Shown: positions 1 through 64,000 of the stretch, piece by piece
How positions within the stretch are numbered: position 1 is the first letter of the stretch
How the letters are laid out: each line of letters starts with the position of its first letter
NCBI RefSeq assembly: GCF_000315625.1
Contig: NW_005434636.1
Span: forward strand, 331,298-395,297
Length of the DNA: 64,000 bases
Direction: 5' to 3'
DNA from: Guillardia theta CCMP2712
Taxonomy: Eukaryota > Protista > Cryptophyta
Made by a program: the position numbers and the translations under genes
The notes under the pieces: generated by a model
Databases searched by the model: none
Seen by the model: only the letters and a program-made list of their open reading frames with translations
Told to the model about the DNA's origin: nothing

Positions 1-2017
<2,017 letters not shown>

Positions 2018-2225
2018 GCTACATGTTTGCATCACATCTATTCTTTCATTAAAGTCTTGTTCTCATCTTTCTCGCATGACCTCTGAGGTCCAGCCAAACT
2101 TTCCTCGTCTCCCCACCCTCTCCCTCCTCCTGTCCATCCACTCACCTTGCCTCAACACGAATGTTGTTTCCCATTCCCGCGCCTCTCTCCACCGCCCTCC
2201 TCCCCTTCGCTCTCCCCGAACCTTC

Positions 2226-3136
2226 TCAGATGCCATTCAGAGTCTCGAGCTTGTTCTGGTAAGCCTGGGAGTACAACTTGGCGGCGGCAGAGAACGGACT
2301 CTCAACTGCATGCTCGTGAGTGGAGGAGGAGGAGGAGGAGGAGGAGGAGGAGGACCATTGATGTCCCTGAACGCGGAGATCTGACAAAACTCCAGAGAGT
2401 TGTTCCTTGCAAACTCTGCTCCTTCGGTGGTATGGACCTGACACAGGAATCAACGACGACAGGGCTGGAGGGCTGCCACCTTGACACGATCTTCCAGGTC
2501 AACCTTGTTGGCAACGACCCTGCAGAGAGATGTTGAGTCAAGTGCACATTGAGAAAGAGATCAACGTACACTCCAGGGAGAACTTTTTCCGGACACTTCT
2601 TTCGCACTGGAGACAAAGTCAGGTTCCACTCCCTAAAGAAGAGGAATGTACCGAGGTCTAGCCATTCGCCCAGGTTTTGAAAGGATTCTGGTTTCGTCAC
2701 ATCGTAGACAAAGATGACAATGTTGGAGTTCTTCCACTGCAAACCACTGTCATTCTTCGAAGGCACCTTCTCACTTGGTTACGTATTGACTTGTTAGGTC
2801 TTTGAAAACTGACTGGCCCGCACAGTCATAGATGTGAAGCTCTACAGTGTAGTCACTCTCTGGCACTTTGATTTCCTTCATCACGAAATCACATCCTGCT
2901 CCACTTCATGAGAACGAACAACGCAACGATATGCTCAACGGTCGATTGCCTGTGGTCATGTTGTATTGCCGAGGATAGTGCGACCCTTTGCTGTGAAACA
3001 TCTGCACAATCGCGCTCTTCCCAACCCCAGCATCGCCTGATGTGTGCATCAAACCGCAAGGCCAATGAATCTATGTTGGATCACCGACAACGATCACTTT
3101 GCATCGCAAGAGGACTCCGAAGTTGGCAGAACTCAT
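2226..3136 (-). CDS. IFT27: Intraflagellar transport protein 27 (RabL4 small GTPase), multi-exon
   Basis: Spliced MSSANFGVLLRCKVIVVG|DAGVGKSAIVQMFHSKGSHYPRQYNMTT|GCDFVMKEIKVPESDYTVELHIYDCAGQ, then IFVYDVT, ANKVDL and a C-terminal VESPF...KLYSQAYQNKL. P-loop, DxAGQ and NKxD are present, there is no prenylation Cys, and the QMFHS..Y.MT motif is typical of IFT27. Confidence 0.85.
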
Positions 3137-3514
3137 TGCGGCTGATATTTCAACGGTCCCTCAGGATGCTGTTTTCCGCCAGACGAAGCGAGAAGATTCT
3201 TCCTTATGTTTCACCTGCAAAGGAAAACGTAAATCACGTGTCATGGAAGAAGCACTTTTCTTTACTCAAACTTTTCAGTCCGTCCTTCAATTTCCGATCC
3301 CCAGTTCCTCCATCCTTTCCCCTTCTTCGACCCATCTATTTCTTCTTTGCTACCTAGCTGCCTCCTCCCTTTCGACCTCTATCCTTCTCCTTGCCCTCTT
3401 CTCCTTCCCCGCACGCCTCCCTCTCCTCCCTCCCGCCACCATATTTCGAACAACCGAACTAATCTCAGTCAGCTCAACCAATTAGCATTGAAAGTCCTCT
3501 TTCTAATTCAGTTT

Positions 3515-4245
3515 TGCCGCTCGGCCGCGGCGCCGCCGGCCGCGCCCGGGCCTCGCGGCGGCCGCCTGACCGTCCGTGAGTCCGGGCCCACCAAGTGACG
3601 GAGCACAAGTTTGTTAGACTTGTACTGTGCCAAGTAATATTCAACGAGGCAAGACAGCATCATGACATCAACTTAAACCGGGCCCCGGGCCCGGCCAAGC
3701 TTCCCTGAGTCCGTCCAGACATGTGAGAGGAGGCTTACGCGGCAAGACGGCTAGGAAGACCCCTGCGATGGCCGGGCAAGACCGTGGCAGACTCTCCTGA
3801 GGAGCTTCCGCCGATCCGATCCGATCGGTGATGATCCGGGCCTCCCTGAGTTGTGACAGTAACTTAGCATCTCAGTACTTCAACACTCAGTGACTGCCGA
3901 CTCAATCCGAGACGGTCGGCCGGGGCCCGGGGCGGCCGCGGGGCCCAGCCAGCCCGGCCCGGGCTGACTCGCGGCAGTACCGTACGACGACGGTACCGGC
4001 GTGACGGCCGACCCGGACTTGAATTGCCGCATCATGGTCATGACAACAGAGAGACTCTGGCAGATGTCACACGCCTACCGTCGTACGGTGTACAGTACGG
4101 TACCGGAGCCCGGAGCCGGGTCGGACAGTCACGCCGGGTCACGACGGCCGGGCGGCAAGCCTCCGGACGCCGGCCGGGCCCGGGCCGGCCTCACAGTCAC
4201 AGTGGCCCTCATCCAGGCAGTCACGCTTGTCCGTAACGCTACCAC
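3515..4245. promoter_or_regulatory. GC-rich palindromic intergenic island between divergent IFT27 and F-box genes
   Basis: Dense GGCCCGGGCC/CCGG/GGCC palindromes, (CCGAT)n, GTAC and TGAGT/GACT words. No credible ORF. Confidence 0.45.
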
Positions 4246-4258
4246 GCCATTTTGAAAA

Positions 4259-5733
4259 ATGGAAACAGCGATGTAAGTTTGGGATACGGTCGAAGGGGAG
4301 GAAGAGAGAGATGGGAATGGAGGAGGATCTCCTCAAAAATGTCATTTGTGACATTCAGATGCGATTTCAATTGATGACTTTTCATCAGTTTGAACTTTGA
4401 GATGCTTGAAGTCTTTCCAGAGGTGACATCAACAATTTTGCTGTCAAACCTTACATGCATGGCAGTTGATTCAAATGATATCAAAACATCTCGATTGCGA
4501 AGGGATTCGAAAATTTGCCTCCGTCAACAAATTGTGATGCAATGTTGTAAACTATCAGCTCAAAGATGTGATAACTTGCAGGATCCGAGAAATGACCTAC
4601 TCCGCTGTGGTGGTTGCCCAATATCAAGAAACACGAATCTTCTTGAAAGGTTGGTCATGAAGTTGCAGTGAGCTTTTTGAATGATTCTTTTCTCCAGGGC
4701 TGTTTCAATCGTTCCAAGAATATGCATTAAAGGATGGTCATATGTATTCTAACAAAATGAAATGCAAAGTATTCAAGGCAACAATTGAGGACATCTGTTC
4801 TTCAGTTGAGATGAATGTGAGTCATCTAATTCAAGCTCATCTTTTGATTTTTGTGGTCAGGATAACTTAGGATTCTTGATGGATAAGTGCTTGGAGACTG
4901 AAAAATGCACACAATATGTTCGATTGCCAAATCTTCTTTCTACAAGTATGAAACATCAACTCAATGACAGAGAGAAACGAGTCATAGCGTTGGTAAGTCG
5001 GTGCAAATTACAACAAATACATTCCTCAGATTTCTTCCGACAGGGAATTCCAATTCAGAAAAGGGTAAGATGCAAGTTTAGCATCAAGAAGCAGAAGCTT
5101 GGGAGGTTCCAAAGTGCTCTATGCGAAGACTGCAAGAAGTACGCTTGCATATTGTGCGAGGACATCTCCACATGTAGCACATGCGCCACCTCGAAATGTT
5201 CGTCTTGCAGGTAAGAGATGGAGGAGTTGCGAGTCTGCAGAGAAATCTGAACGTTCCGCTGAAGGGATTCGGAAACTTTCTTTGTCCGGTGCGATTGCTG
5301 TGAACGTGTAACTTGCCAGAATTGTGCCATGGCCGACAGGTTGAATTGCCACAACTGCTGTATCTATGTCGCTGACAGAATGGCAGCTCAAGGTGTCCGA
5401 GTTGCCCCTTCTTCTCACAGTTGTGTTCAAAGTGCACGCACATGCCACATTGCGAGATCTGCGGGCTCCATTGCAAAAAGCCTCCAAGGTGAATCATCGA
5501 GGATGGAATGCAAGAATGAAAGTCTGATCAGTCCCTCTCTTAGGGTCTGTGAGTCCTGCGGAGTTTCTTCGTGCGATTCTTGCATTCCCTTGTCATCTGT
5601 CTGCATGGTAAGTCCGCCTTCTTTGACCAGCTTCTGGTTCCCCCTTGACTCTCGTGCCAGCAATGTGGTCAGTACAGTCTCTGGTAGATGTACCTTCAAT
5701 AAACTCCAGTTGACTTGCTTTTGTGTCCTTTGA
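4259..5733 (+). CDS. F-box protein with C-terminal tandem CxxC (zinc-binding) region, multi-exon; 3' end approximate
   Basis: Spliced METAI|LNFEMLEVFPE|LIQMISKHLDCEGIRKFASVNK fits the F-box consensus. Downstream pairs include CEDC, CILC, CSTC, CSSC, CDCC, CQNC, CPSC, CSKC, CEIC, CESC and CDSC. Confidence 0.6.
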
Positions 5734-5736
5734 CGT

Positions 5737-8700
5737 TCAGCTCACTGATGAATTGAATTCCTCCGATTCTTGTCCCGATTGATTGATTTCATTGCTGCTC
5801 TGTTCGACTTCCTCCTTGTCTTCCTTCTGTTTCTGCCCTTGGCTTTCTGCACCCTCCTTCTCCTTGCCTTCCTGGTTCTGTACGTACTCGTCTTGCTCCT
5901 CCTTTTCAATCTTCTCCTCCTCAGCTTCTTGTTTCCTCTCTTTGACCTCGACCTCATCGTTCAGATGCTTCTGCGATTTACCTTGCAAGGTCGCTCCTCG
6001 CAGAAAGTCTCTGATCACCAGCGCATGCTTGATCTCCTGAATCTCGAGGATCCGAGCTTTCCTTGCGTCCCGCAGCTTCTGGGGGATGATAGAAGGCATC
6101 CTCCACAAGGCGATGGTGAACATCAAGTCCTCCCACGAGACTGGAGGTACATGTCAGGACCTGCTCACAATGGATATCCGAGCAGACAATGTTACCCGCG
6201 TTTTGGAATTCTTCTGTCTTCTTCCACGCGAAGTTGAAGTCGAACTGCTTGAGGGCAGCGACGTCAGGGTTGAGGGCACCAGAGGATTGGGGGGTGATGT
6301 AAGAGATGAAACTGTTCTTGCCCTTGTTCCCCTTGCTCGAGTTTCTCTCCCGCATGATCAAGTGAAGTTCCGCGCGGATGAACTTGAGGTAAGTTCGGTT
6401 CATCCTCTGATTCGTCTGCCTCCTAGCAGACAGACTAGCAAACCCCATCGGAACAGGTAGATCACGCATGAAGGGCTCGAGACAGTTGACTGGCAGCCGT
6501 CCCGTCCCCTTATCATACCTGCGAAAGATGTCTGCGTAGTGCTGGACCTGAGGGAAGGTGATAGTCAAAGGACAGAACAGAAGCAATGAGAGCAGACCTG
6601 ATTGATCCCCTCGCTTTCCTCCACCTCTTCATCAACGTCGGTTGACGCTTCTTGTATGACAAAAGAAAAGTTGTCGAGAATCATTCCAACAAACAGATTG
6701 ATTAGCATCCCTTCGCATATTAGCTTGAAGCAAACGAAGTATATCGCCGTTCCAGTCTTGTAAAATCCACAGTCACCAAAACTGTAGTTCTTTCCGCTGT
6801 AGCCAACGATATAATCTGAGCTGAACTGATAAGTACAGAAAGGTGGCAGAATACTGAGATCCTCCAGCATCTCCTGCCATTCATCTCCAGTCAAAATCTG
6901 CAGACTGGTGACAAACGAGGAGCCGAGAGTGTCGAAGTTAGCCGTTGGGCCGATCCTGACTCCACTGCGTGTGAGGCCGAAGAGCTGTACTGCTACAGCA
7001 GCGAAGATGATGTAGATGAGAAAGAGCATTGAGATGACGTTGATGAATTGAGGTAGACATAGGAGAAAAGTTTCGAGAATCACTCGTACCGGTCGAATCT
7101 GATTGAGCAGTCGAAAAACTCGAACAAGCCGCAATCCTTTGAGAAATTGCAGGTATGACGCCGTGTTGCCTGACAGTAGCATAAAGGAGGTCAGGACTAT
7201 GCCCAAGTCAAAGATTCGCCATCGGTCGATGAAGAATCCTTTCAACCCATACGCGAGAAAGTTCATGGCAACTTCAATCCCTAGCAGAATGTAGGTACAA
7301 ATATTCTGCCAGTAGATCATCTTGCTCAAAAGATCGCTAGCATCCGAATGGTCCGCTAGCATAAACCCGACATTGACAGCAATGAAGAATAGCGATGTTG
7401 CCTTAAAGGTTTGAGTTTCAACAATCTTACGGATCTTCACCGTAGATTTTGGGTACTTGTGGGCAGTGACTTTCGGCTTGTAGAGTTGAACTCTTAGAAT
7501 AAAGTTGTAGAGGTCTTTTTCCGCAGATGATGTTCCCTTGTTGACAGTGAAAGCATCTACAATGAAGCCAATCATTAGGTTCCAGATAAAGAAAGACCCG
7601 ATAGCTATGTATATCACGAAAAAAAATGCATTTTCAGAGTGCGCATCCTGCAAAGGACTTGTATCCACAGTTGTAACATCCATTGCACTTTGCATGACGG
7701 AGACATACTTGATTGTTGTGACTTTGAACAAAGTCAAAGCTGAAGTCCAAAAGTTGTCAAAATTGTGCCGCTGGTTAGTCCATGAGCTAGCGTACAGTAT
7801 CCTGTTATTGCTGTTAACGAAAGTTCCACTGCAGCTCGCTTTCCCTAGCGGGTAACTCACACTCGGATCCGAGCAGCTGAAAAATTTTCCACCAAACAAA
7901 CCCATAGCAACTATTCCAAAGGCTGAGATTATGAAGCCCAAGAAAAAGAAGATGTAACAGAGAGGCACCAGTGACAGAACAAGTGCATTAATCGTGTTTC
8001 TCATACCCCTGTTCTGCTTCATGACTCTCAGAGGCCTCAACGCTCTTACAAGCCTCAAAATCTTTGCATTTGAAAGCGACTGGAATTTCACTAAATTTTG
8101 GAGCCAGGAGACGCAGAGTACAACAAAGTCCAAGACATTCCAAGGGGATCGGAGATAGGCTCCCTCTGAGAAAATGAAACCAACATTCATGATCCTGATA
8201 AAGCTCTCTACCGAAAAAATGATGTTGAATATCAAATCTGTGATACGGGAAATCGAAGGGCTAATGAGATACGGATAGTTTGGAATATCATCATATGGAG
8301 CTAGAGTGAATAAAAACACGCAACTGCAGATTATGCAAACCAAAACAAACCCTTCGAAGATTTCCGATTCACCAATCCGTATGAAAATCCGGCGAAATAG
8401 CATTGACTTAGGAAAGATGAAACAGGCGTAGTCAGCGTAAAGCCTTTTTCCTTCGTCATCTTCGACCATAGACCCTTCTACTGTGCTCGAGTTAGACTGA
8501 TACAGCACAAGCTTCGACGACAAGCCTCGCTGAACTGCCACCTCAAAAGCTGATATTTTCGTAGAATCCTTTCCAAAACTTTGATCCTCCTGCAAAGATT
8601 CCTGTTTCGAAGTTCCTGGAAAAGAGTCAATCATACACTCAACAAACCCTCATCATTTGTACCGTCACCTGCTGGCATGTCTCCAACCAAACTCACAGTC

Positions 8701-11700
8701 GGTAACTTCTCTTCCACCTGTGAATCGCTTTCTACAATCGAACTAGGCTGAATGACCTCTTCTGGTCGCACGCGAGATCTGTCGCTGTCATGTGGCAGAA
8801 CTGGAAATCTCTTTCGAGCTTTCCTCAAGTTCGAGAAAGTCTTCGCAAACATAGATCTGAGAGACTGAATAGCTTGCGATGCCTCTTCATTTTCTTTCTT
8901 GAAAGTGACATCGAAGGTGAAGTTTTGAATGATGATGGCCACCAACAGATTGATAAGCAGAATCTGCGAAAGAGTCAACGCACTTGGGCTTACGTAATCA
9001 ACAATCACCTGACAGAAAAAAAGTACAAAATAGACAAAGAATGCTGCTGAGAGCTGCCCAACGAATGTTTCTTTTACATGAATCGCGCTGTAAAGTATTC
9101 TGGACCAAGAGTCACCGGCAGTGAGCTGGAAGATGGTCAGGAAGGCATAACCAACGCTGGAGAAGTTCGAACGGGATATCGCGTCCAAAGTGTCTCCAAA
9201 AAGGAACCTTCCAATCGTTGCAAACGAGATCATCCAAACCAAGCAGAACACTGCAAGATTCAAAAATGATCCGAGACTGTTGACAGAAGTTGATAACAGG
9301 CCCTTAAGCAATGGAAAGTGTCTGCATAGTCGAAAAATCCTGAACGACTGCGAGAATTTGAAGAAATCTCCTGTAGAAGGAGATAACCCAGTGAATCCGA
9401 GAAGAAGCAGTAAGAGATCAATTCGAGCTCTCCATAAAAACCTTAAAAAGCTTCTGCATTCGATGAAAAACAACCAAGCATCGACTGTGTACACGAATAT
9501 ACAAACCACAATGATTGCAAAATAAATACTAGAATGAGATGCAGAGGCTTCGTACGTATCCAATCCGAGGATGATGACATGTGCAATGACAACCAACGAC
9601 AGAAAATGCTGATATATTGCATTAGTTCGCACAGCTTTTGCAGCCTCGAGTAGAAGCTTTTCATCATAATTCATTTGAGCATTTATAGATGGATGAAATG
9701 CCAAGTTTTCGAATTCATTGTAGACACCAGAATAACTTTTGATTCTACAGACAACTGGTCAGTAAATATGCAATCAAATAAATATCTTCACCGTTCATTA
9801 TCCGGCAAACTCAATGGAAGTCTGTTCGAAGCGTCTTCAATGATAATGGATGGCTGAATACGTCGGAATGTCTCTGTCACAATACCCACGAAGAATCCCA
9901 AATCCATCCAGTGGCATAAAATAAGGATAAAAGGATAAAACAAAAATGTAATGAACCATACTTGATACTGGCTTTGATAGGAAAACCAAAGGACATCATA
10001 TGCATTGTCAGGAAATATCCACTGCGATATCGCAAGAACGGCTCCGAAAAAGTGATCAAAGTGCATCAGACCGAAGTAACCAAACTGCAAAACATTTGGA
10101 GGTGTCAATCATCTTTACAATCACACAGGCAATCACTTACATCCTCAACATTTCCTACTGTCTCGCACATTTGAGTGACTGCGGCTTGACCTTGCTGTAA
10201 GAAAAGACTCATTTGACAGGTGTGATATCTGCCTTTGTGATCTAGAGGATATTGTCCATCATACTGTCCGGGCGTTGAGTTCTGTAAAATATCGCACATC
10301 TTGAAAAACTGATATCCTCCGGTAACGCTCACATTCCAAGGTTCCACACTAAAGCCATAACTGGAAACTAAAGGAGCTTGGCATGCAGGACTCCAGCTTT
10401 GAGTTGAAACAGCTGTACATGCAAAGTTTTCGATGAGAACTTGTACACACCTGTTAAATCATAACGTCAAAAGAAACAGTCAAAGCTTTGAAAATGTAAA
10501 AACCTCCTTCGGAAAGCAGATTGGTATACTGATACTCCAAATATGGCAAAAGTAAAGACAAAGCAGACAAGAATCAGAAGTGCACTCCACATTTGGCTCA
10601 ACCCAACATCAAGTGTCAAAACCATCCATTTCAGCTTTTCGAATGAGTTCATCACTCGTAGCAGCCTAAAAACCCTCAAAAAGCGAAATGAAGCAAAAGA
10701 TATGCCTGTTATACTGTCGACACATCAAAACGTTTCTGAAAAAAAATTAAGTTTACCTGAAGAGCGACAGGATGATATCCACCACACCAGCAACCAAAAC
10801 GAGAAAATCGATTGTGTGGAACTTGGACTTTCTAAGATAATAATGTGCATCATTGAAGCACCCCATAGCGATGCAGCCAACCAAAATTTCAATTCCGAGG
10901 AAACCGAAAAGAATAATGTTCAGCAAGTTGAATCTCGCCAACCAGTTGTATCGAACATCATAGGTCCTTGCATCCATATTATGAGACCCTGCATGATCTG
11001 TAGATAGAAATGCAATTGCTGATGCCCCCAGTCCATGCAAAACAGCGAGAAAAAAGTGAAAAGTTACCCAATACTTGTTATCAAAAACTTTCAGACAAAA
11101 CATTCGGAAGCGACTTTCCTTAGGAAATCCAGGAAAGCGTATGTCCCAGAAGCTGAGTGAAAAACTGGATGAGGCTATTCCTTCAAATTTTTGATAAGGA
11201 TCTGTCGACAAAGGGAAGGTTTTTTCTGGATTTGCATCAGGAGCTTGACGCAGGGAGTTCCCCCTAAAACTTGTCGTATTTTTCGCCTCTTCTTCGCTCG
11301 ATTTGCTCAGACTACGTTTTAATGTTGCATGCGACTTTGTTTCCAGATCAGCCAAATCTATGATCTCCAAATCAGCATCGACTCTTAGTTTCTCACGAGA
11401 TACAGGTCCCACTGCATTCTGTTCCAGTTGACGGTTTTCTTTTTCTTCAACTTCGTCAGCCTCGTCAGATTTTGCGACAGGATTGTTCTCCGATAGGTTT
11501 ATGTTAGGAGCCTGAGCACCTTCGAGCATGGTTGCCCTGATAGATCTAGAAGACTGTTGCCCTGTTAGTGCTTGATGAGGGCGCGGAGTCGACCCCTTGA
11601 AAACGCCTCCTGATCTCTATCATAAGCATACGGGAACGAACAAGCACAGCTATTACCGTTAGAAGGTTGTACAGAGTTCATACCTTCAAGGGCCTTTTGC

Positions 11701-11839
11701 TTCTCAATCAAGGCGTCGAGCAGCGCTTTTGCCTGATACGATGTCACCGCTTTTGTTACGGTTTCCAGCTGCAGTAGCGGATTCTCACCTCTCGCAGCAT
11801 TTCATCCCTCCAGGGCTCAGAATCCTTGGAATCTGACAT
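5737..11839 (-). CDS. Four-domain (24-TM) voltage-gated cation channel alpha subunit of the Nav/Cav/NALCN superfamily, multi-exon
   Basis: Four S4 segments (RFLRVFRLLR; KFSQSFRIFRLCR; KILRLVRALRPLR; KGLRLVRVFR), YLRSPWNVLDF in DIII, and four P-loops. S6 ends are NLLVAIIIQNF, NLMIGFIVDAF and NLFVGMILDNF, followed by the C-terminal EF-hand-like IFRRYD...FMRDLPVPMGF. Confidence 0.93.
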
Positions 11840-12325
11840 GGTGGTCTTGAACTCCCAGAGCCAGTTAACAAAGTTTCCTGCTATTTAAGATGAAGTTCCT
11901 GATGTTCAGAAATGCGGATGAACTTGCGCGGTTGCAGCCGTTTCACCATCCTATCTTGTAACATGTGTATCGGAGCATGGAATCTTACCCCCGCGGCGAG
12001 AAGGTGCAAGGGAGAGGGAAGAGTGACACGTGTTATCAAGAAGAGAAAGACGAGGTCTGCTACAAACTCGCAACATTTTCCCGCTTCACCACTGACCCAT
12101 GGCGCTGGAGTTTGCTGGACATTTCCACAAATTCACTGACACAGATCTGATACACAAAAGCAAACTCTTTCAAGTCGGCATCAAGATTTCCCCGAGGCGG
12201 GCTTACACATAAAGAGAGGAGTACAACATGCTAGGTTTCAGCTTCGAAAGGCGCGTATGATGCTGGTTGAAAAGGAGAGAACAGGATCATGCATCAGGAA
12301 GTTGTAGTAGCTGACATCCACAGCA

Positions 12326-13598
12326 ATGAAGAAATGGATTAAGGATGGTGGAAAGAGCTTCTTCTCTGCGCTCACAGCCCACCGCGGAGGCAGTCAGGAA
12401 GCCGATGATGCAGGAGGAGATTCGGATCCAGAATTTCCCTCCAACACCTCTGGGTCGATAAATTCTCAGCCCAAAAAGATGACAGCTGGATCGAGAGTAC
12501 TTGTGCCTTCCACCACCAAACAGACCAAGTCACAATTCGAGGATTATCTGAATCAAAGTGCTGTTTCAGTTTTAGAAGGAGATTTGATGAAGAGAAAGGG
12601 TCGTGGAATAGGTAAAGCTTGGGTTCGGCAACATTTTGTTCTTCGTAAGGACGCTTTATATTACGGACCATGCACCGGGTTCACGTACAAAGAGAAGAAG
12701 ATTGCTCTCTCTCGTGTTCACATTGGCTCGGCAGAACATTACACCAACAAGGTGGGCATGTCTCTTCCAGTTTTCAACCGTGTATGTTGATATGTTGATT
12801 TGGCTTCCAGGAAAATGCATTTGGTGTCCTTGATTCTTCGTCAAAGTCACTGCATGTCATGTCTGCTGAAAGCGAAAGGAGCATGATCGAATGGGTGAAA
12901 ACTTTGATTGCGGTACAAGTTGCTTTGGAGAACAGGTACAAACCTCAAAACGCTGCGCGGCCAAGATCAGCGCTTCAGAGCAGCAGGAATCAAAAGTGAT
13001 TGAGATCCATGCGTGTCTCAATTACCTAATTGCCCCTTTGGTAGACATCCCGAGATTCCATCTTTGCCAAATCTCTTAAAGAAACACACTGCAAAACAAA
13101 GTGCAGCACAAGACAGCCTGCAAGATCAAGATGAAATGATTTTGAAGACCAACCGAGAATGCAACAGATCTACGGACCACTTAACAGATAGCAGCGAAGA
13201 CGAGACCTTCACTAGACCATCAGTGAGCAAGAATGTGGAAAGGTTCTTCGTTTCTTCCGTATCGGAAACAAGGTCCTGACTTGCATATATTAATTGCAGG
13301 GGAGACTTAGAAGGACTACAGGAAGCACTGTTCAATCTAGATTTATCCAAGGCCTATGCTTTCATTGATGTGAGATCACTGAGCATGACGGCATCATTGA
13401 GTTTCTTATTCCTTGGGTCAGGAAGGTGTGGACCCTGCTTTACTTGATTTTGGGAGAGTTCCCACAATGTTGTATGAGAAAGAACTGATTGCGATGAAAA
13501 AGATGGGATTCATGGATCAGAATAGAAACTGCCTGGTGCTTTTACAATGCAAAGGCAAACTAGATGCTGCGGTAATCAAGTTATCACGGGATCGCTAA
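12326..13598 (+). CDS. PH-domain protein with C-terminal UBA domain, multi-exon
   Basis: PH: LEGDLMKRKGRGIGKAWVRQHFVLRKDALYY...|ENAFGV...MSAESERSMIEWVKTL. UBA: ELIAMKKMGFMDQNRNCLVLLQCKGKLDAAVIKL. Confidence 0.8.
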
Positions 13599-13706
13599 CA
13601 TAGTCTCTGTATTCATATTGATTACATGGAATATAAAAAATGTCGACAAACAAGAATTCGCAAAACAAAAAAATCACGACGACATCTTCAGGTCAAACTC
13701 TGCAAC

Positions 13707-14129
13707 TTAGCACAGCATTGAAGGGCACTCAGGGGGGTTGCTGTCAGCGTCCTGGTCATTGCCTACACCAGAAAAAAGATTAGATTTGAACAACCTACGT
13801 TCATGCCTCCAGCTTATTACCAAGTGCAAGAGGATCTGCTCCCCAGCTGGCCTCCCATTCTCCAAAGTACACGGGGGGTTGCTCATGGTGCATGTACTGT
13901 TGCAGAAAATGTCATCCGACAAAGATAATCGATAATTTTCTTGCAATCATCTTGAAGTTTCAAGACAAAGTCCAGCAAACACAAAGCACGTTCAATCCTC
14001 AAAATTTCACTCTACCTCCATGTTGTACGCCCACAAGCTCTGCCGCATCTCCTGATAGTTCTTCAGCGTTCCGAACATTTTCGTCCTGGTCCAGAAATAG
14101 GTCGAACCCTCATCCCCGCTCGTCTTCAT
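13707..14129 (-). CDS. Small (~80 aa) hypothetical protein, 3 exons
   Basis: GT..AG splicing gives MKTSGDEGSTYFWTRTKMFGTLKNYQEMRQSLWAYNME|YMHHEQPPVYFGEWEASWGADPLAL|GNDQDADSNPPECPSMLC*. No homology recognised. Confidence 0.5.
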
Positions 14130-14964
14130 GGCCCCCGACCAGAGCCTGCCCCAGAGCAGACCTGAGAGCAGTGTGGGGATGAGGGTTCCACGCCAGGCCC
14201 GCTCAGGTTGCCGTTGAAAAATTCAAAAAGTATGCCGTTTTTTTGGGTCCCTTCTGCTAAGGGGGTAGGGGTACTTCAGGACACTGGTAGTACGGGAAAA
14301 ATTAGGCTGAAATGGGTGGGGTAAAGTCAAAATGGTACTGAGACGGGGTACTTTTGGATGAAATCTGTTCATGTATTCCTGGTGGGTACAATTAGGCACG
14401 GGTACTCAATTTTGTACGGGTGGTATTGTGAAAAATTGGGGGTGGTAGAGGGTTATGAATCTAGAGTTGGTGGGTTGGAGGCGGGGCAGGCGAGGAGGAA
14501 CGACAATGCAAGGAGTACAGGTAAGAAGAGCGCATACACGAGGAAGGAAGGAAAAGGAAATGGGTGATGGAGACGGCTTGAATGAGAAAGAGGAAGAGCT
14601 GTTTTGAGATGGAGTTTTGAATCTCTTGAACGGGACCTCGTGCTTCTAGGAATAGATTCATGATTGCAGTGAGACTATGGCAAAGTGAAGGATTAAATTG
14701 TGATCTCAGCATAACTCCTACTTACGTATGAACTGCATGTATTTGGATAAGACTTCGTCGTTTCCATGTAATTATTTTCACTGAGATGCTGTTGATGGCA
14801 GGCCTCTGGAACGTATTGATACTGACAGCCGAAATCAAGCACGAGCATGAGCCATATAGGTCTATTGCAATGTTTGAAATGCTCCTTGCTCACCATTTGC
14901 TCATTCAGATAGCAAAGAGAATTACAATCCACAGCGTTCCAGCATCGGAGAGAGCCTCAAACCC

Positions 14965-17900
14965 TTGAGATTGGTCTTCAATGACACAAGCCGAAGTTCC
15001 AACAGGAAGGACACGACAGGAAAGGCATTATGCTCTGTTGCTAGTGTGAAAAATGGTGCCAAATCTCCCAAGAATGGTCAACTTGGGAAAAAGAGAGGCC
15101 TTGCAGAGAAATGCTCTAGCCCTGAGAGGTCTCGTGCCAGTAAGCGAAGGACTACTTCGACACTATCAACGGCATTAGATGAAGTCGGAAATGCCGAAAC
15201 CCGATTGAGCTCTGCCTGCATAAAGCCAGCCCAAGCACTTCGCAAATCTGTGTGCTTGGAAAGGAATTTTTGTGAAGCTACGGCATTTCGCAGCGAAGCT
15301 TCAGGAAAGACTTTTGATGATATCGTGCAAACGAAGAGCAGGAAAGAGTTGTCGTTGACTCGCTGGATGAGCCATATCTTCCAAGAGGCATATAGCACTA
15401 ATCTAGTAGATGGAAATACGAAATCTCTCCGTACTCTCCAAACTGTGAGGCATGATGCTAGAGCAAGAGCTCAAATTAAGAGCATTTTACAGCAGCCCCA
15501 AATTGTGAAAGCCTTTCAGATGATTGAAAAAGAGGTCTCTGATGAAAAGCTATGCATGAGGGCTGACAAGAATTGTTGCACTGATGTTGGAATGCGTGAT
15601 TACCTGTTTCAAATCATTTTGAGTTTCAATTCAATTTGGCTCCGACCAGCATTGGAGGTCCTATTCAATCAGATCATTCCAAGGACGAATGCAGAAGACT
15701 CGATCAATCTTTACAGATTTTTGGCGAGCAATCTTACGAAGAATGCACAGCTTGCTGATAAGTTTGGAATTCAACGTAGCAACTCGGAACTGAATACTAA
15801 CAAGGAGTACTATAAGGAACTGCACAAGACTGTTTTATTGCGATTCTTGAAACTGGTTGTTGTCTTGGATGAATCTAAGGTTCAAAGCATAATCGACAAT
15901 GATCCCTGTTTGTTTCGAATTTCACAGTCGCTTCATGTTCCCCACGGACTCATCAACGCTATGACTCTAAAGTCTACTCGTGACGCCATTGCTATGTTCT
16001 CAAAAGAGTTTTTGAGCGGTGAGGGCGACTATTTCCGCCATCTTTCTTCCTTAGGAGCTACCTTTAAGTACCAACAGTTGCCTGTGGATGAGTACGACTA
16101 TTCGATCAAGAAACTCACCAGTGATCTTCAGAATGGTGTTGTACTCTGCAGAATGGTTGAAATCATTGCAAACAGAAAGAAAGAAATCATTCCAAGGTTG
16201 AGAGTTCCAACCGTGTCTAGGCTCAATAAGATCCACAACATGAATGTCCTGTTGGAGGTCGTGCAAAGCTATGGAGTACCCTCGAATAAGGATAGTGCCA
16301 AACTCCTTGTTGAGGGCAACCGTGACCTTCTCTTGCAATTGATACAGGACATCATATTCAAGATTCAGTTGCCGTTGCTGGTTGATACTGAATTGATTCA
16401 AATTGAAATATGCAGGATAAGGAAGTTGAGATCCAAGAGTGTAAAGGCAGCCCGCCCCATGGTCTTAGCATCAACAGCCGTCGACCTGATGCTGCAATGG
16501 TGTCAAACTATCTGCGATAGCTATGAAGTTACTGTCTCGGATTTTCAAAATTCATTCCACAGCTTTGTGGTATTTTGTCTTCTGGTAAATTTCTACTTGC
16601 CAGATATCATACCAAATCAGGCAATCAAGTTTGATTCTGACACTGGTGCCAAAGACAACTACGAGCTATTTTCCAATGCATTGGAAGAGATTGGCGGAAT
16701 CCCGCAAATTTTCAAATCTTCAGACAACTCAATTGTGGGCTTGGATGATTCGACTGCAATCATGTTGCTTGGATTTGTCTGCATGAAATTGATTGATCTT
16801 GGAAAAGACTGCAGGTCTGCAATGAGAATCCAACGAACATGGAGACAAATTCTGTACAAGCGGAGAATGGCTGCACAAGAACGCTCGGTTCTTGTTCTTC
16901 AGAGGTTTGTCCGCGGCGGGCTGCAACGGCTTCGATTTCAACGGATGAAAACTTCCGTATATCTGCTGAGGTCATCTATGGAAAGCAGTTTAATCAGGAG
17001 GAGCTACGCAAGCTTTCTGAATCGCGTGATTCACTTGCAGTCCTGGGTCCGCATGGTCTCAGCCACCAAGCAAATTAGTACGATGAGAATTGTATCAAAA
17101 TGCTTGAGCAATGGAACCTTGCGAATCAATGAGAGGCGTCAGCAAGTCTTGGAAATGAAACACAGGGAGCTTATAAGGGCAGTTGTCATTACCCAGAAAC
17201 TTCATCGGGGGAAGGTTGCCCGTACTGAGTTCAGAACTAAAAAGACCTCAACCATGATCCTGCAGAGAATTTGGAGAGGTCATTCTGTGCGAAGAAGTGT
17301 GCAGAAGATGGCTGCTGCTGCTCTTCGAATTCAGAAGAACTGGAGATGTCTTCAGCAAATGTTGTCGTACAGAAGAGCGCTGGAGAACATTATTAGTGTT
17401 CAAAGTCTTTGGAGAGGAGTTGTCCAGAAAGCAAACTTCTTACATTTGAAGAGCTGCACCATTCGTATACAAAGCCAATTTCGAACATTCTGTGCAAAGA
17501 GGATTCTAAAAGTGCTCCAGGCCAACCAAAGATTGGTAGCTGCACTGAAATGTAAGGATGCACGCTTCAAGTTGATGGATTTGAAGAAAAATGTAATATT
17601 TGCACAAAAAATGACAAGAGGATTCTTGAATCGGAATCATTTTCTGAATGTCAAACAAGCAGCCATTGTGATTCAAACGAATTTTCGTTGCCAAACCAAA
17701 AACAAACAATACATGAAACTGCGAAAGAGCACGATACAAATTCAGTCGCAGTGGCGAACGATCAATCAAAAAACACAGTACCAATTGCTAAGGCGATCAA
17801 CGATCAAAATACAGACTGCCTTCCGGAGACATGCAACATGTATGGCCTACAAACAGGCTCGCGGGCGGCTGATCAAGCTGCAGGCCCAGTACCGCAGCTA

Positions 17901-20382
17901 CAGTCAGCAGCAGGCGTACCTGCTGGCCAGGAAGAGGCTCATCCAGCTCCAGTCGGAGTGGCGACGCTACAGCGCGGTGCAGACGTACAAGGCGCAGAGG
18001 ACGAGCGCGATCAAGATCCAGGCGTGCTACAGGGGGTACTCGCAGGCCGTCGCCTACCAGCAGGCTCGCGGGCGGCTGATCAAGCTGCAGGCCCAGTACC
18101 GCAGCTACAGTCAGCAGCAGGCGTACCTGCTGGCCAGGAAGAGGCTCATCCAGCTCCAGTCGGAGTGGCGACGCTACAGCGCGGTGCAGACGTACAAGGC
18201 GCAGAGGACGAGCGCGATCAAGATCCAGGCGTGCTACAGGGGGTACTCGCAGGCCGTCGCCTACCAGCAGGCTCGCGGGCGGCTGATCAAGCTGCAGGCC
18301 CAGTACCGCAGCTACAGTCAGCAGCAGGCATACCTGCTGGCCAGGAAGAGGCTCATCCAGCTCCAGTCGGAGTGGCGACGCTACAGCGCGGTGCAGACGT
18401 ACAAGGCGCAGAGGACGAGCGCGATCAAGATCCAGGCGTGCTACAGGGGGTACTCGCAGGCCGTCGCCTACCAGCAGGCTCGCGGGCGGCTGATCAAGCT
18501 GCAGGCCCAGTACCGCAGCTACAGTCAGCAGCAGGCATACCTGCTGGCCAGGAAGAGGCTCATCCAGCTCCAGTCGGAGTGGCGACGCTACAGCGCGGTG
18601 CAGACGTACAAGGCGCAGAGGACGAGCGCGATCAAGATCCAGGCGTGCTACAGGGGGTACTCGCAGGCTGTCGCCTACCAGCAGGCTCGCGGGCGGCTGA
18701 TCAAGCTGCAGGCCCAGTACCGCAGCTACAGTCAGCAGCAGGCGTACCTGCTGGCCAGGAAGAGGCTCATCCAGCTCCAGTCGGAGTGGCGACGCTACAG
18801 CGCGGTGCAGACGTACAAGGCGCAGAGGACGAGCGCGATCAAGATCCAGGCGTGCTACAGGGGATATCGTCAGAAATTGGCGTATGCAGAGCTTCGTCGT
18901 GTGTCAATTCTTCTTCAATCTTTCTGGAAATGTGTGTTTTACCGCCATCAGTTTCTTTCGTGTAAGGTTTCGGCAGTCAAGCTTCAATCTGCGTATAGAT
19001 GCTTCACTCAATCCCGCCGTTTCAAGCATTTTCGACTTGTTGCCACATTTCTGCAGGCTCTGTATCGTGGTTTTGTTGCTCGCAGGTTCGTTCATCGATC
19101 AAAGGCTGCTCGAAGGATTCAGGCTATGTTTCGTTCGTACAGGCAGCAGAAGCTGTATCAGACTCTACGATCCTCAGCTGTTACGGTACAAAAGAACTTT
19201 CGAGCTTGGCAGCAAGAACGGTCGTTCCAGGCCGCCAGAGCTCGACTCATACAGCTTCAGGCTGTGTACCGCGGGCACAGGCAACATTCTATGTACATCC
19301 AGCTCAGAGATGCTGCCCTACATGTGGAGACATGGTGGAGGCAAGTCGCTGCTAAGAGGATGTACATCCATGCCCGCACGTCGGTCGTGAAGATCCAGGC
19401 CTGCTATCGAGGATGGCAAGCGCAGAGGCTCTTGCGTTGCATGAAATCTGCTCTTGTGATTCAGAGGATTTATCGAGGATACTCGACCAGGAAAGAACTT
19501 GCATCCCTGCATGTCAAAGCTGTTCAGCTGCAGGCAGTGTGGAGAGGATTCTTGGTAAGAAAGCAGGTAGCTGAATGGAAGGCTCGGATTCAGAAGGGAA
19601 GTTTGACCATCCAACGCATTTGGAGAGGGCATGTCGCACGCACCGTAGCAGGACAGCGCAGAAGCGCCATCGGAACCATCCAAGCTCATTACAGGGGTTG
19701 GATTGAGAGGAAGCGACTCTGGGACGCATGCCGTCAGCTCGCGACTAAAGCGAGGGAGTATCGTATGAGAATTGCTGAGGCTCAGAAGCAGGTGCAGGAG
19801 CACATGAAGCTTGGAAACCGCACGGCTCACAGTCTTGAGCTGCTGCTTGAGAGCACTTCAATCTCTTCCACAAGAAACGCCATCACGTCGCTGGAAATGG
19901 CTACACGATTGTCTGACGTTTGTGCTCAATGCACGGTGGAGTTGGGAGCGATCGAGAAGCTGTATGAGATCATGAGATCCTGCAACAGAAGCAAGCCTGA
20001 GCTGATGCTGGCGAAGCAGTGCCTGCAGACCCTCTCCAACTTCACCTTGTACAAGACGAGATTCCGCGATGATCTTTGCATCCTGCCTCTGACTGCAGAA
20101 GCGCTGGCGGAGTTCATTCAGAACATGAGGGAAGCTGATGAAGATGCGGTGCTGCTGGCCGTTGGACTCCTGAGATTCATCTGCACTGATGAGAGCAAGG
20201 CGTCTGAAATTGCTGCTCTCCCTTCTCGTGGCTCCCTGCCAACGCCCATGCACAGGTTGAACATGACGCTGAACATGCTGCAGAAGAAGATTCCAAAGCC
20301 TACCAACAATCGCAAACCCCAGACTCCAAAGCTGGTGGTGGAGCTGCAATCTCTAATTCAGGTCATCGGCCAGAATAAGTGA
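14965..20382 (+). CDS. ASPM: Abnormal spindle-like microcephaly protein homolog (ASPM/Asp): CH domains, many IQ motifs, C-terminal ARM-like region; true start probably in short upstream exons (~14660)
   Basis: 1805-aa ORF with DVG.R...LSFNSIWLRPALEVLF, LSGEGD..RHL..LG...Y.Q.P.DEYDY.I..L..DL.NGV.LCR.VE, LRVP.VSRL.K.HN, dozens of IQxxxRG motifs, and LGNRT..AL / CNRS.P at the C-terminus. All are ASPM hallmarks. Confidence 0.93.
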   Translation: MRLVFNDTSRSSNRKDTTGKALCSVASVKNGAKSPKNGQLGKKRGLAEKCSSPERSRASKRRTTSTLSTALDEVGNAETRLSSACIKPAQALRKSVCLERNFCEATAFRSEASGKTFDDIVQTKSRKELSLTRWMSHIFQEAYSTNLVDGNTKSLRTLQTVRHDARARAQIKSILQQPQIVKAFQMIEKEVSDEKLCMRADKNCCTDVGMRDYLFQIILSFNSIWLRPALEVLFNQIIPRTNAEDSINLYRFLASNLTKNAQLADKFGIQRSNSELNTNKEYYKELHKTVLLRFLKLVVVLDESKVQSIIDNDPCLFRISQSLHVPHGLINAMTLKSTRDAIAMFSKEFLSGEGDYFRHLSSLGATFKYQQLPVDEYDYSIKKLTSDLQNGVVLCRMVEIIANRKKEIIPRLRVPTVSRLNKIHNMNVLLEVVQSYGVPSNKDSAKLLVEGNRDLLLQLIQDIIFKIQLPLLVDTELIQIEICRIRKLRSKSVKAARPMVLASTAVDLMLQWCQTICDSYEVTVSDFQNSFHSFVVFCLLVNFYLPDIIPNQAIKFDSDTGAKDNYELFSNALEEIGGIPQIFKSSDNSIVGLDDSTAIMLLGFVCMKLIDLGKDCRSAMRIQRTWRQILYKRRMAAQERSVLVLQRFVRGGLQRLRFQRMKTSVYLLRSSMESSLIRRSYASFLNRVIHLQSWVRMVSATKQISTMRIVSKCLSNGTLRINERRQQVLEMKHRELIRAVVITQKLHRGKVARTEFRTKKTSTMILQRIWRGHSVRRSVQKMAAAALRIQKNWRCLQQMLSYRRALENIISVQSLWRGVVQKANFLHLKSCTIRIQSQFRTFCAKRILKVLQANQRLVAALKCKDARFKLMDLKKNVIFAQKMTRGFLNRNHFLNVKQAAIVIQTNFRCQTKNKQYMKLRKSTIQIQSQWRTINQKTQYQLLRRSTIKIQTAFRRHATCMAYKQARGRLIKLQAQYRSYSQQQAYLLARKRLIQLQSEWRRYSAVQTYKAQRTSAIKIQACYRGYSQAVAYQQARGRLIKLQAQYRSYSQQQAYLLARKRLIQLQSEWRRYSAVQTYKAQRTSAIKIQACYRGYSQAVAYQQARGRLIKLQAQYRSYSQQQAYLLARKRLIQLQSEWRRYSAVQTYKAQRTSAIKIQACYRGYSQAVAYQQARGRLIKLQAQYRSYSQQQAYLLARKRLIQLQSEWRRYSAVQTYKAQRTSAIKIQACYRGYSQAVAYQQARGRLIKLQAQYRSYSQQQAYLLARKRLIQLQSEWRRYSAVQTYKAQRTSAIKIQACYRGYRQKLAYAELRRVSILLQSFWKCVFYRHQFLSCKVSAVKLQSAYRCFTQSRRFKHFRLVATFLQALYRGFVARRFVHRSKAARRIQAMFRSYRQQKLYQTLRSSAVTVQKNFRAWQQERSFQAARARLIQLQAVYRGHRQHSMYIQLRDAALHVETWWRQVAAKRMYIHARTSVVKIQACYRGWQAQRLLRCMKSALVIQRIYRGYSTRKELASLHVKAVQLQAVWRGFLVRKQVAEWKARIQKGSLTIQRIWRGHVARTVAGQRRSAIGTIQAHYRGWIERKRLWDACRQLATKAREYRMRIAEAQKQVQEHMKLGNRTAHSLELLLESTSISSTRNAITSLEMATRLSDVCAQCTVELGAIEKLYEIMRSCNRSKPELMLAKQCLQTLSNFTLYKTRFRDDLCILPLTAEALAEFIQNMREADEDAVLLAVGLLRFICTDESKASEIAALPSRGSLPTPMHRLNMTLNMLQKKIPKPTNNRKPQTPKLVVELQSLIQVIGQNK
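17854..18863 (+). repeat. Coding tandem repeat, 207-bp unit (69 aa = 3 IQ motifs), ~4.9 copies
   Basis: Units start at 17854, 18061, 18268, 18475 and 18682. They are near-identical and differ only at synonymous sites. Confidence 0.97.
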
Positions 20383-20474
20383 AAGACGATGACTATTTCA
20401 CTCGTAGTGATAACTTCTAATCAACTCAACTAACAGAATTTGAAGTAAACAAACATGAAAATGATATCAAAAGA

Positions 20475-21263
20475 TTATCTGCGCTGTACACTCTCTAGCC
20501 ATTGCACCCTGCGCTGCAATGCTTCATTTTGTGTTTGCAGGGTACGAAACATTCGTTCCCACTCTGTCCTCTCCGATCTCATCGCCGTCGAGTTCTGCTC
20601 AGAACCTTGAAAGTGGTCGCGCAGTTGGGACCGGAGGGAGCTGATCGTATCCATGAGAAGAGCGATCTGCCCGTGCAGCCTGTCGTTCTCTTCGCGCATC
20701 TTTTGGTTGGAGTACTCAAGGTCACGATTAATGTGGCTGATTCTTGTAAGCTCTTCGTTAGCCGATTGAGCTGCTTCATGCAACCGAGCGTTTTCTCTCA
20801 GGATTTCACTCTGAATTCTGACCATGCTATCATGCTTCTCCTTCCCGAGCTTGACGTACTTGACGAGCTGAACTTGCGGTCAGCAGCAGCCAATCTGAGG
20901 TGAGCTTACCTCCTGCTCGTGTTCGCTCTGAATTCGCGAGCGAGATTCGCTTTCGTTGAGCTCGATGCTCAGTTGCGACACCTCCTTCTGCTTGTCGTGC
21001 ATTCTGTCACGCAAGCTCACCTCTCCTACTCGGATAGCAAGCATCTCCTGCTGCAGGCTGTTGTTGAGCTCCTCCTGCCTCTGAAGCTCCTCCATGTACG
21101 CCAGTTCCATCGTCTTCACACAAGGAAGACACTTCCATGGGATCCCCGACTTGTTCCCGTCGCATCCCCGGCAGAAAGGAGACCGAGGAACTCGCATCTT
21201 CCACTTGACCTCGAGGCTCTTGCTGCTCGTGCTCGTTCGGGAGTAGCCTGTAGATGCCGCCAT
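20475..21263 (-). CDS. Coiled-coil protein with N-terminal CxxC..CxxC, at least 2 exons
   Basis: ORFs 20880-21263 and 20475-20825 are joined by a short intron. CRGC...CLPC is followed by heptad-rich E/L/Q sequence. Confidence 0.55.
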
Positions 21264-21907
21264 GGTCGAGCGAGAGCCTCTGAACGCAAGTCAGTCGCCA
21301 TGCACGATCAACATCGATTCTCATTGGTCTCGAGCGATTCCCTCAAACGCATCTCCTTCATCGTGACGAGAGAACAAGATCGGAGAGAAAGATAAACGAT
21401 TTCAATCCACAAACTTGGCTGAAATAACATGGTAGCTCTCCCTCCCTCCCTCCCTCCCTCCCTCCCTCCCTCCCTCCGAGACCCTCCCTTCCTCATGTCC
21501 CTCTTACCATCTCCACACTTTTGCACTCCACCTGTCCCTGTACCTCCCTCACCTTCTCCCTCTCCCTCCTGCTCCTGCTAATTCTCATTATCGCTCATCT
21601 CCTCACCATGAAGAAGAAGCATCCCCCCAAGTCCTTCCCTCCTCTCCCATTCCTCATAACTTAGCCAGGCTCACTCTCCTGCTTGTCTTCCTCCCTCCCC
21701 CTTCTCCCTCCCCTTCCACTTGTCTCCCTTGCCCTCCACTTATCTCCCTTGCCCTCCCCTGATGTCTCTTCATCTGTCCCGCCATCGCGCCAGTCCTCCA
21801 TTGCTCGTAGCAACCCACGGCCTGACTTTACTCTATTTGCTCTCTCCCGGTCCTGCTGTCCGCCTGCTCATCTCAAGCTCGCCTCAGCGCTGGAACCACG
21901 CGTCGAC

Positions 21908-23906
21908 ATGGCTGATGCAGGCGAAACCCCCAGGTGGGAATCGGTCAATGCAGGCAGGCGAGCAGGCAGGCGAGCAGGCAGGCAGGCAGGCAGGCAGGCG
22001 CGAAGGAAGGAAGGAGGGAGATAGGTGTGGAGCGAGCGAGCGAGGGGATGAGGCAAGAACAGCAAAGTAGGTTGAGGTGGACAGGATGACATGAGCACTT
22101 GAGGTCCTCGGTGGTCAGCGGGAGCGAGAAGCTCATGCAAGAGAGGAGACCTGGTGGTTGTGGTCGGAGCATGACGTTTGTGCAGCCTTGAGATGTCTGG
22201 CCGAAGGAGACAAGGGCTGCAGGTTCTTTGGCTTCTTCAACACCATGGAGTTCTGATCTTCCTTAGCAGTCGCCGGCTATGAATCCGACGTCTCAGGCAA
22301 TCGTTGCTAGACTGCAAAAATGTGTCTCCTGACAAACCTGTGACCTGCTTCCAGTGGGACGAAATCACAAACTCCGGTGCTCCGCCTGTCCGTGGTCTCT
22401 GAAACGAAGAGATGTCTGTTCCCCTCACATGACATTTCAGGACGAGAAAATGAGTTGGAGGAGAAGCGAACTCTGGCGGCACACGGCAAGGGCATCCGAG
22501 TTAAAGAAGATGAATCCACAGAGGACGAGGCGCTGCTGGCGAGGTCTCTTGTTCTCTCCTGCGCTTGTTGCTTTCTGAGAAGCATGTGATACAGAGAAGC
22601 GTTGTCGACAGGTTCTCAGAGTTCCACGAATGTGGGGATTCCCAGATACTTCCGAGCTTCTTGGCCGAGTCTCTTGCATCAGATCATGTTCATCATACGG
22701 CCATCCACTGACATCTACATTGTACTGATGGCCTTCTATCTCAACTTCGGAGGTCCTCATTCGGCTGCGGCAAGCGAGTTTTCGATGTGGGGTTTCTTGA
22801 ATCGTCATAGATTCTTTTTCATCTGGATACCATTTCTGTGGAGATTGTTTCAGAGTTTTATTCATTTCCTTCTTTCATTAGCGATCATTCCCGCCCCCTT
22901 GATATACAACGAGGGCCCTTTGCTCCGATTCTATCCCAAATGGCTGCAAAATTCCATTGCGGAACCTAATGCGTACCGGGAGATTTTGAGGCCCAGGCTA
23001 GAGAGCTTCGGGGGCATTTCGATACAGATCGTGACACCAGATGGAGTTTTGCTCGATGCCATGTACTTTCGTGGATGGAACTGTAGAATTGATGGACCAA
23101 CAATAATCAGGTTCAACGGAAATGCGGAGGCTATCGAGCTTCAGGATCCATATCTTCCCCAAGTTTATGTTCAGAACGGATTCAACTTTGTCATGTTCAA
23201 CTACAGAGGAGTGGGCAGGTCAAAGTGGTCGAGCCTCTACGGAAACGAACTTGCAGGCCACCTTTACGGGCTGTGGCGCACTCCTGCTATTGTTGGAACA
23301 CATTTGGACGCATGGAGTCTTGTGGAGTACGTGATGAAGGAGCTGAGAGTGGATCCGAGTCATGTCATTCTTCTTGGGCACTCCATTGGGGGTGCCATCG
23401 CAACAAAGCTTGCCGCAAACTTCACGACAGGGCCCTTGACGCTATGCAGCTCGAGGTCGTTCGCTTCATTAGTGGAAGTTGCTGTGCACTTATCGCCCAA
23501 CTACCTTGGATTCCATCCTAGTTCTTGGAAGGCAAGATGGCTCAAAAAGGTTGCCCGTGCCCTTCTGCATGCTGCTGGATGGGAGTTCAACAGCGTGTCG
23601 AACTGGCACAAGGTCAAAGGCTTCAAGTGGATTGAGTACAGCGGTTCAGATCACATCATTCCTTACGACTTGTCACTGCATGCAGCTCTTATGGCATCGC
23701 CTACCGTGAAGAGAGAGCAGATGAGAGTGTTAGCCCTGTTAGACGATGCCAGCGTGGATAATCACAATAGGGTGCTGTATGACGACGAATTCCTTCAGGT
23801 GAGTGATAGCTTTCTTTGAATTCCCCTCTAACTATGAGGATGGTTTCAGCATTTGCAGTATGCAAAAGAGGCATGTGCTCTCTCCACCGTCAGAGATGAG
23901 GTCTAG
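21908..23906 (+). CDS. Alpha/beta hydrolase (ABHD13/ABHD17-like serine hydrolase) with N-terminal hydrophobic segments; 5' exons uncertain
   Basis: TPDGVLLDA, IIRFNGNAE, FNYRGVGRS, nucleophile GHSIGG, SRSFASL, acid DHIIP and histidine DNHN. Confidence 0.8.
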
Positions 23907-24501
23907 ATTAATGGACACACAGCCACAAGTCAGCGGAATGGATGGTGCATTTATTTGAGTAGAGATGTGAAATAAACGAACAGAACTGGCAATTCAGATG
24001 TTTAATCTACAGTATTACAAGAATTCTCCACACTATATTACACATTCAAGAAGTTTTGCTTAGTATACATCATGATGCGCTGCTCGGTCGTAATGAAGTA
24101 TTCAACGCTAGTACCTGCTGCAAACAATCAGAGAAATCCACAAAGGAAAAGTGAAACGAATGGGAAAGAGGGCCATCAGTAAAAAATTAGAGTGTTTGAC
24201 AGTTCTCTCATAGACTCGCTCAACACATTGTTTCCTCCTTTGGCTCTTTTCTCTCCATTGATTTTCTCCACAAGCCCCTTCCGCTCACCTCCGTCTCGCG
24301 GTTGTCGCGCATGGCATCCAGACGGCACGTGCGGACTAAAGGCTCCGAGTACTACCGTAGTCACCTCTAGCCGCTGACCGAGAGTCGGGCCCCCGGCCGG
24401 TGCCCGTCCCGGCCCGGGCCCGCCCGGCGGTGCCGCAGGTGACTCCCGGCACTGCCACACTGCCGACCCCGCGCGGCCGCTGACGAGATTCGTAAGGCCT
24501 C

Positions 24502-24539
24502 TTTACTCAAAGTTAAGTTAAAGATCAGTACGAGGACAA
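24502..24539 (+). repeat. Dispersed 38-nt intergenic motif, copy 1 (TTTACTCAAAGTTAAGTTAAAGATCAGTACGAGGACAA)
   Basis: Matches the copies at 30394-30431(-), 33485-33510(-) and 45129-45157(+). Confidence 0.85.
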
Positions 24540-25262
24540 GGTAAGGAATGTCCTAAACCCAAAAGTCTGCTCATGGCTCTAGGCTCAGTCACTTTCAGCA
24601 GAGTAGCCGGAGGAGGCTAAACTTCCATGTAGATCAGTTTGAGCTCCGAAGTCCGATCGGACGGCTAGTAGAGGCGCTTTTGTTGAGTGAACTCCCGGGC
24701 TGAGGGGGACGGGATGTGGAGGCAGTGGTGCCAGATTGATGACACATGATGACAAAGGTCTGACTTCACAAGTTACCGAAAGAGAATGATTTCAAGTGCA
24801 GAAGGTCAGTAAAGGCATACAAACTCGTTTTCACTTACCGCTTGCAGGTTTAGCAATCTCCAAAAGTTCAGTTTTCACATTCACTTTGTCATCTGCAACC
24901 CCTTTTGGGTGGTTCCTTGCATGGCCCTGAGACTCACCCCTTCTCAGAAGCCTCATACGTAGGGTAGGGGCCTTCTCCCAGTTACTACCTGCTGACGAGT
25001 GTGCTCAAAACCCCACCACCCTCTCCGAGCCAGTCCTTTTCAAATGTATCCCCTTGTACCCATATGTTTGCCTAGAACACACCCCTTGTATTCCATTTCC
25101 CCACCCCTCGGAGGGACCACCCACCCTACTTCCGTCCTTCCCTGCTGACCAAATATATAACCAAGGAGGTAGTGCGAACAAACAGGAGCAGGAAAACAAG
25201 AGCAGGCACGTAGAATAGCAAAAGAGAGCTACAGCAAACTTGGTGAACTGATCAGTGACAAC

Positions 25263-26663
25263 ATGCTGAGTGATACCAAATTCTTCTTGCCGGTTCAGAC
25301 CATATCGGACTGGTGTACATTAGAAGATGATACATATGAGTCGTCCAGCGCACCGTTATGGACTGAGGAATGGGCCATGAAGTTGCCACCGCAAAATGCT
25401 ATGGTCATAACTTCCGCTGACAAGCCTTACCCGGTGATTTATGCGAATAAGAAGTGGAGCGAGTACACTGGATATCCCTTGAAAGAGATACGGGGAAAGT
25501 CTCTCAGCATTCTTCAAGGACGGAAGACATGTCAGAGCCGAATCAGACTCTTGTCGGAAGCATTAGAACAACGCAAGCCTGTTGAAGTATCTGTAGTCAA
25601 TTACAAGCGGGATGGCAAGGCATTTCTGAATCATCTGACAATACTTCCCCTTTGGTCCGAGGAACTTGGGAGGATCTCATCGTTTCTTGGAATCATGAAG
25701 CCTGAAGATTATACGGAAACGTTCAGATTTCGAGAGCATAAATTCAGGCCAAGAGAATTTTTAGAACAGAACACAACAAAACATCTGATCCAAGATAAGG
25801 AAATCTTTCGTGCAGCAGAAGTAGGAGATCTCACTAAGCTTGTACATCTGGACAACAAATCCATGGCTCTCCGGAACAGACAAGGACAATCTGTTCTTCA
25901 TAGAGCAGCCATCTTTGGAAGAAAGAGCGTCATTCACCTCCTTTTGGGAAACAACCTTGTTACCAAAATGGCCTTGAACGTGGAAGACAACCAAGGATTG
26001 AAACCGTTGGACTATGCCCTCGCACATGGGCACGATGAAATCGCGGAGATGTTGAGAGCGCATGATCGCAATCTGCTCTTGAGCTCGCCCAAGGAGTATG
26101 ACACCATATCCAATGCCTCCTCCCCTTCGGAAGAATCGTCAATCCAAGACAGAGACGAGAGCGAGGCTCTGGCAGCAAGCCCGGTCCAAGCGCAAGACAA
26201 GAGCCTCATCTGGAGAAACAGAATGAGTGCCGCAGATTCAAACGGATGTATTTTTCAACGTAGCAGGAGCGATGATGCGCTACTATCGAGATCGCATGAT
26301 CCCCCCATCATATGTCAACGCGTACCCGGGAGTTCACTGAGAGATCGCATTCGAGCAAGACGGGCTACGATTCAGAGCATTTCAATCCTGGAATCTTTGA
26401 ATCCGGGAGAATTCAAACTTGAGTCAAACGAAAACAAGAGTGGTTCCGGAGTACAAGAGAGCAAGTTTCTAACGAGATTGCGACCATTGCGAGAGAAAAG
26501 AAACTCTTTTCACTATGACTTCGGAAGGGCTGCATCGGATGAGACTCCTCAAAAGACTTCAAACCTGAGGTCGATGTTTACAAGGGCTCGGAGCGAAAGT
26601 CCCACGTCTACCCTGAGAGATATGGCAAGTCACATTGCACGAAGAATTGCTGTTGTAACATAA
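25263..26663 (+). CDS. Single-exon LOV-like PAS domain + ankyrin repeat protein
   Basis: PAS/LOV: AMVITSADKPYPVIYANKKWSEYTGY..KEIRGKSLSILQG...VVNYKRDGKAFLNHLTILP...FLGI. Ankyrin: GQSVLHRAAIFGRKSVIHLLL and GLKPLDYALAHGHDEIAEML. Confidence 0.88.
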   Translation: MLSDTKFFLPVQTISDWCTLEDDTYESSSAPLWTEEWAMKLPPQNAMVITSADKPYPVIYANKKWSEYTGYPLKEIRGKSLSILQGRKTCQSRIRLLSEALEQRKPVEVSVVNYKRDGKAFLNHLTILPLWSEELGRISSFLGIMKPEDYTETFRFREHKFRPREFLEQNTTKHLIQDKEIFRAAEVGDLTKLVHLDNKSMALRNRQGQSVLHRAAIFGRKSVIHLLLGNNLVTKMALNVEDNQGLKPLDYALAHGHDEIAEMLRAHDRNLLLSSPKEYDTISNASSPSEESSIQDRDESEALAASPVQAQDKSLIWRNRMSAADSNGCIFQRSRSDDALLSRSHDPPIICQRVPGSSLRDRIRARRATIQSISILESLNPGEFKLESNENKSGSGVQESKFLTRLRPLREKRNSFHYDFGRAASDETPQKTSNLRSMFTRARSESPTSTLRDMASHIARRIAVVT

Positions 26664-26751
26664 CTGGATGTAAGAATAATGTAATTTCTTTCTTTAATTA
26701 AACTTTCAAAGCTTCATTGTCTCGTTTGCAGGCCTGCAGTTTCATGGTCAA

Positions 26752-29700
26752 CTATTTCTGCAGATTCATTGAATCTTTCCGAGGCCAAGACCTCACATCA
26801 AGTAGATCTTGATCCTGCGGCGAGTAAGAACAAACGACAAGGATCAAACACACGCTTGCCTCAGGACTGACGACCGCATGTTCAGCTCCCCACGACCCTC
26901 GTTTGAGCACCACCTGGAAGTCTTTCGAGGGTGACGAGGAGTTGGCGGATTCCTGGAATCGTCTGAACCGAAAGCTCACCAACGAGCCTCTCTGACCGCA
27001 CACACTTTCACGAATGGCTGGGAACGGCAGGTCATCCACGTTCTGACCGTTGACCTGCAAGAGCTCGTCGCCTTTCTGAATCACATTTGAATTGCTCGCC
27101 GACATTCCCAGGATCATGGACTCAACGGTAACTCTTCTTTCTTGCCTGCCATCAGCTAGGTGAAAGATATCTTCTTTCAGCTCCAGACCAACTCCCACGG
27201 GGTTGGGAAGGGCATTAATTCTCCTTATCTCGTCCTTGAGGACGTCTCTTTCCTCTTCAACTCTCTTCACCAACTGAAGCAACTCCTTCTTCTCTGCTGT
27301 CAGCGAGGCGATCACCTTCCCTTCCTTCTCCGACAGTTTGCTCAGGAATGTCTCGTACATTGTGATCATGAACGACGACAGTTGGACAGACTTGTCTTGT
27401 ATCTCTTGGAGATATCGGATCTGACTCAAATATTCCTGATTTCTGTTTTGCAATCTGCCGATTTCAAGTCTGAATTCAGAGTTTTCCCTCGAGATGTCTC
27501 TTGTCCTCCCGAGCTCCTCTTTGAGACTTTGGAGCTTCCTCTCTAAGTCGCTCTTCAATGCAACCTTGCATGTGTTAGAGTTCAAAGATATCTCAAAGAG
27601 CAGGATACCTCTCGATCGAGCTCATTCTTCAAAACGGTGTTCAATGATTTCTCCTCGTGGTACTTCTCCAAAGTTTCCTGATGGAACGACTTGAGCGTTG
27701 TCAATTCCCTTTCAGACTCTTTGGATTCCATTTTCACTTTTGTAGACATCTCCAGCAGTTCTGCTGTCTGCTTCTCAAACCTTCCGTTGATCACCTTGAT
27801 CTGCTCGAGCTCTTGTTTCACTGCATCTCTTTGTAATTCTGTTGCAATGAGCTTTTCATCCAAACTCTTGAGAGTCGCAGTCACATCTTCCTTTTCTCTC
27901 TTGAGTGCAGCAGCCTCTTCTGTCCGATACTTGAGGTCTGAAACTAACTTGGCGCACTTGGCCTCCTCCTCCTCCATGCATGTCTGAAGCCTGCTGTTGT
28001 TTCTCACCATCTCTTGAAGCCTCTGCCTCATATTCTTCAGCTCTTCTTCTCGCTTTTCACTCTGGTTTTCCATCTCTTCTCTTAACTCCTTCATCTGCGT
28101 CTCAGCCATTTTCAGCTTGTTGGCGGCAGTTTTCCGTTCCAACTCGAATTCTGCCTTCAAATTCTTATTCGCTTTCAACAATGCTGTATGCTTGGAACAC
28201 AGATCTGTTGCTGCCGCGACGAGAGAGTTCTCTGAAGCAGTAAGTTCTTGAACCATCTGCTCAGCGCTAACAATGAACTTGGCCTCTTGACTCAACAAGC
28301 TTGTCAGATCTGTAGTTTGGATACTGGAGCGAATCAATTGTTCCTTGAGCTCGTTAAACTTCTGGTTCATGCCTTGTTCCCGCAAAGCACTCTCTCCCGC
28401 GATAGAGCTCGTTGTCTTGAGCTTTGATTCCAACCGCAAGATCTTCCAAAGGTTCAGAAGGCAGCAATACCAACAGGAAAGTCACCTGCTGCTTGTAAGC
28501 CTGGTTTTCCTCTCGCACCTCATCCATCTCCATAGCATACAGACGCTGTTCTTCTTCCAGCTTGGCCTTGAGCTGAAAGTTTTGATCACACCACAGCAAC
28601 CAAGAGCACGTGAGAGAGTTCACCCTATCAACCTCTTTCACGAGGCATGCATGTTCGTGGAGCGAGCTGTCCTTCTGATGGATGATGTCTTGGAGGTCGT
28701 GCAGATCCTTCTGCAAGCTAAATCTATCTCAATCATCAGGAGGAGTGTGAATGCGATACCTTTCTATCTCATCTTCTACTCGTTGTTTCGTTTCAAGATC
28801 CCCCTCTAGCTTCTTGATGACCTCGTTCTGCGCGATCGATCTCATCGGTACAAGGTGTTGACTAGCGCCCACCTACCTTCTCCCTCAAGATGCTCTCTGT
28901 TTCCTTTCTTTTGTCCATTTCTTTCATCAGCTGTTCCATCATCAACAGAAATTTGCAGAGTTTTGAGCATAAACTACCATATTACGCGTCATGATCTCTC
29001 TTTCTTCAGCAAGTTGACACATTTCTTCCGCGTTAATCTTCACTTTGTCGGCGAGGTTTGCTCTCTCCGTCATCTCTCTTGCCATTTGCTCCTAAGATTC
29101 AGGTCGTGACGATTCTCTCTCATCCAATATTCCTTTACCGCCAACTTAAAGTGATGGGCAATGTCCGAGAGCTTCTTGAGCAGACTATCAAAGCTGTCAT
29201 CGTAGAACTTTTTCTCTTGGTCGTAGATTGAAGCTTTGAGCTCTGCATTCTTGCGTCTGTTTTCTTCTTCCATCTTTTCTGATTTCAAATTATCAATTGT
29301 CTTCTCGAGAGAGATAATCTGCAACATCATTGTACAGTCACCTTGACTTTGAGACCCAAACACGAGCTGAGGTAAAGATTTACCTTAGAATGCAAGATAT
29401 CAAGGTCGTTTGACCTCTGATGGTTTTCACTGATCGGACTATTGAAGGTCTTCTGCTTCAAGAATTGCTGACTCTCTTTTCTCGGGCTCCAGCTTTCCAT
29501 TGACTCTCTTCTTATCACAACAGTTCCTGCTTGCAGTTCAGACCCTCGTCCTCTTGTGAACAGCTGACTTACTTTGTTGCCCATCGTTTGATCTCAAAAC
29601 AAGTTCCACCGGAGATTCATTTCTTCTTATCAAGATGTCTCGAAGTGCCCTCAGATCTAAATTTCTGCATTGATGGTGAGATGCTTGTCCAACGACCCCA

Positions 29701-30082
29701 TGCACACACCTGCAGTTGTAACCATCCGCAAACATCAAGATGTCGTTCAGAAACACATTGCCACATCTCTCGGCAGGTCCGTTCGGAAAGATCTCAGTGA
29801 CCTACACATACTTACAACCTTCATCTGCTTCCCCTTCGCCTCCTCCATATCCTCCTCTCCTCTCTGTACCGTTGGCCATGTCGCTCCATCCCATTGCACC
29901 TTCTCGAATGTGATTCCTATACCCGCCATTCCGGATGTGTTGCTCATGTTCGGCACTGAGATAGCGGTTCTAGAGCGCCTGGTCGGCGAGGAGGGCTGAA
30001 CATCGATCTGCACCTGCTTCACTCCATTCTTGATCGGGGTTGACATCGCCGACGTCCTCCGCGGCGACTCCATCGACGCCAT
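26752..30082 (-). CDS. PDZ - long coiled coil - PDZ protein, multi-exon
   Basis: N-terminal PDZ: AGIGITFEK|...IFPNGPAERCGNVFLNDILMFADG. Heptad-rich middle ORFs. C-terminal PDZ: VGVGLEL...GMSASNSNVIQKGDELLQVNG...GQRGSLVSFRFRR. Confidence 0.78.
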
Positions 30083-30393
30083 GGCTCGCCTTTTCCGGGG
30101 AGAGGATGTACCCTAGCCTGGCTATGTAGGGCAGTACCGGCGGTACCAGTGGCAGTACAAAGTTCCGGTACTGCCTTTCCGTCTCCTCGTACCATCTGCC
30201 GGACCGCCTCAATCAGATTTGCCTCCGATCCACCGGTACTATGGTACTGCCGCCGCTGCTACCGGCCTAGTACTTGCAGTAGTGATGACTGAAACTTCGA
30301 GTGGCCTCTCGGATCGGAGTTGAACTTGCCCGGCGTCGACTGACTGAGAGTCAGCCCGGCCTGCCGCGGGCCGGCGAACTCCTGTTCAACGGT

Positions 30394-30431
30394 TTGTCCT
30401 CGTACTCATTTTTGACTTAACCTTGAGTAAA
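30394..30431 (-). repeat. Dispersed 38-nt intergenic motif, copy 2
   Basis: The reverse complement TTTACTCAAGGTTAAGTCAAAAATGAGTACGAGGACAA matches copy 1 at 34 of 38 positions. Confidence 0.85.
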
Positions 30432-30653
30432 CATGCCACGCCGGGTCCTACTAGCCTACGGTTTGAAAGCCGCCGGGGTCGGCCCGGACTTCCGAGCCTT
30501 TCAATGCTCGGAGCCCGGGCCGGGCGCCGGGGCCGGCGGCCGCCCCCCCCCAGCATGAAAATGCACAATGCATTGAGTAAAAACTTTAGTACGGGATTCA
30601 GTTGAGTTATCCTGGAATTCAAAAAGGCGTGTCGGGATTCAATTTCACTGCCG

Positions 30654-32184
30654 TTGTTGGAGATGCAGCATAGAGGCCGATCGCCTTCCTCGTGCTTCTC
30701 CATTCAAGAGGATACAATCGAGACAGTGTCAAGCATAAGAGAGACAGGTCTACATCGAGAAGATGTCGAGGCTTCATCTTCAACATGCAAACGGAACAGA
30801 GACATTTCTTGTTTGCACGTTGCTGAAGTATGCAGTCATGTATCCTCTCATGCGAGAAGGACTTTTCAGAAGGCTCTAAATCAATGGAGGTTGCAGGGAT
30901 TCCTGCATAACAGAAACATCGTTGTCTTATTGCCAATCTTAACATCATGCTTGCTCTCTTCTTGTACCGCTAACATGATGAATGACCTGGTGACTTCAAG
31001 TCATGTTGAATGTCACGTGACGACGAGAAATGCAGCAAGAATAAGCAAACGATCGAGAATTTCTGGTTACACTCACATAAATTCACATGTACAATACCTA
31101 AAACTCCTGGAAAAGAACAAGTATTGGGAGAAACTCAATCTCAAGCCGGAACAAGGAATTTGCGAAACTAGCACATTCGTCACGAAGAAATTCGATTGCA
31201 GTAGCATTTCTCGTAGAAATTTGTTTGGCAGTGATACAGAACAGATACCTGGCACAGATCAAATTAAAATTGAATCACACACCGTCGATGGCGAGATATA
31301 CGAGGGATTTCGAAATGAAGTATTCCTTTCCACCAGACGAGCAGCCATATTTTTCGACTTCGACAAAACTTTATCTGCCGACCACATTCATGACCTGATG
31401 AAGGCGTCTCGCAAGGGATTATCAGGTATTTTTGTATGAAAGTCATCGCATTATTCTAATTCTTGGTCAGGTGTTGACGTTACAAGGGCATTTGGGGGAA
31501 TACAAAGAGTGAAAAGACTAGAAAGATTCCTTTCTGGACTTTCATCTTCCGGTGCCATCTTGCATATCCTTTCATTGGGGCATAAAGAAGAGATCATGGA
31601 GTCTTTGGTACTCTTTTACTGTGGTACTTGGAAGAAACACTTACCTGGTTCCTACAGAGAGCGGTTGGACTTGACCATATTTTCCCTTCAACGATGATCT
31701 ACGGCTGTGATGAGCTTCGTTTGAAAAGGTGATGCAAAAAAATCATCCCTCGCAACTGGAAAATCTGACTTGAGCATTACAGGTGTGCAACCAAGGCTCA
31801 ATGTGCCCTCCAAATTGCCGACAGCATGGGACTGAAGGTGAACGATTTCCACACCTGGGACGAAACTATCTCACTATGTCATATCAGGCTAGTGACGTGC
31901 TGCTTGTGGACGACGATCATGAGCAACTGGACAGTGATGAATCGTTTCAAGAGGAGAGTTCTTCGTCCTGCTGTGGAACATACTGGGTGCGATCAGGTAA
32001 AGCGCTTGCATTCATGTTGTTCATATGGCCCACCTCATTCGGTTGCCGATAGGTCAGGGACTGTCTGACAGGGACATGGCTGCTATCGGTGGAATGGTTG
32101 CTAGCAAACTTCGAGAGAAGGACCCTGTCTCTGACACTTGCCAACCTGTTCACGATCTTAATCGTGAGAGACCTTTGGGCTTAG
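30654..32184 (+). CDS. HAD-superfamily phosphatase-like protein, multi-exon; ends approximate
   Basis: Motif I AIFFDFDKTLS (DxDxT), AFGG..RV.RL..FL..L...GA.L.ILS (motif II Ser) and motif IV VLLVDDD. Confidence 0.65.
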
Positions 32185-32259
32185 TCGATGTTTGAATACT
32201 TGTTGTACAATACTATGTAAAATGTAACATGTTCGAGCTAAGGACATTTGCCACTTTCA

Positions 32260-33327
32260 TACAGCATTCCATCCACACAAGCAGTGCTCTGAAACAAACA
32301 TTACCACCTTGGGGTAACCATATTCAATACCAACGACTTACGATGTCATTCTGCCTCAACAAGGCAGTTTCATCAGCTGATGGGGCAAGAGGATCTGATT
32401 CTCCAACGATGGCAGCTGTAGCAGAGATCAACATACTTCAACTATATCATGAAGACATACCTGCAAGTTCAGACTGACTTGTTTCTAGGTTATGTGTGTT
32501 TCTCGCCTCTTCAGCCCGGTTCTCCCCATCTTCCCTTTGCCCGATCTCATCTTGAGAAGGATCAAGTAAGCCGATGATTCAAGCTACTGTGAAGCTGCTG
32601 CTCACCAACATATGCAGTGCTCCGCTTGATATCCTCCTTTAACAAGTCTCCCTCGTCATCGCGCTGGTTTGCCAACTTGTCTTCGTAGTCCACTTCATCC
32701 TGAAGCGATTGACGATGCGCTTCCCACCTAGAAGGAATAAGTTGCCTTATAGTTTGGAGCTTGCAAGGCACCTTCCAGATCGCTCCGCCATGTCCTGATC
32801 ATTCTTTGCGTCTTCCACGGTAGCAATCATATTTGCATATCTCTCAGCGTCATCATTTGATTCCTCCAGGTCGCTGATTTCTTTTTTAGTGTGCTGGTCT
32901 TCAAACTTGGAGTCCTCATCAAGGTCCTTCTCTGCTGCTAAGCTGTGCCCATCCACCTCCGTATGGAATCTGCAAAAAAGCACATAACCAAACTTGATTG
33001 CACGGAAACAGTCAAAGAAGAGACACGTACGAGAGGGGATCTTGAAACCCTTCCTGCCCTGTTGATGGGAAGCTATCCACTGCTGCCTGGGCCAACACAT
33101 TTTGAGCTCTGAGTATCTGCGATCTCAACCTGTAAGCTGCAGGCAAGCAAGAAGTGGAGCTTTACCGAAGCTTGCTTGTCATCGTCAGGACCGAAGGGAC
33201 CTCCGTTCAGCTGCTCTAGTTGCGTTCCCATCCCTCCATCCTCAAGCACGAAGATCACAAGCATTATCCCTGCCATCGCCCCTGCCACAGCCGCGACACT
33301 CGCCGCTCTCCCCCCACGACGAACCAT
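32260..33327 (-). CDS. Type-II membrane/secreted acidic coiled-coil hypothetical protein, multi-exon; 3' end approximate
   Basis: MVRRGGRAASVAAVAGAMAGIMLVIFVL is an N-terminal TM segment. D/E-rich exons follow (EKDLDEDSKFEDQHTKKEISDLEESNDDAERY). Confidence 0.55.
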
Positions 33328-33484
33328 TGCCTCTTCGCCTCTGAAAACGGAAATAACGGATAATCATTGTTACGGTTGAGTTGTAGTCCTGCCCGGCCGG
33401 CCCGGGGGCCCGGGGGCCGGCCGCCGCGGCGAGTCAGTGTCAGTGCCAGTCGGCAGGACCATGCGGCTGTCTCGACTCTCCTGA

Positions 33485-33510
33485 TTGTCCTCGTACTGAT
33501 TTTTAACTCA
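33485..33510 (-). repeat. Dispersed intergenic motif, partial copy 3
   Basis: The reverse complement contains GTTAAAAATCAGTACGAGGACAA. Confidence 0.8.
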
Positions 33511-33611
33511 AGTGACTCAAAGTCGGGGAGATGTTTGGATCGGATTGAGAGAAGACATTGAAGGGAATTTGGAGGCAGTCAAACAGTTCATTATGGTATT
33601 TAGCAGAGTAT

Positions 33612-36600
33612 TTAGCCCCTCGGCTCCTCCCCGAGCGGAGGTGTTGTACTCATCATCCTGGGCCACTCTCGCTGCACATCACCTACAGGTGTTCCTTCCC
33701 TTGGGCCCCGCCTTGTTCTTTCCCGAGTTCCCTCCGCTTCCTCAAGCGCGACTTGCTGGGCTACTCTCCCTTGCTCCTCTTTTGCTGCCTCTACGAGAGG
33801 ACGGGGAGACCTTAGCCCACGAGAAGACCTTCTCTTGGGCTTCATGGCTGGATCTGTGCCGGCCACCTCGGCCTGCTGCTGCTCCTCTTGCTCTCTAGCG
33901 CCTTGCTGAGGTTCTTCGCTGCCCTCCTGCTGCGGTTCTTGTGCTTCCTCCACGGGAGGACGGCGAGATCTGGTCCCAGAAGACCTCCTCCTGTGCCCCC
34001 TCACCTGCTCTGTCCTGCCCTCCTCCTGTTGCTGCGGCTCTATATACCCCCCGTCTACTTCAGGGAGGACAATCCTGTAAGAGCCCACTTGACGAGCAGA
34101 GCCTCTGCTGGCCAAAGTTGGTTGAGCTCCGCCTCCCTGCTCCTGCTCCGGCTCCTCCTGCAAGAAGGACGTGCTCGGCTGCTGTACCTGCTGCGGCTCC
34201 TCGCCCTCAACTGAAAGGCCCTGAAAAGAGAGGGGTGTCTCGCGAGGAGAACTTTCCTCCTTCTCCTCTTGGACCGGCGGCACATCTCCGACGGAGTGTG
34301 GCGGGAGGCATTCAGCCTGTGACTCGAGCTCTGGTTCCGACTCGCTCTCCTCCATCACCTCAGCAATTTGTTCTTCCCAGATGCGAGCAGGGTAGAGCGC
34401 GTAGTTCTGCATGGCGCTATTGATCCTCTTTTCTCCCCTCCTTGATTCCTGCGGAGCGAACAAGTGAGAGGGAGCGTTGCAGGGTCATGTACAATCACCA
34501 TTGCTGAGAGGAGGGTACGGAGTGAGGTCTTGGTGATAAAGAATCGCCAGACACGTTTGATGACATCTTCTTGCGCTACCCACAAGACGACGGGGAGAAT
34601 GAGGATGAGGAGGTTGACGACGATGATGATGGCAGACATGGTTGTCTCTTCGGTCTCGCCAGTGATAGGCTCGTTCAGACGATTCTGCATGCTGCAAGAA
34701 GACAATCAAGAAAGGGAGATGAAGAGATGGAAGGAATACCTCTGCACGTGAAGGATGATTCCATCTGCATCAAGTGTCAGACGTCAACCACAAGGAAACA
34801 AGAGATCGTTACAGAAGAGCGTCATCGTTTGTGTGAGCAGCGAAAGCTGGTAGAGGGTGTTGAGGCGACGGTTGATGAAGGGGCGGAGGTAGATGGCGAG
34901 CATGAGGGACCAGAAGGCCACCACACAACCTGCCGCCACCTGCTGGGGTGAGTCGGGGTAGATGAAGCTTACGATGCCCATCATGAGGAACCTGGAGGGC
35001 AGGATTCGTGAGTGAGGAGCGACACTGCATCGGTGACTTGACTCACTTTCGCATCATGTCGACGATCTCAAAGTACCAGAAGTCAACCTGAAGTCATGTC
35101 AGTTGCAAGAAGTTGACCCGACGCCTTGTCACCTTGTAGGCCTGGAAGATAAAACCTGCCTGATGCACAGCAACCTTCTCGACATTGACCAGATCGTCTT
35201 CGTCCACCTCCTCTTCCTCCTCCTCCACCTCCTCCGAGGCCACAGACGCTGTGGACGAGAGCTTAATAGCCTTGATCTTCATCTTGCTCTTCTTCTCAAT
35301 CAGCTCATCCTGCGTCATCCATCGGCAAGGAGGGACGGCGATCTTCCCCTGGTGCAGCAGCTGCTTGCCCAAGAGCAGCACAGCCTCCTTCAACCGGATC
35401 TCCTGCAGCCTGATAACAAGCTCCTCCAGGGGCATGGGGAACTTCGATAGCTCTTTCCTCTTCCCGTAGTAGGCGCGAGCAGCGATCAGCAGGTTTTGCT
35501 TCCTCTGCGACCTCTCCTCCTCGGCGGCCTGAGTCCACTCCTTCTCGCGCTCGATCCACTCGAAGAGACGGGCCGGTCCTCCGGGATAGCTTCTCCTCCA
35601 TCCGGGCAGGAGAACCCAGTCGTAGACGAGCGCCTTGAAGCCCGTCGGGCCGCGGGCCATGAAGTACCGGAGCCAGCTCTGCCGGAGGAAGCCTTCCTGG
35701 ATCTCTGACGTGTCGATGATGCCCTCGCCATCTTGTCCTCCGTCCTCCTCCACGTTCATGATGTCGTCTGGGATGTCGTTCAGGTTGTCAACAGCGATCT
35801 GGATGGGATCGAAATCTTCCTGCTCTGCCATGTCATCCACTTCACATGAGTCATCTGCAGCTTCCTGCATGTCCATCAGCTCCTCCTCTCTCTCGTTGTC
35901 CAGCCTCTCGCAAATGTGCCGCACCCACAGAGACTCCTGGATGCGAAGGTACAGGCTGATGAGGTTGAGTTGCTGCTCTGCCACTGCCACATTCTTGGTC
36001 GCCCTCAAAATGATCGAGCTTGTGTCACGGTTGAACATCTTGCCGACAAAACTTCCTTCCAGAGGGATCTTCTCGCAGCTCATCGAGAAGTAGCAGCAGT
36101 AGGTAGGATCTTCTTCGTCCTCGTCCTCGAACCCAATGTCTTTCTTGGACGAATTCAGTGCCATGTTCTGCTCTTCCACTTGTTTCTTCCATCGGCCTAT
36201 AACCTCCTGACCCTTGAGGAGGAGGAGCCTTGCTTCGTCGAAGAGTTCGTTGTTGATGAACAGGATGCACTTGTTCAGGTCTTGCCCATCATATCCGTGT
36301 GGCAGACGATCGTTGAAGGCGAAATCCGGACATCCTTTGATCCAGGATATGGCACCGGAGCACCACTTGATTCTCTTGATGAGCAGAGCCTTCTCGTTCT
36401 CATGGTACCCCTGCTTCCTCTCCAGCTTCTTCAGCCTCATGGATACTTCCGTCCGCCATCTCGTCAGCCCCGCGATCGTCACATCCTTCACTGCCTTCCT
36501 CGCCTTGATGAAAGTTGGCTCTGACGCCTCGGGGTCTGACTCCTTCCGCAACCATTTCTACGACATCATACCATCAGTCCCGTTCCCCGCACCCCCAGAC

Positions 36601-39600
36601 AGCAGCTCACCAGTCGCAGGAAGTCCTGTCCTTCGCTCTCCACCGGGCTGTCGTGCCACCACCTGCGGAGAGAAGGGTGAGGGAGGAGAGGAGGAAACGT
36701 TTCGTCCTCACTCGTATTGGAGGATGGCCTCCAGCTGGCTGGGAACCAAGTTGTCAGTGATGAGGAGACGGGTGCGATGGCCGTGCTCTTCGAAGAGCAA
36801 GTCTCCGATCTTGACGGTCAGCTCCTTGCTCTGATCGTCCTGCTCCGCCCTTGTCTTGAACTCCTTGAGCACCTCTATGAACAGCATGTTGTCTTTCTTG
36901 ACCTTGGCCAGTCTCGGGACCTCGTGGCGCCAGAGGGTCCACATGAAGAATAAAGGAAGTCCGATGGGGTAGGCAAGGAAAAGGAGGATGACGCGCCAGA
37001 AGACGGCGCGATGAGGGTCTGAGGTCGGGCAGGGGATGTCAAAGTCCATGAGGAGATACTTCACTCCCCCAACGTCCTTGCACACAAACCCTGAAGATGC
37101 AAAGATGGCCAGGAGAGGATAGACCAAGAAACACCTGGAGGAGACAGAAGAAGAGGAGGGAGGAGGGAGGATGGAGGAGAGGAGGGAGGAGAGGAGAGAG
37201 GAGAGAGCGTGAGTGTTTGAAAGATACACGGTCATCATGGCTTACCAGAAGAGCAGCCAGAACCAAACTCTCTCCTTCACATGCGCGTTATACTGGTTGA
37301 CCTTCTCCACCTGCTGCTCCAGCTCCTGCGCAGTCATCTGAGGACTTCTGTTCACCAGGTCAACCCGAGCTCCCTCCTCCATCGAGCTCGCGTCCCTCCC
37401 TCCCGAGCAGGTGATCAGCTTCAGGACCCACTGTAGGTTGATCTTGAACACGCAGAGCGGCTGGAACTTATCGGCCACGATGCCGGCAGGGGTGACTTTC
37501 TTCAAGAAGAGCAGCGGAAGGAGCATGCAGACCCCAATGATGATGGGACTGAGGCCGTAGATGTTGATCTTGTCGTAGTAGTTCATGCCGGCCAGCAGGC
37601 AGTGCATCCCTGAGAATGCGAAGAGATCGAATCTAGAAGATGAAAGTTAGAGACGCCTTCTTCCTCCTCTGAGGACTCACTTGAACGCTGCGGCAATTCG
37701 GAAGGAACTTTGGATCCGGTCCGGCCATGGAACGGTGTAGGAGTTTGCAAAGGAGGAGGTGACCTTGAGAGCAAGACGTCAGGAGGGAGGAGAGGAGTAG
37801 AGGCAGCGGGACCTGGAGGAAACTGATCAACAACCTGAGGTACTCCCACATCCTCTTGAGCTTGTAGATGATGCGAGTGAGGGGAGTGACTTCCTGTGAC
37901 TCGCGTTTCTCCGGCTTTGAGAGTCCCAGGAGCGGGCGGATGATGAGGATGTACCAGATGATGATCAAGACGAGGATGAAGATCGCCTGCCCCAAGTTCT
38001 TGAGGTTATTAAAGTTCCCATGACATGGCTTGCACTCAGCTCCTGGGGTGATGATGTCAGAATCCTCCTCCTCCTCCTCCTCCTCCTCCTCCTCCTCCTC
38101 CTCCTCCTCCTCCTCCTCCTCCTCCTCCTCCTCCTCCCGTCTCATCCTCACCGTAGGAAGAGCCGGCAAAGAAGTATCCTGGAGCACACAGGGCGCACAA
38201 GACGCCTGTGCGTCCCTTGGTGCAGTTGTTGCCAACCTGGCAGGCGTTGGGAGAGCAGCGGTAGATAGGGATGTTAAGAGACGCATTCCCCATCACCCTC
38301 CTGCTGCGTTTGGAGTCGAGGGTCCAGAAGCCCGGGCGAGCGATGAAGGCGCTGCCGCCAGGGCATTCGACCTTCTCTGACTGACACTGAATGCACTTGG
38401 ACAGCACGTCGTTTGCCGAGGTGGCCACCTGGACCTGCTCGCGGTAGCTTGCGGGGACGGGGCTGTAGTAGGAGCGGGGGCAGACGACGCACTCGTCAAG
38501 TTGGCTGGTATCTTTGTTGCGGATGAGGATGTAGCCTGCGGGACACTGTTGGATGCGCAAGACGCCGTTCTCCCACTCCCACACAGACCCTGACACCAGA
38601 GGATACATGTAGATGCCGTCGCAGGAGGCGCCGACGGGGCAGGCAAGGCAGGCGCCGGTGCTGTTGTAGTACTCCACTTCTGGCAAGCAGACCTGACAGG
38701 TCCTCGTCTGACAGTTCTCAGTGTATCCGGCCTTGCACTTGTACTGGCATGTACCATCGGTGTAGCCTCCTGCAGTCACATACACGCTGTTCGCCGGGAG
38801 ATAGTCTGTAGAGCAGGGCCTGCAAGTTGTGTCCTCCTTGGCTCCAGCCTCGCAGACAGGCTTCCAGTTCCCGACCGGGCACTGGGAGGCCAGCATGCAT
38901 GTGTAGCAGTCCAACAGTCCTGAAGTGTTGCTGAAGCTGCCGGCTGCGCAGGGTTGGCAAGCAGTCCTGGGGCCCGAGGATCCGGGAGGACAGGAGCAGC
39001 TGGAGATGAATCGGCTGCCCGGAGGAGACATGGAAGTCGAGGGACAGGGCGAGCAGGACGACTGGCCGCTGAGGCCGTTGAAGGTTCCTGCAGGGCAGTC
39101 CACGCAGACGCCTCCTTGCGAGAACTTCCCTGACCCGCACAGCTGGCAGGTCCTGTCAGGAGCAAGACCGTAGCCCGAGTTGCAGATACATCCCTTCCTT
39201 GAGCTCCCTTCCTTGCTCTGCGCGTTAGGCGGGCAGTTACTGCAGATCGTCGCTCCTCCATCCGCAAACTTCCCAGCTGGGCAGATGGTGCAGGCGACGT
39301 TGTCCACCAGGGACTTGAATCTTCCTTCCGGGCACATCACGCAGCCCTGCACGGTCTGGTTGTATCCAGCTCCAGCCTTGCAGACGCATGTGCTGATCGA
39401 AGTGCTGCTCGTGTACAACGTTGTACTCAAGTCTGGGCAGGAGGTACAAGCATCGTTGGACCTCATGGCCTTATACGTTCCCATGGAGCAGCCGAGGCAT
39501 GTGGCTCCCACCAGCTCGAACCCACGGTTGCACTCACAGTCCTTGACCGAGGAGCTTCCTAAGCGATTTGCGAAGGAGTTCTCAGGGCAAGTCAAGCAAG

Positions 39601-42600
39601 TCGTCGACCCTCCTCCGCTCTGCTCGCTGTACGTCCCGGCTGCGCAGATCTGGCAGACAGAGCTGTTTGCTTGCTTGGAGAAGGAGCCAGGGCCGCATGA
39701 GAGACATTTCTTGCTGTTGGCAGTATCAGAGTAGAAACCAGCTGCACAAGCGTAGCAGGAGCCCGCTGACTGTCCTCCGCACCCCACACGGGCAAACCCT
39801 GCAGCGCACTTCACGCAAGCTCCGCAGGTGGTGGAGGAGCCGTTGACGACGACGAAGGAGCTCTCGCAGACCTGGTTCTCGCTCGCCAGGCACTGGGCAT
39901 CGGAGAGGAGGGAGCAATTTGACTGGATGCCGACGGCTCCTGAGCAGTCGGAGCAGGCGGCACATTTGGAGGGCAGGAGGGGATTGTAATATTGCTGTCT
40001 CGGACAAATGGGGCTACACTCGCCAGCGCAGGAGTTTGTACTGTAACCGAAGTCACACACCTTGCAAGGAGAGCATGTAACAGAGCCTGCGGTGGAGAAT
40101 TTCCCCGCAGAGCAGGCAAGGCACTCCAAGTTGTCGATCGTCCTGTTCTCACGGAAGTTCTCCTGGCACTTGCATTGGGTGATGGAGGTTGAGGACACCC
40201 GGTCCGTGAGGGAGTTTGCTGGGCATGACTGACACGGGCAGTCAGTGGCAGACTTGCAGCCTGAGTTGTACTGGCCGATAGCACACGCCCTGCACTGACC
40301 GCTGACGGTGCCGTAGCCGTTGACACATGTACACATCTCCGACGATGTGCTGGCAACAAGAGAAGTTCTGTTGTCCCCGCATGACTTGCACTCTCCACGG
40401 GAGACCGTATCCTTGTAAGTGCCGACAGAGCAGGGATCGCAGGTCCCGGTCATGTTGTTGTACGTGTAGCCTCTGATGCAGAGGCAATCTTCAAACTGTG
40501 TGCTCCCAGCCTGAAGGGTGATAGAGAAGAAGGGGCAGAAAGAACACTCGTCGGGCCCGGCCTTGTCCTTGTATTTCCCTACAGGGCAGATGGTGCACTG
40601 GCCCCCGTCGAAGGTGAAGCCGGGAAGGCAGGTACACTGCTCGGATGTCAGGCTGCCGGGTGGGGAGGTGGAGTTGGCAGGGCAGAGCGAGCAGGCGGCG
40701 TTGGAAATGTCGCCCTTGTACGTTCCAGCACTGCATATGTTGCAGAGGCCGTCGGGGCCGAGAGTGTACCCGGCGATGCAGACACAGTCGTCAGCAGAGG
40801 TCTGGTTGGTGATGGTGATGCTGTTGGAGGGACAAGCCTGGCAGGAGAAGTCAAGGCAGCTGCTGGCAGCCTCGACATCCATCAGGTGAGCGATCATCCT
40901 GGCAGAGAAGGTGGAGTCGTAGTTGGTGGTCAGGCCCACAAACGTCCCGCTGGCGTACGTGGACTTAAACGTAGACGCGCACTGGCCTGTGCCCTGGAAC
41001 ATCAAGCTCAACGAAGAGTTTGCGGCGACTGCGCGATGAATCCTGACAGTCTGCGAGGCCTCCAGGGACGAGACGATGTTGCAAGAAGCGTCAGAGACGT
41101 TCGATGTCTCCAGCGAGTTCGAGCAGTTGGTCATCATCACGTCAAACTGCGCAGCTAAGGAGGATGAGGATGGGCCGTTGGCTCTCAGCACAATCAGAGT
41201 CCCTCCCCGCCGCACGTAGCTCCTGATGGCGTCGACCTCCGATGGGGGCAGGTCTGCGGACAGCGGAGGAAGGAGCAGGACCTTAGGGTTGAGGGACTCA
41301 AGCTGAGATGCGTTGGAAATCTCCCCGAACCTCGTCGTGGCGATGTTGCTCTTCAGCTGCTCATAAGTTGCTGACATGTACATGCTGTTCACGTATGCCA
41401 TCGCAAAGTTGTTCATGGAGAACTTGCCCTTGGCGCAGGACTGGCAGGTCGAGGAGCCGGTCTGGTAGGAAAATCCGGCCTGGCAGGAGCAGTACTCAGC
41501 CCCTTCCCACACGGACAAGGTGTTGTCTGGGCAGATGGAGCAGAGAGAGTTTCCCGTCTGGCTCTTGTAGTATCCTGTTTTGCACGGAGAGCAGGTGGTA
41601 CTGTACTCGTATCCAGGGACGCACAGGCACTTCGACACGTCCGTTGCTCCTGAGGAGGAGACCGACTGGGCTGGGCAGGACTGACAAGCATCGTTGGAGC
41701 GGGTGGACTTGTACTTGTTGGCAGGGCAGGTGACGCACTGATTGCTGGTTGAGTTGAAGGTGAAGCCGGGGTCACAGAGAAAGCTGTAAACCATGACCTT
41801 GTACAAATCGTTGGAGGGACCTGAAGAAACATCATAAAAATAATGAGTCGCTTTCCTCAAAGAGCTTCAGTTCGCCTCACCAGAGTTTTTCTTTGTGTAG
41901 CCTCCGAACAAAAACAAGTCATTGCCTATGGCTGCCATCCCCACCTTGTAACGAGCTGAAGGCTGAGCTCCAGCAGCAGCAACGATGCTCCAGCGGTAGC
42001 TTGCGACGTCCAACATGTAAAGGTTAGTGTCTTCACCCTCAAGGTAGTCTTACATGTCATGTCAGCGTCGCGAAAGACGGCAGCAACGTCATTACCTTTT
42101 ATCGCGTTGGAGGAGCCGCCGAAGAGGTAGATTAGACTTCCTACTGCAACCATGGAGTGCCCGAATCGTGCAGGAACGGTCACACCCACTGTGGTGATAG
42201 AGTCCCAACGCCTCGTGGTGCTGTCGAACTTGTGCAAGGACGACTCGGCAGCTGAGAGGCTGTCAGATCGTGATGGGGAGGACGAGGGGAGAGACAGAGG
42301 AAGGGGCAGGATGAGAGGTCAGAACCGGAGTGAGTGAGTGAGTGAGTGAGGGAGGGAGGGAGGGAGGGAGGGAGGGAGGGAGGGAGGGAGTGAGGGAGGA
42401 GCGGTAGGCGGAGAGTAGAGGAGCTGAGAGGAGGGGAGAGTATCTCACCGGATGAGTAGACGGTGGATCCTCCGTAGAGGTAAATGTCGGTTCCTACTGC
42501 TGCCATAGCTTGTCCGTAACGTGACTGGGGGCGATAGCCTGTTTGACTGATGTCGGCCCACGACTGTGACGACGTGTCGAAGGCGTACATGTCATTCTTC

Positions 42601-44578
42601 GTTTGCCCACTGCTGTCAACTGTTTGCCGCATAGTCAACGAGCCATTGAAACAGCTCCAACATTCTCTTACATATGCTTGAATAGTACTCGAAGCCACCC
42701 CAGAGGTAGACCACTCGCCCGATAGTGGCTGACGACATGGCGTAACGAGGGTTCGACATGGATGAGCTGGTCGACGACAAACTCCATCGCTGAAGTCTCG
42801 AGTCGAAGATCAACATCTTGTTGTAACCTACTCGTCGTCAGCAAGCGGAAGTGGGGGGGTAGCGAGAGTCACTTGTCTGCGGTAGAGGGGAAGAGCCTAA
42901 TGTGTAACCGCCATACACATACAGGAAGTCCCCGACTGCTGACATTGTATGTCCGCTCCTTCCTAGCACCAGGCGCCCGTCATCAAAGTTTTGAACTGTC
43001 CAGGCCATGTCCGAGGAATCGAAGATGTTTGGATCTGCCGTCATGCCTGCTCCAAAGTCATAACCATGAATGACTAGGAATCAACCTCACCAGTTAATTC
43101 TGAGCCTCCGACAATGAAGAGCTCTTTGCCAATCGATGACATACTGCAGCTATCAAGCAAACGAGGGTATGCATCGTTGGTGAATTTCCAGGCATTCAAG
43201 CTTGAATTGTACTCGAACCTTCCTTGTGAGATCATACCTGTAAAGGAATGAGTCAAACAAGACGAGCTCATAAACTTGTCTTTACTGGTATCTGTCGAAA
43301 TCTTCCCACTATACAAAAGCAACGTTTCTCCGGCTGCAGCAAAAGCGAACTGAGATCGATTGGATGGAATTTGCCCTTGACTTGTCACATGACTCCATTC
43401 AACTCTGTTCGTATCAAACTTGTACATGTCGTTTTGCAAGACGACGCCTTTGCCTGTATGAATGGAATATCAACACATCAATGAGTCTCTGGAATATTAA
43501 CCTGGCATCGTCCCTTCTCCTCCGAAAACGTATATTATGTTTGATATTGCTGCCATTCCAAAGAAAGCGCGTGATGAAGGCATTCCTCCGGTTGAGTTGA
43601 GTACAGTCCACTGATTGTTGACGATGTTGAAGGTGTATAGGTCTTGCAGGTAGATGTACTCTGTGTCAACAAGTCAACATCAAACCAACGTGAGCCTGTT
43701 CAGGATTACCTGAAGATGTGGCGTTGTAACTTGCTCCTCCGAAGACGTATATCAGAGTGCCAACCGCAACCATGCCATGTCCATGACGATGGAGTGGTAC
43801 ATTCTCGGTGGAGCTTATACGGGCCCACTCAAACGTTTTCAGATTCAGCTTGTACATCAAGTTGCTCGTGAGATCTATTTTGTTTGTATTTTAGCCCGAA
43901 ACAACAACCGCATAGCAAGACTTGCTTACAGTCAGACTTGCTTGCCCCTCCGAAATGGTAGGCAAACTCGTTGACAACCACCAAAGACATATTTACAAGG
44001 GCTGGTGGCACATTGCCGCTGGTCTGAACCTCCAACCATTTCGCGTTCGTGGAACTGAAACGATACAGAGCTAACAACTTATCTGTCTCATGAGTCAAGT
44101 CAAACATCAACATACGCATGATAACGCCTGACCGTCCGAATTGTTCTTTCCCAACAGGTACAGCGAGTCCTCGAAAGAGGCCATGGAAAGGCCAACCTTG
44201 TTCAACGGGCCCCCGCTAGAGCTGTTGTACGTCCACGTCCCTTTCAAAACGTCCAGAGAGTACACGCCATTCATCTGGTTGTTGAGATCTGCATGAAGGA
44301 AAGAAAACAGCGTCAGCCGTCAAATCTTTCTCGATCCAAGGTCGCCAACCGAGTCCGTCACCTCCCCCATAGACGTAGACCTGAGCGCCATTCGTCGCCA
44401 CTGCTGAAACCAGTCGGTTTCCAGGAGAAATCTTGGTGAGGTCTGACCAGCTGTTGTAATCATTGGACGCAGATGAGAGGAGAGGTAGTAGAGCACAGAC
44501 AAGAAGAACTAGCAGCATGCTTCGGTGGGCTGGAGGCTCCATAGCGATCCCTTTCTGCCAAACTCGCCCCCTAGCCAT
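33612..44578 (-). CDS. Giant receptor-like membrane protein: signal peptide, ~12 Kelch repeats, Cys-rich (TNFR/ephrin-receptor-like GCC2_GCC3) repeats, multi-pass TM region with large insertion, acidic tail; many exons
   Basis: Signal MLLVLLVCALLPLLSSA. Kelch motifs (RHGHGMVAVGTLIYVFGG, RFGHSMVAVGSLIYLFGG etc.). The 1267-aa ORF holds CxxCPxGxY...CxxCPxxS.T...CxC repeats. TM motifs include LLISFLQV, FLVYP, YLLMDFDIPC, AYPIGLP, GFIFQAYK|..WYFEIVDMMRK and LRPF...LN.L. Confidence 0.85.
38063..38137 (+). repeat. (TCC)n tract, about 25 units, inside an intron of the giant gene
   Basis: Read directly. On the minus strand it is flanked by GTGAG and CCAG splice sites. Confidence 0.9.
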
Positions 44579-45128
44579 TGCGAACTCTGGACGGAGACAC
44601 TACCCTAGTCTATCCCAGTAAAAGTACCCACCTTCACACCTCCTGTTATTGGCCTTGTCATGGAAATTAATTTTCCAGGTACCCCTACCATACCCTTCCC
44701 CCTGCATCTCTGGGATAAACCACCCCCATTTGCCCTTTCAAGTGACTCCTTGTTTATCTATTAGCCACCCACCCTCTCTAATGTTGAACTCAGGTTTTTG
44801 CCAGCAACATACCACCCCTACTAGGAAATAACCTATGTGCATGTGGGAAAGGACCCCTCCTTTTCAGTCAAAAACGAAGTTAAGATTTTGTTGACCCATA
44901 CCCCCCTGTCAGGGCTCTGTTAAAATTTTCAACCTTTACCGTCAAACTTTCAAAACCCGTGACCGTTGAGCTCGGGGACCCTGCCTCTGTGAAAGTGAAA
45001 AATGAGGGGATAATTTGAAAAAATTTAACGCTCGTGTGATCTGAACTGATCTTCTTTTTTCCGCACTCATCAAGTCAAATTTCTTGAGCCAGGGGCTGAC
45101 CGTTCGCCTCGACCGTCATTAGTACTAC

Positions 45129-45157
45129 TACTCAAAGTTAAGTTAAAAATCAGTACG
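45129..45157 (+). repeat. Dispersed intergenic motif, copy 4 (TACTCAAAGTTAAGTTAAAAATCAGTACG)
   Basis: Matches the corresponding part of copy 1 at 28 of 29 positions. Confidence 0.85.
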
Positions 45158-45765
45158 GTAACAATAGCCAGTGAGTCTCTGTGACACCTCGGGCGCCCCC
45201 CGGCCGGGCTCCTTGAAGAACCCTCATACAGCATACCCGGAAATAGATCGAAAGCAGTGGATCGAAAGCTGGATCGAAAGGCATTCCATACCCTACGACT
45301 ATGCTGCTGCTGCTGCTCTTGCTCGCCTCTTGCTCATGATCCCAACTCTTCATGAGTTCTCCGTCTTCCTCTTCTTCACATCTTTTGACTTCCATTGAAA
45401 GTTTCCTGCTTCCCTCGTCTCGTTCAACTCGTCTCCTCTATCTGCTATGTGTGACCCTGTTCGCCCATCCATTCCTTGCCATAATTCTTAGTCCGCATTC
45501 CATTCTTCCTTTCCTTGCCTTCTCTTTTTGTTGTTTTGAAAGCCCCAGAAAGCTTCCTTCAGCCACTTCGCTGTTTTCTCTTTACAGTTAGACTTTCCTA
45601 GCCCATGTAGTGTTTCCCTGACCCAATCTTGACTGTTTTCGTTCCTTCTCAAGTTATCTTTTTGTATCCGTGAACTTGTTGGATGAAGTTCTTTTCTGAC
45701 TCTTTTCTTCAGGAAATGCTACGGAAATCGATCTCTTATCAGTTTTAGCCACACAGACGCTATCA

Positions 45766-48484
45766 ATGCAGGCTCACGTTACAACTTCAGGGAGGAGGTT
45801 GAATCTTCTGAAACTAGTGGGTACCATCAGTGGTGTATTGTTAGCTGTTGTCGTTTGCGTATTCTTGGTCTATGGTGGATCGGGTCATGAATCATCCTTA
45901 GCTGCGAGATACACAAGCTTGTGGGAGTCAGATGACAGTCCCAATCATGACCCATATTTCAACATCTTCGATTTCAACGGACAAGGTAGCCAGCTCGGCG
46001 TCAGCGGTCAGTCACACAAGCACTGGAGTGATCAGGTGGTGAGGGAGCGGGTCTGGGAAACTCTGAAGGATGTCAAGGCCATGGAAAGACACGTCAGAGA
46101 GCAGAATGACATGAACAACCGGATGAAGAAAGAAATTAACAAGCTCTCTAGTGAGGCTGAAAATGAAAAGAAAGTGATCAAAGATCTTATCAATCAAGGG
46201 ATGTTGGACATCAGCGACAAAATTCAGCTGTTGAAGAATGCTGCTGCTGCGAATGTCACTGCAGTAGAGGAGTTTTTGAGAAGAATCGAGTCAGAGCAGA
46301 GGCAGAAGCAAAAGGAACAAGACAACGCTATCCAGTTGTTAGCTCAGAAGCACAAACAACTGCAAGATTCTGCAACCCAGAAGTTTCAGAATATTGATGA
46401 GCAAGTCAGTGCAGCGCAGAAATCGTTGAAAGAAGCCGAAACAAAAGTTGCATCTGAGAGAGATGACGTCCAGAACCTCATTATGAAAAGAATCCAAAGC
46501 GACATCAGTGGACTGGATCAGGAGATGAGAAATCGTCTGGAATCAGAAAGGGGGAAGATAAGCTCAGTCATCAGTGCTGGTCTGAAAGAGCTAGATGGAA
46601 ACATTTCAGATTATTCGTTGCGGACAGGCGTGAAAGTTGCACAATTGATGAGCCGTGTTACGAATTTGAAAGCAAAACAAAAGAAGATAGCGGATGATCA
46701 ACAAAATGAAATACTCGGCATCCAGAATGATCAAAATACATTCAAACAATCTACTTTGGACACGCTTGAAAAGCTCCGGGTTGCCGTGGAAAATACCAGA
46801 CAGAAGCTTGAAGATGCAGAGAAAGCCCTTCGTGATGAAGAGAGTCTGCGGAAGCAAGTAGAGGCCAAAGAAATGCAAGGAGCAACCTCTAAGCTGAACG
46901 ATGCAGTCACTCAGGAACTGACACAGTCAGAATCTGACATTGATCATCAAATCAAGAATGATAAGAGCTGGCTCCAAGGCACTTTGAAGAATGTTAATGA
47001 TGAGATGGACTTCAACGTGAAAGACTTTCACTCCAAGCTTGCGCAGCTCAAAGGCAAAACAGATACAGAAGATGTTGCTCAGAAGAAGAAGCTCCAAGAG
47101 GTCAGCAGCTCGGTAAGCAAGTACTTCACAAGAGCGGGAGAAGAACTTTCAATGCTTCAATCCAATGTGAGCAACATGGCACAGCAAATTCAGCAGTCGA
47201 ATGTAGATGTAAGACATGAGCTTGAGATGAAAGTTGAAGAATTGAAGTCAGAGCTGGTACGGAGGGTGAGGGAACTCAAGCAGGGTGTGTCTCAGAGCCT
47301 GCTGTCTGCAGAACTCGCCATGAAGCAAAACTTCTCGCAAGCAGAAAGCTCCTTACATTCCCAGATATCAGAAGAAATGTCTCAAGCTACGAAGTTGGCG
47401 ACCGATGTGTCAGAGGAGATGGAAAGAACCACCGACGAACAGAGCAAAGTGAACAAGAACAACAAAGAAAGAATTGACCAACTCTCTGATCAGCTTCAGT
47501 CTCAGCAAAAGTATACTGCAGAGGACTTGCAGGCTTTGGAGAATCAAGTCAAGAAGAGTGCGGAAACGGTGAAGAAGGCCAGGAGCCAGCTGGACAACGA
47601 TGGATCTCAGCTTGAATCGAAGCTTCGATCTCGTCTTGAGTCGGCCTTGGAGTCGATTCGCATGAATATCAGCACCACGCTTATGAACAGCAAGGAAGCC
47701 ATAACGACTCAGTTTGCCAAAGGGAGGGACAAGGTGCAGAACGCGATCCAGGATGTGAAGGAGGGCACGTACAACTCTCTGCAGTCGTACAAGGAAGCCC
47801 TCCGGCTGCTCTCTCAGGACGTGCGAGAAAACACTTACGCGACCGACAGGATCATCAAGAGTGCAATGATGTCGCAGACCTCCTTCACTCAGGACAGCAC
47901 GGAAGCTCTTGCAAAGGTCCGTCGATCCTTGGAGCAGACGCAGAAGTCGCTGGAGAAGGCCAACGACGACTTTGCAGGTTTGACTTCCCTGGGATGTGAA
48001 GGTCGCTGATCCCTCTGCTGCAGCGAGACTCCGCAACCGAGCGGCGGAGCTGGAAGGAGAGATGGACAGGAAGTTCAAAGACGCGCAAAGACAAGTCGAC
48101 GAGAAGCTGAGCAGAGAGGCTGAGCTGCTGCAGACGGTGATGAGCTGATCTCGTGCCAGTCAAGTTTGACACTTCGCCGCAGGCTCACGATGCGCTGCAC
48201 GAGGCGATCGAGGCGCATGAGGAGGCGTCGGCGGCGAAGCAGAAGGAGAGGGAGGAGAAGCTGAAGGCGAGGAGAAGAGGAGACGGCCGTTGATAACTGA
48301 CTTGCCGACAGGACTTGGCCAAAGACCTGCAGACTCTGCGCACTGCAATGGTGAAGCTAGAGCAGTCTCAAGGTAGATCTGTCGCCTGTCAGCCGTTGGT
48401 GGGCCGTTTGATTTGGGGTGTGAGCAGGTGACGGGAAGAGCGAGGGAGCAAGGCGGGATGGGGGAGGAGACGAGAAGAACGTGA
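45766..48484 (+). CDS. Type-II membrane-anchored long coiled-coil protein (~800 aa)
   Basis: TM segment LVGTISGVLLAVVVCVFLVY is followed by ~650 aa of heptad sequence. Short 3' exons AHDALHEAIE.., DLAKDLQTL.. and GDGKSEGARRDGEETRRT* complete the gene. Confidence 0.75.
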
Positions 48485-48629
48485 GGAGGAAAGAGGCTAT
48501 GAGAAGGTTGTATTCTAAACATGCGAGGAGACCCTAAGCGGTCGGTCGCGGGCTGTCTTAACAGAAACTTTAGACCCTCGAACGAGAATGAAGGGAAAGA
48601 TCAGAATCTTGATGTTGTCATCATCTCGA

Positions 48630-51600
48630 CTTGTTCTTTCTCCTCTGCCTGTTGTCTGCACCGAAACCTGAAGGTCCCCGTCAGCTGTCAAGCACTTGTG
48701 GTTGGAGTTGCACCTTTGCTCACTGGCGCTCTCTGCGACTTCCTCTTCTTGGCCTTGTAGTTGTCCGACGTTTCATCTGAGGATGTACTTCATATCAGCC
48801 CTGCTCCTCCATCTGCTATTCCGATTTCTCCCACTCTCCTTCCTCCATTCCGTGTCTTCCTCCCTCCATGGGTTTCCCCTGCCTCCTCGCTCCGTCCCTT
48901 ACTCCTTCCTCTCTCATTCTCTACCTGCGCGTGTCCTCGAGAGAGTTTCAGTCGACGACAACAGAAAGCGTAAAGTTGCTGACTCTTCGTCCCTGGAACG
49001 AAACTGTAAGGTGAAACAGGAGAAGGCGGAAACATGTTAGAAGGCAGGAGGAGGAGACATAAAGAGGACGGCGGGTGGAGGGCGGAGGGTGGAGGATAGA
49101 GGAGGGAGGAAGAGCAGGGGAGAAGCGGGCAGGAAGGAGGAGATCAGAATAGACCTGTTGTCGCTTTTGTCCTCTTCGCTCTCACGACTGCAACAGATGA
49201 GACGGAGGAACGACACTTCAGATCCTCTCACCTCTCTCCTCCTCTCATCGAAACTTCTCCGTCGAGTCCCTGCTCCGCGTCACTTCTTCCCTCCTCCAAA
49301 CACACCTCTTCCCATCCCCTGCATCACCACACTGCCCTCCTGCCCTCCTGCCCTCCTGCCCTCCTGCCCTCCTGCCCTCCTGCCCTCCTGCCCTCCTGTA
49401 CTTGATCTACCTCAAGCTCTTCACGTGCTGTCTTCTCCTCCGCTGCCCTCCTCGCCTCCTTCACTGAGCGATCCGCCGCATTTCTCTGCAGAAGAAATTA
49501 GCCACCGCTGCCACCCTCCTGCTCCCTGTCCTCCTTGGCCTCCGCCTCCTCCTCGTCCTACCAGCTCCTGCTCTGCAGCTCTCCTCTCCTCGTATGCAAC
49601 CTGTGCAGGGTATTACAATCCCTTCCTTGCCTTCTCACTTTACCTCCGCTGCCCTCCTCGCCTCCGCCTCCTCCGCTGCCCTTCTCGCCTCCGCCTCCTC
49701 TGCTGCCCTCCTCGCCTCTGCCTCCTCTGCTGCCCTCCTCGCCTCTGCCTCCTCCGCTGCCCTCCTCGCCTCTGCCTCCGCTGCTGCCCTCCTCGCCTCC
49801 ACCTCCGATGCTGCCCTCCTGGCCTCCGCCTCCGCTGCTGCCCTCCTGGCCTCTGCCTCCGATGCTGCCCTCCTCGCCTCTGCCTCCGATGCTGCCCTCC
49901 TCGCCTCCGCCTCCGCCTCCTCTGCTGCCCTCCTCGCCTCCTCTGCTGCCCTCCTCGCCTCCGCTGCTGCCCTCCTCGCCTCCGCCTCCGATGCTGCCCT
50001 CCTCGCCTCCGCCTCCTCCGCTGCCCTCCTCGCCTCCGCCTCCTCCTCTGCTGCCCTCCTCGCCTCCGCCTCCGATGCTGCCCTCCTCGCCTCCGCCTCC
50101 GCTGCTGCCCTCCTCGCCTCTGCATCCACCGCTGCCCTCCTGGCCTCCGCCTCCGCTGCTGCCCTCCTCGCCTCCGCCTCCTCTGCTGCCCTACTGGACT
50201 CCGACTACGCCTCTGCCTCCGCCTCCTCCGCTGCCCTCCTGGCCTCCGCCTCCTCCGCTGCCCTCCTGGCCTCCGCCTCCACTGCTGCCCTCCTGGCCTC
50301 TGCCTCCGCCTCCGCTGCCGCCCTCCTGGTCTCCTCTTCTCGAGCCTGTGCAAGAAGATAAGGAGGCTGAGATGTGCTTGGCGCACTTTTTCTTACCCTC
50401 TCTCTCGCTTCTCTTCCCATCTTCTCCGCTGACTTCACAGCCTCGTCCAACACAAACCCGAAGCCTCGCCAGACATTCTCAGCCAACGACTTGCCAGCCT
50501 GCGTCCTGGTCAGACCCTGTCTTTCCCTCCTCCTAGTTCTCGCGTCGCCGTTCCTCCTCGTCCCTCAAAATGATCTTTTGTGCCTCTACTTGCCTCCTCC
50601 TCTTCCTCCTCTTCCTCCTCTTCCTCCTCTTCCTCCTCCTCACCCCTGCAACAAGCTCGCGAGCTGAACGGCTGATGTCCTCGACCGGCCGCTGCTGCTT
50701 CAACGATGTCAAGGAGCACAGGGAGGAGTACGAGCGAGACCTCATCGGGGGAGATGGCGGGAGGAAGAGAAGAATCCTAGCACGGCTGGTCAAAGTAGGG
50801 GAGGGAATATCAACTCGCCCACCAGAAGTTTCTCCTCCTCCTCCTCCTCCTCCCCTGTCATCTTCTTCTCAAACTGCAATGCCCCGGTGAGCCTCATCTG
50901 CAGGACGGTCATCGCGGAGCTAGCAAGTCTTCCTCTGCGTACCTTCGCTATTCCTGCAGGGCTGGCTGTCCAGGGAAGAGGAGGAGGGTCTGAGTCCGGA
51001 GGAGGAGGAGGCAAGTAGGTGAGGGAGGAGACGACGTCGGGGGAAGGAGCCCACACTGCAGTCTCGCTCAACACTCGCAGCTTCTCCTGCCCGCTGCCTG
51101 TCGAGACCTCCAGCTCCGCCTGCTCGAGTGGAATTAAGAGCAGACAAGACGAGCTGCGGTGGGAGGGATCGAGACAAGAAGATGTAGGAAGGGACGATAC
51201 GAGAGGAGAGCAGGGAGCGTGGATTCACAGCAGGAGAGGGAAGGATTGCACAGCAGAGATTTTTGGAGGAAAGAAGAGGAATGGAAAGGATAGGAAATTT
51301 GAGGGTTCATGAGACAAGCGGGCAAGCGGTAGAATGTAGGGGAGAAGATTTCTGGTAGAATGAGGACAACTACAAGACAACGCAAGGACCTGCCATGGCA
51401 AGCCTTTGCGTCCTACAACCTTTCCAAACTGTACGATCCCGTCCGAGACCTTCAAGCTGTCAAGAGGAGAAGCAGCAGCACAAGAGAAATACCGGGAAGA
51501 AGATAAGGTCCCCGACATTGCACCTCTCCGGTCGGTAGTAGTCCTCCCCTTCCCTCCAGACGTTCTGAACCTGAGGCGACCAAAAGATCAGCCATGGCGA

Positions 51601-52430
51601 TGGGAGATGTCGTATCCTTTACCGTGATGCCGACGAGCTTCTCGTTTCGATCGTCGCCGAGGTCTCTACTCGGTGCATCCCCCCGACAACCTTCGTCTTC
51701 GCTCCAACTCTTCTCAGGCTGCAGGTGAGGGTGAGACCTGGCTCACGACATGTGAAGACTCTTGCCGAAGTCACGAATCTCTTGGAGGGGGAGAAGGCTT
51801 CAAATGTGATGGAAGTGAGGAGCGCGATGGAGGACGGGGAAAGCTTTTTGATCTCCTGCCCGTTCTTGGTCCCTACGTAGTTCATGTCAACGGTGACTCC
51901 AAACCGGGGGCAGGGGGGCACCAGTACTCTTTGATGAGGGAGAGCTTTCCTGCGCAGCGAGACAGACCTGTTGCAACAAGCTCAGCAGCAGTCAGACTTG
52001 CCTGCCCCACATCTACCCACCTCGAACTCGTTGGCTGCCCCAATGCCGACGATCTCGCCGAATCGCCTGGACGAGCCCTGGTCCTCGAAGATCACAAGGT
52101 CCCCCACCTTGTGCTGCAGAACTCCTCAACAACAGCAGGCAACTCAGCACAGATATCAACCTCTGAGCTCCGGAAGTAATCCACGCCCTCCGTGAACGAG
52201 CTGGGGATCTCCTTTCCGACTAGCTTCCCGTACGTCAGACAGCTCCACTCCAACAGGCCGCCTCTCCTCGCCGACGATGGCGCTTTCGCATGCACCGACC
52301 ACCTGCTCGCCAGCAGCCCCCGATTGTACAAGGTCGATCGAAGTGATGGGCATGAAGACAGGGTGAAGGCAGAACACTGCTGGCGGCTGATTATGATGAC
52401 ACAACAAAGCCACAAGAATCTGCACAGCAT
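48630..52430 (-). CDS. Putative plastid-targeted protein with central (EAEARRAAE)n charged-helix repeat; multi-exon; in-frame TAG at 50205-50207; 3' end approximate
   Basis: N-terminus MLCRFLWLCCVIIISRQQCSA-FTLSSCPSLRS reads as signal + F + S/R-rich transit-like peptide. Exons run through 50500-52430, and the repeat ORFs are 49635-50129 and 50205-50486. Confidence 0.5.
49640..50335 (-). repeat. Degenerate ~27-nt coding minisatellite encoding EAEARRAA(E/A/S)
   Basis: About 25 imperfect units of GAGGCGGAGGCGAGGAGGGCAGCRGAG on the minus strand. Confidence 0.9.
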
Positions 52431-53288
52431 CTGCTGTCGAATGCAGAACAGATTTCGGAAACAAACTTTGAAGCGAACCATGTTTGCATCGAGAGATAGT
52501 GTTCAACTCCTTCAATCACTGAGCGCCTGCTTTCACAATTATGTCAGAATGTTTGAGAAAACCAGACGGATTGTAACAGCAGTCGGAGAAGACAATCTTG
52601 AAATAGAACACATAGACGAAGGGAAAGACAGGAGAGAAGAATGCTAGAAGAAAAGACTCTCTAGAGCAAAAGGATCACGAGGAATTTATGAGACGATTAG
52701 AAAGAGGAAGACATGATGACTAGGATGGAAGACGGAGGAATTCAGAGAGGTGCAGGGACGAGAAGGCAAGGGAGGGAGGGAGGGTGAGAGGAAGGAAGCA
52801 GAGGAGGGAGGAGGAGAGGGAGAGGAGGAAAAGCAGGAAGGGAACGGAGAGAAGTAGTGAGGAGACGAGGTTGCTAGCTGAGGGTGAGGCGGGGAGCGCA
52901 AGGGTAGCGCCGAACTGCAAGCATCGGGGATTTGCATCCCTCGATACAGATTCTTGGTTGGTATTGTGGGGGGTGGGGTGCCAATCTGAGGCCTAGGGGG
53001 TACTCAAAATACCCTACGCTATTCAAATAAGTCTCTCTAGAGCGAAAGGTAGGGGTCCAGAAGATGGGGTGTCAGTCACAAATAACCCCCACCCCCCTGG
53101 TCACCTTGGTCGCCTCCGTCGCTCAATGTTATAAGTGGATGACTGCTGATGATCTACCCCTACCCCATGGATGACTGCTGATGACCCAACCCACTGAGCC
53201 GGCCCCAGAAAGGTGGATCCCGATGTGATGAAGATGAGATGGAGGTGGATTGAGATGCATAGTAGATGCGACGAGATGGCGCCGGCGA

Positions 53289-53440
53289 GGAGAGGAGGAG
53301 AGGAGGAGAGGAGGAGAGGAGGAGAGGAGGAGAGGAGGAGAGGAGGAGAGGAGGAGAGGAGGAGAGGAGGAGAGGAGGAGAGGAGGAGAGGAGGAGAGGA
53401 GGAGAGGAGGAGAGGAGGAGAGGAGGAGAGGAGGAGAGGA
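53289..53440 (+). repeat. (GAGGAGAG)n polypurine microsatellite, intergenic
   Basis: Read directly, about 19 units. Confidence 0.92.
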
Positions 53441-53590
53441 GAAGACATGGAAATAGAAGATGAATCTAGCAAAGTGAGAGTTGTAACAAGTGGATGGCAA
53501 TGGAAGCAAGGGAAAGGTGATTATCTGGGGGAGATAGATTTGATTGTGAGGGGGGGAGCAGACAATGAGACATCAGATCTAGAACAGACA

Positions 53591-53678
53591 GAAAATGGTA
53601 GAGAATATCAGATACTAGGACAGAAAGAAAATGGTAGAGAATATCAGATACTAGGACAGAAAGAAAATGGTAGAGAAT
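53591..53678 (+). repeat. 36-bp tandem repeat, ~2.4 copies (GAAAATGGTAGAGAATATCAGATACTAGGACAGAAA)
   Basis: Units start at 53591, 53627 and 53663. Confidence 0.9.
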
Positions 53679-53818
53679 GCAACACGGGAGACGACAACGA
53701 TTCTCAGGAGCAAAGTTTTAGGGTCATGGGGAGTCGAGGAATATCAAAGCAAAGCATCACATATGAGTTTTGAAATTTCTTGATTCACATTTAAAATTGA
53801 TAATGGACACATGACCTT

Positions 53819-56800
53819 CTATCTGGGCTTCTTCTTCTTCTTCGTCTTTTCCTTCCCCTTCCCAGCCTTCCAGGATTGTCAAACTTCGAAAGGAACGGGA
53901 CGACGTTACCTTACTACTCGTCTTCTTCTCCTCCTCCTCCGCAAGAAGTTCTTGGGCGACCTTCTCGGCAGCAAGATGTTTCTCCATGGCATCGTCAACG
54001 ACTAAAGAAACATCACTCGTCAGTGCCTCTCCATCCGTCCGATGCCCTTACAGCAAGGATCAGCCATCCTCTCCGCCTGACTCGCAAGGTTCCCCTCCTG
54101 ATTGAGCTTGCTCGGGTCGAGTCCCCTGCCGTCACTTTGATCAGTCGGGAGCCGGGAGCTCTTGGCATCACAATTTCCGACGCTTATCGTCCTTGTGTGC
54201 TGATACTTCCATCCTGAACGCTTCCCCGGGTACGTCAGGACGTTACCAAGGAGCGGTGAACAGCTACCTGAAGCCAGAGGGTCTGAAAACCCGGCATTCG
54301 ATCCCTGAATCAACTCGTCCGGGTGCAACTGATACTGAAGTAGCACAAGTCAGGGCCCCTTATTGACCCTCCTGTCTCGACCTCCTCAGACATGTAGACA
54401 GTCGGTTCAGCATCAACGGCCCTCATGAGTAAATCCTCGGCCAGTCTCTGATATGTCTGAAATCGAGACGAGTCAGAGTGTGGGTAGGATGGCGAGAGAA
54501 AGACCTCGGATCCAGTTTGAGAAGCTAGTTGGGACAACATGTGAGAATAGCTGAACGTGAAGGTGAGGGGTGGTCACTGAGACGAGAAAGAACGTACCAG
54601 TAAAGAGTTGGGATGTTGGATGGATCCATTTTGAGCGCTTGCTGAAAGTAAGACTCCCCAGTCTTGTGATATCTAGTCAAAGTCGAGGAGCATGACGCGG
54701 AGCGATCAACCTTGAAGTCTTGCTTCAGGTCAACTATCAGATGTCCAAGGTTGCAAAGAGCATAAGGGTACGTTGGCTGGATGGCGAGAGCTCTCTGATT
54801 CATCGATTCAAGGTCACAGCTAAGTAGAGGATCGTACTCTGAACGCACCTTGAAAAGATGCTCAGCTCCTTCAAAGTTCTCGTGAACCTGCACGGATGTC
54901 AAACGTTGCACTCGCGGGAGAGGACATATCACCTCATGCAGGTACAACCCATAGTTTGTGAGCACGATGGGATTGTTGGGATACAGCTGGAATAGATTCA
55001 GCACAGACGTCTATCTCGGGCCGACGATGACACCTCTACAGCTTGCATGTGCACGTGCTCTGCCTGCTTTTCATCCCTTCGTTGCCGCTTTGATCACAGG
55101 CAAGTGGAAGAGAGGGAAGTTCAGACCTTGATTGCAAGAATACGGCAAAATTTTGTAGGACAAGTCTGTCTGCAGGTCGGACTGCATACGAGTCAAAGGA
55201 AAATTCACACGGAATTGTAGCAAGAAAATGTACTGGAAAGGGCTCTCGTGAACAGATTCTGGATTTCTGGCATCCCGTTGTTTGTTCGCCTTTGCTGACA
55301 AAGGATAGAATCAAAAAAGGCTGATACCTCCTGACGATGGATACCAGGAAGGAAGCTAAGTTGACAATGGTGTTTGTATCATGTGGAGCAAGCGATCGGG
55401 CAATCTACAACCGCACAAGTCAACCAAAATCAACATGAAAGGTTTGATACCGTTAAATGATTCAACGTTTCGCGCAGCTCATAAGGTGTTTCCTGGGGGA
55501 ATCCGTCAGCATTTCGGGGAGAGATGAACTAGCTAGAACCTGATGTACAGCTGCGACTGCAAAGTGTGCCATGCTGTAGATCGGAGCTTGTCTTGTAACT
55601 TTCTTCAAAATGGCCTAGGTGAAAGGCTTAGACTCACTAACGCACAAGTAAAGGTATTTCAGCCACCAGCGCTTCGTTCCTGTTGCCCTCTACATTGTTC
55701 ATGAAGGACGCTTGATTAACATTTGCTCCGATATGATTCGGTTGCAGCTCTATGGCTCTTTCATAAAGCATTTTGACCATGCCTTGCGCAAAGGTCAACC
55801 AAGATCTGTCAGAGGGTCTTTCCTTACGTTGGAGGCTCTTCATGTTGCTGAACTGCTTGGACAGCGATTGCGCCAGAATACAATCCTGCACATCATCTCA
55901 TTGTCACTCATCAGAACTCCGATGAATTGATCAAGACCTGCAGGAATCCTCCCAAGTTTGCCAGCACTGTAGCCTCGTCGGGAGAAAGCCTTAAAGATTG
56001 TAGAAGCGCGTTCACAACATCGATCTCCTCATCCTGGATTATTCCTATTTCAATCAAGAGACTCGTGGTGTTTTCGAGGAAATTTATATCCACATGGTCC
56101 ACTTCCACAGGGATATCACGGACATTGTTACTCCCGATCCATTTCTCTGCAGGGATTGAATGCTGTAGAATCTCAATGGTTGAATCTTTGACAATCCAGC
56201 CGCAGCTTGGCCAGTATTCTTTCCATGTGCTGGTCTGCGTGATCCAATGAATGGATGCGTCTCTTGAATAGTTGGAGTAGAAGGGGCTTGTAAGGCTCTT
56301 AGCAGATTGCGGGGTAATCCTACAATTGTGTTCGAGGTTGACAGCAAGGTTGTTGTAAGCAACGTTGTTCTGAGGATCAAGTTCAATGGCCTTTAAGAAG
56401 AGACGGTGGGATTCTGGATGTCCTTCCTCAAAGAAGAGCTGCCCTAATGCACAGAGGGCGTCTGATATACGACCTCGATATTCGCTTTGCAGCTCTGGAC
56501 TCCAAGACCCTAGCACTTGCAGAAGATCTTTCCATGGAGAAATTTGGTTCTCTTTGAATGTTGCTGACGAATCCGAGTTGACTTTGGATTCGCTCAAAGG
56601 CATAAAGTGTGAATCAAGATTATGTTTCAAACTTGCAATGCAAGTCAACAGCTTTAGCTTCATATCCAAATCTGCTTCTTTGCTCAGGATCTTCTGACTG
56701 TAATCAATCTTCGAAGTGACATAGGAATTCAGGTCGCCAAGAATCGAATCTGCTTTGATCTGAACCTCATAGACATGCGCATTGTTGATCATGAGCCTTT

Positions 56801-59200
56801 CAAGTCTCCAGGGATCTACATCAACGAGCAGCTCAATAAACGTGCTCAACGATGTTGCCATTTGAAACTCAGGCCGAATTTTCAACAATTCTTCGAACTT
56901 GTCCTCATCACTCCCTTTTTCCTGGCAGATTGAAAGAGGAAACGAGTGATTTAAAAGATTAAAGTTCTGCAAAATTGCTAAATTCCGCACTGAATCAGAG
57001 TGATCAGGAGCGGTTTGGACAGCCAGCGATAGCAGAGCTTCTGCTTGGTGTATAGAAGCCTCGTCTTGCCTTGTCATGAGCAGCATCCCGAAATTGCACA
57101 AGGTCGGAACATGTGACGGGTTTACGCGAAGAGCTTGTTCGAAATGGTCTATTGCAGCATCTTCTTGGTTGAAAGCCTCGAACAGCAGCAGGCCTCGATT
57201 ACACAACACTTCCACATTCGAAGGATCAAACTTCAAGGCTTCTTCGTAATATTTATCGGCTAGCTCGAAGTTGCTCCCTGTTGAATGATGAATCTGAGCG
57301 ACCGATATGATTGAAGGAAGATGGAGGGGGTCGCTTTGAAGAGCTCGATAGTAATATTCCAATGCTGATGTATCATCTGAACGAAAGCATTGCAACATAA
57401 ATGCATATTGCCAGAGTAGCTTTGGTCGATTGGGATGAAACATCAACGCATTCTTGAAAATCGTCTCAGCATCATTGAATCTGAGCGTTTTCTGTCGCGT
57501 CATGTCAGATGCACATGTACAAGAATTATACTATCATACCTGTAAGAAATTTCCGTATTCATGCACTGCATGGGGATGTGCAGGATGCAAGCTAAGGGCG
57601 TATTTCCAGGCCTTTTCCATTTCCTGCTCACAACTTGCAGTCTCTTCCACGTTTCCTGCTTCAGCGTGCAAAATCGCGACTTCATGCAGCAGCACCGCAC
57701 ATGCATGGCACACATCAGGTTCACTCGGATCAATGCTCAAAGAGATCTCAAGCAGGTCTTGTGCTTGCTTAACATCACCATACTCCTTGATAAAAAATCT
57801 TGCTAAATGTGAGTGCAACACGACGTCGTCCGGTGCCAGCTTTGCAGCTTCTCGAAACAGGTGAGAAGCTCGCTCAATGAAGACATCTCTTGCACAGCTT
57901 TGTCCACCAGGCATGATCATGGATTCATTCTCACCAATCAGGGTTGCCGCCTTCCAAATTGCCGTGGCAAGCATGTAAAGAGCGTGTACGTTTGCGGGAT
58001 CATACGACAACGCGATCTGAAAAAGAGACTCTGCTTTCGGAGCTTGATCATAATAATCCAAGTAGATTTCTCCCATGTATGAAAATGCTCTAGAATAACT
58101 CGTTCGGCCGTCAGGACCTGCCGGATGTGAAACGGGCTTGTAAATCTCATCAGCATCTTCGTCAAAAACATGATGAAGTTTGTCCCGAGTTAGATTCAGG
58201 CAAGCGATCACTTCCTCATATGACATGTTGAGTTTCGAAGACTCAATAACCTCTCTAAGCTCATCGCTCTGCAAATATTCTGTGACGTTCTTGTAGAATT
58301 CATCCAAATCACCCACTTCTAGCCCGCTTTCAACGAGTTCCTCCCTTGTGGGTCGCTCATTCTCCTCTAACATGTAATATTCTTTGCTCTTTTCGTTAGG
58401 ATCCATGCTGAGCACCATGTTGAGATACTTCATGGCCTTTTCCACATCCATCTCTTGTTTATACATCGAGTAGGCAAAGTTGCACATTGCATGGATATCA
58501 TCACTCAAGAATTTGACCATGAAAGATTCCCACACAGGAGTGACAGTGACAGGTGGCCCGCCTTTAAGCAAGTTGTGCTTGCTCTGATTTCTGGCTTCAT
58601 GTTCTTCCTCAAAGGCTTCCAGCAACATCAGAGTAATCTTCCGAGCGTCTTCTTCACTCGCAGCGGTAGGACCGTTATTTCTAACGAATTGATCGATTCG
58701 CTGCCTTAACCTGTTGGAGCAATCGTATCCTGCTGCGGCTTCGGACTCGCTGAGGGCCTCTGCTTCCGACTCGTACGAGTCATTTTGCTCGTTCGCGTCG
58801 TATGCCTTCCTCTGGCCTTCTGCATAAACCTTGAGGTCCTCGAGTTCTTGGTCGTTATCCGAAGGGTCTTCCATGTCACCTGTTTCGCTCAGCTCAGAAA
58901 CGCCGGGCATCCCAAACAGAACTTACGCTGGGTGAACTCCTCTCCGGATCCTCTGAGACGGAGTATGCATGAGATCACATCCGCACAGCGCTGCGGGTTG
59001 CCCGATCCCCTGATCCGCAACATGGAGCAAGGGGAACCCACATTGTTCTCAGAAACAAGAGGAGGGAGGAGGAAGACAAGGAGCAGGAAGCGGGAGATAT
59101 GATGTAGAGCAGTATGACTATGATAGGGAGGTGGGAGGGAGTGGGGCAGGAGGGGTACAGGAAGGGAGCACTGAAATTTCCCGCTCCACATGCGCCCCAT
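53819..59200 (-). CDS. Large tetratricopeptide-repeat (TPR) protein with N-terminal hydrophobic leader, multi-exon
   Basis: Many TPR-like units: AESLFQIALSYDPANVHAL, ALEYYYRALQSDPLH, YYEEALKFDPSNVEVLCNRG, FEQALRVNPSHVPTLCNFG, FLKAIELDPQNNVAYNNLA and YERAIELQPNH. The basic tail is AGKGKEKTKKKKKPR*. Confidence 0.85.
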
Positions 59201-59384
59201 AGCATGGAATCGGGAGAAAGTGTAATAGGTGGGGTCCCAATTCAAGCAAGTATGATATCGACTGTGAAAGTTTAATTTCAAATACTCATATTTCAAATAC
59301 TCATATTTAAATATTCCAACACTGAAATATTACGAAAGACGACAGGGTGGGGGTGGCAGTTTCAACAGGATCACAATGGCTTGA

Positions 59385-62290
59385 ATGGCGCGAGCGATAG
59401 CCTTTCTCCTCCTTCCATGCAGCATCTGCCTGCCTCCTTCCGTCCCTCAGCTTTCACCTGCATTCCTGCCATGCTTGTTCCCCCGTCCATCCCCTCACAG
59501 ACAGACGTCAAGGCCGGTCGGCAGGGTCCCGAAGCTCTCATGCCATGTGCAGGAGTACCAGGTGAAGCCTAGCTCCATAGCTGTCTCTATGCTCTTCTTC
59601 TTTGACTTGATCGCAGCAACTAGATGTCTCTTCCCAGCAGAAGTTTGAAGCCAGGAATGTATCAACTTATACCTGGTCAGACCTCCTGCAGCTGGACTCA
59701 GCGAGACAGGTGAGGGTGATTTCCTATCTTGTTTCCCCTTGAGCGATCCGTTTTCTAGATTTCAATGCAGTCTGATGTTGACCGGAAATTGATGAGTTGG
59801 AGGGCTAGTGCGAGATCGAAGCCAGACCTGGAGGAATTCAACATCTTGAGTGACATGCAGTGGGAAAGAGTTCTTGAGGCCAGCATCCCTGTGGACTTCA
59901 AGCTCAAGTTATGGAAAAGCAAGAGTATCATGAAAGACAGAAGGTTTGATACTCTTTCTTGCCACCGTTGGGACCTCACTGTTGTCTTAGATGGTCATTG
60001 GATGATGCCCTGCTGTCGCTTGACTTCGAACACAACAAGCAGAAATGTCAAGTTGACAGCATGATTACAAGAAAAAAGGCTTCAGAATCTTCATATATCA
60101 ATCCCCCAATCCATACTCTGAAGTCGAAGAACGATTTCGTGCAGCAGATTATCAGCACCCCTGAAGATCAAGCCTTGAAGCGAGGTTCTGCCTTGCTTGT
60201 TGAAATGAAATCCTATCGCATGGCACCTGATGTCAAGTTTTTCAACACTCTCATCGCAACGTGTGTGGGAAAGAATGCAAAACGAGGCATCCAGACGTCA
60301 CCAAGTGACCCCTTCCAAGTCAGCAACCCTAGCAGCACCCAAGCAGTCCGCCGCGCAGTTGCAAGATCGGCTTCGCAGAGATGGTCGGACTGTACCGAAG
60401 TTTTACGGACGATGAGGGATCACGGTGTATCACCGGATGTTGTGACGTTGAACATTTTGGTGGAATCTTGTGTGAAATGCTCTGACAAGGGCCTTTCAAG
60501 ATTGCAAAATGTCCAGAAGGCCTGCAGGTTGCTACACACTTTCGAAGCGGATCTCAACATAAAAGGAGACGTCGTGAGCCTTTCAACGATCCTGAATGGC
60601 TGCGCAACGGTCTTGAAAGATGTATCAGACAAATGCTGGAGGGATGTAAACTATACTGAGCTTGTATGCGCGAATCTCAGGATAGTAGAGTGGACTTTGC
60701 AGAAGATGGCAAAGGAGGGGATCGTTCCAAACATAGTGACATTTGTTTCGCTGCATGAAATTGTTCTTTACGCGCTTATTTTGGGACCAACAGACAAAAC
60801 TTTCAAGGATCAAACAATCAAATTTTGTTCAAGTTTATCAGTGAGGATGAGAAGCTTTCAGGTAGTTCCAAACGGGTTTCTTCTGAATTCCATACTCAAA
60901 GCAATGGTCCTTGCATCCAAATCACAGTTGGGGACTGAGTATGCACAGCTGGCAGAAAATATGATCTCCTCTGCACTTTCCCAGGGAGCACAACCTGATA
61001 TAGTGAGCTACAACATCCTGCTGCAAAGTTTGTTGAATATGCGAAATTTGCGAAGAAATTCCAGGACTGCCTATTTGGAGCGGGTGCAAAAATCAGCCAT
61101 CAAAATATACAATCACGTTGCGTCGCAGAAAGGCGTGTCCCCTGACATTGTTACGTTTTCTATTTTCTTGAACATCTGCTCGTCAACATCACTGAATGAT
61201 ATCGACTTCCTCACAAATAGTGTGAAGATTCTTGATATCATGAGAGTTCTTGGAGTGAAGCCGAATTGTGCTACAACTTCCGCCTACATATCAGGGTATT
61301 GCCTAGCCCGTGGAAAGTGTCGTCAATCAAACTCGTTGCTATTTTCTCCGTCTATTCCAAGCCTTGTATTCAAAGATTCTAACAATGAGGAAGAATACCC
61401 CTCCCGGATCCTGAAATGCATGATGTCTTTGAATATGAAGCCATCAGTAGCGACGTTGTCAAGTCTTATTCTAGCCTGCAGTCATTCCAGTGATTCGCCA
61501 AGGACAAGTATTGCTCGTGGTTTACAGGCTATTGCATTTCTTGTTGGGAAGGGCGCAAAGCCTTCTCGGTCCTGGTACTTGGACCTTGTCAGGCTTGCAG
61601 TCAACCTTAATCAAGTCCTCTACATTGCTGCGCAGCTGCGGTGATACTTGACGGCTCTATCAACTTCAATTTCTGATGATCCCTCGTTGCAGGAAGTATG
61701 GGTTTGCACCAGACCTCGCATTTTACACCATCCCCTTCCATAACTTCTGCGCTCGTGGGGACGTGATCAATCTTGCCTCCGCATGGGCACTCTTGCTACA
61801 GATGCAGCTCGATGGAGTTCCTTTCGATTCCGGATTTTACAGAACGATTTTCAAAGCAGGTGCATGAATCTATATCGTGCACAGATTCCTACTCACATTG
61901 CCTCTCAGTTTCTAAACACAATAGCATCCAAACTGCAAAAGTGTCCTACGGTTTCTTCAAAAGATTGAAATTGTCGAGTTTACCTGAAGAGGTGCGACTT
62001 TGTTTGCAAGACGATTGCTCAACATTGACATGTCGCTTTGGAAGGTTTTTCTAAATATGATTTATTCCCTGGTAGAAGTTGGATTAGTCGATGATGCAGG
62101 TTGAAAATTCTTGAAATACTGAAATTTGAGCTCTGTCCATTAATGACAAATGACTTGGCATTTCAGTGCGAGTATGGCAACAAGCAGAATTTTTTCGCAT
62201 GAAACTGCAGATCTCTAGGTAAATTTGAATATCTGCATCGATTCACAACTGAATTTGGATTGGTTAACAAGGTCCACAGCAAATATTGAC
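59385..62290 (+). CDS. Pentatricopeptide-repeat (PPR) protein, probably organelle (plastid)-targeted, multi-exon; 3' end approximate
   Basis: PPR starts PDVKFFNTLI, GVSPDVVTLNILV, GIVPNIVTF, GAQPDIVSYNILL, GVSPDIVTFSIFL, GVKPN and MKPSVATLSSLI. Leader MARAIAFLLLPCSIC...SPAF. Confidence 0.85.
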
Positions 62291-62443
62291 AGAATTTGCT
62301 TGAATGAATTTTTCAGCAAGATCGAAGGGGTTAAAGACTAGCTTTCACATTTCTCATGTTTATTATCCCGCCTATAACTTGTAAATACGCTCATGTCTCA
62401 AGTAAAAAATGTTCAAGTCATCCAGTCCGCCTTGAAAGTCGCA

Positions 62444-63764
62444 TCACCACAGGTATACTGCAAAGTTGAAAGTCTTCCCGAAATACTTATCCTGTCAGCA
62501 CAAGTCCCCAGATGTCACACAACGCAATCAAACGGAGGACGTTCACCCGAAGGTCTCCCGGGGTAAGGGGCTCCAAAGGATTGCCGTCGGATCCGAGAGG
62601 GCGGACGTGAAGATTCCCTTCCATCTGCCATCAGGTCATCAGCGAGGGTCGCGCTGCCGTTGGAGGCTCCTCACGAGCTCGGAGAGAATAACGGAATGGA
62701 TCGCCGGCAGCTGGCTCCATCGGCTACCTATGGGCAAAAACTTCTTCTCCTCCATCCTCATTGACCCGATTGTCGTGCGCGTGCTCACATCGATGGTCCA
62801 GTTGCCCGGGACCTTGAGGCCCCAGGTTAAACAGGAAGGCGCGGGAACAGGATGGCAACCTGAGGCAGAAGATTTTCTGACTGCTGGTCGGATAGCTCCA
62901 CGCACTCGACCTGTTGGAGGGTCTTACAAGAGCGACCCTTGTCTTCATCCCCCTTGTTTCACCTCCCCTTCTCGAACGGCTTTCACAGTTGTCTGCAGTC
63001 TCTGATAGAAGCAATCCTCACAGACCTGCCCAGAGGTCACAAGAAGAGAACATCACAGGGCACAACCTTTCGCCAGTCAACGCTGATGTCAGGCAGATTC
63101 AAGGTTTCCATCCCGTCACCTTCAGGCAGCAGCATAGACACTGTCTGCCATCGATGACAATTCTCCTGTCGCTCGAGATCATCAACAGTTTCAACTCAAA
63201 GTTGCGACCAACCACAGAGATCCAGCTTCCAAGCCGAGAAGCCCTAGAGATTTTCTCAATGCAGAATCTAGAGGGACTCAAAGATTCAGCCGCAGAATCA
63301 CCAGAAGCCCCAGGTTTGTACCTCTCGCGCATAGGAATGCAGGCGAACATGGGGTTCACGATGGCTTCTTCTCGCCCACTCTCATCCTTGAGATTCATCT
63401 TGCCTTTGAGCATGAAATCCAGAACCTCGTTATAGGGCCCCATCCCTCCATCCTGATTGAATATTCTATCTGGGTTGATCACCTCGAACTTGAGGATTCT
63501 TGTGCCCTTCTCTGCCTCCCTCATGATGGTTTTCACTATCTCTTTCGAAGTTCTTTCATACTCGTTCCAGTATCGCAGCTTCGTCGCAACTCTGCTCACA
63601 TTTGCTATCTCAAATCCAAACGATGCAGGGACTGCAGCTCGAGCGAGCGCATCGGCATCAGGAAGCGATCCTCCGTCACCATCCTTCCTCCTCTTCTTCG
63701 CCGTCCCTGGCACCAGCACCAGCACCAGCACCAGCGCCATCACAGCGTGCCGAGCAGTATGCAT
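62444..63764 (-). CDS. Secreted/membrane hypothetical protein, multi-exon
   Basis: Signal-like VMALVLVLVLVPGTA. Spliced exons ...VCEDCFYQRLQTT|VECVELSD|VPGNWTIDVSTRTT|MEGNLHVRP|DKYFGKTFNFAVYLW*. Confidence 0.6.
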
Positions 63765-63891
63765 GGGGCCGCTCCCTTCCACCTCACCCCTACCCCGTGG
63801 ACCCCAGAAAAAGGCTATATGGGGTGGGTGGTGGTGTCCTCTGCAAGTGTCGGGGAGCAGCCCATTGACGAGTCGCAATGTCTCGCTGAAC

Positions 63892-63997
63892 CTCCTCCTC
63901 CTCCTCCTCCTCGTCCCCCTCCGCCTCCCCCTCCTCCTCCTCCTCCTCCTCCTCCTCCACCACCACCACCACCACCACCACCACCACCACCACCACC
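63892..63997 (+). repeat. Compound (CTC)n/(CAC)n microsatellite
   Basis: Read directly at the window end. Confidence 0.9.
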
Positions 63998-64000
63998 AAC

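Follow-up and report, generated by a model that had tools for sequence, protein, structure and literature searches.

A four-domain channel gene with a D/D/K/D selectivity ring in Guillardia theta, a candidate monovalent-permeable channel of a cryptophyte clade

Which cations would pass a four-domain channel whose selectivity ring reads D/D/K/D? This question is raised by a minus-strand gene of Guillardia theta CCMP2712 located within the 64,000-nucleotide stretch of DNA analyzed here (the window). The gene extends from about 11529 to 5737 (~1,790 codons) and consists of 8 exons separated by 7 GT-AG introns of ~43 to 59 nt each. Splicing was predicted from GT-AG sites, homology and conservation, and we infer that the eight exons are joined as a single transcript. 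Searches and folding were performed exon by exon, or via intronless paralogs.

Exon 1 (10757-11529) covers the N-terminus and S1-S3 of domain I (DI), with the first ATG at 11529 as the putative start; it is based on an open frame (11616-10756), a donor GTAAAC at 10756 and tblastn with the Teleaulax sequence P0152, which also agrees with the exon 1/2 junction (DIILSLF/SITGISF). Exon 2 (10504-10713), bounded by introns 10756-10714 and 10503-10451, contains S4 of DI (FRFLRVFRLLRVM, 10650-10688) and the S4-S5/S5 region (Pfam Ion_trans, 1.3e-06). The Cys-rich extracellular turret of DI follows in exon 3 (10141-10450; open frame 10458-10108), and its junction with exon 2 (SAFRR/RCVQ) agrees with SFRRRCV in Teleaulax. 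Exon 4 (9792-10084) holds the DI pore loop (9986-10033) and S6, while domain II (DII) and most of the II-III linker are found in exon 5 (8697-9744; Ion_trans, 3.1e-22), including S4 at 9318-9362 and the pore loop at 9090-9137. The 3′ boundary of exon 5 is approximate, as several GT-AG options between 8696 and 8590 exist for the II-III linker intron, and likewise the 5′ boundary of exon 6 (6598-8589) lies between 8589 and 8637. Exon 6 encodes domains III and IV (DIII, DIV) together and matches Ion_trans in two stretches (1.6e-83); S4 and pore loop are located at 8008-8064 and 7687-7734 in DIII and at 7084-7143 and 6862-6909 in DIV. Exon 7 (6196-6547) codes for the proximal C-terminal domain (VQHYADIFRRYDKGTG...), where Cav and Nav channels have an EF-hand-like region, but a Pfam search of this exon gave no match; the exon 6/7 junction (EGINQ/VQHYADIFRRYDKGTG) agrees with LAQVFMMYDKGTG in Teleaulax. 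Exon 8 (5737-6140), preceded by intron 6195-6141, comprises a pre-IQ-like segment (LMFTIALWRMPS, 6091-6126), an IQ-like segment (ILEIQEIKHALVIRDFLRG, 5995-6051), an acidic tail and the stop codon. Its WR.P motif is common to the paralogs C4, C128 and C29 and to the pre-IQ string published for Guillt7. The Cav-specific Pfam domains GPHH and Ca_chan_IQ were detected neither on the exons nor on P0152 or the C4 paralog.

An earlier note on this DNA had proposed a four-domain channel with charged S4 segments throughout, and both proposals were borne out. Ion_trans was found on the DI, DII and DIII+DIV exons, tblastn with the full-length Teleaulax P0152 recovered the four domains in their proper order along a single strand of the window, and relatives of full length have four Ion_trans stretches each. 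Among solved structures, phmmer with exon 6 against PDB matched Cav2.3 (9e-95), Nav1.x (about 1e-70) and NALCN (about 1e-34); Foldseek with the DIII-DIV exon gave TM scores of about 0.7 against Cav, Nav and NALCN. Read from the translations, all four S4 segments are rich in Arg/Lys with three-residue spacing: RxxRxxRxxR in DI, KxxQxxRxxRxxR in DII, seven Lys/Arg in DIII and six in DIV.

The ring itself was read from the minus-strand codons, which are GAC (Asp, 10007-10009; context ISQWIFPDNAYDVLW) in DI, GAC (Asp, 9111-9113; IFQLTAGDSWSRILY) in DII, AAG (Lys, 7708-7710; LFKVTTIKYVSVMQS) in DIII and GAT (Asp, 6883-6885; SLQILTGDEWQEMLE) in DIV, as the earlier note had described. In HMMER alignments, the DIII Lys stands opposite the filter Glu in domain III of Cav2.3, Cav2.1 and Cav2.2, and the DII Asp opposite the DII Glu of Cav3; in MAFFT alignments with Cav2.3 and NALCN, all four residues fall in filter columns. 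A reference labelled Nav1.4-like (P0245) showed an odd pore-loop alignment and was left out as support. The DI pore exon alone yielded chance-level matches in PDB and no solved channel; DI was placed via alignment with clade members and the model of the intronless C4 paralog. AlphaFold2 modelling of the DIII-DIV exon (pLDDT 85) placed both K309 and D584 two residues ahead of the P2 helix of their domain (DIII: P1 295-306, P2 311-318; DIV: P1 570-581, P2 586-593). For DI and DII, placement was taken from the C4 paralog model (pLDDT 84), in which D331 and D638 also precede P2 by two residues (DI: P1 317-328, P2 333-343; DII: P1 624-636, P2 640-650). At the level of alignments and predicted structures, the canonical filter position of the four ring residues is confirmed, and in both the Lys stays at the filter. 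The reported loss of the post-filter Trp in DI and DIII was also found, with Ala in DI and Tyr/Val in DIII. Further, Pro precedes the filter Asp in DI, n+1 is Ser in DII (TAGDSW), and DIV carries a conserved extra Glu at n+1 (TGDEW). Since the DI and DIII loops lack Trp and DIII lacks Gly-Trp, the geometry of the filter may differ from that of every characterized channel.

The III-IV linker (7474-7542) was said to match the Nav linker without an IFM-like triad. The alignment agrees: opposite Nav VFMTEEQQ the window gene reads KG-TSSAEK, with no hydrophobic triad and with polar KGTS at the position of IFMT. However, the proposal that the channel is non-fast-inactivating does not follow from this absence. 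For NaVEh, PMC9114117 reports fast inactivation independent of an IFM motif, and thus a missing IFM cannot imply that fast inactivation is lacking.

Is such a ring unusual? Compared with animal channels it is, but D/D/K/D(G) filters have been reported for Guillardia (clade WSC VIII) and for oomycetes (clade WSC VI) by Pozdnyakov et al. (2018; PMC5824947), and DDKD is mentioned as well by Fux et al. (2018; PMC6259924). The former authors also described the likeness to EEKE of NALCN, an acidic residue at n+1 of DIV and a polar xGAS/AGSS inactivation-gate motif, and predicted candidate Na+ permeability of the Guillardia channels from sequence. Tables S2 and S3 of PMC5824947 list neither the S4 strings nor the pre-IQ string of the window gene, so this paralog is probably not among its 10 Guillardia sequences. 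The strings of Guillt7 agree with the C4 paralog. Those of Guillt6 had no match in C38, C29, C104, C4 and C128, the loci searched; Guillt6 may correspond to the C89, C87, C3 or C191 locus, or its strings may be garbled. As the idea has been in print for Guillardia since 2018, the locus adds one more, apparently unlisted, paralog; it further contributes, in support, the clade-wide conservation, purifying selection and the predicted structural placement of the four ring residues.

Six D/D/K/D paralogs were found in the G. theta genome (C38, C29, C104, C4, C128 and C89). The C4 paralog is intronless and C128 mostly so, with an open frame containing GUITHDRAFT_166006. Counted by motif, six genes of the genome are of the ‘K-Y’ type, alongside at least three ‘K-W’ relatives. 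K/D at DIII/DIV is present in 44 sequences of the clade (37 non-identical tree tips); the enclosing clade has a support of 1.00 and includes one variant each with P, Q, N or H in place of the DIII Lys. Almost every clade member has the Lys. T-x-K-Y-[VI] is retained by all of the ~20 best representative matches that have the DIII Lys, as is TGDSW/TGDEW wherever those matches cover DII/DIV. P-D-x-x-Y-D and K-Y-V, too, are conserved between genera. All species-named members are cryptophytes (Guillardia, Hanusia, two species of Hemiselmis, and Teleaulax), and no named oomycete sequences were found among the homolog matches. Members of the D/D/K/D family occur widely in transcriptomes of cryptophytes and in metagenomes from aquatic habitats.

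In a tree of DIII-DIV only (FastTree, LG+G, no outgroup root), the window gene and the C4 paralog fall in one clade with node supports of 0.92 to 1.00, and the window gene and the C29 paralog belong to a divergent subclade (support 0.99). Branches are long (0.57 to 0.80) for P0001, the window gene and the C29/P0002 pair, with 0.80 leading to the window/P0001 pair, and a functional divergence of this subclade is therefore possible. Midpoint rooting merely splits the long-branched Lys clade from all other sequences, and the tree is therefore uninformative on whether the clade is nearer to Cav, Nav or NALCN. Insect NALCN lies outside the Lys clade, which supports the suggestion that the Lys evolved separately from the Nav and NALCN lineages of animals.

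An environmental contig from a metagenome (L017) is collinear with the window gene over 5,064 bp at 96.8% DNA identity and keeps the Lys. Substitution density is 0.067 in introns and 0.029 in exons, and both 1-nt indels sit in predicted introns, one at 10116 between exons 3 and 4 (intron 10140-10085) and one at 6555 between exons 6 and 7 (intron 6597-6548). In exon 6, 33 substitutions are synonymous and 19 non-synonymous; of these 52, 36 affect a third codon position. The comparison shows that the window gene is under purifying selection. Given its retention in this contig and in the 44 clade sequences, the Lys is neither chance nor a sequencing error.

Among known systems, WSC VIII (Guillt6, Guillt7) is from the same species and shares the D/D/K/D(G) ring; its gate is polar (xGAS/AGSS), as is KGTS here, and its pre-IQ string ..YWRKP.. 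has the counterpart ALWRMPS, of the ..WR.P.. type, in the window gene. Animal NALCN likewise has four domains, one Lys among three acidic residues and an acidic n+1 in DIV, and in its EEKE form (the other being EKEE) the DIII Lys shares the alignment column of the Lys studied here. In contrast to NALCN, the window gene has Asp for Glu, charged S4 segments and Tyr-Val instead of Gly-Trp after the Lys. With animal Nav1 (DEKA) it shares the DIII Lys, a voltage-gated four-domain architecture and a short III-IV linker, but it has D/D/K/D instead of D/E/K/A, no IFM triad, and lies outside the Nav lineage. High-voltage-activated (HVA) Cav channels (Cav2) provide the best sequence matches among solved structures and share the fold, whereas the ring of the window gene is not EEEE and its DII has no n+1 Asp. 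Against inferring selectivity by analogy with Lys-bearing animal filters stand the ring Asp residues where Cav and NALCN carry Glu, and the extra n+1 Glu in DIV.

Based on these comparisons, we consider it probable, though far from certain, that the window gene encodes an S4-gated channel of the cryptophyte D/D/K/D clade which is permeable to monovalent cations and has weak or no Ca2+ selectivity. Depolarization would shift the S4 segments and open the pore. The domain-III Lys would reduce the net charge of the ring and its Ca2+ affinity, so that monovalent cations, i.e., Na+ in seawater, could pass, with weak or no selectivity for Ca2+ and perhaps block by it. Permeation would then be like that of the Lys-bearing filters EEKE of NALCN and DEKA of Nav, and any inactivation would work by means other than an IFM latch. 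By this analogy, Na+ permeability is plausible, and Na+-preferring or non-selective permeation, as put forward in the earlier note, is a reasonable prediction.

Three Asp residues, the n+1 Glu of DIV and outer acidic residues could, however, bind Ca2+ sufficiently, with the Lys merely tuning conductance or block in a mainly Ca2+-permeable or Ca2+-selective voltage-gated channel. The nearest solved relatives by sequence are indeed Cav2 channels, loci of the Lys clade score higher with Cav2.2 than with NALCN, the acidic n+1 in DIV is conserved, and Pozdnyakov et al. (PMC5824947) inferred an E/E/E/E, Ca2+-permeable ancestor. Yet the characterized four-domain channels with a filter Lys are all Na+-selective or Na+-permeable according to the same paper, and the n+1 ‘beacon’ Asp of DII, tied to Ca2+ selectivity in PMC10120453 and PMC6259924, is Ser here; we regard a Ca2+ channel as unlikely. 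Lower still is the probability that the odd pore loops reflect relaxed constraint in a degenerating or retired paralog or in a non-conducting sensor. The long branch to the window/P0001 pair, the failure of the DI pore exon alone to match a solved channel and one in-frame TGA in the C104 paralog would fit such decay, but all frames of the window gene are open, its GT-AG introns are short and clean, selection against L017 is purifying with indels in introns only, and the AlphaFold2 models are confident. Moreover, as P-D-x-x-Y-D and K-Y-V persist across genera, the odd motifs are features of the clade rather than signs of decay.

A cryptophyte counterpart of NALCN/Cch1, i.e., a leak-type, weakly voltage-dependent channel with a Mid1/FAM155-like subunit, would account for one Lys among three acidic residues and the acidic DIV n+1, as in EEKE of NALCN. 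Cryptista have FAM155/Mid1 homologs and channels near NALCN/Cch1 (PMC12412391), and Pfam Mid1 matches were found in the Guillardia genome on C93 (36.3 bits) and C5 (28.6 bits). The four Arg/Lys-rich S4 segments, however, are unlike those of NALCN and Cch1, both of which fall outside the clade in the DIII-DIV tree (no outgroup root). NALCN resembles the window gene less than Cav or Nav does, being the weakest solved four-domain match, and a NALCN query hits best the Guillardia locus C55, whose DIII position is Arg and not Lys, with the window gene in ninth place. We judge such a counterpart very improbable; orthology to NALCN was rejected on the basis of low PDB similarity, tree position and C55 as the best locus.

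For an S4-gated, monovalent-permeable channel, taking part in depolarization when the cell responds fast, by movement or to light, is speculation. According to PMC5824947, animals are to date the only group with identified Na+-selective four-domain channels, and the conserved filter Lys makes this algal family a candidate case in which such channels originated a second time, independently. That the family as a whole comprises independent non-animal Na+ voltage-gated channels serving Na+ excitability, with a diverged window/C29 subclade and a Lys-Tyr-Val filter solution of its own, is a possibility we hold tentatively and with more doubt than belief. If true, the replacement of Glu-Gly-Trp by Lys-Tyr-Val in DIII would offer a novel structural route to discrimination of Na+ over Ca2+.

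The channel gene of the window is encoded on the minus strand in eight open-frame pieces between approximately 11616 and 5737. Pfam Ion_trans matches were found on the piece with domain I S4-S5 (1.3e-06), on the domain II piece (3.1e-22) and, in two stretches, on a single 689-codon piece comprising domains III and IV (1.6e-83). When this DIII-DIV exon was compared with all solved structures, Cav2.3 was the best match (9e-95), followed by other Cav channels and then Nav1.x (approx. 1e-70); NALCN was far weaker (approx. 1e-34). Using the full-length relative P0152 of Teleaulax amphioxeia (2162 aa) as tblastn query, all four domains were recovered in order on a single strand. Seven short GT-AG introns are predicted, which restore the frames and reproduce the junction peptides of homologues. 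They are located on the minus strand at 10756-10714, 10503-10451, 10140-10085, 9791-9745, 6597-6548 and 6195-6141, and, for the II-III linker, somewhere inside 8696-8590 with provisional exact bounds. The gene was searched and folded as separate exons, and its start codon is provisional.

When 1.84 billion representatives were searched exhaustively with HMMER, one match, a metagenome relative, reached 97%, and all others stayed at or below 40% identity. A near-identical metagenome contig (L017; ENA ERZ930064, contig k127_127532, 5,064 bp) is collinear with window positions 11261-6198 at 96.8% DNA identity, so that the environmental sample contains a very near relative of G. theta CCMP2712. Only two indels of 1 nt each separate both sequences, both within predicted introns, and the substitution density is 2.3-fold higher in introns (0.067) than in exons (0.029). 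Within exon 6, which encodes DIII and DIV, third codon positions hold 36 of the 52 changes (33 synonymous, 19 non-synonymous), and the DIII filter Lys is retained. Based on this pattern of substitutions and indels, we conclude that the window gene is under purifying selection in nature. The contig thus gives the gene model independent support.

The filter codons GAC, GAC, AAG and GAT were confirmed at exactly the positions claimed for the D/D/K/D ring. In HMMER alignments, the DIII Lys pairs with the filter Glu of domain III in Cav2.1, Cav2.2 and Cav2.3, and the DII Asp with the DII Glu of Cav3. Likewise, D, D, K and D occupy the four filter columns of MAFFT alignments with Cav2.3, insect NALCN and fungal Cch1, in which the Lys of NALCN shares one column with the DIII Lys of the window gene. 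The DI motif FPDNAYD aligns gap-free with APDSSYD of the paralog on G. theta contig C4 and with TMEGWTD of Cav. A structure model of the DIII-DIV exon was built from an alignment of 73 sequences (pLDDT 85, pTM 0.81). In this model, the P1 helix of DIII (295-306) is followed by the loop T-I-K-Y (307-310) and P2 from 311, and the P1 helix of DIV (570-581) by the loop T-G-D-E and P2 from 586. Lys309 and Asp584 are thus each predicted two residues before P2, i.e., at structurally equivalent positions. Since domain I of the window gene spans four exons, which were left unjoined, DI and DII were modelled on the intronless C4 paralog (pLDDT 84), where the DI Asp (A-P-D-S) and the DII Asp (G-D-S) also precede P2 by two residues. 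For the DIII-DIV model, Foldseek returned chains of Cav, Nav and NALCN at TM values of approximately 0.7. The alignments and the DIII-DIV model consequently agree in placing the DIII Lys inside the filter position; a structural placement outside it, which would have refuted the claim of the earlier note, was not seen. The reported loss of the post-filter Trp also holds: two residues past the filter, DI carries Ala, and DIII reads Lys-Tyr-Val.

The ring is not confined to this gene. About 20 of the best 25 matches share the DIII motif T-x-K-Y-[VI] and, where covered, TGDEW in DIV and TGDSW in DII. All clade members with a named source are cryptophytes (Hemiselmis rufescens, H. andersenii, Hanusia phi, Teleaulax amphioxeia and Guillardia). 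In an unrooted FastTree phylogeny (LG+G, 162 tips) of DIII-DIV only, restricted to sequences with both domains, the clade around the window gene has a support of 1.00 and a long branch, and it excludes insect NALCN, fungal Cch1, Cav and Nav. Single tips inside the clade carry Pro, Gln, Asn or His in place of the DIII Lys. The window gene and its metagenome twin are sister to the C29 paralog plus the protein relative P0002 (support 0.99).

G. theta itself has six “K-Y” genes, on contigs C38 (the window gene), C29, C104, C4, C128 and C89. These paralogs differ strongly in intron content, with seven introns in the window gene and an intron-rich gene on C89, whereas C4 and C128 are largely intronless: the C4 paralog (L015) is a 1865-codon open frame, intronless across nearly its full length, and the C128 paralog (L016 and L005), whose open frame includes the NCBI protein GUITHDRAFT_166006 (Guillardia theta CCMP2712), is without introns from DI S4 onward. 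The C104 paralog (L014, G000:C104:204500-214499; match at 206517-208460 on the contig) forms a 2010-codon open frame with one in-frame TGA, read here as X; a short intron, a fault of the assembly or a broken gene may account for it. Residues 291-315 of the C4 paralog (L015:840-6329, minus strand) match Dockerin_1 weakly (E 5e-4; 20.6 bits, below the cut-off of 22.9). In an AF2 model of the overlapping L015:4173-6302 this stretch immediately precedes the pore helix of domain I, and it may represent a Ca2+-binding loop or a chance match.

Three further four-domain channel loci of G. theta, L006 (G000:C87:111228-115796), L007 (G000:C3:16703-21100) and L008 (G000:C191:83600-87898), share approximately 31% identity with the window exon. 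They carry the DIII filter Lys followed by Trp (..TLKW.., ..MLKW..), D, D or A at the DIV filter position, and D in DII where it could be read. These loci seem to form a second subgroup with the Lys, resembling the basal metagenome proteins of the clade (P0134, P0115 and P0058). Another G. theta locus, L009 (G000:C55:30797-35668), combines a DIII filter Arg (EIAILRGL) with Asp in DIV, and may be the Arg-containing Guillardia filter of Pozdnyakov et al. (2018).

Lys is found in the characterised filters of Nav (DEKA/DKEA) and NALCN (EEKE/EKEE; PMC5824947). By analogy with such filters, the DIII Lys would weaken high-affinity Ca2+ binding, and depolarisation would lead to conduction of Na+ and other monovalent cations. 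Two neighbouring residues fit this reading. Ser replaces the DII n+1 “beacon” Asp, which Spafford and colleagues tied to Ca2+ selectivity (PMC10120453, PMC6259924), and the sole acidic n+1 residue is located in DIV, as in NALCN; in the described Guillardia channels DIV n+1 is D or E (PMC5824947). We judge a Na+-permeable or weakly selective channel to be more likely than not, and a chiefly Ca2+-permeable one unlikely. NALCN orthology was examined because a 2025 report places cryptist channels near NALCN/Cch1 and describes FAM155/Mid1 homologues in Cryptista (PMC12412391). In agreement with this report, two loci of G. theta reach or exceed the cut-off of Pfam Mid1 (PF12929), L018 (G000:C93:242106-242264, 36.3 bits) and L019 (G000:C5:576970-577086, 28.6 bits). 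However, animal NALCN as query ranks C55, with its DIII Arg instead of Lys, first among the G. theta loci and the window gene only ninth; further, the loci of the Lys clade score higher with Cav2.2 than with NALCN, and the S4 segments of the window gene are charged. Taken together, these three observations speak against NALCN orthology, which we regard as very improbable.

As claimed, several Arg/Lys are retained in each of the four S4 segments; they number three to seven and are spaced three residues apart. The absence of an IFM triad was substantiated as well, as the III-IV linker reads NK-G-TSSAEK opposite PVFMTEEQQ in an alignment with fish Nav1.4, without a hydrophobic triad; other protist channels of the same alignment have LLLT, ALLT or TFLT here. 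However, to deduce from this that the channel is non-fast-inactivating is an unsafe step, since the coccolithophore channel NaVEh is reported to inactivate fast and independently of an IFM motif (PMC9114117).

The 277 four-domain channels studied by Pozdnyakov, Matantseva and Skarlato (Sci Rep 2018, PMC5824947) include ten from G. theta; for Guillt6 and Guillt7, Table S3 of that paper lists the inactivation-gate motifs “xGAS” and “AGSS”. For this species, the D/D/K/D ring, the absent IFM triad and the hypothesis of Na+ permeation had thereby been published before. DDKD is likewise named by Fux et al. (2018, PMC6259924). By the account of Pozdnyakov et al. these channels had no experimental data behind them, and among later papers we found none with recordings from a cryptophyte four-domain channel. 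The C4 paralog matches the strings of Guillt7, and no match to the S4 and pre-IQ strings of the window gene was found in the tables, so the window gene is probably outside the published set. The ring observation is correct and robust, and its interpretation is sensible apart from the inactivation claim. The window gene is an additional divergent paralog of a known, functionally uncharacterised family.
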